From assembly GCA_946965045.2 (NCBI GenBank), contig OX337238.1, positions 744,001 to 808,000 on the forward strand: 64,000 nucleotides of DNA, written 5' to 3'. The notes beneath the pieces were generated by a model. That model was not told the origin of the DNA, did no database searches, and worked only from the letters and a program-made list of their open reading frames with translations. Source of the DNA: Epithemia pelagica. Lineage: Eukaryota; Protista; Bacillariophyta. Numbering within the stretch: the first letter of the stretch is position 1; every line of letters begins with the position of its first letter. The position numbers and the translations under genes were made by a program. Shown here one piece after another: positions 1 to 64,000 of the stretch.

Positions 1-21
1 GAAAGTAAATGGATTGAAAAT

Positions 22-3000
22 ATGCAGTCGACACAACTCATTTCTGGTAGTCGAAATCATGCGCGATACATGGTGGAGGAGAGTCTGAACGATGACGGCC
101 GTCCGCTGCATATTTTGGAGATCATGGCGAGGCAGGCAAAGAATCGTTCATCAAGCAAACCTCTGTTTTCTTCGTCGCTCTGGGCGAGCGGAATGGATTC
201 GAGGTACGGGGCCTCGCCACGGATCAACCAGGGAGACAGCAGTCATTTTGACTTAACCGTTTACGAAGAAACAGCAAGAGACGACGAAAAATTCCTTGTA
301 TCTCCACGAAAAACTGATCCGCCTTTATTATCTTCAGTGATAGAAGATGAGAATCATTCCCAAGTGATCTCTTCTCTCTCGGCTACTTTCAGCAGGGAGA
401 GCGATAAGGAGAATCCTGAGCGGCGTAATACATCTGGGTTTCTGGCTCTGGATGATCCTGGGGGTATCATCGCCGTGCGTTCAAAGGCATCTCCTGGTCG
501 CGGCCATCGCCAGAGATCGGAGAACATGTCCATCCCTCATCGGACTCGGTCAATACCGACCAGTGATGATTTTCCTGATGAGATTGCTGTGAAAACTCAT
601 GTTCATAACCAACATGTCCACGGAAGCCATTCAAATGGAAACCAACTCGAGGCAAGACTGTCCAAAAGAAAATTACTTCCTGCACTTGAAATTACTGATC
701 CCAAGGAACATGATTCGGAAGGGTGCGAGCCTCCTGGCTCAGGAAGTGAAGCGAACCCTGTGAAGGACTGTGGGAATGACTCTTTGGCTCGACATGATTT
801 GAACAACGATCAGAAAGGGCAAACGAAACAGCCACCAGCCGATGTCACAACGCAAGAAATCGAAGCGGTGAACGACAATTGGTCAGAGAATTCAGTTCAG
901 TTACAGGGGCAGCTCGTCGAAGAAGGTGGAAGCGGTCTAACTTCCGGGGATGCTGGATCAAAGGCAGTACCTTCCATTGATCTCTCAGACCTAAGTTCCG
1001 AGAACAAGTCCATGACAAAAGTCGCTCCGTCAAAAACTGAAATAGATACTTCGGATGGAGACCCTGTTTCAAAAATTGATCAAGTTCAACGAGAAGCAGA
1101 CTTGGATCAAGTCGAAGAAAAATGTTCCAGCAGTTCTAAAACAGATTATCGACAACTTTCTCTTGGACCGATGGAAAACAGTGGAAGTCTTGATCCTGGG
1201 GACGAGATCGTGGAAGGTCACGACTTATATCTGGGATGTGATACGATATCGGTGGGAGGGAATGTTAACGCTGGTATGACAGCATCGTCACCTTCATATA
1301 CACGTTCGGCAGTCGGCAAAAAGGACGCCGGTGCAATTACAATTTCGCAACCATTGGTCTCGTCGACTGCTGAATTGAACCGAGAGAATAGTTTGAACTT
1401 TGTGATTGACGATGAAACAAATCGTCAATCTCTTGCTGATATTCCAGCAGAAAGTAGAAATACAATGTCGACCGATCCAGATAAATGCTCGGAACAAATG
1501 GAAAACAAGAATCCGACTTGCGTTTCCCCTAGCAATGTTGCTACACAGTCCGTGTCATCTAGACATTCACAGATGAGTGCTCCGGGAAATCAGTCCGATC
1601 CAGATTTTCATCACCAGAACCAGTTACTCGATAATGCGTCACGTACGGTTGACAACATCGCTAATTTAGGCCAAGAAGCAAAGACATTGACCAAAACGAA
1701 CGAAACCGAGAAGGATCCTAACCTGAATGACGATGAAGTCAGCAAGAATGCACCCTGCAGGTCTCGCGTCGTGACTGACGAGGACGATAACATGCTGTCA
1801 TCCAAAAACGCTGCTACGGTTCCTCTAGCACTGCGGATGTTTGACTCAAAGCTTTTCAGCTCTCTAGTAGAAGAGTCTGCAGAAAATAAAGACGCAGGCT
1901 CGGACTCCCGGGAAACCCTTTCAACCTCGGAACCAACAGGAAGCTCTGGTATTCAGCAGTTGTCAAACTCAACGGAGCGAAGCAAAATTTACCTGCAGCA
2001 TTTTGATGATCCATCAGACGTTTATCCAGAAACTCGAGATAAAGGCTTTGAAGAGAAAGCGTATGTGTATAGGAAGGAATCGGGATTCAACAAAAGAATT
2101 CTTCCTGACGGTGGAACCGGAAGATTGGAGAACATTCTTATCCATGTTTCTGATACTTCGTCTAACGAAAGTGGGAGATCACAGTGTAATTTTACCAAAG
2201 GGATTTCGCACCCAGCAGGTACCTCAGCTCATGACCAATCAGAAAACCATCAGGGAAAAGAGTCATCTACCGAGGATGAAGATGCAATTCCAATTTCAAT
2301 GGCTGCTTCAAGTACAAGCCAAGAAGCTTTGACAGAAGCTCGGCAAGAAATATACGATTTGCTTGACTCAGGATCGAGTTGCAGCTCCTTATCAGCTATT
2401 CTTGCTCCAGTAGCGACTTTAGCGAAGGCCAAAACAAAACGCTCCCGAGCGCGTTCAGTTGATGGCGATAATAAAGTACTCCAGGTACTTCCCACGAAAA
2501 GCTTGGGTTCCTCATCGTGTGAAAGTTTCTCCACGAATGTCAAGAATGCTATTGCTGACGCGAAGCAAGTCGCCACCGACAACGACAGTCGATCCACGCT
2601 AACGTTCAAGATCCCACATGGCGTTTATGGAGACGATGCTGATACGGCTTTAGTTGCTTCTACTGACAATGATGACCTTTCCAGAAAGAAAAAGGTCGTA
2701 ACTTTCTCACTAGAAGAAAGTGCCGCTTCGGAACAAGCCGACTCTGTCATCGAAGGGATACTCAAATCCGCCGAGGAAGCACTGCAAGTTGATTCCTGTC
2801 TTGAACAAGGAGACTTGACTGTCGAAGAGGACGATGGAAATCAAAACGAAACCGAGCAGCCAGCCGTATTTTGCGATCCAAAGGAAACCACGAACACTAC
2901 AGATACTGCGAAAATGCTATTACCGGTCCTACGAAATGGTAGTCCCCGATCGACTCCTTCCGACAATGTCGAAATTACCGAGTCCGAGACCGTTGATTCG

Positions 3001-4590
3001 ATCCAGGACCAATTGGTACTTCTTGCTGAAATCAAGGTTCGGAGCACTTCAGATTCGGTGTCAAATTCTGTCGAAGAGCAAAATCCGAATAACATTGAAT
3101 CAGCCACTCCCTCTACCGAAGACACAAAGCAGCCGCTGAATGAAGGATATGGGAACGAAACATCAGCAGACAAAACTGACTCCATTTTCCGCACAAATCG
3201 AGATACGCCATCTCCACGATTACAGCTACTGGAACGAGCTAAGAAAGCAATGGAACGTCCCGATGGGACGGGGACTGTTAACAGTGAGCTGGTGAAGCTT
3301 TTATCCGTGGACGCTGAGGAATTGGACGGACAACGCGACGATGAAAAGGACGACGCAAAGGAATACAATGAAAAACTGGAGGAATTGATTTTCGATGATG
3401 GGGCTTCGTTCTCCGAGCTGATTCCATCTGTGTCTTTAGATAGTCGCTCTCAGATTGCTCGGATAGACAGGCGAATTCATAGCATTATGACACAGGCACG
3501 GCATGCTACGGGAAGAATCGGGAGCGGAAGTAATGACTCACAGTCAACGCAACAAAAAGTACCAATGATCGAATCACTCTTGTTGGAGCGCATTCATCCA
3601 AGCATGGTTTCTTCTCATACAACCCATTCGCGGGGATCAAAGGGTGAACCATCGGCCACGACCCCCGTTAATATGACAATTTCGTTCCAGCAGGCCGATC
3701 AACAGATTTGTCAATCGCTCTCTCAATGTACCCTGACTCATCCACTGGAGACAATGGTGTCTGGTGCTAGTCGACAAAGAAGCGCAGAGAAACCATTGGA
3801 CGTGCAAGAGCATGTGGAGACTTCCAACCCTGACAATAAGCGCCGCTTTGAAATGGCTCGCACACCGCGTCGATCCAATGCGTCTACGACAATCCGACAG
3901 GATGGTCACTGGATCTCATCCTCTCCCCAATCGAAATTCAGCACACAGGGCGACATACGCGAGTCCATTGATAGAGATGAGACTAGAAATGGTTTGGTGA
4001 TTCAAACTACGTCGACCATGAGTACAGTTTCCACCTTCCCTGAGGAACTGTTTACTCATTTTCAAGCATCCGCCCTCTCGTCTCCGTCGATGAGTCATGC
4101 GGAGAGCCAAGATTCGCGAGGCCATAGACCGCCCGTAAGTCCACTTGAAAGAAATCGTGCTCCGGAATTTGGACATAGAAAGTCATGGCCGGTATGGGAC
4201 ATGACACGGAATGTACCTTCCGAGCTTTCCAGAGACATGCAACAGCAACAACAAAAACTCCAACACGCCCATTCCTTCTCTTCAGCCGAACAAGAATCTG
4301 TGGGGGACTTTCATTCTTTATCCAACTCCACACTTCCGTCGACGCTCCATCATTTGTCTGCATTTCGAAGACCACCCGTCTCTCCCAAAAAGACCACCAA
4401 GGCTTTCTCCTCACCAAAAGGAAACCAGGCCCGGCCATGGCAACCATTGCAGACGAGTTCGTCCCCCCTTTCCATATCTTCGATGCCCGAGCCGCGCATC
4501 GCCTCGCGAGCCATGGACTCTCAGGTTCCAAAAAGAACCAGCAGCATGGTGGAAGAAGGCGGAGATACTGTATGTAATCAGCTATTGTAA
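22..4590 (+). CDS. Large Ser/Glu/Asp-rich, probably disordered hypothetical protein (1522 aa)
   Basis: Uninterrupted 4.5-kb ATG-initiated ORF; low-complexity composition; no domain motif recognised. Confidence 0.75.
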   Translation: MQSTQLISGSRNHARYMVEESLNDDGRPLHILEIMARQAKNRSSSKPLFSSSLWASGMDSRYGASPRINQGDSSHFDLTVYEETARDDEKFLVSPRKTDPPLLSSVIEDENHSQVISSLSATFSRESDKENPERRNTSGFLALDDPGGIIAVRSKASPGRGHRQRSENMSIPHRTRSIPTSDDFPDEIAVKTHVHNQHVHGSHSNGNQLEARLSKRKLLPALEITDPKEHDSEGCEPPGSGSEANPVKDCGNDSLARHDLNNDQKGQTKQPPADVTTQEIEAVNDNWSENSVQLQGQLVEEGGSGLTSGDAGSKAVPSIDLSDLSSENKSMTKVAPSKTEIDTSDGDPVSKIDQVQREADLDQVEEKCSSSSKTDYRQLSLGPMENSGSLDPGDEIVEGHDLYLGCDTISVGGNVNAGMTASSPSYTRSAVGKKDAGAITISQPLVSSTAELNRENSLNFVIDDETNRQSLADIPAESRNTMSTDPDKCSEQMENKNPTCVSPSNVATQSVSSRHSQMSAPGNQSDPDFHHQNQLLDNASRTVDNIANLGQEAKTLTKTNETEKDPNLNDDEVSKNAPCRSRVVTDEDDNMLSSKNAATVPLALRMFDSKLFSSLVEESAENKDAGSDSRETLSTSEPTGSSGIQQLSNSTERSKIYLQHFDDPSDVYPETRDKGFEEKAYVYRKESGFNKRILPDGGTGRLENILIHVSDTSSNESGRSQCNFTKGISHPAGTSAHDQSENHQGKESSTEDEDAIPISMAASSTSQEALTEARQEIYDLLDSGSSCSSLSAILAPVATLAKAKTKRSRARSVDGDNKVLQVLPTKSLGSSSCESFSTNVKNAIADAKQVATDNDSRSTLTFKIPHGVYGDDADTALVASTDNDDLSRKKKVVTFSLEESAASEQADSVIEGILKSAEEALQVDSCLEQGDLTVEEDDGNQNETEQPAVFCDPKETTNTTDTAKMLLPVLRNGSPRSTPSDNVEITESETVDSIQDQLVLLAEIKVRSTSDSVSNSVEEQNPNNIESATPSTEDTKQPLNEGYGNETSADKTDSIFRTNRDTPSPRLQLLERAKKAMERPDGTGTVNSELVKLLSVDAEELDGQRDDEKDDAKEYNEKLEELIFDDGASFSELIPSVSLDSRSQIARIDRRIHSIMTQARHATGRIGSGSNDSQSTQQKVPMIESLLLERIHPSMVSSHTTHSRGSKGEPSATTPVNMTISFQQADQQICQSLSQCTLTHPLETMVSGASRQRSAEKPLDVQEHVETSNPDNKRRFEMARTPRRSNASTTIRQDGHWISSSPQSKFSTQGDIRESIDRDETRNGLVIQTTSTMSTVSTFPEELFTHFQASALSSPSMSHAESQDSRGHRPPVSPLERNRAPEFGHRKSWPVWDMTRNVPSELSRDMQQQQQKLQHAHSFSSAEQESVGDFHSLSNSTLPSTLHHLSAFRRPPVSPKKTTKAFSSPKGNQARPWQPLQTSSSPLSISSMPEPRIASRAMDSQVPKRTSSMVEEGGDTVCNQLL

Positions 4591-4850
4591 TTATAGAGAA
4601 ACAGATGTTGTAGAGTTTCATCCAGTCCTATTGATCTATGTCGTAGTTTTGTGCTGGGTTCAGCGCTGCATCTAAAGAGTCCATCCCATGTCCTCCTTCT
4701 CGATGATTCCAGATATGGAAAGACGCCAGCGGAGTATGTACACATCCGCTAGAATCATCAGCACAGGGCGCACAGCTGAGAATATGTAAGGAAAACAATC
4801 CACGACTGCATTTGTTCTCCTCGCTCTCTTTTCGCATCCAAAATTCTGGC

Positions 4851-5187
4851 TTTGTCAACTTGATGTTGTTGGACCTCGTCGGTCGAACCAAACGAGTTGC
4901 TCATGTCGCAAGAAGATAGGGTAACAGTACAAGTCGAGAAAGACACTCCACAATCCAAAATTCCCGATGAATCTTTCGCTTGTCAATATATGTTGTGGCT
5001 GTTCTCTGTCGTTCGGACAACCACCTCATCGGTTCTGTTGTTTCCGAGCATTATTGGATATCGCCACTCGTGTTTCGTCTTCGTGGCGAGAAAACGTCCT
5101 TCTTCCACTGGCCATTGTGATTCTTGTGGTGCGAAAAATACTAGGAAATACGGACATCAACACTACCTCAGCGGCGCCGTTGTCATC
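4851..5187 (+). pseudogene. Degenerate duplicate of the 5' flank and first ~105 codons of the dolichol kinase gene
   Basis: Aligns with 7361-7739: identical 23-mer CCATTGTGATTCTTGTGGTGCGA at 5112-5134 and 7652-7674; MSQEDRVTVQVEKDTPQSK vs MSQQEDRATEQVERDTSQSK. Indels of -11, +2 and -11 nt relative to the parent, then TAA at 5189-5191. Confidence 0.85.
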
Positions 5188-5205
5188 GTAATGAGCATCA
5201 TCGAT

Positions 5206-6744
5206 TCAAACCCACCAGGAACGATTCCTGGGTTCCGCATCCAGTACACCTCCCACTCGCGATGCAATATGGGCAAATTCATTGTAGTCGTCAAACGTTT
5301 CATTGGGGAATTTTTTATGGTGATCTTTTGTATGCGGAAATATAGTGGGAGGTGGTTTCGTGCCCACATCATGCCACGCGTTGCTCAGATTGGGTTCGGC
5401 ATCCAACGGAAACGAGGCGGTTTTGGTATGCCAAACGTAGAGTTTGGTACAATTGTCGGCCAATGGATTCACATCGGAACGTTTGCTCGCCAACTGCTCC
5501 ACAAACTTGCTTTCCAAATATCCAGTTTTCCACATCCAGTTGAATCGGATTTTTTTGTGGGACCGAGGTCGCTTCTTGTTGTTGTTCGGAAGCAACAGGT
5601 CTGTGTGAAAGGCAAAGGCAGCCATGTCGACCGGAAACTTTCGTTCCCGTTGTTTAAAGGCGGATGACAGGGACATGATACGACCTGTCGTACGATTGAC
5701 AATACAACGTGCATGCGCGCCAAGACCGACGAGACCCACTGGCACCATACCGACAGTCGTGGTTTCCCGCAAGGCGGGAAACAAGCGCACATCATAGGTG
5801 TTGTCATCATCGGCAAAATACACAACACCCGTCATGTTGTTGCGTGTCCTGTTATTGTTGCCGGTCGTGGTCAATCGTTGACTCGGATCCTGCACCAACG
5901 ATTCCACTATTTCCAAGCCACGATTCCGCTGATCCACACCGCGATGACCAGGAGCACCCTTGGGTGGATTACTCTTGGCAATCACATGCGCAAAGGGTAA
6001 TCCGGTGCGATGCAACAAAGCCCGAACTGCGGACGAACAACACGTGTCCGTATCTTCCACAATCACCCAATAAAAATTCCCATCCAGCTTTAGAGTTTGC
6101 CCAAAAGACATCAAATTGTCGAGTTGAGTCAGTCCTCGCTTGGATGTCGTGGGCATGATAATGTAGACAATGGGTTCGTCCAAGGGTATTCGGTCTCGGT
6201 GCTTCCAGCGATACTGTTGCACTTCACTCGGACTTGTAATGTACGTCGAATTCACTGGATCCAGTGATGCTTCTTCGGAAAACCACAACATGTCTGGTGA
6301 AGCATCAAAGCGAAAGGGGGACCGAGGTGCGGACGTGGATATTGAACTTGACGGAGGATTGTCGTTGTCTGGAGTGTGACTATAATTATATCGAATCGCA
6401 TTTGGAAAGGACGTAGAGTGGAGTCCTCTTGTTGGTTCTCGTAAAGATTGTTGTTGTAGCTGCTGTTGGAGCAGTTCGTTCTGTTGTTGTGTGCTCGTCA
6501 TGAACACAAACATCATTTTGTTCGTCGACCGTAACCCCATTGCCACTGCTTTAATTAACGCCATCAGAACCAGTGTCACCACAACAATCCCTCTATCGGA
6601 TTGCTTGCGAGAAACCTTTGGACGTGCTTCATGTTGGTTGGATTGGGATGGTTCGTCCTCAATCTTGGAGTGAGAGACTTGATTAGTGGCAGAGTTCGGA
6701 TCATCTCGCCAACGTTGATTGGCCTGGGAGAGTGGAAGAGCCAT
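5206..6744 (-). CDS. GT43-family beta-1,3-glucuronosyltransferase-like type II membrane protein (512 aa)
   Basis: N-terminal TM (IVVVTLVLMALIKAVAM) and motifs YIIMPT, WVIVED, GVDQRNRGL, VYFADDDNTYD, FPVDMAAFAF, GYLES, LYVWHTKT typical of GlcAT/GT43; no intron needed. Confidence 0.9.
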   Translation of the reverse strand: MALPLSQANQRWRDDPNSATNQVSHSKIEDEPSQSNQHEARPKVSRKQSDRGIVVVTLVLMALIKAVAMGLRSTNKMMFVFMTSTQQQNELLQQQLQQQSLREPTRGLHSTSFPNAIRYNYSHTPDNDNPPSSSISTSAPRSPFRFDASPDMLWFSEEASLDPVNSTYITSPSEVQQYRWKHRDRIPLDEPIVYIIMPTTSKRGLTQLDNLMSFGQTLKLDGNFYWVIVEDTDTCCSSAVRALLHRTGLPFAHVIAKSNPPKGAPGHRGVDQRNRGLEIVESLVQDPSQRLTTTGNNNRTRNNMTGVVYFADDDNTYDVRLFPALRETTTVGMVPVGLVGLGAHARCIVNRTTGRIMSLSSAFKQRERKFPVDMAAFAFHTDLLLPNNNKKRPRSHKKIRFNWMWKTGYLESKFVEQLASKRSDVNPLADNCTKLYVWHTKTASFPLDAEPNLSNAWHDVGTKPPPTIFPHTKDHHKKFPNETFDDYNEFAHIASRVGGVLDAEPRNRSWWV

Positions 6745-6981
6745 TGTAACTCCAATTCCTCAATGATTGTTGATTCTTGATCGAGTTGACGACAGAGAGG
6801 TTCAAATCGTTCGCCGTGTTGTGACAAGGTTTGCGTTGTTGTAGTATTGACGCTTGAGAAAAAGAAAGGATACCCTCTCTTTCTTTCCATTGTGGTCCTT
6901 GGATGGAGTTTGTAGCCACGGGAAGCAAAATTCGGTGTAATCCCCAGAAAATCCGAAAAAGTGGTACAATAAGTAATTCCT

Positions 6982-7102
6982 GTTCACTGTTCACGTTCAC
7001 GTACGAGTACTCGTACCTCGTACTCGTACCTCGTACTCGTTCCTCGTACCTCGTACCTCGTACACGTACACTCGTACTCGTACCTCGTACTGGTAACTGG
7101 TA
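6982..7102. repeat. GTAC-rich degenerate tandem repeat (GTTCAC x3, then TACTCG/TACCTCG units) in the divergent GT43-DOLK promoter
   Basis: Visible: gtacgagtactcgtacctcgtactcgtacctcgtactcgttcctcgtacctcgtacctcg... Confidence 0.85.
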
Positions 7103-7419
7103 TGGGGGACGTGCTGCTAAGTAGGATAAGCTCTACCAGTATCAGTGCCATATATTATGTATTTCTGTCGGGCTCGTTGTTGCGCAACAAACGCAACGCG
7201 CGAAAATGTTGGGGGACGACCGCAGCGAAACAAGTCTGTTGGGTGTGACGTGTGACGCCGAAATTGGCTACCCTTGCTATCTCAAAGAGTGAGGGACCCA
7301 TGGGATAACTGATAACTTACCTTAGAACGAAACTAAAAAAAGTCTTCCACTCGTTTTGGATTTGTCAAAAGAAGATGATGGTGTGGTTCCCCGTCGGTTG
7401 AACCCAATGAGTCTGTGTC

Positions 7420-9996
7420 ATGTCGCAACAAGAAGATAGAGCAACAGAACAAGTCGAACGAGACACTTCCCAATCCAAAACATGGCTGGTGTTGCCTCCA
7501 GATCTTTCGCTCGTCGATGCACTGTGGCTGTTCTTTGTCGTTTGGACAACCACCTCGTCGGTTCTGTTGTTACCCAGTAATGACGAAGGATTATTGGATA
7601 TCGACACTCCTGTTTCGTCGTCGTGGCGAGACAAAGTCCTTGTTCCCCTGTCCATTGTGATTCTTGTGGTGCGAGAAATTCTGGGAACTAGCAATGACAA
7701 CAACAACAACAACACCTCAGCCGCACGATCGTCGTCATCTTCGTCTTTATTGAATGCTGCAGACCAGAACCATAAATCCATGATTTGGCGAGGTATTGAT
7801 GGTGGCCAACCCTCTGGACGGATCATGGTATGCGCCGTCTTTCCCACAATGATCTTTGCCATTTCCAATGCATGCACTCAAGTCGACCCTTCGTTCCCAA
7901 ATACTATTTGGGTCCTTCTGTCCCTAATTTGTCTGTGGCGCGTCGGTTTGGTCGACACAACGAGGAGATCTCCTCCACTACTCCCGTGGATTTTGGTGGG
8001 GCCGCTGGTGGCTTGTCTTGTTCCTCGTTTCGATACTCTCTTGGTACTTCAACCCATGGACGATGCATTGATGATATCCTTCCGAACAAGCACCATCCAT
8101 CCATTGGCACTCCTAGCGAGTTCATCGCTCCTCTACCTTTTCGTATTTGTCCAACTCTTTGAGTGTCTGCCTCGTCGACCCATGTTGCAGGGTGTATTTA
8201 CCTGTGGGGAATGGACCTTGGTGGTGGGTTGCATGACCGTGTGGATCACCCAGTATGGTTGGACCAGTCTCTTCATGCCTCTTTTGGGGCTTCGACGAAT
8301 GAATGCCACTGGAAACCACAATAGTACAAGTAGTCCTTTGGTGTATGTGGTGGCACGGTCGGGTGTTTTGGGATCCGTGCTGGTGTGTCCCTGGATTCAT
8401 TGGATGTGGCCAGTCCGAAGGAATACGACGACCCACAACCACAAGAATGGTGCAGCAACACGAAGCAACCTCGACGACGACGACGACAACACTCGCCAAA
8501 ACTCTCACCACGACAGCTCTCAAGACCGCAATGCCAAATGCACAGTGGCCTCCCCGGCAATCGACCACCAACCACCACCACAAAATGGGACGTTTCATCC
8601 TACTGTGGACCATACCCAAACCAATTGGAGCCAACCGACGGGGATGCAAGGCCCTAGTCATTCAAGTTGGAATTGGATGCTTCCAGTGGGTGTAGCGGCT
8701 GTGTGTATTTTGGCGTGGGTGGAACTCCACATGCAATTACTGGTTTGGAATGTTGATGACAACACAGACGATCCGCCCGAGGACACTCTGGGTTCGTGGT
8801 GGTCAGAGTGGCCCGTACCACCACTCTGTTTGAAGTGGCTTGTGCAGTTTTTGGGCCACGTCGAAACCACCGGGGGGTTACCGTCCTCCTCCGAACAGAG
8901 TCACCAGACACTCTGGTTTCGTTGGGCCACGTGGCCTCGTTGGTGTTGGGTCGTTTATTGGTGTCTTGCACTGGTTATTACACTTGTGGTGATACCCCTT
9001 CTTTGGGATTCCCTCATGGTACGAGCGTGGAGAAAGCAGCAAGCCCAAGTAGAACCCAAACATGAAACAACGATAAATAATGCATCGACGACAAACGGGT
9101 CCAACCACAAGGATAATGAGGATGAGAAGCACAAGAAGTCCTCCCGCTCCTTGTCACCATCGTCCATTGTGACATTGAAACGGAAATGGTTTCATGCGGT
9201 AGCAGTCCTTGTCTTTGGACCGGTTACCATTTTTGCACCTCAATTGCAGGCATTGGGATATGCTGTGGCATTGGCCATTTTGGTATTGATTGAAGGATTG
9301 CAAGTTCGTCGTCAAGTACCTTGGCTACAAGCGTTTTATCAAGCCTTTTTGGATCCTCGCAAACACGAAACAACAACAACAAGAGACAACCACATGGGCG
9401 ACGACGACAAGGTGATTGTATCGCATCTCAGTTTGATTGCCGGATGTGCCATGCCCTTGTTTGTGGCCCTGTTTTTGTTGGAGGAGCAAATGAGCCAAGA
9501 AAACAGTAGCAACCATCCCTTGGGCATGGAGCGAAAAGAACAATTACTGTGTCTTTCGTTGGTGGGCATTGTAGGATTGGGTGTGGGAGATGCCGTTGCG
9601 GCCGTCGCTGGCACAATCTACAGTTGGTGGAAACAAGACAAGACGTCACTTTATGCCTGGGAACGCTTCCTGGGCCTCCATCACTGGGGAAGATTGAATC
9701 GTACTTGGATGGGTAGTCTCTCCATGTTCTTGTCCATGTATGCCTTTGTATATGGCCTGGAATATGCTCGACCATGGTTCGTCCAATCATCACCATGGTA
9801 TAATAATGTCCTGTCGTCCGACTCACCGCAGACTGACCAAATGGTGGATTCCTCAACCTCGTCGTCGTCGTCGTGGGTCATGTGGTGGACACCATGCTTG
9901 GTGTGGATGACAATTGTCGAAGCCTATACGAGCCAGTTGGACAATCTCGTGTTGCCCTTGGTGGGCATGACTGTCTTTGTACTGTCCTTCCGGTAA
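7420..9996 (+). CDS. DOLK: Dolichol kinase (858 aa, with low-complexity insertions)
   Basis: Multi-pass hydrophobic protein; KRKWFHAVAV, IVSHLSLIAGCAMPL, GLGVGDAVAAVAG, RTWMGS and EAYTSQLDNLVLPL match the CTP-transferase region of SEC59/DOLK. Confidence 0.88.
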   Translation: MSQQEDRATEQVERDTSQSKTWLVLPPDLSLVDALWLFFVVWTTTSSVLLLPSNDEGLLDIDTPVSSSWRDKVLVPLSIVILVVREILGTSNDNNNNNTSAARSSSSSSLLNAADQNHKSMIWRGIDGGQPSGRIMVCAVFPTMIFAISNACTQVDPSFPNTIWVLLSLICLWRVGLVDTTRRSPPLLPWILVGPLVACLVPRFDTLLVLQPMDDALMISFRTSTIHPLALLASSSLLYLFVFVQLFECLPRRPMLQGVFTCGEWTLVVGCMTVWITQYGWTSLFMPLLGLRRMNATGNHNSTSSPLVYVVARSGVLGSVLVCPWIHWMWPVRRNTTTHNHKNGAATRSNLDDDDDNTRQNSHHDSSQDRNAKCTVASPAIDHQPPPQNGTFHPTVDHTQTNWSQPTGMQGPSHSSWNWMLPVGVAAVCILAWVELHMQLLVWNVDDNTDDPPEDTLGSWWSEWPVPPLCLKWLVQFLGHVETTGGLPSSSEQSHQTLWFRWATWPRWCWVVYWCLALVITLVVIPLLWDSLMVRAWRKQQAQVEPKHETTINNASTTNGSNHKDNEDEKHKKSSRSLSPSSIVTLKRKWFHAVAVLVFGPVTIFAPQLQALGYAVALAILVLIEGLQVRRQVPWLQAFYQAFLDPRKHETTTTRDNHMGDDDKVIVSHLSLIAGCAMPLFVALFLLEEQMSQENSSNHPLGMERKEQLLCLSLVGIVGLGVGDAVAAVAGTIYSWWKQDKTSLYAWERFLGLHHWGRLNRTWMGSLSMFLSMYAFVYGLEYARPWFVQSSPWYNNVLSSDSPQTDQMVDSSTSSSSSWVMWWTPCLVWMTIVEAYTSQLDNLVLPLVGMTVFVLSFR

Positions 9997-10032
9997 GAGA
10001 ACAACCAAACACAACAACTCTTGCGCCATACC

Positions 10033-10117
10033 GTCGGAATGGAAACCAGTGTCAACTCTCTGTTTGCCTCGAGGCGGTCGGAATGGAAACCAGTGTCAAC
10101 TCTCTGTGTGCCTCGAG
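10033..10117. repeat. Tandem duplication, 44-bp unit x2
   Basis: GTCGGAATGGAAACCAGTGTCAACTCTCTGT(T/G)TGCCTCGAG at 10033 and 10077, one mismatch. Confidence 0.9.
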
Positions 10118-10405
10118 AGATCTGTTTCAATTGCTGTCAAGTTTCCATGCCTTGATCCCCAATGCACAGTGGAACGGAGTACCCCCAGATCTACAATTAG
10201 GACCAAGCTGCACGCTTTCTAGAGGCAAGGAGCCGCACGAGCTCCTTGACCGCCATGTCCACTGGTAATTCGCCAGTTTCTAGTGTCGACTATATTAGTT
10301 CCTCTTCCGATTCTACGATATTATAATGGATTGGATACAAAAACTGTTTTTTTGCTTTGAGAATGCGTCAAAAGAAAAACAACTCCTCTGTCAACTGTCA
10401 ACATG

Positions 10406-10460
10406 GCTTGGACAGTTGAAACAGTCTCATAGCTTGGACAGTTGAAACAATCTCAAAGCT
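10406..10460. repeat. Tandem duplication, 26-bp unit x2
   Basis: GCTTGGACAGTTGAAACA(G/A)TCTCA(T/A)A at 10406 and 10432. Confidence 0.9.
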
Positions 10461-10632
10461 GTGTTCTATCTTGAGGGCAATGGTCACGCTTTATCCGTCT
10501 TCCTTGTGCAATAAGGATGCACGGTGTACAACCAACATGATCCGCAACGATTTCCTGCTCCTGTCTCTCTACAAACGTGGACAAGAACCATGCCTCTCAC
10601 CCAATTCCATGTCCGAAACATCCCAGAATGGT

Positions 10633-12600
10633 TTACAATTCGTCGTGGGGACTGGAGGGTTGGGTGGCATGGATCCATCCAAATCGGCGCGCGACCAGTT
10701 TGGCCACGGCCTTGGCTCCAATGGCACTAATTTCCATACAAGCCAACGAGCTCAATTCCATGGCCAAGGGATAATACATGGCCCCCGATGTCGTGTGACC
10801 CTGCAACCCTTCGGCTCCATCGTACAGTAAAAAGTGGGTCGAATCGCCTTGGCCTTGATACTGGGGTGTCGCACCCCCATGCGGACCACCCCACACTGGA
10901 AACAAGGAGAAGAAGAAGAAAACGACAATCGTGTCGGACAGAGTTAGAGTATCAGCAAAGGAACTCGACAGAATAGGGTGGACCATTATTTTCAGGGCAG
11001 AGAGCCAGAACGTACCCTTGACATATTCGGTTTGTACCTGGTTCCCAAACAAGAGGGTCTTGATGGTTTCATTGAGAATGTCATTGGAAAAGAGTTTGTA
11101 CACACCGGCCTCGGAATGAATTCGGGTAATGGCGGTAATATTGTAGAGCGCAGCCTTGCCGGATTCCGTCACCAAAATGGACCGTGGGGGTGCATCGGTC
11201 TTGGACAATCCCAAGACGTGGCCATCCAGTTGTCCACCACTCACGACGGTCGTGACGACTTGAGTATAGGGCCGGTGCGCGGCTTGAGGCAAAAAGGCCG
11301 GAAAGGCGTCATGACCGTCATGGTCGGATGGTGGTTCTCGTTGTGAGGACGCAGCAGAAGCTGTTTCATGTTGGTCGTGATTGGCAATGAGTCCTCCCAA
11401 GGGCATGGGTTGTAAAATGGAGTCATCAAACTGGGATTGCACATGAAATTGAATGCGACATTGATGCAAGGGTGCGGCCAAAATGACGACATCAAACACA
11501 CCCAAACTGACTGTGGGACCGGCAAAGAGTTCCAATCCTTGTCCATGCAACAATCCAATGACATGGGTGACGGTTTGGGCCTGTTGCTGGACGGGTCCAA
11601 AACAAGAGCGACGCGATCGAACCTGACGGGCCTGTCGAATAGCGGATCGAATCACGGCATGATTGCCTCCGGGAATACTAAAGAGAGTGCCACTGGAAGC
11701 GGCAAAGCTTCCCAATCCGACCAAGGCATTGACTTGATCATTGTTTTGATTGTAATTGACCAGATTAATGGCCGTAATCAATTCGTTGCGGAGACATCCC
11801 TGGGTCCACCCCAACAGCCATTGCTTCCACCAGGGGACATGGTCACGAATGTGTGCCTGATCCAACAATTGCGACAAGGACATTTGTGTCGCGGGCAACA
11901 AGCCCAATCGATCCCAAAGGGCCATGGGAGATTCAAAAAAGGTATCCGGGTCGGTACTGTTCAAGAGCTGCGGAAGGAGTTTGAATTGGTCAATCGCTTG
12001 ACTCACCAAGCGCGACATGTTCCAGAGATCCCAATTGTAACGAAGCAGGAGCAAGACCTTGTTGAGCCATTTCCACGGGGTTGGATAGGTTCGAAAGGCC
12101 CAGTCTTGATGACCATTGTAAATGCCCATGCTCCGTCCTTCTGGTGGGATAGTATCCAATCCAGTCGTAAAGGGAGGACCGAGGTCCAAGGTGGGATCGT
12201 TGTCAATCATTTCCAACACCAAATGAAAATTGACATGACCAATGGATGCTCCAATTTCAATATTCATGCCATGCTTGTCAGACAAGACTACGCTATTCAC
12301 GCGACTTCCTTGAAAATAGTCGTCGTCCGAATCCGTATTGGTAGGTCCATCCACGTTGGACGACGACGACGACGACGACGAATCGACCTGGACCGGACCG
12401 TCCAAGGGAACTGCTTCAAAAATGGTAATGGAATCGGCCTTGCAGTCTACATCATAATCCGACAAGTACTTTGCTGTAAAGGAACCACTGATTCCTTCTC
12501 CAATAATGGCAATCTTTTGACCTTCACCGACCGAACTGCCAAACACCAGCAGCCACCCCAAAAGACCAACACCACAACAACGACGACCACGACGAGCCAT
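10633..12600 (-). CDS. PCYOX1: Prenylcysteine oxidase/lyase-like flavoprotein with signal peptide and C-terminal HDEL
   Basis: Signal-like N-terminus, Rossmann KIAIIGEGISG, IEIGASI, VNYNQ, LFSIPGGN, FDVVILAAPL, MEISAIGAKAVAKL. Probable 120-nt intron 11015-10896 (GTACGT...TTCCAG) read through by the ORF track. Confidence 0.85.
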   Translation of the reverse strand: MARRGRRCCGVGLLGWLLVFGSSVGEGQKIAIIGEGISGSFTAKYLSDYDVDCKADSITIFEAVPLDGPVQVDSSSSSSSSNVDGPTNTDSDDDYFQGSRVNSVVLSDKHGMNIEIGASIGHVNFHLVLEMIDNDPTLDLGPPFTTGLDTIPPEGRSMGIYNGHQDWAFRTYPTPWKWLNKVLLLLRYNWDLWNMSRLVSQAIDQFKLLPQLLNSTDPDTFFESPMALWDRLGLLPATQMSLSQLLDQAHIRDHVPWWKQWLLGWTQGCLRNELITAINLVNYNQNNDQVNALVGLGSFAASSGTLFSIPGGNHAVIRSAIRQARQVRSRRSCFGPVQQQAQTVTHVIGLLHGQGLELFAGPTVSLGVFDVVILAAPLHQCRIQFHVQSQFDDSILQPMPLGGLIANHDQHETASAASSQREPPSDHDGHDAFPAFLPQAAHRPYTQVVTTVVSGGQLDGHVLGLSKTDAPPRSILVTESGKAALYNITAITRIHSEAGVYKLFSNDILNETIKTLLFGNQVQTEYVKGTFWLSALKIMVHPILSSSFADTLTLSDTIVVFFFFSLFPVWGGPHGGATPQYQGQGDSTHFLLYDGAEGLQGHTTSGAMYYPLAMELSSLACMEISAIGAKAVAKLVARRFGWIHATQPSSPHDEL

Positions 12601-13129
12601 GTTCTCTCTCTCTCTCTTCTTTCCTCAACAACAATTGAGAGATTCTCGAGGTTTTCTCTCCTCGCAAACCCCAAACCAAGTCGAGTATAGAAACAACGAG
12701 CAATGGGAATATTGCTTCTCGTTTTGCTTTTGTTTCGGGTCTCGTTGTCGACAAAGGAGAGGTGTGTTCTTTCGAGAAAGATTCTCCCGCCGATTTTGGC
12801 CGTATCTTTCGGACTGAGTCGCACATAATTAGTCTCGTATAGGTCGCTTTGGGTCGCGAGAGATCCTTGAAGTTTTTCGGGGAACGGGCATCCGACAGAC
12901 GGTCAGATGGACTGTGGACAGACGTGAACAGAACCGTAAGGAGACGTGTCGCATGTCGCGGCTCCAAAAACGAGGAAGAACAAACACAGAAGAGGCCAAA
13001 ATGTGGTGAGACCATGAGGGCCATGTTATCGCCGTCGTCGTACAGATTGTGTGTCAAACTGTCATTGGTCTGTTCTCCACCAGAATCCGTAGTACCACAA
13101 GTCCAAAGAGAAGAAGAAGAAGAAGAATC

Positions 13130-13847
13130 ATGTCTCACATCAACAACAACACTGCGCCAGTAGCAGTTCCTTCGGTGGAGCAAGTGGCCGTCTGGTTTTA
13201 CCAGTCGGCGACCCATCCACACCACCAAGCATCCGAATCATCATCCTCTCCTCAATGGAATCTTCAAGATTGGGTCAATCGTGCGCAACAGTCGGAAGAA
13301 TATCGTTCACCCTTGGCTTCCACCTGTTTCCAATTGTTTGCCGACGAACAACGATCCCTGGAAATTCGATTTGCCGCCTTGACGACGCTGTCTCGCTTGT
13401 CGCTCAATCCGTTGGAACGACACGAATTGCGTCGCTACCTGCTTCACCACTTTGGAGGAACAACCACACAAAAACCAGTACCCGCCTTTTTACGCAACAA
13501 GGCGTCGTGGATTTTGATGCAACACATGTTGGTCGATCTCCCAACCGGACACTGGCCCACTTTGTTGCCCGACATGGGGCATTTGGCCCAACGATTTCCG
13601 CACTTGTTTCTCAAAACGGTCGAAACCTTGTTGGAAGACTTTTTGGTCAATGACACGGACAAGGAATCGATTCGTCACGTCAAGGATGCCCTCAAGGGCT
13701 ATACCAGTACCACAACTACCACCACCACCACTCCAACCACCACTCCAACCACATCGCCGACTCCGTTGGAGGAATTGTTTGGTACCACTGTTCATCTACT
13801 GGCCATGTCCTTGTCCGATTCTGGCCTGAACGATAACAGCAGCATCC

Positions 13848-13897
<50 letters not shown>

Positions 13898-16528
13898 AAT
13901 GGTTCAAGAAACCCTCCCGATACCGAATTGCAATTGTTGGCCTTGAATACAATCCGGGCGTTTTTCATGTGGACCGAATTGTCCTTTTTGGGATCGGAAC
14001 CATCCAATCGGGCCTTGGAATTGCTCTTGTGGAGTTTGCATCCCCAAACCCATGCCACGGTCCAAGTGGCCGCCTTGTCGGCCTGGGGCGAATGGTCCAC
14101 CAGTGCTTCTTTGCATTCATCGTCGTCGTCGTCCTCCTCCAGTATTGCCTCGAGGCAAGATCCCAAACTGTTCGTCATGCGAGCAGTCTTGGAACGAGTC
14201 CACGAATACAACTTGTTGCCCGTCACGGGAGAATCCGACCGTGACATTGAAGTCGTCATTCAAGTCGCCAAACTCGTGGCCTTGTTTGGAATGGAATTGG
14301 AACCATTGCGACGGCAGTCGCAATCACCAGAAGGAGGAGGGGGAAGCAACAGCAATACCCACAACCATGCGACTGCATCCTACCAGGCGTTTGTCTCGCT
14401 CTTTCACAAGGTATTGGACATGTTTTTTCGGGCCTTGGCCTACGACGATATTGATGTGTCGGGCGCGGTACTTCCCTTGGCCGTCCGGTTGACACTCGGG
14501 ATGCAAGACGAACAACACCCAACCGCCGAATCGTGTGGTGAAACCTCCAACTCCAATGGTGGTGTGGGCTTGTTGCAGCATGTCCCTCGCATTTTGAATA
14601 GTCTGTACAATCAACTCAAGTATCCTGTAGATTTTGACGATTTTGACAATGAAGACAATGCCGAAGAAGAACAATATCGAACGGAACTGTGCAAACTCTT
14701 TTGCAAACTCGTCTTGGTGGCACCCGACGTTTGTTTGCAATTTGTGGGAGAAGCCGTGGGACAATTCATTGGCTCCAACAACAGCAGCAACAACAACAAT
14801 CCTTCCTTGGGATCCGCGCCCGCACCCGATGTCGAAGCCACCCTGCGATTGCTCTTTCATTACGCCGAAGGAATTCGTCCCACACCAGGAGTCAAGACAG
14901 TTCTCAAGAATCCAGCCTTTCGGTCCCTCCTTGTGACCATTCATGGAAGTGACATTGCCAATCATGCTCATGATCAAGTTCTTTGTTTGTATTACGAAAC
15001 AGCCGTTCGATATTGCTTGTTTTATAACAGTCCCACGAAAGCTGGAGGTGAAACCACCAATGCCCCCAGTGCCATCACCAGTACGACAGAACTCTTGCTC
15101 TTGGGGAAATTGTTGGAATCCATTAGTGGTCCAAGGGGATTGCAACATGCGACGGCCAAAGTGAGATCACGGTGTTGCTACCTGTTCTTGAGACTGGTCA
15201 AGACATTGGTGGCCCTCTTGAGACCACTGGTGGAAACGGCAGTGCATGGCATCTCCAATCTCTTGTCGAACCACAAGGAATTGGAGTTGCGGCCCGATGA
15301 CACCCTTTACTTGTTTGAAGCTTTGGGATTTTTGTTGGGCAAAACGGGTTTGTCACCCGCGGATCAACAACGCTATTTGACCATGGTCATGACACCTCAT
15401 GTGCGATCGATTAAAGACGTCTTGTCCAATGCAACGACGAGGACAACAAGTCTTTCGTCGGATGAAGTGGAACTATATGGTCAATCCTTGTCGTACTCGG
15501 TGGCAGCCATTGCCTATCTGAGCAAGGGATTTTCCAAACAGCCTTGTGAAGAAATTCAACAAGTCTTGGTGGAAGCCACGGGGATTGCGCGTGACGTCCT
15601 ATGTGTGTTTGCCATGAGTGATGCCGTTCGGAACAAGGTCATGGTCTTTTTGCAACGCATGATTCAGTCGATTGGTTCCAAAGTACTGCCGTTTCTTCCA
15701 GATGTATTGGAGCTGCTCATTCAACACTGCACGAGTGAAGACATTTTGTTTGTGGCGCAACTCTTTAATCAACTCTGTATCAAATTCAAAGAGGAGGCAT
15801 GTTCGTCCATGGACGCTGCTCTCATGCCCTTTCTACGCAAGTGCCATGCACTGGCAGTCTCTCTCACGACTGCGACGAATGATTCGGCACGTTCCTCCAC
15901 CAATACCATCATCCACGTGGGGGACTCCCCATTACCCAAACCCACGGATACGCCCCCACATGCCTTGACGGAACAATTGTCGATACAGAAATTGGCGTTC
16001 ACCGTCCTTCACCATATTGTCATGCACAAAGCAACAGCAACACTAACGTCTTCCATAAATGCGAGCCACCTGGAAGCCATTTTCAATACAGTCAAAGATG
16101 GGGCGATTGTGGTACAGGATCCAGTGATTAAGAAAACGTGCCTGAAATTTTTCCGCGAATTATTGGAGGAGTGGAATGTATCCGATCCCTTGATGCAAAG
16201 GTACAAGGCCGGGCTTGATATATTTGCTTGCCAATCGTTGATTCCCGGAGTGTGGCAGAGCATGTGTCTGCCAGCGTTTGATGAAAGGGATGCTCAGCAG
16301 TCTCGTAACGTGAACGAGTTTGCACACATTTTGTTTTCCATCCAACAAAAACATGGCTGGGAAGCCATTGTCAACTCACTCCGAGCCAGTGGTGATAACT
16401 GGCCGGGCAACTCGAATTCAATACCAATGTTTGAGGGAGTACCATCGACTGTGAAATCCCTGGAGACCCTGCTCTTGCATGTTCTTGGGGAGAAGAAGAA
16501 GCTGTCAAACACAACCCATTCGGGCTAG
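13130..16528 (+). CDS. XPOT: Exportin-T (tRNA export karyopherin)
   Basis: HEAT/ARM-like protein; LEIRFAAL, PAFLRNKAS, WPTLLPD, YRTELCKLF, VEATLRLLFHY, VRSRCCYLFLRLVK, VRNKVMVFLQRMI resemble exportin-T/Los1. First in-frame ATG at 13130. Confidence 0.75.
13850..13900 (+). repeat. (AAC)15(AAT)2 microsatellite encoding poly-Asn17 in exportin-T
   Basis: Directly visible. Confidence 0.95.
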
Positions 16529-17039
16529 AGAAAAGTATGTTGATCTCGCAGCTATATTGGAAACACCAACCAGTTTCCAGGGTTTTCTCAGCGAGTCAAC
16601 TGTGGGCTGCTTGACCAAATCCTGATGTTCTCAACGTTTCCAGTCGTTCAGTCTCGAGCCGTGACTTTGGGAAGCTCTTTGTGTATATGGGGTCACAGCT
16701 ATTGCACTACTGGAAGGTGGCTACGAGGGGTACACCCAAAGAAAAGTTTAATTTTCCTGCTATGCCAACTACGGAACCAGACCAAACATGCTACATGGCT
16801 ATTCCGCTCTGCTAAAATAACCAAACACAACAAATTCTGTGGTGTAGCTGGTGTAGATCCACAGCCATTACGTACCCGGGATGCGCAATCATGTCAAAGT
16901 TTCGAAGCACTCTTTTCGATATCTCATAGGCTACATCGCGTTCCTAATATAGTGGGTCGAACCATTCCAATAATCTTGGTTTCCCAGCTTGGAGATGGCA
17001 ATCCATCCAAGACAATGTTCTTCTTGAGATGCTGCTCAA

Positions 17040-18831
17040 TCAAGTACCATATCCCTTGTCTTTGGTAGCCATGAGAGGCTGTTGTTCTGTTTGCATTTGG
17101 TCCTGGTCAACATCGTCGTCTTCGTCTTCTTCTTCATTGCCCCTTCCTTCGGGAATGGCACTCAACCTTCGTGACAAATCATAATGCCAACTTCGAATCT
17201 TTTGGTGAGAGGAACAACAAAAGATACAACAGCCCACACACATGCCGAACAACAGAAAGAGAAACCAACAGGCGAGCAACTGGTCACCGGATGACATGTG
17301 GCCTAAATGCCGCCACATTTCTCCACCCTGTAGTGCATGCCTATTTTGCACAGGCCCCGAGAAGAAGACGGTCGACGATAACGTCAAGACCGCGGGTGTC
17401 GGGGAATCCTCCGGGTCGTTCACACCTACGGCGTCGACCCAATCACAGAGAGAGGATATTTCTTTTTGTTGCTTGCCGTGTTTTTCTGTTGCCAGCATCT
17501 CATCCTGTTGTTGAGTCGGTGGAAACTGAAATCTTGGATGGGTCAAGACGTGTTGATTCCACAATCGCAAAACTGTAGCATTCAAGGCCAAACGAGAATT
17601 GCCAAAACCTGCCGTTTGCCACAGTGGTTGCTCAGTCCAATCACAATTAATGTAGGACCACATGGCAATGTCATAATTGTCAATCAACTGGAGGATAGGG
17701 ACAAACCAGTCTTGCCATGGATCGTCCAAGACGTCGATTCCACGATAGGGTGTCGACTCGGCAATCATGAGTGGTTTGGGTCGCACAAGATTGTCATTAT
17801 TTGTGGGCTTGTGACGATGAGAATGATGATGGTGGTGGTGATCTTGGTGTGTGTGGTCGTTTGAGTGGTGATGGCGGACATCTTTATGTGCATGAGTCTC
17901 TTTCGTATTGCGTTCTGTTATATTCTGGTCTTCTTGGTTGTTGTTCGTTTCGTTGTGGTTGGGAGCTGGTTCGTCCAATGTCAGACTGGAGGCAAAGTCC
18001 AATACCTCTTGTACCGTTTGTAGATTGCCCAATTCACTGTCAGGATAAAACTGTTGAAACAAACTAATGCCTATCCAATCCACATAGTCATTGCCGGGGT
18101 AATACTCGTTCAAGGATTGATTGGGTGGCAAACCGGCGGCCCACGAATGCCAGACAAAGACCGTCTTGGTGCGGCACCCCTCCCATGAACGACAACCGTC
18201 CACCACCCTTTGAAAGGCTTGGATAAATAAGCTGGGACGGTCATTATATCCAAATTCCGGATTGTCAAATTCGTATCCGACGCGCAAAAAGATTTGCGCA
18301 AAGGGAGAGTGTACAATATACTTGTACAAACGCTCTAAATTTGTGGTAAGCTTCCCATCCACAATGTCTTGACATCCCTCGCTTCCATTCAACCACAGTC
18401 CGACTTGCAGTCCACGAAACGATTCTGATTTTTCAGTAGAAGGATCAATGAAAGAATCAGCATATTCAATCCCACTACCATAGTCAACAGGTTGATCCAA
18501 CCCTCGCAGTTCTTGAATGTTGGTGTACACCATGTATGCTGCAGGAAGAACATTGGCCTTCTGAGGGACAGGCAATGGTCTTTCTGGTTCGCCTCTGCTC
18601 AGTTCCAGAAAAGAGTTTGTTAGTTGTGGAGTTGCTTCCTTTGCCATAATACATCGAACTCTTGTGGACTTACTCCTCATGCGCCGTCGATGAGCGATTC
18701 ATGTATTCATGAAGAGAGAAATTGTACATTTCATTCACATAGTCTTGAATGGAGAATAGGTCTTGGCCGATGGTCAGAAAGGTATGGCCTGTAGGAGGCC
18801 GACAATCCATGTTTTGGTTCAAGCTCGCCAT
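17040..18831 (-). CDS. GH26-family glycoside hydrolase with His-rich insert and C-terminal TM; exons 18831-18674 and 18594-17040
   Basis: TFLTIGQD in an upstream exon joined by a 79-nt phase-2 intron (GTAAGT...CTAAC...GCAG); FLRVGYEFD (acid/base), VWHSWA, YYPGNDYVDWIGISLF, KPLMIAESTP (nucleophile); TM LLACWFLFLLFGMCVGCCIF. 5' end uncertain. Confidence 0.8.
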
Positions 18832-19231
18832 GGTCCGATGTGAAGGAGAAAAAATGAAAAAGATGTCACGAAAAAGATCCGCCGTGTGCCCGGCGCCCTC
18901 CGCCCTGCCCCTGCTGGTCTCGAAGCTACCAGGCGATGAAAAGTACACATTGTATGAGTAGTTCAATCATAGCAACATAGGAGTATACTACTCTCTCCTA
19001 TAACTCCCACTCCAGTGTTTGTGGACGTTATCTCCATGACTCCGGAACGCATTTCTTCTAGCAAAGGCGATCTAGACGAAATGTGGAGTTGTGAATGTGG
19101 GAGTGCATCCCTATTACTATTAGCATACACTGGCCTGACACTAGACCAGTTCTCTGATATCACAATTTCACAAACGAACATGGCAGTCAAGTGGCTTCAT
19201 CCATTCACTTGGTTTCCTGGAAGACGCCACG

Positions 19232-21741
19232 CTAGTTATCCTCCGTCATCATGGTGTCTGACCGACTAAGCTCCTTGGGATAGTATTTCTTGAGCAATTC
19301 TTCAAACTCGTCTTCACTCACGGTGCCATTGCGATCACGATCTAACTCGTTGACAATGGCACCAATTTCATCGACCGAAAAGCCCATTTGCAAGGCATCG
19401 AGCTTGGCCTTGAATTCACCAATGGTAATTTCCCCACTGTGATCTCGGTCAAACATGCCAAACAAATCCTTGGCACGTTCTCGCAGCGTCATATTATCGG
19501 CTTCCGATTGAGTGGCATACCACTGCAGGAATTCTTGTTTGGTTACCTCACCATCATCATCGGCATCCAATGTGGATACCATTTTATGAAAGTCTGGATC
19601 GGTCATGGTGGCACCCAGTCGAGTGAGGAGAGCGCGGAATTCATCGTGTGAAATGGATCCACTGTGGTCAGCATCCAGGGCATCAAAGGATTTGGCAACC
19701 TCTAATTCTTCCAGGGACGAGAAGGAGTTTTTCCAACTTTTTGCTCGAAGGAGCTTTCGTTGTGAATTCGTATGGAACACTCCGTTTTGAGCCGTATGCC
19801 ACATTTTTTGAATAATCAAAAATGTTCGAACCACTCGACCAGTCTTGGTCTCGAGCAAAACATCACTGACAATCTGCGGCTTACGGTACGCGCCAATGGA
19901 AGACACCTGAGCAAGAGCCGCTACCACGCTCTTTTTGTTATATGAAATTCCAAGAATGGGCAATGCCGCCATGATGGTAAACACTGTAAACATGGGCCAG
20001 TCGTAATGGTCGTAAATGTAGGGTAGAAAGGTCAACAAGTGTACACCAGCATAAGCTCCTGTGAAGATCAAGTTACTTTGTAGAATCAAAAAGTAAAGTT
20101 TTGGACCATACGAGTCCATAAAAAAGAGTGCTTGTTGCCTGTTGGGGTGACCACCAACCAGGCACCGTACCAATAAGTTTCTCGACTTGCGAAACTTTTC
20201 AATGTCGATATCACACCAAGGGGGCAGGTCCAAGGAGCGGCGCATGTCCTGGAAGGTATTCATGAGATAGGATCCTTCTGTTGGCTGCTCGTCTTCATCT
20301 TCCAATAAGAGTTCCTCGCTGTACATGTGTTCGGAAAACTCCGAGCTCAGAAATTTTTTGGGAATAAACTGATTTCGAATGGCCACCATGTGTTGTTCGA
20401 AAAGAATATTTGCGAGAAAGACAAACCATCCAACGCCTACAAAGATCCAGGAAATCACCTGTTGCCCAGCCAAAAGGGAGTTGCTTAGCCGCATTCGTGT
20501 TGTTGATCGAGCACGTCGATTTCAGGACAAAATCTTTCCTACATACCTCAATGTTTCGACCAACCAAAATACAAATCCCATAGAATCCAACAATCAAAAT
20601 ACCAAAGAAGAACCAAGTCTTTTCCTCCACTTCGACAATACGAGTAAGGGTGTAAGCTTGTGCCAAGGATAGGTATCGTCCAAAGTTAAAGTCAGCTTCG
20701 ACGCGTTTATCTTCTGGAGCGGGATGGAAGGGATCGTCCAAAGACCGCTCCAGAAGAAACTCCTCTCGAAGCGCTTTGAAAGTGATATACATTTGAGCTT
20801 TCTCGATTTTTCGATTACGTAGTTGAGGGAAACACAAGGCAAAGATGGTGTCTTTCTTTTGGAAATTCTGGTGCATGGACTGCGATATAGAGCGCACTCT
20901 ACTGATTCGAGAATTGGGCATTTTCGCCAAGGCATCCAGTTCTTCCCATTGGCGTTCTGTCAATGATGCCTCTTGGATAAGAATTAAGACCTGAATGACA
21001 AAGAAGACCATGATAAAGAAAATTGAATAGTGGACGGATCTGTCAAAGTAGGACGACGGATGATCTTGGTGAGACGCACTGGCCACTGATTCGTCGTCCA
21101 CCAATCCACCTCCAAACTTACTCGAAATATTCCAAAAGCTCTTCATCCTCCCCTCTGCCAAACACTTTGACGGAAATCTTTTCCAGGGCACCGGTCTGCG
21201 TCAAGACAAATGTTACAATGGCCAAAAAGCCAAGAATTGTCAACTCTCCGAAAAGTTTCTCCAAGATAACTTCCATATCTTCTGTGACCGATTCCTCCAG
21301 CAACTCTTTCATTGCCTCAAAAGCTAAGGTTGCCAAAATGAGAAAGAGGGCGATGACAATGACCACAAGCAGATCTACTTGATCAAACACATTCTCATCT
21401 TCTTCCTCCTCTCCTTCTTCTTCTTCTTCTTCTTCTTCTTCTTCCTCCTCTTCTTCTCCTTCGGCCTCCTCCTCTTTTCCATGTCCACTTTCTTCTTCAC
21501 CTGATTCTTCCACAGACTCAACTTCTGCAGTCTCTGCTGTCGGTGCTTCTTCCAACCGTCGAGAACTTGGTGTCAACGTCGTGTCCGACGACAAGAATTG
21601 TTTCGACGTCGACTTGTTGAGTGCAGTTTTGGGAAGAGATCCTGATTGCATCCATCTTCCAACACCAATGCATAGAATACTGCACAAAAGCAGAAACGTC
21701 GTCAGACTGCTTTTCTTGGATCGAGATCTCCGGCGTGCCAT
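19232..21741 (-). CDS. MLO-like multi-pass membrane protein fused to four C-terminal EF-hands (~779 aa); exons 21741-21122, 21039-20547, 20458-19232
   Basis: Two GT-AG introns (82 and 88 nt) join three track ORFs in frame. MLO-like LEKLFGELTILGFLAIV, FESVHYSIFF, YITFKALREEF, FNFGRYL. EF loops DADHSGSISHDE, DADDDGEVTKQE, DRDHSGEITIGE, DRDRNGTVSEDE. Confidence 0.8.
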
Positions 21742-22311
21742 GGTGAACAGTGACGAAAGATCTCCCTTTGACCTTACTATTGCTGAAAATAAAACCCACA
21801 GGCGAAAAATCTTCCGACACGCAAGCCCCACGCACAGTGCACACTGTGCAAGTCGGAAGCAAAAAATCAAACTCTGTGTGGCACAAAAATGCGAACCAGA
21901 CGTCTGGCCACCTCAACGGTTTTGGAATGAGGTACTCGTAAGGTATTGTTCTGCTGGAAGCAGTGGAGCACATGGAGCATGGATTCTCCGTGCAAACAAA
22001 TTTGTTGGACATAGACGTCGACAGTTGAGGACGCACGTCAGAGCTCTAATTAGTACTATTCAGGATTGAGGCAATAGTATTAGAAAGAACATAGTTGGGA
22101 TACTTACACTTATGTAATGTTGAGAGCGCGCGGAGCGCCGGGTCTCACATCCCTACTCACATAACGCGGTTCCAATCAATGACCACACCGTCGGTTCCCA
22201 CCAGTTTCGGTTCTATCGCACCTCTGTGGCATTCTATCGTTTCCCGAAACGCATGGTTCTGAAAAAAGAGAACCAAGAGTTGATAGAAAGGCGCTTCAGG
22301 ATCATACAACA

Positions 22312-22785
22312 ATGAAGTTTTTTTCTCAAAACAACAACAACGAGGAAGGCCAAGTCGAAAAGAGGGACACAACTTTGGAATCAATTGGCAACAAACCAAG
22401 CGGTAATCCTCGATCCAAACGAAAGAAACGGTCCAAGAAAATGCCAAAGGCATCACTACAACCTCCCCCTCCTCCTCCTTCTCGTCGTCCGAACATTGCC
22501 GAGCGAATTTCCATGCTACAAATGGCTTCCCTTAATCATACAGGATATAAACCAGAGAACGGTGTCAAGCTTGCCCTTCCAGAGGTTCCCAACAGAAAGA
22601 AGAAGTCTGGCTCCCGGACAAAATCAGGCCGTAAGAAGGAAAGTGACAGCAGTAGCAGAAGCAAGAACAAGAAAATTGTCACGCAGCGCATTCGGTTTGT
22701 TCCACGAGTTGGAAGTCGCAACAAATCCAGTGTTCCAGCGGAAGATGTCTGGGTGCAACTTGTCCAGGAAGGATCCCGCATGTAG
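22312..22785 (+). CDS. Basic Lys/Arg/Ser-rich hypothetical protein (157 aa; same frame continues past the TAG to 23010)
   Basis: ATG-initiated ORF downstream of a promoter-like gap; no domain recognised. Confidence 0.4.
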   Translation: MKFFSQNNNNEEGQVEKRDTTLESIGNKPSGNPRSKRKKRSKKMPKASLQPPPPPPSRRPNIAERISMLQMASLNHTGYKPENGVKLALPEVPNRKKKSGSRTKSGRKKESDSSSRSKNKKIVTQRIRFVPRVGSRNKSSVPAEDVWVQLVQEGSRM

Positions 22786-23068
22786 AACAGCGTGATGAGA
22801 CCATGTGTCGACGAGGGGCATGAAAAAGTAGCTTTTGAAAATATCTGGGGAATATGGCAAGGACTTTTTTACCGCGAGCTGGTGCCAGTGGAGTTGGGTC
22901 GTCGTATCACACCGCGATCCTGTTCGAGTATATACCAAAAGGTTGCTTCTTTACTGTGTAGGAGTAAATGCTGTTTAATTTCATCATCATATTTTGCCAA
23001 ATACGCCTAGTCTACGCCGAAGAGCTTCATCTAGATGTACTTCGTTGGGCATGCCATGTGCTCGGACA

Positions 23069-24395
23069 CTACAGTTTACGAATGTGCCACAACCCAATCG
23101 CAAAGTCGGAAAAGAATCCGCCTAATGCCCAATCACCGGTAAACCAATGAGATATTGGGAGAGCTGTCAAAACCAACAAGGTCGATACCACAAGAGATGG
23201 CCAAGTTTCAAAGAATGTAATGTGTCTTCCATAGTGATGCTCGATGAACATGGTAAGGCCATTGTACAAAAAGAATAGGGTGAGTTTCAATGGAATTGGA
23301 GAGAAGGACGAAGCAGCAGACTGTTCTTCTGCTGGTGCGTATTGATAGAAAATGACGGCCCAGCAATATTCATGAAGCAACCCTGACGCCAAGAACGCTG
23401 CGACCATACCCATGGCATAGCTGATCGTCGTGCCACTTTCTTCAAATGCCTTCTTGGCCGGCAAAAAGGCTCCATGTTTTAACACCCGATGGATCATCAA
23501 GTCCCATTTTCGTCCCCAAAATTCTCGAATCGACCGACTGCTAAAGAGCGGATTGTCAAAAATATTTTTGGTTGCGTATCCCTTGACTTGTTCTCCAAAG
23601 GTGGTCAACTCAAAACCAGTGGCTAGGACAAAGTAAGTAAGCACAGCCAGACAGTAGGTGTTGACAATGTGGGCAGGGGAGAGTAGATCCCACGACAGGT
23701 GAAAACTATCCAACGGAATGTTGGATTGCATGGGTTGAAAGTTGACGTGCATCATAAACGAGAGCCACAAACTCACGCCCGTAAAGAAATACGCGATTCG
23801 CATCAAGGCTCCCACCAGTTCACCGCTGGTTATTTTTCGTCGAGACTTGGTTTCGGCATCCCACTCGAAATGTGATACGGTCGAATAATATACCATGTAC
23901 GTGCCGACGGACGTTTCGACGACGGCCGGAGATGTTCCATGCATTGCCTCAATGGTCCGAAAGCTTACAATCATTGGCAGTGTAGCAAAAGCCAACTTGA
24001 CATTGGCATTGTGAACAAGAAAGAACTCCAACATTTGAAAGGGAATGTACAAGGACAATGGTATTATGACACCATATCCAAGCAAGTACGACATTGTCGT
24101 TCCTCGTTGTTTCACAATGAAGAGATACACAAGGACCGCAAAGACCATTTGAAATCCAAGCTGAACAAGGATACTCTGAATATATTCAAGATTAAGAAAA
24201 AGTTGAGAATAAGAGCAAGGAATGTCTACACTGTCATGGCCAGAAGACACTTACGAGTATCAGTTGATTCCATAGTTGCGACTTGGGAGCGTAAAGGGCA
24301 TACTCCCCTTCTAGACCAGGAATTGAAAACACATGAACTGGTTCCCTTTCATCTGTAATCAGTTTATCTTCAAAGAGCTGCTTTATGGCTTCCAT
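23069..24395 (-). CDS. MBOAT-family O-acyltransferase, wax synthase-like (~415 aa); exons 24395-24255 and 24175-23069
   Basis: FDNPLFSSRSIREFWGRKWDLMIHRVLK and AFLASGLLHEY (catalytic His); 79-nt phase-0 intron GTAAGT...TTCAG supplies the ATG-bearing first exon. Confidence 0.85.
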
Positions 24396-24442
24396 TGCGA
24401 CTATGTAAACAGAAGGAAAGGTCTTCGGACTTAGGAGAGCGT

Positions 24443-24474
24443 TCATGCCTCATGCCTCATGCCTCATGCCTCAT
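24443..24474. repeat. (TCATGCC)4-TCAT heptamer repeat in the MBOAT/LRR divergent promoter
   Basis: Directly visible. Confidence 0.95.
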
Positions 24475-24799
24475 CCAAGCTTCAAGATGCGGACGCGCGA
24501 CGCAAAATAAAAATCCCCAGCATGACCAAGACTGCTATTTTCTTAAGCTCTCCCCAAAAAGAAGTAAGGCAAGGTAGTAAGACCAAAATTAACGGATGCA
24601 TATGTTGGCACGCCGGCTGAGCATGGAGTTGGTTAGATTGCATCTCCACAAAAACCTGAATCTGTGTCGTTCAGTCTTGTGGAATGGCAGGTTTCCGTCG
24701 AACAACTTGACCAAATTTTGGGGCATTGCCATGATGCTCCCCAAAAAGAAAAATTGATGGAAGAAAGCGTCATCGATAGACCAATGTTCAAACGCGACA

Positions 24800-26618
24800 A
24801 TGAGGTCCTTTGTTCTGCCTCCGGCTCTGATCATCGCAGTTCTGAATTGCCATGTCCATGAGACTCTGTCCACGGATGTCCTCATCAGTCCCAGCCCTCC
24901 ACCTTCGGTGACAGGCGGCCGAAGACTACAGCGAAAGAGAATAAACAAGGAGCAACAACATAGAATAGAAGAGCAAGAGAAGGAAAAAGAGCTAAATGCA
25001 TTCAGAGACGTATGGGAAGCGGAAGTATTATTGGCAGAGAGGGAGGCCGAGCGCCTGCTTTTTGAAGACATTTTTCAAGCATTCAGCTTGCCTCCAATAC
25101 CTTCACCCCAGCCTTCTCCTTCTCCAACAATCGCCAGTTGTTTGAATGGAAGAACGCGGGAAGAATTCCTATTAGATCAACTATCGGAAATAACACCTAC
25201 CAACATCCTGGTCAACCCAACAACCCCGCAAGGCCAGGCATTTGTATTCATGAATAACGATCCACTGAATCCAGATGTATGCACATACCCCACGATTGAT
25301 CAACGGTACGGTTTGGCGACATTTTTCTATTCCACGGATGGAAGCAATTGGGGGGATCGCCAGGGGTGGCTTTCCAATCTAGAGGAGTGTAATTGGAGTG
25401 GTGTAACTTGCAATGACGGTACATTGGTATCAAACCTGCAATCTCGTAAGAACATAGCTGCTCTTGAATCAGTTGCTCGTCAGCACTTTCAACTCACTAA
25501 AGCTTTTTGCCTTGTCAGGAGGGAACAATTTGGAGGGAACTCTGCCGGATGAGATTTCGACCTTGTACGGCATGACACAGCTGCTGTTATCATCAAATAC
25601 GTTGACAGGGACGATTCCGTTGGGCATATCCAATCTCACACAATTGAGCGCACTGGATCTGGAGATGAACGAGTTGTCGGGTCCTCCAATACCCGCACAA
25701 CTCCTAGCACTGGGTGGTAGCCTGGAACAATTGTTCTTGTCCAACAACCAGTTCGCGCAAGAAACCATTCCACCAGATATTGTACTCTTGACGAAGCTGA
25801 CGGACTTGTGGATGGCCAACAATGGGCTCGTGGGACCCATTCCAACGACGATTGGGGCTTTGACCAACTTGAGGTCGTTGATTCTTTACGAAAACCAGTT
25901 GACTGGACAGATACCCTCCCAAATGGGTAATCTCGTGAACATGGGAAACTTGCAACTGTATGACAATGTGTTGGTCAATTCCATACCTGAACAGTTTTAC
26001 AACATGAACCAACTCAGTGTGTTGCAGCTGCAGCAAAACTTTTTGTCTGGTACAATATCTACCAGTTTTGGGAACTTGAATCAATTGACTGATGTGAGAT
26101 TCAACGACAATTTCTTCCGTGGGCCAATACCCAATTCGATCAGCAGTCTAACGAGGTTACAAGTTGCTTCATTTGGTTCAACGAGACTGGAAGGCAACAT
26201 TCCCAATGTCTTTGCAAATTTGAATGAGCTACAGGTACTGGACCTTTCGCTTTCAGCATTTACTGGTCCAATTCCAAACTCCATATTTTCCATCCCAACT
26301 CTAGAGCTCCTGTACATGAATGGGAATCGATTAACTGGCAACATTCCGCCTGCCTATTCAAATCCTCCTGGCCTTCAAGATTTGTATCTGGACGACAACC
26401 AACTGGATGGCACTGTGCCACCAATTTCGTCCGGGGAGTTGAATGCGTTGACCGAGTTTACATTGGACAGGAACTCAATTGTAGGAAGCATGCCTCAATC
26501 GGTATGCAGTTTGCGAAGCATCGCTCTCATAACCTTGACAGCCGACTGTGGAGGCCCAAACGCAGAGTTTTTCTGCCCCTTTCCAGATTGTTGCACAGAA
26601 TGCGGACAGGATATTTGA
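24800..26618 (+). CDS. Secreted leucine-rich repeat protein; exons 24800-25445 and 25519-26618
   Basis: Signal peptide, RRL motif, QRYGLATFFYST...W cap, ECNWSGVTC, repeated LxLxxNxLxGxIP, Cys-rich tail DCCTEC; 73-nt intron GTAAGA...GTCAG. Confidence 0.9.
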
Positions 26619-27520
26619 GTTCAAGGTTCAACAAAGACGTTTCGGCTATCGAGATTGGTCATTAATTATGGCCCATTGCTCTCTTGAGGGCATCAGCAAG
26701 ACCATTCATGAGAAGAGATTCATGGACGACGACAATACAACGAAGCAGTTCTTGTCGCGAGTTAACGATTTTCAATTCATTTCATTCGGATCATTCTATG
26801 CACCTGGGGGACGTCTCAAGCTGAATTGGGAAAAGTTGATACCTTCAAAGCCGATGCCGAAAGGAGACTTCTTGCCAGTTTTAGGATTCTATTAGATTTA
26901 ACAACGCTATAGGGGGTCCATCGCGCTGTTGACTCATTACCCAGCGTTTTAGAATTCGATCCGTTATGTCCTTCCTCTGATGCATCTTCCACGTCACGAT
27001 AGGTTTTGCGTAAGTTTGAAGACAAACCATTCCCGCCAAACTCTGACTACAAACACAAAACTCGTCGCATCGCAAAGCTAAAGACCAACAGTCGACATGA
27101 CAACTCTTTTCCTTTATCTCTTCGCTGATAGCAACGATGCTTGCTATGCTGTCACTCCTTTTCTTTCAGTCTGCGGCATTGCGGCTGTGGGATACATCGC
27201 GAGAGCCTGTGCTCTGAGCAAGCATGCGCGCACCGCAGCGAAGTTGAAGAAGGGCCGGTTTAATTCATGAGGACGACCATGAGCATTCCGTCCAAACCGG
27301 CCTTTCAATCACGCGCAGTGGCATCGTTCCATTTTTGATGATGGTACGGTTTCACGGGTTTGACCAGGAAGAAGCATCATCCTTGATGAGTTTTCGGATA
27401 CCGCTTTCTCTGACATTCACCAATCCTTCGTTACGGCGGCCACGGTGAGAGCGATCGTGTTCAAATCATCATCAGGTCAACAAGGTTGGATTGTCTTATC
27501 CCGTACAAGACAAGGTAATC

Positions 27521-29108
27521 ATGGATATGGAAATGCCGACCAATGCTGGTTCGTTCCATTATGCATCCCATCAAATAAATTTTCTCCATGTGGTTCGAAC
27601 AGACAAATATGGAGAGCAATCGAGTTTTTCCTTCAGAAGTGATGAAAACAGTGTCTCCAGTGCCGAAATGTTGTCCGCGCTTCACCAGGATATCGATAAT
27701 GGTGATGGAGAAATGAAGGACGTCCTCGATTCCTTCCGCTACATGCCAACTGGTGAGGAGGAAGAGGGAAGTACGGGATCCTGCCCGACGCTGACGACTG
27801 ATTTCGAAACTCCTGGAAGCCCAGAATCGCACCAGGCAAAGAGGCAAAAAAGATCAGTCAATCAAGATGAAGAATATCCAGTAGATGATCTCTCCGACCC
27901 CATCGTGTGCTTCAGTGAAGCCAATGACTCACAATACCTCGACGACAATGGACTTGATACTCCCTTTACTCCTCCGAAGAATACACCACACAGTTACTAC
28001 ACTGAAGTTACCCCCGAAGCTCCGGCAGTGCCATTCCTTGACTCTCTGATCGAATGCGACGGCGGACTGCAAGAGCTGACCGGATCAAACGAAAAAGAAG
28101 GAATTGTCGACGACGATGACGACAAGAAATTAACTCCCTTGCAGTCATCAGTTCAATATCATAACATCCACGGCAAGAACGCTGAGAATTCCGACAGATT
28201 GTTGGGCACCAACCCTGCCTTCTATCATCGTGAACTGACAAGCATGTCAATGGATCTGGACCCTATTCCTTATCACCCTATCCCAATGGAGAGTAAGGAG
28301 AAATGGTGTGGCAAAGCACCATTCCGGCATTGTTCGGGACAAGTCGCAAACACACCCGAGTCAAAGCATGCATCCAAAGTAGATGAAAATGCTTCTCTGG
28401 CCTATCAAGAAGAACAAGACGACAGTAAACTTGCATCCATCCTTCGTTCACTTTGGACGTCAGACATGTGTGAAGCCAAACCAGCAGCTGTTCAGTCCCG
28501 AAGGTTTGCCCATTGGACCACGGAAGAGGACCGTCTTCTGACAGAAGCAGTCTCCAACGAAGGCGGGACGAAGATTAGCTGGACACTGATCTCGACAAAG
28601 TATTTTCATGGAGTTCGCAACATGAATCAATGCAAAGGACGGTGGGCAAAGGTAAGGCACGAATCGACAGAGAACCATGTTTCATGACGGACAACGCCAA
28701 AACTCACATTACTAATCTCTCTTTCTTTCTCTCTCTCTCTGGAACTATCAACAGCTTCAGCGAGGAAGAGCTCCGTGGACAAAGAAGGAAGATGATTTCA
28801 TTTTGGAGGGCCATGCTGCGGGAAAGGACTTTTCGGAAATCGCCAGCAAACTTCCCGGCCGTACCACAGGACAAGTTCGTGATCGCTTCAATAACGAGAT
28901 TAACCCGGATCTCAACAAGACGCCCCTCTCGGAACAGGAGAAGCAAACTGTATACAAATTGCAGCAGAAGTACGGGAACAAGTGGACGATGATTGCCCAA
29001 CGTTTGCCAGGAAGGTCAGAAAATCAAATCAAGAACTGTTGGCACAATGCCAAAATGACGCAACGTCGTCTTCTCCGGCGAATGGCCAAAGACGGGAATC
29101 CAAAGTAA
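27521..29108 (+). CDS. Myb transcription factor with three C-terminal repeats (~494 aa); exons 27521-28651 and 28755-29108
   Basis: R1 HWTTEEDRLL...QCKGRWAK, R2 APWTKKEDDFI...QVRDRF, R3 ...YGNKWTMIAQRLPGRSENQIKNCW; 103-nt phase-0 intron with (CT)n tract. Confidence 0.9.
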
Positions 29109-29528
29109 GGGAGAAGGAGGCAAGCGAATGTATGCATGCATAACAAGTATCATTCTTGAGATGCCGAGAAACAGAAGCGTCCGCACAAAAGAATACATTC
29201 ATGAGAGAGGCAAAGGAGCTTGAGGACGGAAAATGACATAACTCTTTGGCTGCTTTGCTCTATTCGTCGTTAACAAGTAATAAATCTGTACTTCATGCAT
29301 TTTGTTGTGACTGGATTGACAGACAATAGGTGTGACGTTCCTTACACTTGATGGCTTTGAAGTATTTGCAACAAAGATGGTCGATACATAGGCTGTTGAT
29401 CCGCATGTGAATAGAGCGTAGCCACTGTATCTTTTCCTCGAGCTTTACGGGTGGCGAAGGATGTCGAGAAAAAGCACACTCTTCATACTTGAAAACTAGG
29501 CCTGCTGGTTGCGGATTGGCAACGTGGT

Positions 29529-30308
29529 TTAGTTCTTGTCTGGTTTCGTTTCGGCATTTGACTCGTCCTTGGAGATGGATGGTATCTTCTTTTGTTGACT
29601 CTTCTTGTTTCGTTCCATCCGATCTTGTTCCAATCGTTTAAATTCCGCCTTGGCTTGCGTCAAATGTTCGGGAGTCAAGGGTTCTCCTCGAGACTTGCGA
29701 AAGACAACGTATCCAAGAGTAATCGCAATGATCAGGGTGGTGTACATGAAGATTTCCGATCGTGACGAAGAATGATAGGACAATCGTTGGATTGAAGACG
29801 ACGACGACGACGACATGGTTGTGGGCCGGATGGTTGAACCCTGAAACGGCCATTTAGATGACAATGATGCACCCAACAAAGAGGATGAGGAGATAGTGGC
29901 ACACGATGAGAACCGTCTCGATGCAACCTGTAAGCGTTGCAATGCCAAAGATTGTGTTTGGAGCCGTGCCAGTTGGCGGTGATTGCTGTCACGGTCCATG
30001 TCCTTCTTTCGTACGGAAAATGGTACGGTAGAGCTCGACAATAGTGCGGAATGAGGCTTGGTATATTGGCCTCGTGAGCCGTCGCTGTCATCATGACGAC
30101 AACATACGGAACGACCAGAATCCAGTGGTAGGTGCTGCGTTGTCGTCGTCAATGGACGTCCAGATATCTGTCGTTTCCACACAATATGGTGGATCCACCC
30201 ACTCAAACTCTGTCGAACAGTAGAGGGTTTCATGATGGTCGATCCAGCAAACGTCCTTGCCGTTGCCATTGTCGTCACGTCATGGTCGAGCCAGTACGTA
30301 CGTACCAT
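29529..30308 (-). CDS. Hypothetical single-pass membrane protein with Arg/Ser-rich N-terminal region
   Basis: 259-aa ORF; TM IFMYTTLIIAITLGYVVF followed by a charged tail; start uncertain. Confidence 0.5.
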   Translation of the reverse strand: MVRTYWLDHDVTTMATARTFAGSTIMKPSTVRQSLSGWIHHIVWKRQISGRPLTTTTQHLPLDSGRSVCCRHDDSDGSRGQYTKPHSALLSSSTVPFSVRKKDMDRDSNHRQLARLQTQSLALQRLQVASRRFSSCATISSSSLLGASLSSKWPFQGSTIRPTTMSSSSSSSIQRLSYHSSSRSEIFMYTTLIIAITLGYVVFRKSRGEPLTPEHLTQAKAEFKRLEQDRMERNKKSQQKKIPSISKDESNAETKPDKN

Positions 30309-30675
30309 GGAGAGCGTCTAAAACGCGACCTCTTTTGACACGACTGGACCCAGTCACGCATCAGACGAGTTTTGGAAGATGGCTGTTTGGCACATGGAAA
30401 CGCATCTATGCATCAACAGAACCAAGAATGCAACCAAGAACAGGATGCACATCGAACGTTCCCTTATCGGACCACGAACCTCGGTGGTCACTACTGGAAT
30501 CTCTGGAGGTGATTCCGTAGCTTTTTCTGGAAGAGGAAGACGACCAAGGCAAACGAACAGAGAAGTGTGTCTGTCTCTGCTGTTGGAGAACGGAGCTCTA
30601 GAGGAACGAGGAGTCTAATAGCTTGCTAGTAGCGAATAATTTTGCACCGCGTCACTGACCAATTGTGGCCCATTC

Positions 30676-31191
30676 CTATAATCCTGCGGCAGCTCGGGGC
30701 ATGAGTTCTCCCGTCAATGGATCGACACCCGTGGCTCCCACATAGACCATGTATCCCGTGACGAGTAGGTTGAGAACCAACAGAATGGTCCCGGTAAAGA
30801 GAGGAACGGCATTGTGAAGCAGTACCACGTCGTCTTTCTCGTCGTCGTCTTGGGTTGGATTCGTCAAGGGATCCACGACAGCGTCGTCGTCATTCTTTGG
30901 GAGGGCATCGCCTGGTTGGTTTGGGACTACGGCGTCCAACCAAACGCTGGAACGCAACGACCGGGAGGATGGAATGGTTCTTGTCTCCGGAAGCGCGACC
31001 TGGATTGATGGTACAGTGTAGTAGCATGGTGTGGGGTGTAGTATTCTCGTTCGTGGTACAAAGGCAGCCTCGGCCGCACACACTCTTGTGGTGGTTGTCC
31101 GGTCGAATGTCGATATGGCCAGGACCAGCCAGACCATCACCACTCGACGTACAATGGGTGTCACCCCGAACGGAGGGAAGGACAATGCCAT
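30676..31191 (-). CDS. Small hypothetical membrane protein, possibly plastid-targeted
   Basis: Hydrophobic N-terminus followed by AEAAFVP (resembles the ASAFAP bipartite motif), Ser/Thr/Arg-rich stretch, C-terminal TM GTILLVLNLLVTGYMVYV. Confidence 0.5.
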   Translation of the reverse strand: MALSFPPFGVTPIVRRVVMVWLVLAISTFDRTTTTRVCAAEAAFVPRTRILHPTPCYYTVPSIQVALPETRTIPSSRSLRSSVWLDAVVPNQPGDALPKNDDDAVVDPLTNPTQDDDEKDDVVLLHNAVPLFTGTILLVLNLLVTGYMVYVGATGVDPLTGELMPRAAAGL

Positions 31192-31530
31192 GATTGGAAC
31201 TCTTGTGTCGAATTGCGGTCCAAACCACAACAACAACAGAGTTGGTGTAGCGAAACCAAAAAAGATACCATTCCCACCCAAAGATTCTTTTGTACTCTCC
31301 ACATGAGTCATGTACACTTCTTTTCGGTCTCGTACTCTCTCCTCTCTCTTAGAATGAGCGAGTCCCGCGGGTATCAGCTCTCATGCGAACTCCATAATAG
31401 AAATCAAACGTCGCGAGAAGTGTCACGCAGTCACGCACACGAACGCGAATTCGTCATCCGAGGGAGATTTCGTTGCACCGTGAGGAGTCCATTCAGCAGA
31501 AGAAGAGAGAGAGAGAGAGAGATCAGCACC

Positions 31531-32796
31531 ATGAGCAACGAACCCATGAGCAAAAAGCCGCGGCTTTCGTCGTCGTCGTCATTGAGTGACGAGAAACAAG
31601 GACATGATGTGGAATGGAAGCGGCCTTTGGAGAAGGCCGATACCGTGAATTTTGACCCAACTTCGGTGGGTTTGTCGTCGGACTTTTCCTTGACGGATTG
31701 GTCCGATTTGAAAGGATGAGCCTGTAAGATCCCCCAAGATGAATTGCAATCGATGCTGGCAACTCTGAATTTGGGGGATGGGCAAAATGTGGGAACCGCA
31801 GATGGAAGGATTGCCTTGGATTGTTCGGTACGACCGACACGCTATCATCGTTCGGGACAAGCACAACAGTACACGATTTCCACAACCGACTTTTTCTTTC
31901 CCTTAGTGGATTCTCCCTACGTGCAAGGTCGGATTGGAGCCGCCAATGTCTTGTCGGATTTGTATGCGCAGGGCGTGGAACACTGTGATTTTGTCCTCAT
32001 GTTATTGGCGGCCTGTCGCGCCATGCCGGCGGCGGATCGAACCATTTGTACCCAAGAAATGGTCAAGGGCTTTCGGGATGCCTGTCGACAAGCCGGAACC
32101 GTCGTCACGGGAGGACAGACCGTCTTGAATCCCTGGCCCATTATTGGAGGTGTCGCAACCTCGGTCGTGGCCGAGGGGGAATTTGTCTTTTCCGATGGCG
32201 CCCAAGCCACTCAAGTGGTGGTCTTGACCAAGCCGCTGGGAACCCAAATTGCCGTCAATGTACATCAATGGAAAAAAGATTTTGTCGACGAAACAACGAC
32301 GAACAACAAGAAGAAGAAGAATCAGTGGCAAACGATTTTGGATCAAAACGTCTTGACGGGTGACCAAGCTCAAGAGTTGATGCACAAGGCTGTGTGTTCC
32401 ATGGCGCGGTTGAATCACATTGGCGCTCGGCTCATGCTGAAACATGGTGCCACGGCCGCGACGGATGTCACAGGATTTGGATTGTTGGGCCATGCCCAAA
32501 ATTTGGTGGACAATCAAAAGGCAGCGGTAGGAATCGAATTGCATACCTTGCCGTGTTTCCACGGATCGGTGGCCGTGAATGAACAAATCATGGACTTTGG
32601 GTTGACCAAGGGAACCTCGGCCGAAACATCGGGAGGATTAATGGTCGTACTGCCATCACAGGAAGCTGCCCAAGCCTATTGTACTGAATTGCAACAATTG
32701 GATGACAATTGTCCAGCTTGGATCGTGGGGAACGTCGTGGACGATCCTGATCGCAAAGCCGTCTTTCGAGAACCCATAAACATTTTGCACATTTAA
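31531..32796 (+). CDS. SEPHS2: Selenophosphate synthetase (selenide, water dikinase), Sec-containing SPS2 type; UGA at 31717-31719 = codon 63; 421 aa
   Basis: Track ORFs 31213-31719 and 31744-32796 are in one frame, separated only by TGA in LKG-(TGA)-ACKIP, matching the active-site KGUGCKVP. TTDFFFPLVD, ANVLSDLYA, GGQTVLNPW, LTKPLGTQ, ATDVTGFGLLGHA, ETSGGL. Confidence 0.93.
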
Positions 32797-32942
32797 TAAT
32801 CTGGAAAGGATGATATGGGGATGTGAAACGTTGAAGAACACAGCGCACGACAGAGGACAAGAGAAGAATGGAAAACCGGGATGCAAGTGGCATGCTACAT
32901 GTCGCAGGATGGTGTGAGAGTTGGTGGTGGATCGACCCACGT

Positions 32943-33012
32943 GTAACCAGAATGACAGAGCATGCTTGTATCGTTGCATCAATGACACAAGCTGTTCTTG
33001 AAAAAGAGTTAC
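32943..33012 (+). promoter_or_regulatory. Candidate SECIS element in the SPS2 3' UTR
   Basis: Helix I GUAAC/GUUAC; core AUGAC (32952-56)/UGAA (32999-33002); 12-bp helix II AGAGCA-u-GCUUGU/ACAAGC-UGUUCU; apical mini-helix UCGUUG/CAAUGA; ~150 nt after the stop. Confidence 0.75.
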
Positions 33013-33603
33013 CGGGGTGCAAAAAGAGTCTCTAGGCAGTTCCTGTCCTTGACGAGCCGGTCCATTCGGCCCGAAACCCCCTCTCTTTGGTATTGGAGGG
33101 GGTTTTGGTATACAGTGCACGGACGAGTTCTCTCCTGGTTCCGGAACCAAAACACACATGGTTCCAGGATACACGAGGGAAATGCATCGCTCGACCCACT
33201 TTTGCCTTGGATCCATGACGTTTTCTCTCTCTGCCCAACAAGCAGCAAACTCCGTCGCCGCACAACAAGCGACACGGCACGATGAACCGCGTGAGGGGGC
33301 ATACCACCATACAGTAGGTACAACGCAGTCTAATATTAGATGTCATGAAACATTCTGGCATAGTCTCTAGAGATCAGACTTTCACTTCTACTTGACCGAT
33401 GCATCCGAGTGTTGATACTACCTCCTCTCCATATGTCATAGTAACGCAAGCTACCCGAACATATCACTACTCAGTATTCCAAAGGAGATGTATTATAGAT
33501 ACATAATAATACGAGAACTTACATTGCATGATAGGTAGTGCTGATTCCCATCGTGACGGTTCATTTCTCCCGAAAAAAATCTTTCTCCGCGTATCTTTCT
33601 CTC

Positions 33604-34389
33604 ATGTACTGGCTCCGACTCCGACGTTGTTTAATGTCCTCCATGTCCACCACTTCGTCTTCCGCTCTCCCTCCATTTCTCACTTTCAAGCCTGCTGCCG
33701 GCAGTGCCACCAACGCTGGTGCCATTATTGTGGTTCAAGAATGGTGGGGTTTGAACGATCAAATCAAGGTGCATGCGCAACATGTGGCCACCAGCACGGG
33801 CTGTGAAGTGATTGTACCGGATGTGTACAAGGGAAAAATTGGTGTGAATGCGGAAGAAGCTAGTCATTTGATGAACAATTTGGATTTCAAGGTGGCAGTG
33901 GAAGAAATGGAGCAGATTTGCAACAGTTTGCGCAAGGACAATGCCGACCGCAAGATTGGAATTGCCGGCTTTTGTATGGGCGGAGCCTTGTCCATGGCAG
34001 CTGCGGCCTTGTCTCCGACAGGGTGCTATCAGGCGTGTGTTCCCTTTTATGGTATTCCGCCGGCTGTCCTCTGCAACGTTGGAGATATCGTGACGGAAAA
34101 GAAAACACCGGTTCAAGGTCACTTTGGGGATTTGGACCCCCTCGCTGGGTTCACCGACAAGGCAGCGGTTGATGGATTGGTGGAAAATTTGAGCAAGGCT
34201 GATCCCGACAAAAAGCTATGGGAAATTTATCGATACGACAAGGAATCGCATGCATTTATGAATACGGATGAATTCTCTGTTTCGCAGCGGGCCCCCATGA
34301 AATTTGATGCCGGAGCTTTTGATCCGGAAACGCAAGCCTTGGCCTGGTCGAGAATGTTTGACTTTGTGAAGAAGCATGTTGCATCGTGA
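33604..34389 (+). CDS. Dienelactone hydrolase family protein
   Basis: IIVVQEWWGLND, GIAGFCMGG (Cys nucleophile), GHFGDLD, ESHAF; short Arg/Ser-rich N-terminal leader. Confidence 0.9.
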   Translation: MYWLRLRRCLMSSMSTTSSSALPPFLTFKPAAGSATNAGAIIVVQEWWGLNDQIKVHAQHVATSTGCEVIVPDVYKGKIGVNAEEASHLMNNLDFKVAVEEMEQICNSLRKDNADRKIGIAGFCMGGALSMAAAALSPTGCYQACVPFYGIPPAVLCNVGDIVTEKKTPVQGHFGDLDPLAGFTDKAAVDGLVENLSKADPDKKLWEIYRYDKESHAFMNTDEFSVSQRAPMKFDAGAFDPETQALAWSRMFDFVKKHVAS

Positions 34390-34668
34390 ATCAATCAATC
34401 TTGAATCTTGAACCTATAAATATTGATAGTGGCATAATGAGAATGGATTCTCCCGTCTGTCGTAGGGTTGTCTGACATCAATCTCTCTATAGAGAAAGAC
34501 TCATAGACCGTTTCTATACTCGTAAAAGAAGGGATCAATTCCATAACCAGGGACAAGCCCTTGGTATGAGAACATGATTCCCTAACAAAACAACTCCAGT
34601 TATTGGCTTTATCGATATGCGTTCGCAACACTCGCAGAATGTCTATAGCCACTCGCAAACCTTGTGTA

Positions 34669-37600
34669 TTACACACCAAATCCCTCTTGTTGCATCTGCC
34701 TGTACAATTCCTTGTAGTCCACCGTATTCCTCCTCCTTTTGCGGCTCGGTGCATCGGGATCTTCGGGTGGATCGTTGGCCTCGGCCATTTGATCGAGCGT
34801 CGAATGTCGTTGTATGGCGGCTTCCATTCGTATTCTCAGTTTTTCTCGGTCTTCTTCTTTTTTCCGTTCGCGCTTTTCGTAAACATGGCGTTCGTATTGG
34901 CATTCCCATTCCATATCCTTTGGGTCCAGCATTTCTCTGGATCGGCCTCCGTCCGTCAAGGCTCGAACGTGACTCGCTACGGAACGGGCAAAGGGCGATA
35001 CAATGCCTCCGTGAATTTTGTATCCCCCTTCCAGTACAGATATGACACGTCCGTCGCAACACGTGTTGGCCACCTTGATAAGCTGTTCCGTCAACCATTC
35101 GTAATCGTCTTCCACCATTCCAACGTAGCCAAAATTCATAGAATCCTTACGATGTGCATCAAAACCAGCGCTTATGAATATCAAATCAGGGTCAAACTCC
35201 CTCAAATGAGGCAGTATATTTTTCCGATAGACATCTCTTATATCGAGTCGTTGTTTCATGCTCCTTCCTTGAGGATCGGCAGACATCTCCGGTAGATCCA
35301 TACCCACATTGATGATTTTGCAGCAATTTCCTTTGGAATCCTCCCCCATTCTCGTCCACGTTTGACTCGACAAGAAATCAGTAAGGTTTGGATTCTCAAC
35401 CATATCTGGATGAGTGATACTTTCCGATGTGAAGGTCTTCCCGGATGCTGGGTAAAACCAACCTCGTTGTTCGTACCCTCGGTTGCCGTATCCATGTGTA
35501 GAGGAGAAGAAAACATTTTGAATATCTGTCTCATCCAACCAAGGTCGATAGGTGCTCGAAGATATTTCGCCCACGGCAAACGGAGTGCGTATTGGAGACT
35601 TCTCCGTCACAGGAACAAGCTGACGAATGATCTCCTCCGTCCCATTGCCGTGATGGACGTCAAAGTCAATAATGGCCACCTTGCGTATTCCTTCGTGTCG
35701 ATACATGGATCGAGCGTAGGCAGCACCAATGGCAACATTGTTGAATAGACAAAATCCATGGGAACCTCCATCTGGGTCATTCGAACACTTGACAATTCCG
35801 CGAGGACCTGCGTGGTGACCTGGTGGACGAACAACGCAGAACGCATTTCGGTATTCCCCCGAGATGACCAAATCAACAGCTTGACAGACGCTTCCAGCCG
35901 CTCGCAGTGCAGCCTCAAAACTCCATCGAGAAACTGTCGTATCTGGGTCTAGATGGGCAATCGCAGTCGGATGATCGGGTATCCCAGCAGTCATTAGACT
36001 GAGGCGCTCCACGTACGAATATTCATGGCATTTCAGGATATCCGTCATGGCCGCCCTTCGCGCTTCTTTTCTCCAAACACAAGAACCAAATTCCCCGGAC
36101 CGAAGTATCCCCGTCTCATTGTCTATAAGAACCTGTAAGCGTCTTACATTTTCGGGTGGAGGTTCAGGAGAGTCTCTTCGTATGGGAGCACAGGTGCGAT
36201 GCATCATGCAGAGTTCATGGGTCAAAATTATAGTTCCGCCGTCAGGATCCACAATCAAATCACGGGGTGGAGGTATGATTCCAGATTCTGGTGGATCTCC
36301 GAGATTGGCACGAAGATCCGCAGGTATTGGCATCCCCCTCTTGTAGGCCAGTTGACCAGGAGTGAACCCCCTGCGATCGGCAATATCAGGGTCACTTTCT
36401 GCCTGCAGGAGAAGACGAACAACAGCCCAATTTCCTCTCGCACACGCAAGATGGAGCGCTGTTTGTCCGATACCATTTATCGCATCCACTTCAATACCAG
36501 AGGTTCCCAACAGAACCTGAGTCAGCAAGGCGGCCGTAGGATCTCCAGTTGGCTGAGATGCCAACGGTGGGGCCAGTTTACCAGGGAAGCCTGGGATAGC
36601 TTTTGGTGTTATAACTGAATTTGAGGGCAGAGAATGACCTCCAGAGATACCCTTTTCTTTACCCAAGCTAGGATTATGAATCGTGTCGAATTTTGCAGCA
36701 GCGTGTAAGGGACGATTGCCAATTCGGTCTGCCCGCATATTCAGTGTCGAGAGTCCGTGTTCGTCCGACAAAAGAAAGCTAACGATTTGAGGCAAATTAA
36801 ACATGCATGCGAGGTACAACGGTGTGTGGCAAGCATCGTCTTTGGCAGCAAGGTCGGCTCCGGCTTCGTGAAGGGCAACAACACATTCGTAGGCAAATTG
36901 TTGGTGTTGTCGTACTGATCCCATACTAATAGCAGTATGTATAGGAAAGCTTCCGTCGCATTTGAGACGAAACGATGCACCCATTTCCAGAAGCAACTTA
37001 ACATGTTCCAATTTACGAGAGTGAATTGCAACGTGCAGAGCCGTGTTCTCGTCTTCGTCTTTCACGTTGAGATTAACACCTGCTGGTAATCCATATCGAG
37101 TTACTTTCCGAGGTGGTATGTGATGAATCTTATCATCATCTACCTTCTCACTACTTTGCTCCTCCACATCCATCGGCAATGGTTTCTCTTCCTCTTGTTC
37201 ATTTTTGACCTCGTCTCCCTCGGTGCTTATATGAGAAGGAGGTACTACATCATGTGGCTCTTGAGTAACTTCTTCTTGTTTCTCCGAGGCATTCGAAGCC
37301 CGAGGAGTCTTTGGGCCTCCTTCGACGGCCTGTGGTTTGATGACGTCGATGGTGATGCTGTCGGAGGGTTTGTCCTGCTCCGATTGGACAACCTCAACCT
37401 TAGCTTCATCTTGAGGCAGTTTCGGTTCTGTAGTAGCAGGTGTCTCTTCCTGCTCAATCTTGGGTTTTACCTCGCCGGTTTTCACCTCATCGGTCTTCTC
37501 AGTATTTCCATTGTCATTCTCCACAGGTTCTGGCTTCTTGAGGGCTGGTATTGGTGACTGACCGGTGGCAGCGGCATGTGCGGCAGCAGTAGAATCATTT

Positions 37601-37979
37601 TCATCAGAACTGGAATCATCGCCTTCGTCCTCTCTACGCTGATGATGTTCGTGATGGGTTCTGGTTATTTCAACTTCGTCGTCATTGGTTTCGACGACCT
37701 CCAGGATCAATCGCTGTCATCATCGGAACCACGACATTGTTCCAAAATGATGGATCCAAAAAAAGATACGAGAGGAAAAACTTGAGGTGTGTATTCCAAA
37801 AATATAGCATCCGGTACTCAGCTGCGGTGGGCATGACTCGTGCTGTCTCTTACCTTTAGCGCTTCAATATCATCAAATTCACAGGCATCATGAATAGGAT
37901 ATCTTCTTTCTAATGAGCTATGGGATAGACCAGGGTATGTTTGGTATTCTTCATCGTCGCTTCCTTCGCTAGTGCTCAT
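34669..37979 (-). CDS. Ankyrin-repeat / class II-like histone deacetylase fusion (~1056 aa); exons 37979-37854 and 37713-34669
   Basis: Ankyrin motifs NTALHVA, FPIHTA, TPLYLA, RPLHAAA, QTALHLA. HDAC motifs RPPGHHA, GFCLFNNVA, IDFDVHHGNGT, SAGFDAH, LEGGY. Intron acceptor at 37714 is the best in-frame choice but less certain. Confidence 0.88.
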
Positions 37980-38576
37980 GGTCGGTCCGACGGAAGAACG
38001 CACCTCACAGTGACGATTTTTGTATATCCGGGTTTCTTTTGGATGGCGGCAGGTGACACTCTACCACAAGCCAGTCGAAGGGCAAGACGAGTATTATTGA
38101 AAAGGAAGGGGTCAGTGCCGCTCCAATGCGCCGGCCGCACCTTGCTGATGCGTTTTCCCGGATCTTGAAAAAATGAGTGCAGTGTCGAAATGTTTTCGGT
38201 TGACTTGATCTTGGCCCAACGCCCTTTACGTAGAAACAATACTACCCCTACGGCGTTTACCGGACGCGTGGTTCGTTGGATCTTCGAGGTTGGATCTTGG
38301 ATCTTTCTCCCCCGACGGACGAAGCACGAACCGCACCCTTGACGTCCTCGTCCTCCGCGGGAACGCGTGACAGATCGGCTCGCTCTCTTAGCGCCAGTCG
38401 GGTCTTTTAGAAAGTAGGAGCGCCCTCACGAGATGAGCTTTCTCCCAACGCCACAAGCCACAAATCATCAACAGAACCACACTTCTCACTGTGATTGTTC
38501 TCTTTCTCAACTCGACGCAGAAAGAACGAGACCCACAAGAACAATACACTCTCCAAGGCGATTTGAAAGCTACAAC

Positions 38577-41500
38577 ATGTCTATGTCGTCCTCCAAAATG
38601 GTACCTACCGGCGGACGACCTTCGTCGGGTTTGGTTCAGCCATCTCGTCTCAGTCTTCCGAATCGTCGAGAAACGAGCGGTGAAACTACTCTTGTTCCTC
38701 GTCCTGAAGTTCCAGCTCGAGGCAAGAGCCCAGAGAGAGGATCGAGCAGTAAGGTCGTCACGCAACTGGAAGCGAAGGAAAGGGGCGAGGAAGGAATCTG
38801 CGGTACGTTTGGTTAACATGTGTCCTTTTTTCCAATTTCGACGTTTCGCCCATCTCACCTGTTTGGTTTTCTCCATCAGTTGCAATTCGCATGCGTCCCT
38901 TGAACACTAATGAGGGACAACATCGGAGAGTATGGAAGGTCCAACCTTCTCTTAGCTCAGTTGTACAAACATCAGCGGATGGAAAACCTGTAGAGGAACG
39001 GGAACGAATACAGGGACGGAACTATTTCACATTTGACAAAACCTACGGCGAGGAGACAACCACACGCGAAGTGTACGATTCTATTGCCAAGAACATTGTT
39101 TCTTCGGCTGTCACTGGGCTCAACGGAACGATTTTCGCCTATGGTCAGACGTCGAGTGGCAAGACGTTCACCATGCAGGGGTCTGGGACAATAGCGGAGG
39201 GCTCGGCAGGAAGCGGTGGAGGCATTGTCCATATGGCGGCATCGGACATCTTTCGCCATATCAAAGAAACGGAAGATCGCGTTTTTCTTGTTCGCGTGAG
39301 TTTCTTGGAAATTTACAACGAAGAAGTGAGAGATTTGCTCGATCCAAGCGGCGCCAAGCCAGTGTCAATACGGGAGGATCCGCAGCGTGGCGTTTTCGTT
39401 CCATCTGTCGAAGAACTAGTGACAGACATGGATTCTCTTCTTCATGTTCTGTTCCAAGGAGATAAAACACGCACTTTTGCAGCAACGGGAATGAACGAGA
39501 GATCATCTCGAAGTCACACAATTTTCAGGGTGACTATTGAAAGCCGCGAGAAACAGGCGGCCAGTGCAACCGAGAACGGAATCGATTCCTCGACTAATGA
39601 CGATTCGGGAGAAGAAAATGGTGGAGCTGTTCTCATTTCAACCTTAAATTTAGTAGACTTGGCTGGTTCGGAAAGCGTCCGACACACTGGAGCAACTGGT
39701 GATCGTCTCAAAGAGGGGGCAAAGATCAATCAGAGGTAAGCGGCTTCTGTTGGTTTCAAGCATTTCCAAATCAAACTGAATATCTTACGCTTACTTTTCC
39801 TTTCAAAACTTTAGTTTGCTCACGCTTTCACGTGTCATCGGGGCCTTGGGGTCTTCTAACCGTGCAACCCACGTCAACTTTCGAGACTCGAAGTTGACGA
39901 GGATCCTCCAACCTTCTCTGGAGGGCAATGCTCGAATGTCAATTGTTTGCTGTGCAACTCCGTCAGAACTCTACTTAGAGGAAACACGATCCACATTGGC
40001 ATTTGCTGCGAGGGCGAAACTAGTTAAGACAAATGCAAAAGTCAATGAAGTCCTTGACGATCGATCTCTTATTCGCCGTCTACAAAGGGAGCTTGCGGAA
40101 GCACGCCGCGATGCTGGAAAGTCTATGAATCAGGCTCACCTGCAAGCGTTGCAGGAAAAAGCCTCTTCTGCCGGGACGGCAGCGAAAGAGGCAGAAGAGA
40201 AACTTCGCCGTGTTCAGGCGTCGTTGATCAACAACGCAGTATGGCTTAATGGAAAGGAAATTACACACGACCGGAGGGATCGAAAGAAAAGACGATTCTC
40301 TGATGGCCAAACGTTCCTCTCACAAACGACGCCTCACAAGCAAATCAACGAGGGACAACGAATCCCCAAGTCCATGTCTCCCGGAGGCAAGAAAATGCGC
40401 CTTCGTGAGCCTACGCCGGAAATGCCTGATGTGAACGAGTCCAGTTTCCTTCGCCTGGCACTGACATCGAAAGCAAATGTTGCTATGTCAATAGAAGAAA
40501 AATACAATGCTCTTCATGAGCAGGTTGAGAGACTTGCGCAGGAAAATGCAAGTCTTCGCGATGAAAATGCAACTGCAGCAGACCAGTCAGCGTTGCTTCA
40601 ACGCAAGCTCAAAGAGAAAGACGAATATTTGGAGACTAGCATAGCATCATACAGAGCCGACATTGAAAAGTCGAACCAAGAGAAAGAAGCAATGAGTGGA
40701 ACTATTAGTAGATTAAAGGACAGTGCAAATGATCTGAGAGCAAAGTTGGATGTTTCTGATGCATCTCTCAAGCAACAGGAAACCCTCGTTGTCGAAAAAC
40801 AAAAACTACTCGAAGCTGCAACGAATGAAACGGAAAATTTGCGGGAAGAAAATGCGACGTGTAACAGGGAAAAAGAGTTGATCAAGAATCAATACGAAGG
40901 GCTAAAGTCAGAGATGGAAGACTTACGCTCCAAATATGAAGAAACATTTTCCAACCTAGAACAAGCAACAGACCAGCTTTCAACATCTCAATCCGAGGCC
41001 CAGTTTCTGAAGCAAGAGAAGGTAAACATGGAAAGCGCAATGACTTTCTTGCGCGTTGAGAACGCTGAGCTTGAAACACGGGCTGAAACCCTTTCTGCAG
41101 AAATTCTTGATCTGGAAGCAAAACTCGGTGTTGCTGTGTCAGATGCACAAATAAGCCGGAGAGCGGCCGAAAACTTGACCGCTTCGCTCGAGGATACTGT
41201 ATCGAAATTAAAGCGTATGGAAACGGTTCAACAAAGCGCTCTCGAAGAAAGAGCAACACTTTCGAGTCAGATCGAGGACCTGACTCGCAAATATAGCAAA
41301 GCTTCTAATGATCTCGCATTGGCGGTGGAGCAGGTCGGGCATTTGCAAGCTGAATGTGTTAGTTTGACATCTGAGATGAAAACTGTTGAGGCAAGCACTG
41401 AGGATTTGCGCGGAATAAAAGACCAGCTCCAGAGAGATGTGATTGCATCCCAGGAGAAACTTACACTAGCCAACCAAAAGCTAGATGATACTCTTAGTCG

Positions 41501-44500
41501 TTGCGAGGACCTTTCAAGACAGATTCAGGAACGGGAACGAATAACGGACGGGGAGAAAGATGAACTTCGTGCAGAACGTGACAACTCATTCCTGGAGACT
41601 GAGAAGCTGCGCCAGGAAATTGAAACACTCACAGCTTCGTTGCAAACTGCGAATGACACAATTACAACTCAAAAACATGAGAGGGAGAAAATGGATGAGC
41701 TTCTTGAATACAGGGACGTAAAACTGAAAGACAATGAAGCTAATCTAGTCATCGTTGAGGAGAAAACCCGATTACTGGAAGAGAAACTGTCATTGATCGG
41801 AAATGAACTCGAGAAGGAACAGGAACTGAAACGATCTTTCGTGGATGAGTTGAAACTATGTAAAGAATCGCTAGCAGTCTCGCGAGCAGCAGAGGAGACC
41901 CTGTTGAACAAAATCGCAGGGCTTGCATGCGACTTGGAAAAGTCTCATACCGAGCAGAATCAACTGAGAGAGGAAAAGGAAAGATATACTTCTGACATCA
42001 ACGTGTTGACTGTGAATCTTTCTGAGCTCTCAGGAAAGCTTGAGGTTTGTGAAGACGAAGTTTCTCATCTAACGAGATCGAGCGAGGGTCGAGACCAGTC
42101 TGTTTGTAGTAGAATCCTCGGTTCAGAGACTGAAACGTCGGAAGGTCGACTGGATGAACTTGGTGAACCAAAGAACATAAGTGGAATAATGAGTCAAGTC
42201 GCGAGAATTACTGGGTTCATTATAGAAGCACGTGGTGTCATCGCTAATGAAAGAGAGGAACAGGAACACGTCCGACATCAACTGAAGGACTGTAACATGA
42301 AAATAGCCACATTGGAAAAAAGCATAGCAGATGCAAAAAATGAAGCCTGCTCCCAAGCACAGAAAGCAGCGGCTGCTCAAGAGCTATATTACAAAACCAA
42401 GGAGGAACTTCAACACCACCAGGAGAAGTCCGAATCTGATGCCCTCGAGGCAATTTCGTGCCGTGACGCTTTGCGAAGTGAACTGGACCAAAACGCAGCA
42501 GCGTACAACGATCTTCAGTCTCGATTTTCACTGCTTGAAGTCGAGAATGAAAATCTCAAAGTTGATAACAAATCCCTTTCAACGGAACGCGATCGGGTGT
42601 TGACAGACCATGCCAAAGCTCATGAACAGATTTCATCGTATGAGGAGAAGATGCAAAAAATGTCTACGGAACATGATGCGCTTGAAGTGAAGAAAAGTGA
42701 ATTTATGGAGAAGGTTGATCGACTCAGCACTGAGAACGACTCGTTGCATGTAGAATTAGCCGAGGCAAGAACTCAACTGAAACGTCAAGAAGATGATCAC
42801 ACGCTTGTGGTGCAGCACAATATGGACTCGATCAAGGAATTAGAATCTCAACTTCAAGAAACCAAGGAGGAACTTCAACACCACCAGGAGAAGTCCGAAT
42901 CTGATGCCCTCGAGGCAATTTCGTGCCGTGACGCTTTGCGAAGTGAACTGGACCAAAACGCAGCAGAGTACAACGATCTTCAGTCTCGATTTTCACTGCT
43001 TGAAGTCGAGAATGAAAATCTCAAAGTTGATAACAAATCCCTTTCAACGGAACGCGATCGGGTGTTGACAGACCATGCCAAAGCTCATGAACAGATTTCA
43101 TCGTATGAGGAGAAGATGCAAAAAATGTCTACGGAACATGATGCGCTTGAAGTGAAGAAAAGTGAATTTATGGAGAAGGTTGATCGACTCAGCACTGAGA
43201 ACGACTCGTTGCATGTAGAATTAGCCGAGGCAAGAACTCAACTGAAACGTCAAGAAGATGATCACACGCTTGTGGTGCAGCACAATATGGACTCGATCAA
43301 GGAATTAGAATCTCAACTTCAAGAAACCAAGGAGGAACTTCAACACCACCAGGAGAAGTCCGAATCTGATGCCCTCGAGGCAATTTCGTGCCGTGACGCT
43401 TTGCGAAGTGAACTGGACCAAAACGCAGCAGAGTACAACGATCTTCAGTCTCGATTTTCACTGCTTGAAGTCGAGAATGAAAATCTCAAAGTTGATAACA
43501 AATCCCTTTCAACGGAACGCGATCGGGTGTTGACAGACCATGCCAAAGCTCATGAACAGATTTCATCGTATGAGGAGAAGATGCAAAAAATGTCTACGGA
43601 ACATGATGCGCTTGAAGTGAAGAAAAGTGAATTTATGGAGAAGGTTGATCGACTCAGCACTGAGAACGACTCGTTGCATGTAGAATTAGCCGAGGCAAGA
43701 ACTCAACTGAAACGTCAAGAAGATGATCACACGCTTGTGGTGCAGCACAATATGGACTCGATCAAGGAATTAGAATCTCAACTTCAAGAAACCAAGGAGG
43801 AACTTCAACACCACCAGGAGAAGTCCGAATCTGATGCCCTCGAGGCAATTTCGTGCCGTGACGCTTTGCGAAGTGAACTGGACCAAAACGCAGCAGCGTA
43901 CAACGATCTTCAGTCTCGACTTTCACTGCTTGAAGTCGAGAATGAAAATCTCAAAGTTGATAACAAATCCCTTTCAACGGAACGCGATCGGGTGTTGACA
44001 GACCATGCCAAAGCTCATGAACAGATTTCATCATATGAGGAGAAGACGCAAAAAATGTCTAGGGAACATGATGCGCTTGAAGTGAAGAAAAGTGAATTTA
44101 TGGAGAAGGTTGATCGACTCAGCACTGAGAACGACTCGTTGCATGTAGAATTAGCCGAGGCAAGAACTCAACTGAAACGTCAAGAAGATGATCACACGCT
44201 TGTGGTGCAGCACAATATGGACTCGATCAAGGAATTAGAATCTCAACTTCAAGAAACCAAGGAGGAACTTCAACACCACCAGGAGAAGTCCGAATCTGAT
44301 GCCCTCGAGGCAATTTCGTGCCGTGACGCTTTGCGAAGTGAACTGGACCAAAACGCAGCAGCGTACAACGATCTACAGTCTCGACTTTCACTGCTTGAAG
44401 TCGAGAATGAAAATCTCAAAGTTGATAACAAATCCCTTTCAACGGAACGCGATCGGGTGTTGACAGACCATGCCAAAGCTCATGAACAGATTTCATCGTA

Positions 44501-47336
44501 TGAGGAGAAGATGCAAAAAATGTCTACGGAACATGATGCGCTTGAAGTGAAGAAAAGTGAATTTATGGAGAAGGTTGATCGACTCAGCACTGAGAACGAC
44601 TCGTTGCATGTAGAATTAGCCGAGGCAAGAACTCAACTGAAACGTCAAGAAGATGATCACACGCTTGTGGTGCAGCACAATATGGACTCGATCAAGGAAT
44701 TAGAATCTCAACTTCAAGAGACCAAGGAGGAGTGCGCCCATTATCGAGATGAACATGAAGCAGTCGTGTTGTCGCTCGACAAAGAATCCACGTTGAAAAA
44801 CCAAGTCTTAGAGGAAAACAAGGAACTTAAAGAAACCGCAACAAAGTGCGAACAAGACTTAGAAACCAAACATGTCGAGGCCAAGGCACTCATGGAGAAA
44901 ATGTTAACCCTTGAGGAAGCGAAATCAAAACTAGAAGGGAATGTTGCAAAATTGACAAACGAAATTGAAAGCGTCAATGGGAAGCTTAACGCATCCGAGG
45001 ATGAGTGCAAGGAGCGGGCTGATGAACTGATCTCGCTGCATGATTTGCTCGAGTTATCACGGAAGGATTCAGCAAATGCGAAGCAATTGCTGGAAATCTC
45101 GGAAAATGAAGGCAAAGTACGAGAACAGGAGCTTGGTGCCGCGATTTCAGCTCTTCAGACTGAAAGATTGGCCCTGCAGCAGGAGCTCCAGGATACTAAC
45201 GAACAAGCGCGTTCGCACTTAGAAAATTACGAGCGGGCAAGACGCGAATTGCTTGAATCAAAAAGCGGCTTTGAACTGCAGCTTGAATCGCTGTCAACAG
45301 AAAACAAATCTCTGCAAACAGCGTTGCGCTCCACCCAGCTTCGGCTGGATGCAGCTGAAGAGAGCGTCCAAAAGATGGTGAAAGAACTTGAAGAGACATC
45401 ATCTGCTTTGCAAAAGGCGAGAAATGATAACCATGACTCTCAATCGTCTGATAGTATTCGAGAGATTGAGCGATGTGAAAAAGACTGTGCGGAATGGAAG
45501 GAGAAGGCTCGTGAAGCGGCAGAAAAGCTTGCTGAGACTAAGGTGAACTATGACGAAGAAAGGCAAGCTTTGTTTAAGGAAGCAGACAAAGAAATTCGAG
45601 AAACCAAAGAAGCTCTTCGACGAGCAGAGTCCGACAACTATCGCACACGCGAACTCATGAGCGATTTACGAGAAGAAAAGGACAATGCTCTTAAAAGTCT
45701 TCGTGATCTTGAAATGAAAATCGTTGACGTCCAAACCGAAAAAACAAAACTAGAGAGGACGTCCCGACGCACAGAAAAGGAGAATCAAGCGTTGATCGAA
45801 ACTCTATCATGCGACTTACGCCGACTTCGGAACCAAAATGATGAGGTGCATCGGAGACAAGCTGTGTCTGATAGAACTCTGCGTGAGATGGAATCCACTT
45901 TGCTCGAGAACAAGAAAGAAATTGCTACTAGAGATGAAGATATTCGAAGGATGCAAGCTATGTTAAGCAGGCTGGATGGTCGACACCTTGAATCGGCAAA
46001 CAGAAAACTGACAATGGACTTAAATCGGTGTACAAAAGAACTGGCTGAAATGAAAGCACAGGCCGCCACAGCCAAGCATTTGTCGAAAGAATTAGATGAA
46101 AAGAAGGCTGACGCAGACAAGACTTCCTCTCAAATTGAAAATTTGCTGCAAACCATAGCCTCTAAAGACGACCGGATTCAGAAACTTGAAAAGGTGAAGC
46201 TGACAAAAGAGAAAATGGAGTCTTTTAAGAAGACAAAGAAGGAAAACGAGGAATTGAAATCGAAGCTTGAAGCATCTGAACGTCGAATTGCCAAGTTGAA
46301 CCGTGAAACTGTGTTGCCGTCAGGACAAGAGAATGATTCCGAAATGGCTAGTATTCGCTTCGCAAATACAGCTCTTGAAACGAAAGTCCGAAAATATGCT
46401 GCCCATTGCCAACGTCTTGAAGGCGAAAAGGCTGACATTCGAAGAGCCCTCGAATCCGTCAAAATAGAATCGGTTGACGACCACGATCTCGCTAGATCGG
46501 TAGTCATCCTGGGGGATAGGATCACTTCACTTGAACAACAGCTGACTGCGGCTTCGAAATCTGAAGCGACGCTCCAAACACATGCGGAACTCGAACGACG
46601 ACTTGATCAAGCATTGGAGTCAGAGGCCAAAGCGAGACACTCTCTCGTCTCTCTAGAAAAGCAGTATGAGGATCGTGAAGCTGAAAAGGATGAAAAGATT
46701 CACTATTTAGAAAGAGAAAACTTGAAGCTCCTGGTGGAGATGAAAGAGACGAAAAAGACGAACCGAAATCTAAAGACAGAAAATACCACTCTCCGAAACG
46801 CAAATGTTTATCAAAGCGAGTCGAGATACGAGTCAAATGTTTATCAAAGCGAGTCGAGATACGAGTCAGCCCAGAAGGCATTCAAACCTACATCTCGTTC
46901 CCATATGGAGGAGAACAAACGGACAAGTTCACCTTCAGCATTCACAAAGCTTTCTTCGGATCACTCTAGACGTTCGAACTTTTCAGACAAGGAAACCAAA
47001 GTGAATGCGTCTCCCATGGTAAAAGCAACAAGAGAGAATCCTGAGTCAAGATACGAGTCAGCCCAGAAGGCATTCAAACCTACATCTCGTTCCCATATGG
47101 AGGAGAACAAACGGACAAGTTCGCCTTCAGCATTCACAAAGCTTTCTTCGGATCTCTCTAGACGTTCGAATTTTTCAGACAAGGAAAACAAAGTGAATGC
47201 GTCTCCCATGGTAAAAGCATCAACAGAAAATCCCTCGCACATTAAGCGATCAACTCGCAAAGACCGAAGAGTTCCTGGGCTTGGAGAAGCATTCGCTCCC
47301 AACGAGGAAAACACTCAAGAATGCAAACAAAGCTAG
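38577..47336 (+). CDS. Giant N-terminal-motor kinesin, CENP-E/kinesin-7-like (~2867 aa); exons 38577-38802, 38880-39735, 39815-47336
   Basis: Splicing restores ICVAIRMRPLN and KINQSLLTLSRVI; P-loop GQTSSGKT, switch I NERSSRSH, switch II DLAGSE; very long coiled-coil stalk. Confidence 0.9.
42396..44731 (+). repeat. 465-bp (155-aa) coding tandem repeat x5 in the kinesin stalk
   Basis: ACCAAGGAGGA unit starts at 42396, 42861, 43326, 43791, 44256, with a partial copy at 44721; only a few substitutions between copies. Confidence 0.97.
46803..47232 (+). repeat. 33-bp x2 and 192-bp x2 coding duplications in the kinesin tail
   Basis: NVYQSESRYES unit at 46803 and 46836; 64-aa ESRYESAQKAFKPT...ENP unit at 46851 and 47043. 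Confidence 0.93.
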
Positions 47337-47467
47337 CTTCACATTTGATTATCGTTAGTAACTCATCTTGCGACGTTTCTTCATGTTTTTATTAGCGTAC
47401 GCGGAGATCGAATGGGGTTTTACAAAATATACGTCATCATACGTCATACTGTTATCGCGTCGATTGG

Positions 47468-47497
47468 CAGGACAGGACAGGACAGGACAAGACAAGA
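47468..47497. repeat. (CAGGA)4(CAAGA)2 pentamer microsatellite
   Basis: Directly visible. Confidence 0.9.
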
Positions 47498-48110
47498 AAG
47501 AAAACAGAAAATCCTAGGGGAGCGACAGGCCTGAGATCAAGTAGACGTCGGGTATCAAGAAGGTATGTCCCCATAGGACATAGATACTTCTGTAGCTTGG
47601 AAAACCACTCTTTGATTTCTGGATATCACCATGAGCGACACAGAAGAAGGCACGGACAACATGGACACCGAGGATCCTTCGAGTCATTTGTCATCAAGCG
47701 TTTCATATTCTTCTGTTTGCTGCTGGACTCATTCTCGGTGTGTTTCTCCCTGATATCGTTGGTTTCTAACGAAAGGAGGCGAAGATGAGATTGAAGGGGG
47801 AGGAGCAGAGGGGGGAAGTTCTTTTCCTTCCGGCGGGGAAAACAGAAAAGTGCGCTCTTCTTGCTTCCATCCATCTCGACAGGAGACAACCGTAGTTCCT
47901 CCGCTGCTGGTGTTCAACAAAGGGTGAAGATGCACTCCACTGTTGTCCGGAGTGCAAATCTCAAATCTCTTCTCGTTCAACGTGAAAATCTGAGATTGAA
48001 ACTACTCTCTACTCTACACTACGATTACACTACTTAAGACTTCCAATGATGCTACTGTACAGAATTAGAGAACAATTCTAATTTACAATACAATAGATGT
48101 ACTCGTATCG

Positions 48111-49642
48111 TACGAGCTCCACCGCACGAAAGTTCTTCACGCGGTAGCCCGTGCTTTCAGGGCCTCCACTGTTTTTTCTATAGTGATTCTAACTTGGTAG
48201 GAAGAGCATTACGGTCATTTTGCACTGCATAACACCACCATGGCACACTCAAGCCGGTGTGCACCTCCAACGAAAGGTGCTAGCACTCCGCTGACCATCC
48301 AGGAAGCTTGATCTTCATGTGTACCGTGAGGGAATCGACGGGAAGGGATGAACTGTGAAAATCTGTGGAGCTACAGGAAGATTTGGAAGACCTTCCATTT
48401 TTGGCAACCGGAGTGAAGGAAGTGACCGTGGAAAGAAGACGATGACAATCGATATAATGAATCCAGCATCTCTCTTCTCGCATCAATCAACTCGTCGTCA
48501 TCGATTGGTCTGAACACAACAAATGCGCGCCTCGTCCGTTGGTGGTTCTAACGCAACAAAAGCCTGACTAGTCCTAACAAAACAAGTGTCAACCGTGGGT
48601 CGAAGGGGCATCTTCTACTGCCATCAAGGATGGTGATGCCCGTGGTGTGGCTGCTTCCGACAACAGAGTTCGAGAGGAAGAAGAAGGAGTGGACGCCGCG
48701 GAGCTGTGGTGGCCTTGGTCGAAGAGCCTTGCGAGCGGCAAACTGTTTGGTTCGACAAGTTGATGAGCGGCGACAACGACCAAGACAGGACCACAGATGG
48801 AAACAACAACAACAACACCGAGGTTGTACTGGACCTAAGGACACAACAATAAACAACTGAAAGGTAGTGTTATGGTGCAACAATGGAGGGAGACTTCCCT
48901 TCACTTTTTGGCAGCCTCCTCGGCCGATGTCGCCACAACCCGAACAGGATGGAGAATCACGACAACAAAACCAACAACCACAACGACCGAGCCATCGGAT
49001 GGTGATGATGATACGACACCCACAACCATGACCACAGACACAACCAAGTACATGTAACCAATTGGTTTTGGCCTCGCGTAGCAGTGCATGTCCCCATCAT
49101 AACAATCAACTGGTTGGTTCGGCCGAGTGAAACACTTCGGGGCCACGATAACGACAATGACAACAAACGCAACAATCAACTGCTCTCCATCTCTGTCTCT
49201 CTCAGTTCTACGGTTCTACAACAAGCGCAACAATCAACTCCCTGGTTTGGCTGAAGGAGACAGTCCGGTGCCACGACAACGCGGCCAAACTCAACAATGA
49301 ACTCCTCGTCTCGGCTGAATGCAACAATCTCCTATAACAACGACCACAAGCAGCAGTGGTGGTAACAAAAAATAGGCTTATCATTAGGAAGCGGTTTGTA
49401 CATTTTGCACTAGTATGATTGTTGTTTTACTTCTCGTACAGGAAGGGTAATCGCATACTCGTATCATGGTGAGAGGTTTCATCGGTACGAGGTAACCTTA
49501 CGAGAAAATCAACCGTGGATGAGGGGCAATTCATTTTACTCTTGGAAAATGTATGTTGTAGTGAATCTCGTTGGGCGGAAGTCTCATCAGTTGGTGAAGC
49601 ACGGGCTACTGCGCGAAGAACTTTCGTGCGGTGGAGCTCGTA
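48111..49642. mobile_element. Block bounded by 46-bp inverted repeats (48111-48156 and 49597-49642); possible non-autonomous DNA element
   Basis: Left TACGAGCTCCACCGCACGAAAGTTCTTCACGCGGTAGCCCGTGCTT matches the reverse complement of the right arm at 44/46. Outer GTACTCGT (48099) and ACGAGTAC (49656) are also inverted. No transposase or clear target-site duplication seen. Confidence 0.45.
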
Positions 49643-49819
49643 GGTGAATGCGAGCACGAGTACAATATAGAGGCATATTTAATTCATGGCTCTTTGCATC
49701 CGTTGAAATACTTAAGCCCAATCCTTTTTTCTTCAGTCGCAGAAGCACGAAATGGTCAAAACTCGACTTGGTTGACCGGTGGCATGGTTCGTGCTCCTGC
49801 TGCTGCTGTTGTTGCCGCA

Positions 49820-50668
49820 ATGAGTATTAGGAATGGCAACAACAGTTGTTGTTCCTTGTTTATCTATGGCACACTCATGGCGCCTGAAGTACTTGATTGG
49901 CTGTTGTCTGGAAAGAAACGTTTCACCAAGGTCGACGGTGCCGAGAATGGTGTGTCCCAAGCAGCTGAGGTACTCGACTGCACCACCGACCAACAGCGCA
50001 GGACAAAAAGGTTGAAACTGACGAGTCACACAAACTCGCAAGAAGATTCCTCGTCTTTGTCACCCAGTCCAAGTATTGCCATGTTTCCGGCTCGATTGGT
50101 TCAAGATAAGATCGGTGGTAATTCCTACCAACGATATCCGATACGAAATGCTGTTTTTCCAGCATTGTATCCAATCACCCAGACAGACCGTCCTCATGGC
50201 CGCCATGACACTCTGCGTCCTGTTCAAGGCATGTATTTACCAGTGGTGACACTGGGGCAGTTGCGCATTTTGGACTTTTTTGAAGATGTTGGCCACTTTT
50301 ACGAACGACGATCGGTCCAGGTGGAACTCTTGGAGGAATCTGTTTCACTAGCTTCGAAAAGCGAATCAGAAGCTACAAAACCAAGCAGTTCGGCCTCTAC
50401 TGCAGAAAGTGCTGACTCTCTGGAGGGTAGGATCCGATCATGCGAGGCCTATATTTACACAGGAGACAGTGACATACTTGTCATGGACCAAGGAGACTGG
50501 GATTACCAAGCGTTTCGAGACAAACATCTTACATCCTTCTTGGAAAATGCGGTCGAGCCCACTGTCAAAGAGTTGCATTCGTTGGGCTACTACGATTATT
50601 TAACCAGCGACAAGACGACGAATGACGAGAAAAAGAAGGACGCCAGCAAAATGCATGAGAGTTTGTAG
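49820..50668 (+). CDS. AIG2-like / gamma-glutamylcyclotransferase-fold protein (282 aa)
   Basis: SLFIYGTLM, YQRYPIRNAVFPAL, LDFFED..FYERRSVQV, CEAYIY, WDYQAF. Confidence 0.82.
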   Translation: MSIRNGNNSCCSLFIYGTLMAPEVLDWLLSGKKRFTKVDGAENGVSQAAEVLDCTTDQQRRTKRLKLTSHTNSQEDSSSLSPSPSIAMFPARLVQDKIGGNSYQRYPIRNAVFPALYPITQTDRPHGRHDTLRPVQGMYLPVVTLGQLRILDFFEDVGHFYERRSVQVELLEESVSLASKSESEATKPSSSASTAESADSLEGRIRSCEAYIYTGDSDILVMDQGDWDYQAFRDKHLTSFLENAVEPTVKELHSLGYYDYLTSDKTTNDEKKKDASKMHESL

Positions 50669-51200
50669 CCAGCGGCAACACGTAGAAGGGCACTCGTTGA
50701 TCGATAGAGGTTCGTGTCATGTCGATCATGCATGGCACCATGTCCTCTGTATACCAGCTATGGGCGGTTGAAAGGTCACTACTGTCAATGTGAGCTGTGA
50801 AGCAACGAAATCTGTGTTCATTTTGGATCGACAGTCATTTGCCCTTGTGAACGTCAAACACGGGCCATCAAAACCAGTGACGAACGATTATGACGAGACA
50901 CTTGCATTAGTTTCTTTTGCTCCTAAAACGTGTTGTTATTAACTCTTTGCTCTAAAAGACCTTTTCATTCAATCCATGTTTTGGAAACAATGGACTCAAA
51001 AGAAACAAGGTTCCACTGCATTTCAAACTCTAATCAGATTCAAAACATCTCTCACAAACAATGATCCAAACACTTGATGCATTTCTCCATGCCACAGCAA
51101 ACCAAGATTTGTAACAGATTCTCACGTTCCCCAGACGTCTGTCGTTGGTTCTCCACCCATGCTGTGGTCATGTCGTCCTTCCTTCACATGATTCGTGCAA

Positions 51201-51787
51201 TTATTTGGCTCGTTTCTTGTTGCCACTCAAACCAGCACTCAACAAATCATCAACGGATTCTTTTTTCTTGTCCACCTTTTTGCGTGGAACGGGTCCACTC
51301 GAAGTGGGTTCGTTGGATTGTTCGGCCGCTTTTTGTTGTTTGGCGGCCACCTTGGCTTGCAAGGCAGCCGCATCACTCGCATTGCGTTGAAGTGGATCTC
51401 CACCCTACTCCAATGTCGTTTCAGTTGAGATAATCATGTATAGGTAGTGTGTTGTTCCCAAAGAGCGATCGCATGGCCAGAGTCGAAAGGCCGATCATTC
51501 CATTGCGAGCGAAATACAAGTGCGACGAGTTCCGAATAGAAATTACCCACAGGATTACGATGAGAGCCAAGAAACAGTTAGATGAAAAAGTTTTGTAGAC
51601 CGTTGCGAGAGAGAATCTCACTGAAATCAGCAATGCTACGGAAGTGACGTCCTCGCCATGCCACCCACAACAGCAGCATCCCCAGACTCAACTCTATGGA
51701 ACGCACCTTGGTGTTAGCCTTAGCCTTTTGTTGTTGTTTCGCCAAGTTCTTGGCCCGATCTCGCTCTCTTTGGTCTCCTCGTGACAT
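51201..51787 (-). CDS. SERF: Small EDRK-rich factor (SERF/4F5 family), 94 aa; exons 51787-51707 and 51404-51201
   Basis: MSRGDQRERDRAKNLAK N-terminus; a phase-0 intron (GTGCGT...GTAG, 302 nt) joins GGDPLQRNASDAAALQAKVAAKQQK...RAK*, an exon absent from the ORF track. Confidence 0.88.
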
Positions 51788-52301
51788 GACGAATACTCTA
51801 TTACAACAAGTAGTAAAACTGGGTTAGAGGCGAATGGCGGAACCAATGCGCGACAAGGACTTCCAAAAACGTGGGATTTCAATACCTGTGTCTCAAGAGG
51901 TGAAACGAGTCTCTCGAAAATGAATCTCTCTCGTACAAGAAGAACCGTACTCGTCTTTGGCGTTTGGCTCTTGCGTCGTTGTGATTTACGTGTGCGATGT
52001 GGCACCATGGCCAAACATTTCATCGCTGGTCGCGGTTCTGTATACTCCCCGAAGTAACTCCGTTTCCGTTGATTCTACACAAACGATCTATAGTCCAAGT
52101 GGATAGCGACGCACAGGTTTTGTCGATTCGGATTCCCTGCTCTGCTCCCATACCATTTCCATGGCTGTAAACCTCCCTCCAACTCCAAACAGCAAAAGAG
52201 CGAGGAGAGATGACTTACCATGGATGATAATTAGGAGTCTCTCGACTTGCTACTGTGTTCCAGGCGCCATCAGAGGTGTCATGTGACGCTATAGAAACAC
52301 A

Positions 52302-53588
52302 ATGGAAGGATTAAGTGCCTATGGTTCTGACGATGATGATGATGACAACCAAAACCAAAGTATCACACCAGGCAATTCTACAAGCACTACGACCGCACAC
52401 CATGACATACCGTTGGAAACCACAACTATGAACAACGAAGGCTTACCAGTGACTAGAGCATCTACACATGGTCGGGAATCGGATCGGAAGGTTCAGGGAC
52501 ACCCGTTCAAGAAGTTTAAGACAAGAGACCCTGCGACAACAAACCACCGTCAGGTCGGTCGAATGAACATTGCACATGACATTCGTCATGGCATTAAACA
52601 AGATGCCGGTGATCTTGAATGGAAGAAACTAACAATTCCGATTTGGACAGAAGAGGAGGCACGGAACCATGAAATTTTTGTACGCAATGAGCCTCATGTA
52701 CGAGGTAATTGGGCTGGATTGGTTTATCTTAGGGTACACAACAATCGAAACTCCAATGATACAGACGATGAGGACGAGGAATGGGAACGTGATCGAGAAT
52801 TGCAATGGAACCGCTGGAATCGAGAATCGTACCACCATATCCTTTGTCAATCCAAATCTCCGACTGGTTGCCCAAAGACGGGGGACCGAGAGCCTTTATC
52901 ATCGTCCTCGATGCCACCCTGTTTGGTATGGCACGACGAACCCCACATTTCCTTGACACGCACCTTTTATGTCCAAGCGGCCAATATCCCTTCCTTTTTG
53001 CAACACTTGCAACAACGCATCGCGACATGGGCGTCTCCTCAACAACGACTGGAACTGCACCAACGTCCACTGATCAAGCTTGTCAATGACGAACAGTCTC
53101 GTTCGTTTTGGGCCTGGCCAGTAGTTTCTTCCAAAGGTCCGTCGCACCACAACCACGACGACAAAAACGGTGAGAGTAACAGCGGTTGCCATGACACAAC
53201 AGCTTCCCCTCGTTGGTTGACTCAATGGGTCCACGATTTGGATGACTTGTTGCAAAACTATCAGCAACCTCCCTACTACGATCCTCCGACCTTTCATGCC
53301 AGTTTCGCTTCGTATCCTTTGGTCGATAACACAAAGAAAAGCCACAAGGCCCACCATTCTTTGGGACACCGCAACAAGAAGAAGGAACCCTTGGACAAGG
53401 GCCAGCACAATCAGATGCCATTCGTTGCGGCCGTCATGAGCGATAAGGACAAGGATGGGAAGGAATGGCGATCCGCTTCAACCTCCTCGTCCAGTGCAAC
53501 ATGGGAATTTGAGGTGACCCATGTGTATTGTCGCATCGGTCATGAGGTACACTGTTTTGCGTTGGAGGAGCCTCTGAAACCGCGATAG
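52302..53588 (+). CDS. USB1: U6 snRNA phosphodiesterase (2H family)
   Basis: RNEPHVRGNWAGLVY, PHISLTRTF and YYDPPTFHASFA (two HxS motifs), LVNDEQSRSF. Confidence 0.85.
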   Translation: MEGLSAYGSDDDDDDNQNQSITPGNSTSTTTAHHDIPLETTTMNNEGLPVTRASTHGRESDRKVQGHPFKKFKTRDPATTNHRQVGRMNIAHDIRHGIKQDAGDLEWKKLTIPIWTEEEARNHEIFVRNEPHVRGNWAGLVYLRVHNNRNSNDTDDEDEEWERDRELQWNRWNRESYHHILCQSKSPTGCPKTGDREPLSSSSMPPCLVWHDEPHISLTRTFYVQAANIPSFLQHLQQRIATWASPQQRLELHQRPLIKLVNDEQSRSFWAWPVVSSKGPSHHNHDDKNGESNSGCHDTTASPRWLTQWVHDLDDLLQNYQQPPYYDPPTFHASFASYPLVDNTKKSHKAHHSLGHRNKKKEPLDKGQHNQMPFVAAVMSDKDKDGKEWRSASTSSSSATWEFEVTHVYCRIGHEVHCFALEEPLKPR

Positions 53589-53669
53589 ATAAACGACCCC
53601 GCCACTCGTCCAACGAATCGAAATTGCTTCGTTTTAGGATTGCCATCATTCTCTTACTCGCATTGTGAT

Positions 53670-55247
53670 TTATTGGTTTGTAGCATTGGCACTCTGTTTG
53701 GGAGCGGTGGGACAATGACGTGAATTGGCAATTCGACTGTAAAAGGGTACCACCATGGAAGGCTTGGAGGAGGATAAACGTTTGGCCACAACAATCATGC
53801 GACAAGCCCGTTTCTGGTAATTCCAAGACGGTGGTTCATCGAGATCGAGCCAGGACGAATAGGGAATGAGTAATTCCGCATGGTCCACTTCTTGCCACAA
53901 TTGAATCGTATCCAACGAAACATTTGACGACGACAATGACGACAACTCTGTGGCATTGGTCCGGCTCTCATTCTTGTTGGAGAGTACATGGTCAAAGGCT
54001 CGCTTGAGCAAAATGACTCCCAACGGATCGTTTTGGGGATCCAATTCGGCAAGGCCTTCAAACCTTGTGCCGGCGGTAGTCAGTGACGTTGTATGGGAAC
54101 TGGTGATTCCCTTTGCACTAGATTCTTGTTGTCGTTCTTCTCGTAGTCGATAGTACTGCAAGAATTGTTGTAAATATTCCCATACAATTTCATGTTGTGG
54201 TGTGACCGCCATGAAGGCTTGAAAAAAGGCACCGACATGATTCGAGTGTCGATGCACTCGGACCGTGGCAAAGGTGGTGGTCCGGTCCAACACAGTCCAC
54301 AAGTTGAGACGGACACCGAGATCGACATCGACATACAATCCGCCCAATTCGTACAAGGCGGCACCGCGACACAGGTCGGCCTTGAACATGCCCACGGGTT
54401 CGTGACGAAAATAGGGGACCAAGGCCGGCAGGACCCGTTGCAAACTGGCTTGACAGTCGGCATTGGTCCAAAAATACGCGCGTGCCGTGGGATGCAACTG
54501 CAGGGTATGCGCCACATTGTCTTGGAGTGCTTCGAGTTCGACTTGCTGATCCAAGGGGAGCGTGTCCCAGTTCGGACGAGTGGGGGTAGCCTGGTGGGTG
54601 CGTGCAAAGGGTGGTAGCAAATTGTACTGGTGCGTAAAAATCAAATGATTGGGAATGGCATGGACATGATAATGTGTAGATTCGTTCGTGTGGTGGTTGT
54701 GAGAGAATGGCGGTGTCCACGACGGTACTATAGGTCTCGTACTTGTTGTTTTTGTTGTTGTGGTGGTGGTAGCCAATGTTCGTCCCCCGCGAACCATCAA
54801 TGGATGGGTGGGATGGACCGCCAAAAACGAAAACGTCCGCTGTGGTGGCTGTGGATTGATGGAAAGGATGGTCCACATCACAAGCACACTGATGGATACC
54901 ACCACAAGGAGACTCCGCCCTATTCGATTCCAGAAACAACGACTCTTCTTCTTCTTCGTGCCTCGTTGGTCAGAGACTACTCCAGTGTTGAATGGCAAGA
55001 CCCAGCCCCAGAATGCTGCCCAACGAGGAGGGTAGGAGATGCTCGAGCTCCAGAAGAAGTTTGTGGAGAAAGATGGTGATGATGATGATGATGCTGTTGT
55101 GCGGGTGGACGTCCAAACGGTTTGGGGAGATTTGTGTTGTCGTCGTCGTCTGGTTCGAAACAACAAGGAGCTGCTGCTGTTCTGGAGTTGGTGGTCGTCC
55201 ATGGTGCTGGTTGTCTCTGCTCCTGTATCGTCTTCTTGGTTTGGCAT
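53670..55247 (-). CDS. GT32-family DXD glycosyltransferase, type II membrane protein
   Basis: TM SLLVVVSISVLVMWTILSI; IPNHLIFTH; MFKADLCRGAALYELGGLYVDVD. Confidence 0.85.
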   Translation of the reverse strand: MPNQEDDTGAETTSTMDDHQLQNSSSSLLFRTRRRRQHKSPQTVWTSTRTTASSSSSPSFSTNFFWSSSISYPPRWAAFWGWVLPFNTGVVSDQRGTKKKKSRCFWNRIGRSLLVVVSISVLVMWTILSINPQPPQRTFSFLAVHPTHPLMVRGGRTLATTTTTTKTTSTRPIVPSWTPPFSHNHHTNESTHYHVHAIPNHLIFTHQYNLLPPFARTHQATPTRPNWDTLPLDQQVELEALQDNVAHTLQLHPTARAYFWTNADCQASLQRVLPALVPYFRHEPVGMFKADLCRGAALYELGGLYVDVDLGVRLNLWTVLDRTTTFATVRVHRHSNHVGAFFQAFMAVTPQHEIVWEYLQQFLQYYRLREERQQESSAKGITSSHTTSLTTAGTRFEGLAELDPQNDPLGVILLKRAFDHVLSNKNESRTNATELSSLSSSNVSLDTIQLWQEVDHAELLIPYSSWLDLDEPPSWNYQKRACRMIVVAKRLSSSKPSMVVPFYSRIANSRHCPTAPKQSANATNQ

Positions 55248-55777
55248 TCTACTCAAATGTAGCTGTTTGAATGAGAAAGATTCTATCCCAACAACAGTTC
55301 ACACAGGAACATAGACTGTGGATGAGTATATGGTGGTGTGATCGCGGATTCGGATTTCGGATGGCGGCGATGGGATGCTCTGTTGTTTTGTTGGTGCGTC
55401 TATTATGTCTTGTTGCAATCGTCCGGCTCGGCTTTTGTGCCGGACGAGCGGCATGGCATGTGCGCATCTTCATTCTCCAAGGAGATTTGCACTGGCGCAT
55501 CTATCTCTTGCAACTTGCAACCGATATCTCTTGACTCCTTCATCCCACAGAAATTCTAGAAGGAGAAAACATTCTTTCATTGCAAGGGGTCTTGCTCTCG
55601 CTGGCTCTCTTCCTACCTCGCTCATTGTCTTTAGGAGTACCTTCTACTCCTACTCCTACTAGCGAGAGCTACCCGGGCTATGTATGCAATTCATTTACAC
55701 GCGACTGGATCGCGACAGAAAAACGACAGGTATCTTTGAAATCAGAAAATGGTCCTCCATGGAAACAGAATGAGAGA

Positions 55778-58708
55778 ATGTGGAATCGCCCTCCCCTTTG
55801 TACGCGAATCACTTGGAATTGGCCAAGGACCCTGAGAACCGGTGGTCCTCACCGCTCCTGGAGTGTTTGGGCCTGTCGTAGGAATGGACCATCCGCTGAA
55901 CCACACCACTCCCCGTTACCACCTTCAGGTCTTGCTGGTCCCCACAATGCTTGGACGACGAATCGTTGGGGTGGTGGCGGTGGTGCAGCAAGCAGCAGCA
56001 TCAGTAACATTCGTCGTCGGTATTTGCATTTGACACCCCGTGAAGTGAATCATTTGCAATTGCATCAAGCGGGTCGTTTGGCGCAATATCGATTGGCGCG
56101 AGGGATTCGATTGAATCATCCGGAAGCGGTCGCTCTCTTGACGATGCAACTCATGGAAGAAATTCGACGGGGAGCCATGTCCGTGGCAGACTTGATGGAA
56201 TGGGGATCCACCTTGTTGGGCACGCTCCAAGTGTTGCCCGGCATTCCGGCATTGATTCCCCAAGTCCAAGTGGAAGCCACCTTTCCGGATGGAACCAAAT
56301 TGTTAACCTTGCATGATCCGATTGTACAGAGACATGGGAATCTACAAGCCGCGTTGGAAGGTTCCTTTTTGCCAGTACCAGATGTGTCCTTGTTTCTTCC
56401 AGACCCGGACGAGACTACCACCAACAATACCAACAACAACAACCATTGGTCGCCCGGTCAAGTGACCGTGTCGACCGAATCGCCAGACATTGTCTTGAAT
56501 GCGGGACGCGAACTGGTGGAAGTGGCCGTGACGAATACGGGCGATCGACCCATTCAAGTGGGAAGTCATTATGCCTTTGTCGAAACCAATCGCATGTTGT
56601 CCTTTGATCGACAAGTGGCCATTGGCAAACGCTTGAATATACCAGCCGGAACCTCGGTTCGATTTGAACCAGGAGAAGTCAAACCCGTCACCTTGGTGGC
56701 CCTGGGAGGCCAACAAATTGTTCATTCTGGCAATGGTTTGACACAAGGTCCAGCGACAACCGAACGACACGAGGAAATTATGCAACGGGTCCACAATCAA
56801 GGATTTTTGCATCAACCCACCACCACTGTCGTACCTGGACGAGCGTATGTCATGGACCGCCTTTCCTATGCCGACATGTACGGACCTACCGTGGGGGACA
56901 AGATTGCCTTGGGTGATACACAGTTGGAAATTCAAGTCGAACAGGATCATACCGTGTACGGGGACGAATGCAAATTTGGGGGTGGCAAAACCATTCGCGA
57001 AGGCATGGGACAACAAACCAGTGTCGGACCGGACGTGGCCTTGGATGTGGTCATTACCAATGCCTTGATTGTCGATGCCGTGACGGGCATTGTCAAGGCC
57101 GATATTGGAATTCGGGGCAATCGAATTGTCGGCATTGGCAAGGCGGGCAATCCCGATACCATGGACGGCGTCCTCCCCAACAACAACAACGACACTCCCT
57201 TGATTGTCGGTGCCACGACCGAAGTGATTGCCGGAGAAAAATTAATTGTCACGGCCGGGGGAGTGGATACCCACATTCATTGGATTTGTCCCCAACAAAT
57301 TGAAGAAGCCGTGGCCAGTGGTGTCACCACCATGTTTGGAGGAGGCACCGGACCGGTATGTGCGCGTTCGTGCTGACACCCGCATTTGTCATTTTCGGAT
57401 TGTCCTGTGTTGTTTGGGATTCCTTGGCTCACCGTTTGCATCTCTTGCATTCTTTTTCAATGTTTTGTATGCATTGGTCAGTCGGCTGGAACATGTGCCA
57501 CGACATGCACACCCTCACCGTCTCAAGTCGAAATGATGTTGCAAGCCACCGATCAGTATGCTCTGAATTTTGGGTTTTCGGGCAAGGGCAATACCAGTGA
57601 TCCTTCCGTCTTACAAAAGGTGTTGGAATCGGGTGCCGCCGGGTTTAAACTGCACGAAGATTGGGGCACAACTCCCTCGGCCATTGATGCCGCCTTGACG
57701 TTTGCCGAACAACACGATGTAGCCATTACCATTCATACCGATACCTTGAATGAATCGGGCTTTGTCCAAGATTCCATCCATGCCATGAAAGGACGGACCA
57801 TTCATACCTATCACACGGAAGGAGCCGGTGGAGGACATGCGCCCGATATCATCAAGATTGTTCAGGAACCATACGTTTTGCCCAGTTCCACCAATCCAAC
57901 CCGGCCCTTTACGATCAACACGGTCGATGAGCATTTGGATATGCTCATGGTGTGTCATCATTTGGATAGCAGCATTCCAGAAGATGTGGCCTTTGCCGAG
58001 TCTCGGATTCGAGCCGAAACGATTGCGGCCGAAGATATTCTGCACGACATGGGTGCCATTAGTATGATTTCCTCCGACAGTCAAGCCATGGGTCGTGTCG
58101 GCGAGGTCATTACCCGAACGTGGCAAACCGCTGACAAAATGAAGCAGCAACGAGGACGCTTACCGGGTGAAGATGCTCGCCAAAACAATGACAACTTTCG
58201 TGTCAAACGTTACATTGCCAAATACACGTTGAATCCAGCCATTACTCATGGCTTTGGACACTTGATTGGTTCTGTGGAAGTGGGGAAAATGGCCGATTTG
58301 GTCTTGTGGAAACCAAGTTTGTTTGGAGCCAAGCCCGAAATGATCATCAAGGGTGGTACCATTTCCTATGCCCAAATGGGCGATCCCAATGCCTCCATTC
58401 CCACGCCTCAACCGGTCTTGATGCGACCCATGTTTGGTGCCTCGACCGCCCAATCCAATTCGGTAGCCTTTGTGTCTCAAGCGGCCGCATCGCCATCCAT
58501 GAATTTGAAGGAACGATTGGGATTGCAAAAACCCTTGGAGGCTGTTCGAAATTGTCGAAACCTGACCAAGGCGGATATGCTGTGGAACGATGCCACACCA
58601 GAAATGGAGGTGAACCCCGAAACCTTTCAAGTGCGAGCGAATGGAGAATTGCTGACCTGTGAACCCGTGGACAAGGTTTCACTTGGACAACGGTTCTTCC
58701 TGTTTTGA
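55778..58708 (+). CDS. URE: Urease, fused gamma-beta-alpha eukaryotic type (~934 aa) with N-terminal leader; exons 55778-57355 and 57482-58708
   Basis: [84 protein letters not shown]; a 126-nt intron restores GGGTGP|[11 protein letters not shown]. Confidence 0.97.
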
Positions 58709-59734
58709 TCGATAATGGACAGTGGTCCAGTAGAAACAATACACAATACTTTAGAAGGTCAAACTCGTCGATTATTGTCGACAAGTTCAACCAGAAAGCA
58801 TATGTTCTAAAGCTCTGGTATTGTCCGTGTCTCATACCCCTAAAGATTTCGATGCCACGGATAGGACGTGTCAAAAACCTCGAACGACAATGCTGTCCCC
58901 GGTCACTGGTCGTTTCGGACAACGAAGTTCGCTGGAAAGAGCACCCACCTGACCTTTTCCATTTCTATGTATTGTTCATTACCTGTGTCTATCGATGTAT
59001 TCATTCAGAAAAGGTGTCGACCGTGTAGACTCTGAACCGACAGACTAATACACTATTCTTTTCATGGTTCGTCTCTTGTGATTTGTTCAGGTGCCGCGTT
59101 GTGATAAAGAGGTTGAACACGGTTGACCAACATTTGGCCTGTAGATTCTGTGGCCCCCGAAACTGTCCAAAGAATCCTCCATGTCAGTTCGACTGAAAAA
59201 ACTGCATCCCCGCATGCAGCGTCCATGTCATCTCCCTGCCCCTACCACATTGAATGTCGGTTTGACCCCCGATTGTTTCACATGAAAAACAACGCAACAG
59301 TTGTAAATTATTCTCGCTTGTGTAGAAATGCCAGTGTAACGTGCCCCACTTCACCTCAAGATTTCGCAATGCCACTTCCAAAATCTTGTTGTATCCGTCT
59401 CTTGTCGTTTCAGACCAGAGTTCCCCTGGATAGCACATCGAACTGTCCTGGTTCTATTTCTATCGTTTGTATCGTCCCCAAATTGTCTCTCCCTATAGAA
59501 GACATAGAATGTCTCTTTTGCAGTTGAACGTGGCACAAACGAGATCTGTGTGAATGCTTGCTTGCTTCATTTCGAATGAGAGAAGCAAAAAAGCAAGTTT
59601 CCCCGATTCCTCTCGTGAACGCTTTCCTTGCGCACATGCACGCTCACCAAGTTGGCCAACTGGAGTCCTGTCGTTGATAGCATGTTTTTCCCGTCCCTCC
59701 TCGAGCAAGCGGTCCCACGTCCAGTCTCTACTAC

Positions 59735-61132
59735 CTAGTTCTTGGTTGGACCACGACGGCCCAGGGCTTGTTCGGGATCCCACTGTACTTGTACGTGAGG
59801 AGTCAATTGGATGGTCCTGGCAGTGGAGGAAAAAGTACCAACGGGAGTGGACGATTTGGTTTTGGGATAGTGGTGTGGATAGTGGGATTGTTGCTGCTGC
59901 TGTTTGCGTTTGTGGTGTTGTTGATGCTGTTGCACCATGCGCAAAACCTCAATGACACTCCTACAATTCGTCGTGTCCTTGGATCCTTTCTCGTCCTTGT
60001 TGGTCGTGTCCTGGTCGTCGTCGTCATCGTCATCCGAGTCTTGCACAAGGTTGGTGCTGGTCGTGGCCTCTTCCAATGGTTCTTGTTGTGGTTGTTCTGG
60101 TGGTGGTGGTTGTTGTATCACGGCGTCCAAACCAGGAATGTGGTGCAATCGCACTTGCAATTGCCGCCATTCCCGATCCGACAAGGCAAAATCTCCATTG
60201 ACATCACAGTCCAAAACGACCGTCAAGAGTTGTTGTTGCAATTCCAATTGCAAGGCACGGTCCATCTCCTCCTGGACGTGGTTCCACTCCTGGGCCAATT
60301 CGTGCCACCGGGTCCAGGAAAAGGACGACGACTCGGTTTGCTGCTGCTGGTCCATCCATTCCTGCAAGGGTTGGACGACTGTGTGGTGCAAGTCGTCTTG
60401 GACGTGTTGCATCCGTTCCAATTGTTGCCACAGAACTTGCGTTTGCAAACTGACCCGCTCATGCGCCAGACGGGTGCGTTGCAATTCGTGACGAACGTGT
60501 TGCAAGACGTGAAAGCGTTCCAATTGATACCAAATCACCATACAGACCGTGACCGTACACGTACAATACAAGGCCATGATCCACGATCGACCGTATTCGA
60601 TCGTGGCCACGACCGTCACCAAAACGGTTCCCAGAGTTCCCAAGCGAATCACGGCCGTGGTCCAAGACATGGTGTCGTTCTTGTCGTCATTTGGTGCGAC
60701 CTTGCCACCACAACACACATAGGTCATGGTGCGACGACACAACAACCACAGTGGAAATCGATTGGAGGGTAAGAGCAATCGTGACGAATAGGGTGTTGCA
60801 CCACCAGCAGGACCGCGCGGTTGGTTGTTTTGGAACGGGGGAGAGGAAACGGTCGCATCGTCGGCAGGGTGGTTGCTTTGAGTTTCGTGCGGCGAGAATG
60901 GACTGGAAAAGAGAAATGGCGTTCGGGACTTGCCTTTAAAGGCTTCCTCATCATCATTATCATGGTCTAGGACCGAATCTTCATTCCGGGTACTGTTCAA
61001 TTGAATGCGACTGTCATCGGCCGTCGCCACCAAATCAGGATGCACGGCATCCTTGACGACATGAGCTCGCCATCGCAAGGCGGTTGTGGAATGAGACCAC
61101 TGCTGAGACTTGTTGTTCTTGTTGGATACCAT
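59735..61132 (-). CDS. Hypothetical protein with two hydrophobic segments, coiled coil and one EF-hand-like loop (465 aa)
   Basis: Hydrophobic segments LGTLGTVLVTVVATI and WIMALYCTCTVTVCMVIW, heptad-rich region, DCDVNGDFALSDRE loop, poly-Q/poly-D tracts. Confidence 0.7.
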   Translation of the reverse strand: MVSNKNNKSQQWSHSTTALRWRAHVVKDAVHPDLVATADDSRIQLNSTRNEDSVLDHDNDDEEAFKGKSRTPFLFSSPFSPHETQSNHPADDATVSSPPFQNNQPRGPAGGATPYSSRLLLPSNRFPLWLLCRRTMTYVCCGGKVAPNDDKNDTMSWTTAVIRLGTLGTVLVTVVATIEYGRSWIMALYCTCTVTVCMVIWYQLERFHVLQHVRHELQRTRLAHERVSLQTQVLWQQLERMQHVQDDLHHTVVQPLQEWMDQQQQTESSSFSWTRWHELAQEWNHVQEEMDRALQLELQQQLLTVVLDCDVNGDFALSDREWRQLQVRLHHIPGLDAVIQQPPPPEQPQQEPLEEATTSTNLVQDSDDDDDDDQDTTNKDEKGSKDTTNCRSVIEVLRMVQQHQQHHKRKQQQQQSHYPHHYPKTKSSTPVGTFSSTARTIQLTPHVQVQWDPEQALGRRGPTKN

Positions 61133-61822
61133 GTTGTTGTTGTGTCACTGTATTATTGTTGAAGTCTCTCGAGAGACGGAGATGCCACCCGTCCGTCTCG
61201 TCTGTACCAACACGCTCGCGCGAGAGAGATGGACACACTGTGTCTTGCTCGTCCCCTCCAAGCTGTGTGTGGAGTTGTGTGTGATGGCTCTTCTCTCCGA
61301 TACAAAATCAACTCTATGTACTGGACCAATCACCCACCGGAAAAAAAGATGACCAAATCCAACACTCGAACAGTTGGTTCCATCCACCACACACAAAGCC
61401 CTTCTTCTGTTTTGCTCTCAATTCACTGCAGACTGTTTCCCTCCTGTGGTTCTCTTCTCTCCTCAAGTCTCCCCAAAAGGCGTTTGAGTAGACTCTGTCA
61501 TTGCCACAAAAGAGGTGCAGCGATTGGTCGTGGGACTGGAGTCTTGCGAGACGCAGGAAAGAACGCAACGTGGCACGCGCTAATCCAGCGCGAGGCGACC
61601 GACTCTTCGGCTGACACTTTGTGCTGGCAACTGGCACTGCACGACATTTCAAGAAACCCTATGGTTCCAAAGTTTTTACATAATAAGGATCTATTATTCT
61701 CTGAGACCATGTGTCTTCTGATGAACCATGAACCGCCAATTTCACCCCGTTACCAAGGATTTGGAATCCTCATACAGTAGGAAAATTCCTCGTGTCGGAG
61801 ATCTGTGCACCGACCAACCTTG

Positions 61823-63862
61823 TTACTCCATGGGCGCCAGATCCCGCCAGTTATCAGGCACAAGATTCGGGGGTAGTGGAATGGCGTGTCGAAAGGCACT
61901 GCGACTCAGGTGCAAATCCGATGTATATTTCTGGTCCCAAAAAAAGATGGCCTTGCGGGGGACACTGACAATGGTCAAATCTCCTTGATCCGTACCGGTA
62001 TGGACAATGACATCGTATCGGATATAGGCATCCTCCATACCATCGGCTTTCATCATGTGAAGGTATCGTTGCAACTCCAAGGGTTTGCGAAAAATACCCT
62101 TCGTGGTGACTTCTTCAAATTGTCGTTGTTGAATTGTACAGGGACGCAAAAATTGGGTCGAATCAAACACCCCACTCGCTTCCGACCATCTCATGACACC
62201 GTCGGACAGGAGGCGGTACGACGTGAAACAATAGAGCTGCACATTGGGAGGATAGGGAAACATGGTGAGTTCGGCCGGGGTGCGAAGAAATTCTTTTTCC
62301 TGGTTCAATGTGGCCGCGGATACATGATTGGCAAACTTGGAACGGGGCGACCAATTGGTGGAAAAGTCCTTCCATGCCGTCTCCCACACTGGTCCATAAT
62401 CCAAGGTAACTTCTTCATCTTGGTCGATATCTCGAAGAGCCACTAGTTCCAAAACAAGACCGGACTTGTTCATGTGGATCAACGACGAGGGTGTTTCTTG
62501 GAGCATGCTCGAGTTGGACAATTTGGACCAACGAAGCATTGTGTTGGCATTGCTCCCAGCATGGTTCACATAACAGGTCATGGGTCCGTACGGAATCAGG
62601 ACCATGGAGCTGCTGGGATCCTCAAATGCATAATTCAGGAGCAACTGACTTCCCTTTTTCCATACATGCTGCTCCATGTTCATGCTCTTGTACATTTCCA
62701 TAAACTTGCGAGCAACTGGAACGACAGGGACGGGCGCGACTACTTGACCTTGGAGCATGTTTCGTGTGGCAAACGCGCCATGTCCAGCCTGAGGGATATC
62801 GGAAACCTCGCGACGTAGGTTGTCCAGACACAAGCCATTTTCCTCGAGCCAGTCCAAACTGCGAAGATTATTCGAAATGGTTGCATTGACGAGGCCCTTC
62901 TCCACAGAGGATATCACGTTGGGCATCTTTTTCGGCAGGACTCTCAAAACACTTGAATATCTCGAGGGTACACTGTTGACAAGGTTCCAGAGTTCAGCCG
63001 CCTTGGGGGAGGATATGTCGCCTTTGACGAGTTTGTGTATCTTTTCCAGTATAGGGTTTTCTGTTTTGTCCAGTGCCGTGTAGATTTCCTCTAGAGTTTT
63101 ACCCGCAGACGACGCTTCCAATTTGCTTTCATACCACTTGGTATTGGACATCCAAAACAGTTTCCAGATTATTTCTGCTTGCGGCGAACCCATGTCGCCG
63201 TCCACAATAGAGGAGAACGATTTCAGGATGGAGTCTGCCCTTTCAAAATCATCCATTGAGGGCAATCGTTTCAGATCGGGATCATTTGCAATATGGCGGC
63301 TTCCATAAGGGACAAAGATCTCTTCTCCGGCCTGAATGTCTCGGGTTGCGACCAAGTGCATGCCGTGATAATTCGAGGACGCACCGGCACCCACGTCGTG
63401 GTACCTGTGAAGGACTTGGATATTTTCGGGGGGTCGCATCTCCGCATTGTCCAGTACTGGATTCGTATTGGCAGCCATGGAAGCGCTATAAGGAAGGCTC
63501 ACGACTTCATCGGCTTCAAAGGATGCCAATGTGGCCGATCCATCGTAGACATACTTGGACAAGATCCAATTGTTGGAGTTGTACCCGGATCCTTCAAGTT
63601 TGAGGTACTTGTGTCGAAGCATGGTGTGATATGTTCGATCAATGAAATTTATGACAATATCATCACTCAAAATCTGTTGATTGGCATTGACGTGAAGGGC
63701 CGAGTAGACACCCAGACCAGCATTGGGCATGGACGAGGGCGCAAGGTAAAAGGCGCATTTTGTCATCGAATTACAGTCCTCTCCTTCGCATCCTGTGGTC
63801 TGACCCAAACAGAAAGAAAAGGAAGAAAGGGATCCCAAAAGAAGGAGAAGTTTAGTGATCAT
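61823..63862 (-). CDS. Secreted/ER-targeted protein with two SET-like domains (679 aa)
   Basis: Signal peptide MITKLLLLLGSLSSFSFCLG. SET1: PNAGLGVY...ATRDIQAGEEIFVPYG. SET2: PQAGHGAFA...CYVNH...ALRDIDQDEEVTLDYG. Confidence 0.85.
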   Translation of the reverse strand: MITKLLLLLGSLSSFSFCLGQTTGCEGEDCNSMTKCAFYLAPSSMPNAGLGVYSALHVNANQQILSDDIVINFIDRTYHTMLRHKYLKLEGSGYNSNNWILSKYVYDGSATLASFEADEVVSLPYSASMAANTNPVLDNAEMRPPENIQVLHRYHDVGAGASSNYHGMHLVATRDIQAGEEIFVPYGSRHIANDPDLKRLPSMDDFERADSILKSFSSIVDGDMGSPQAEIIWKLFWMSNTKWYESKLEASSAGKTLEEIYTALDKTENPILEKIHKLVKGDISSPKAAELWNLVNSVPSRYSSVLRVLPKKMPNVISSVEKGLVNATISNNLRSLDWLEENGLCLDNLRREVSDIPQAGHGAFATRNMLQGQVVAPVPVVPVARKFMEMYKSMNMEQHVWKKGSQLLLNYAFEDPSSSMVLIPYGPMTCYVNHAGSNANTMLRWSKLSNSSMLQETPSSLIHMNKSGLVLELVALRDIDQDEEVTLDYGPVWETAWKDFSTNWSPRSKFANHVSAATLNQEKEFLRTPAELTMFPYPPNVQLYCFTSYRLLSDGVMRWSEASGVFDSTQFLRPCTIQQRQFEEVTTKGIFRKPLELQRYLHMMKADGMEDAYIRYDVIVHTGTDQGDLTIVSVPRKAIFFWDQKYTSDLHLSRSAFRHAIPLPPNLVPDNWRDLAPME

Positions 63863-64000
63863 CTTGACGACAACGGCATCAAATAATAGAAGACCCGTTC
63901 AACAAGTTTGTCGAATAGAATTGTGGCTGCACAGGTCGTGTGAGAACAGGAAGGTCGCTCGGCTCGGCATGTACTCCACGCGCAAAGCGTGACAAACGCG

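Follow-up and report, generated by a model that had tools for sequence, protein, structure and literature searches.

Sec insertion in vertebrate SEPHS2 is directed by a SECIS element in the 3' UTR, and the canonical SECIS carries an unpaired AA(R), or CC, in its apical loop or bulge. The SECIS of bacterial Sec-SelD lies inside the coding region and is read by SelB. In the trypanosomatid SEPHS2 enzymes Cys46 and Lys49 are the catalytic residues of a glycine-rich N-terminal loop, and selD is complemented neither by the Cys46Ala protein nor by N-terminally truncated forms without the loop (bioRxiv 10.1101/2020.01.28.922716). Among diatoms, SPS2 was one of the 16 selenoproteins of Thalassiosira pseudonana, where it was detected through its SECIS (Lobanov et al. 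2007, Genome Biol 8:R198, PMC2375036). Diatoms are reported to have 20–44 selenoprotein genes each, with SPS as an algal selenoprotein family (Jiang et al. 2020, PMC7539508). SPS2 has also been used as a marker of Sec use across eukaryotes, the stramenopiles included (Mariotti et al. 2015). Sec-type SPS2 in diatoms is thus a known kind of gene, on record since 2007. As diatoms use selenium and have SPS2 as one of their selenoproteins, the gene described here is a further, biologically expected case. We read it, with a probability of roughly 0.94, as a single-copy, intronless nuclear gene of the Sec type (SPS2/SEPHS2/SelD) in which SECIS-directed Sec at codon 63 would give an active selenide,water dikinase, and this in turn would supply SepSecS.

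Within the window, the whole 64,000-nucleotide stretch of Epithemia pelagica DNA that was analysed, the SPS2 frame runs on the forward strand from an ATG at 31531–31533 to a TAA at 32794–32796 (1266 nt, 421 codons plus the stop, intronless). Its sole interruption is the TGA at 31717–31719, there being no further in-frame stop, and a list of open reading frames splits the gene at this codon into two entries of the same frame, 31213..31719 and 31744..32796. The sequence-only reading had joined these entries into one frame broken only by the TGA and had given the product as 421 residues; the sequence and the codon count agree with it on both points. The context of the TGA is TTG AAA GGA TGA GCC TGT AAG ATC CCC (LKG*ACKIP), which places a predicted Sec codon at residue 63, in the catalytic position of a U-x-C-K loop. 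Upstream lies an N-terminal piece of 62 codons (31531..31716, + strand) and downstream a C-terminal piece of 358 codons plus TAA (31720..32796, + strand), which begins with the ACK of the loop and continues into the AIRS N and C domains.

The N-terminal piece opens with a poorly conserved Ser/Lys-rich segment followed by a conserved stretch, TVxFDPxSxGL...LTxxSxLKG, that leads into the active-site loop. Comparison with relatives gives good support to the ATG at 31531 as the real start. An MSN start is common to the window, a 95%-identical relative (L008), Epithemia clementina (L009), and Thalassiosira transcripts, and in E. clementina in-frame stops precede it. In the 95%-identical relative the stretch before the ATG lies in another frame, and is therefore not coding. 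Directly 5' of the ATG, presumably in the 5' UTR, lie some 20 nt of (AG)n repeat (31500–31523), which the same relative also has.

The two pieces were searched separately against profiles and structures. No Pfam or NCBIfam match was found for the N-terminal piece alone. The C-terminal piece matched PF00586 (E 6e-13) and then PF02769 (E 2e-14), and by itself scored 196.4 bits against the selD equivalog model TIGR00476 (cut-off 125), the match beginning at model position 12; two other SelD models, NF010705 and NF002098, matched below their own cut-offs. The best solved-structure match was SEPHS2 of Leishmania major (5l16, E 8e-87), and the match to human SPS1 extended over nearly the full length (E 6e-76). 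Bacterial SelD proteins (E. coli 3u0o, Aquifex 2yye) belong to the same family but are far more distant, with E values of 1e-25 to 1e-28 over the central domain only. Judged by the order of its AIRS domains and its TIGR00476 score, the gene is a selenophosphate synthetase (SPS2/SEPHS2/SelD), the identity proposed in the sequence-only reading. It shares fold and domain order with vertebrate SEPHS2 (Sec) and SEPHS1 (Thr; PDB 3fd5 and 9hjt), together with the active-site loop K-G-[U/T]-x-C-K-[VI]-P-Q-D.

In the alignment to 5l16 the Ala following the TGA pairs with residue 47, which makes the TGA Cys46 and the Lys three codons on Lys49, on the assumption that the deposited chain (398 residues) follows the native numbering. 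In human SPS1 the residue aligned with the TGA is number 29. By these alignments the TGA falls exactly on the catalytic Sec/Cys position, as had been proposed. In contrast to the diatom gene, the SEPHS2 enzymes of L. major and Trypanosoma brucei are of the Cys type and need neither recoding nor a SECIS. The catalytic position is followed by Ala in the diatom, whereas human SPS1 has Gly there and the Leishmania enzyme Ser. The U-A-C-K spelling, which had been singled out as a departure from UGCK, is real and is conserved in all diatoms examined, but as this position varies between the human and Leishmania enzymes it is a trivial variant and brings no functional novelty.

The locus was compared with genomic loci of six relatives, these being the 95%-identical ENA assembly, E. 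clementina, another ENA assembly, Nitzschia inconspicua, Cylindrotheca closterium, and Seminavis robusta (L013). Their SPS2 proteins are 62–95% identical to that of the window, and every one of the six has the in-frame TGA within LKG-TGA-ACKIPQDELQ, with a conserved peptide in front of it. In the 27 codons just ahead of the TGA, five relatives differ from the window by 6–13 synonymous and 4–11 non-synonymous changes (the 95%-identical relative is identical there). Synonymous changes occur on both sides of the TGA, and the flanking Gly, Ala, Cys, and Lys codons vary at their third positions while the TGA stays constant. Two MMETSP-named Thalassiosira transcript contigs (L043 and L044) carry an uninterrupted frame with the same LKG-TGA-ACKIPQDELQ; the window protein is about 64% identical to the Thalassiosira cluster. 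An in-frame UGA with coding conservation on both sides, seen in seven genomes and two transcript contigs, is by this comparison an arrangement far beyond chance.

Protein databases give a different picture of the family. When the best 120 relatives from a collection of 5.8 billion proteins were inspected (all at least 61% identical; the closest named one is from E. clementina, 72%), the motif [U/C/X]-x-C-K was present in none of the 120, and for at least 106 of them the first residue is the Met located 11 codons after the TGA (Met 31753 in the window). The same N-terminal truncation, with loss of the catalytic loop, affects every named entry from Epithemia, Seminavis, Cylindrotheca, and Nitzschia. 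Automated annotation had been expected to truncate the gene, and as none of the best 120 relatives carries the active-site motif, the truncation is systematic. No Cys-type full-length form occurs among the best 120 either, so Sec seems universal in the diatoms sampled. The only apparently full-length relatives in the databases, two EukProt Thalassiosira entries, read LKAEPVKIP (P0080) and LKGEPVKIP (P0123) at the active site, with AEPV and GEPV where G-U-A-C would stand. These were considered as Sec-less Thalassiosira enzymes and rejected, as transcripts of the same 90% cluster (L043:1-230 and L044:1-245) read LKG-TGA-ACKIP; the AEPV and GEPV segments look like artificial, frame-juggled readings around a stop. 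The correct model of the present gene would be a protein of 421 residues with U at residue 63, and the practical value of the finding lies in annotation.

The genome (60.5 Mb, 23 contigs) was searched for the Sec machinery. Two tRNA-Sec genes were found, at C5:1577366-1577451 and C16:1367530-1367615 (77 and 74.6 bits; cut-off 47). Both are tRNA-SeC with anticodon TCA according to ARAGORN, and their alignment has a mean column identity of 97%. SepSecS is encoded at C5:485626-487137 (TIGR03531, 435 bits against a cut-off of 225), and eEFSec on C1 at about 6069569–6071902 (E 1e-114 to residues 26–563 of human eEFSec, 5izk). A candidate SBP2-like protein is assigned from its L7Ae region (C2:4497373-4497621), which lies in a 961-aa open frame and has SBP2 (7zjw_B, E 6e-17) as its best PDB match. 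For PSTK there is a candidate at C1:4903008-4904045, whose best family is eukaryotic PSTK (TIGR03575) at 64.6 bits, far below the cut-off of 382; no PDB match was found for it. A working Sec pathway had been predicted for this alga from the SPS2 gene, and the genome bears the prediction out with tRNA-Sec, SepSecS, eEFSec, an SBP2-like protein, a PSTK candidate, and Sec-type glutathione peroxidase (GPx) genes.

The GPx genes with a TGA at the active site lie at C13:2352480-2352794 (+), which reads NTACQ-TGA-GKT, and at C16:777981-779757 (-), where two tandem copies read VNVASK-TGA-GLT; a TGA-free GPx copy lies at C1:3799197-3799529. An ATGAC...TTGA hairpin is present 3' of the C13 gene (L033, about 2140–2190). 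No second SPS gene was found in the genome, SPS2 being the only SPS homologue. A GTPase gene beside the tRNA-Sec on C16 was considered as eEFSec and rejected, as it is of the EF-Tu type, probably mitochondrial, and the real eEFSec is on C1. PF25461, the bacterial SelB barrel, had no match in the search, which is irrelevant for eEFSec. Note that in the interval C16:1365050-1367615 the second tRNA-Sec also lies about 250 nt 3' of an L7Ae-family match (a 261-aa frame, probably ribosomal eL8), and that the EF-Tu-type gene beside it has two exons; this proximity to translation genes looks coincidental. In S. robusta a KTI12/AAA_33 gene (L013:1018-2058, -), a homologue of the PSTK candidate, stands head-to-head with SPS2. 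The two would form a possible Sec-pathway gene pair in Seminavis that is not syntenic in the window.

These data bear on the reading in which the TGA is a true stop and the gene is decayed or split, leaving a 62-aa peptide and at best a 347-aa protein that starts at Met 31753 without the catalytic loop. Gene callers do give the truncated form for nearly all diatom relatives, and that Sec is actually inserted at this UGA, and that the enzyme is active, is what we infer for this organism from sequence. However, the 27 codons preceding the TGA are under protein-level constraint in the same frame in seven species, and the TGA has stayed the same in all of them, where drift would be expected of a decaying gene. 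Moreover, this is the only SPS gene of a genome that has the full Sec machinery (with PSTK as a candidate) and Sec-GPx genes, and the failure of the loop-less and Cys-to-Ala trypanosomatid enzymes in selD complementation (bioRxiv 10.1101/2020.01.28.922716) speaks against a functional truncated product. We consider a true stop very improbable.

In the Sec reading of the gene, the mRNA would present UGA at codon 63 and, some 1.2 kb further on in the 3' UTR, a SECIS, which would recruit the SBP2-like protein as well as eEFSec carrying Sec-tRNA(Sec), such that the ribosome inserts Sec rather than terminating. In the resulting 421-aa enzyme Sec63 and Lys66 would lie in a flexible N-terminal loop (G-U-A-C-K), and the enzyme would convert selenide and ATP to selenophosphate, the selenium donor with which SepSecS builds Sec-tRNA(Sec). 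As SPS2 would make the selenophosphate used for Sec-tRNA(Sec), the enzyme would depend on the pathway that it feeds. As the only SPS in the genome, SPS2 identifies the organism as one that uses selenocysteine, and it would make the selenophosphate supply dependent on selenium itself.

The predicted SECIS is a hairpin at 32937..33017 (+ strand), 155 nt past the stop codon in the 3' UTR, in contrast to the position of the element in bacterial Sec-SelD. Helix I pairs GTAAC (32944–32948) with GTTAC (33008–33012) over 5 bp and is followed by a kink-turn core of ATGA (32952–32955) opposite TGA (32999–33001), that is, AUGAC at 32952–32956 facing UUGAA at 32998–33002. Helix II (32957–32969 with 32987–32998) has 12 bp and one bulged U, and the apex consists of an unpaired A (32970) and C (32986) below a 6-bp mini-stem (32971–32976 with 32980–32985) closed by a 3-nt loop. 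The unconstrained minimum free energy is -28.4 kcal/mol, and the core stays unpaired in that fold. Helix I, an internal loop, a core of the UGAN/KGAW type, and helix II are thus all present, the UGAN/KGAW consensus being that given in the SECISearch3 paper (PMC3753652). When the 600-nt 3' region was shuffled with dinucleotides preserved, none of 300 shuffles gave an equally stable ATGA..GA hairpin whose helix I reached 5 bp. An ungapped SECIS scan missed the hairpin owing to the bulged U; a motif-plus-fold search and a fold-based scan both recovered it.

A hairpin that starts with GAATGAC and ends with TGA is found in the 3' UTRs of all six other diatoms, 74–279 nt past the stop codons, and a GAATGAC...TTGA hairpin is shared with the Thalassiosira transcript contigs, as is the active site. 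In an alignment of six hairpins the GAATGAC...TGA core bases are invariant and compensatory changes among the six diatoms affect five of the eight pairs that RNAalifold places at the base of helix II (a seven-sequence MAFFT alignment was left out because its 3' arms were misaligned). The diatom element differs from the vertebrate SECIS in having, in the minimum free energy fold, one unpaired A (32970) on the 5' side where the canonical element has AA(R), and no AA in register is conserved in the six orthologous hairpins. It also differs in being undetected by Rfam SECIS_1 (RF00031), which had no match in the 3.5-kb region or in the 106-nt hairpin. Across all 60.5 Mb of the genome, too, the same model matched nothing at E<=1 despite the clear selenoprotein genes there, so the blank at the hairpin says little and appears to reflect insensitivity of the model rather than absence of a SECIS. 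A covariance model built from the six hairpins gave a weak score (11.4 bits, E 0.76) to the matching Thalassiosira transcript hairpin, which had not been used to train it. The model found no GPx SECIS and was rejected as a general SECIS detector, being too specific for SPS2. The hairpin would be one more diatom SECIS element missed by standard models. A tentative and rather doubtful extension, suggested by the single unpaired A of this hairpin and the lack of an AA in register in its orthologues, is that the SECIS directing Sec insertion in diatom SPS2 does without the canonical unpaired AA(R). If that were true, then, taken together with the blank of SECIS_1 over the whole genome, diatom SBP2 and eEFSec would recognise a relaxed, lineage-specific SECIS form that current predictors under-detect.

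The hairpin and the machinery genes also weigh on whether a near-cognate tRNA (Trp, Cys, or Arg) could read the UGA, or the codon could be reassigned, with a residue other than Sec inserted. Sequence by itself does not give the identity of an inserted residue, which leaves such a reading a small probability. Against it, the codon coincides exactly with the catalytic Cys/Sec position, a conserved SECIS-type hairpin lies downstream, and the genome encodes tRNA-Sec and the dedicated factors. Moreover, the genes examined have in-frame TGA at active sites only, such as those of GPx, unlike the pattern of a reassigned code. We give non-Sec decoding no better chance than a true stop.

The Sec reading further requires that the TGA be present in the gene and retained in the mRNA. 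Frame-preserving GT/GC..AG pairs that span the TGA arise by chance in the window (96 of them), but none of these has a pyrimidine tract or an intron-like acceptor, and even the shortest would remove 17 conserved residues. The TGA is also present in the assembled Thalassiosira transcripts, and is therefore not spliced out in that diatom. Assembly error is ruled out by the agreement of seven independent genome assemblies. That the TGA is a misread TGT or TGC Cys codon, or falls in a short intron, is the least probable of the alternatives: single-base errors occur and chance splice pairs exist, but two transcript contigs carry the same TGA collinear with the genomic frame, and no candidate intron would cost fewer than 17 conserved residues, the active-site loop being among them in most cases.

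Three relatives share part of the gene order 3' of SPS2. A dienelactone hydrolase gene follows SPS2 in all three (L008:4369-5154, L009:4703-5440, and L010:4562-5362), and in two of these (L008 and L009) an ankyrin-histone deacetylase gene follows as well. Judged from the L008 offsets the window should have the same downstream order, from about 33620 onward, with the SECIS lying within the spacer of about 0.8 kb between SPS2 and the hydrolase gene.
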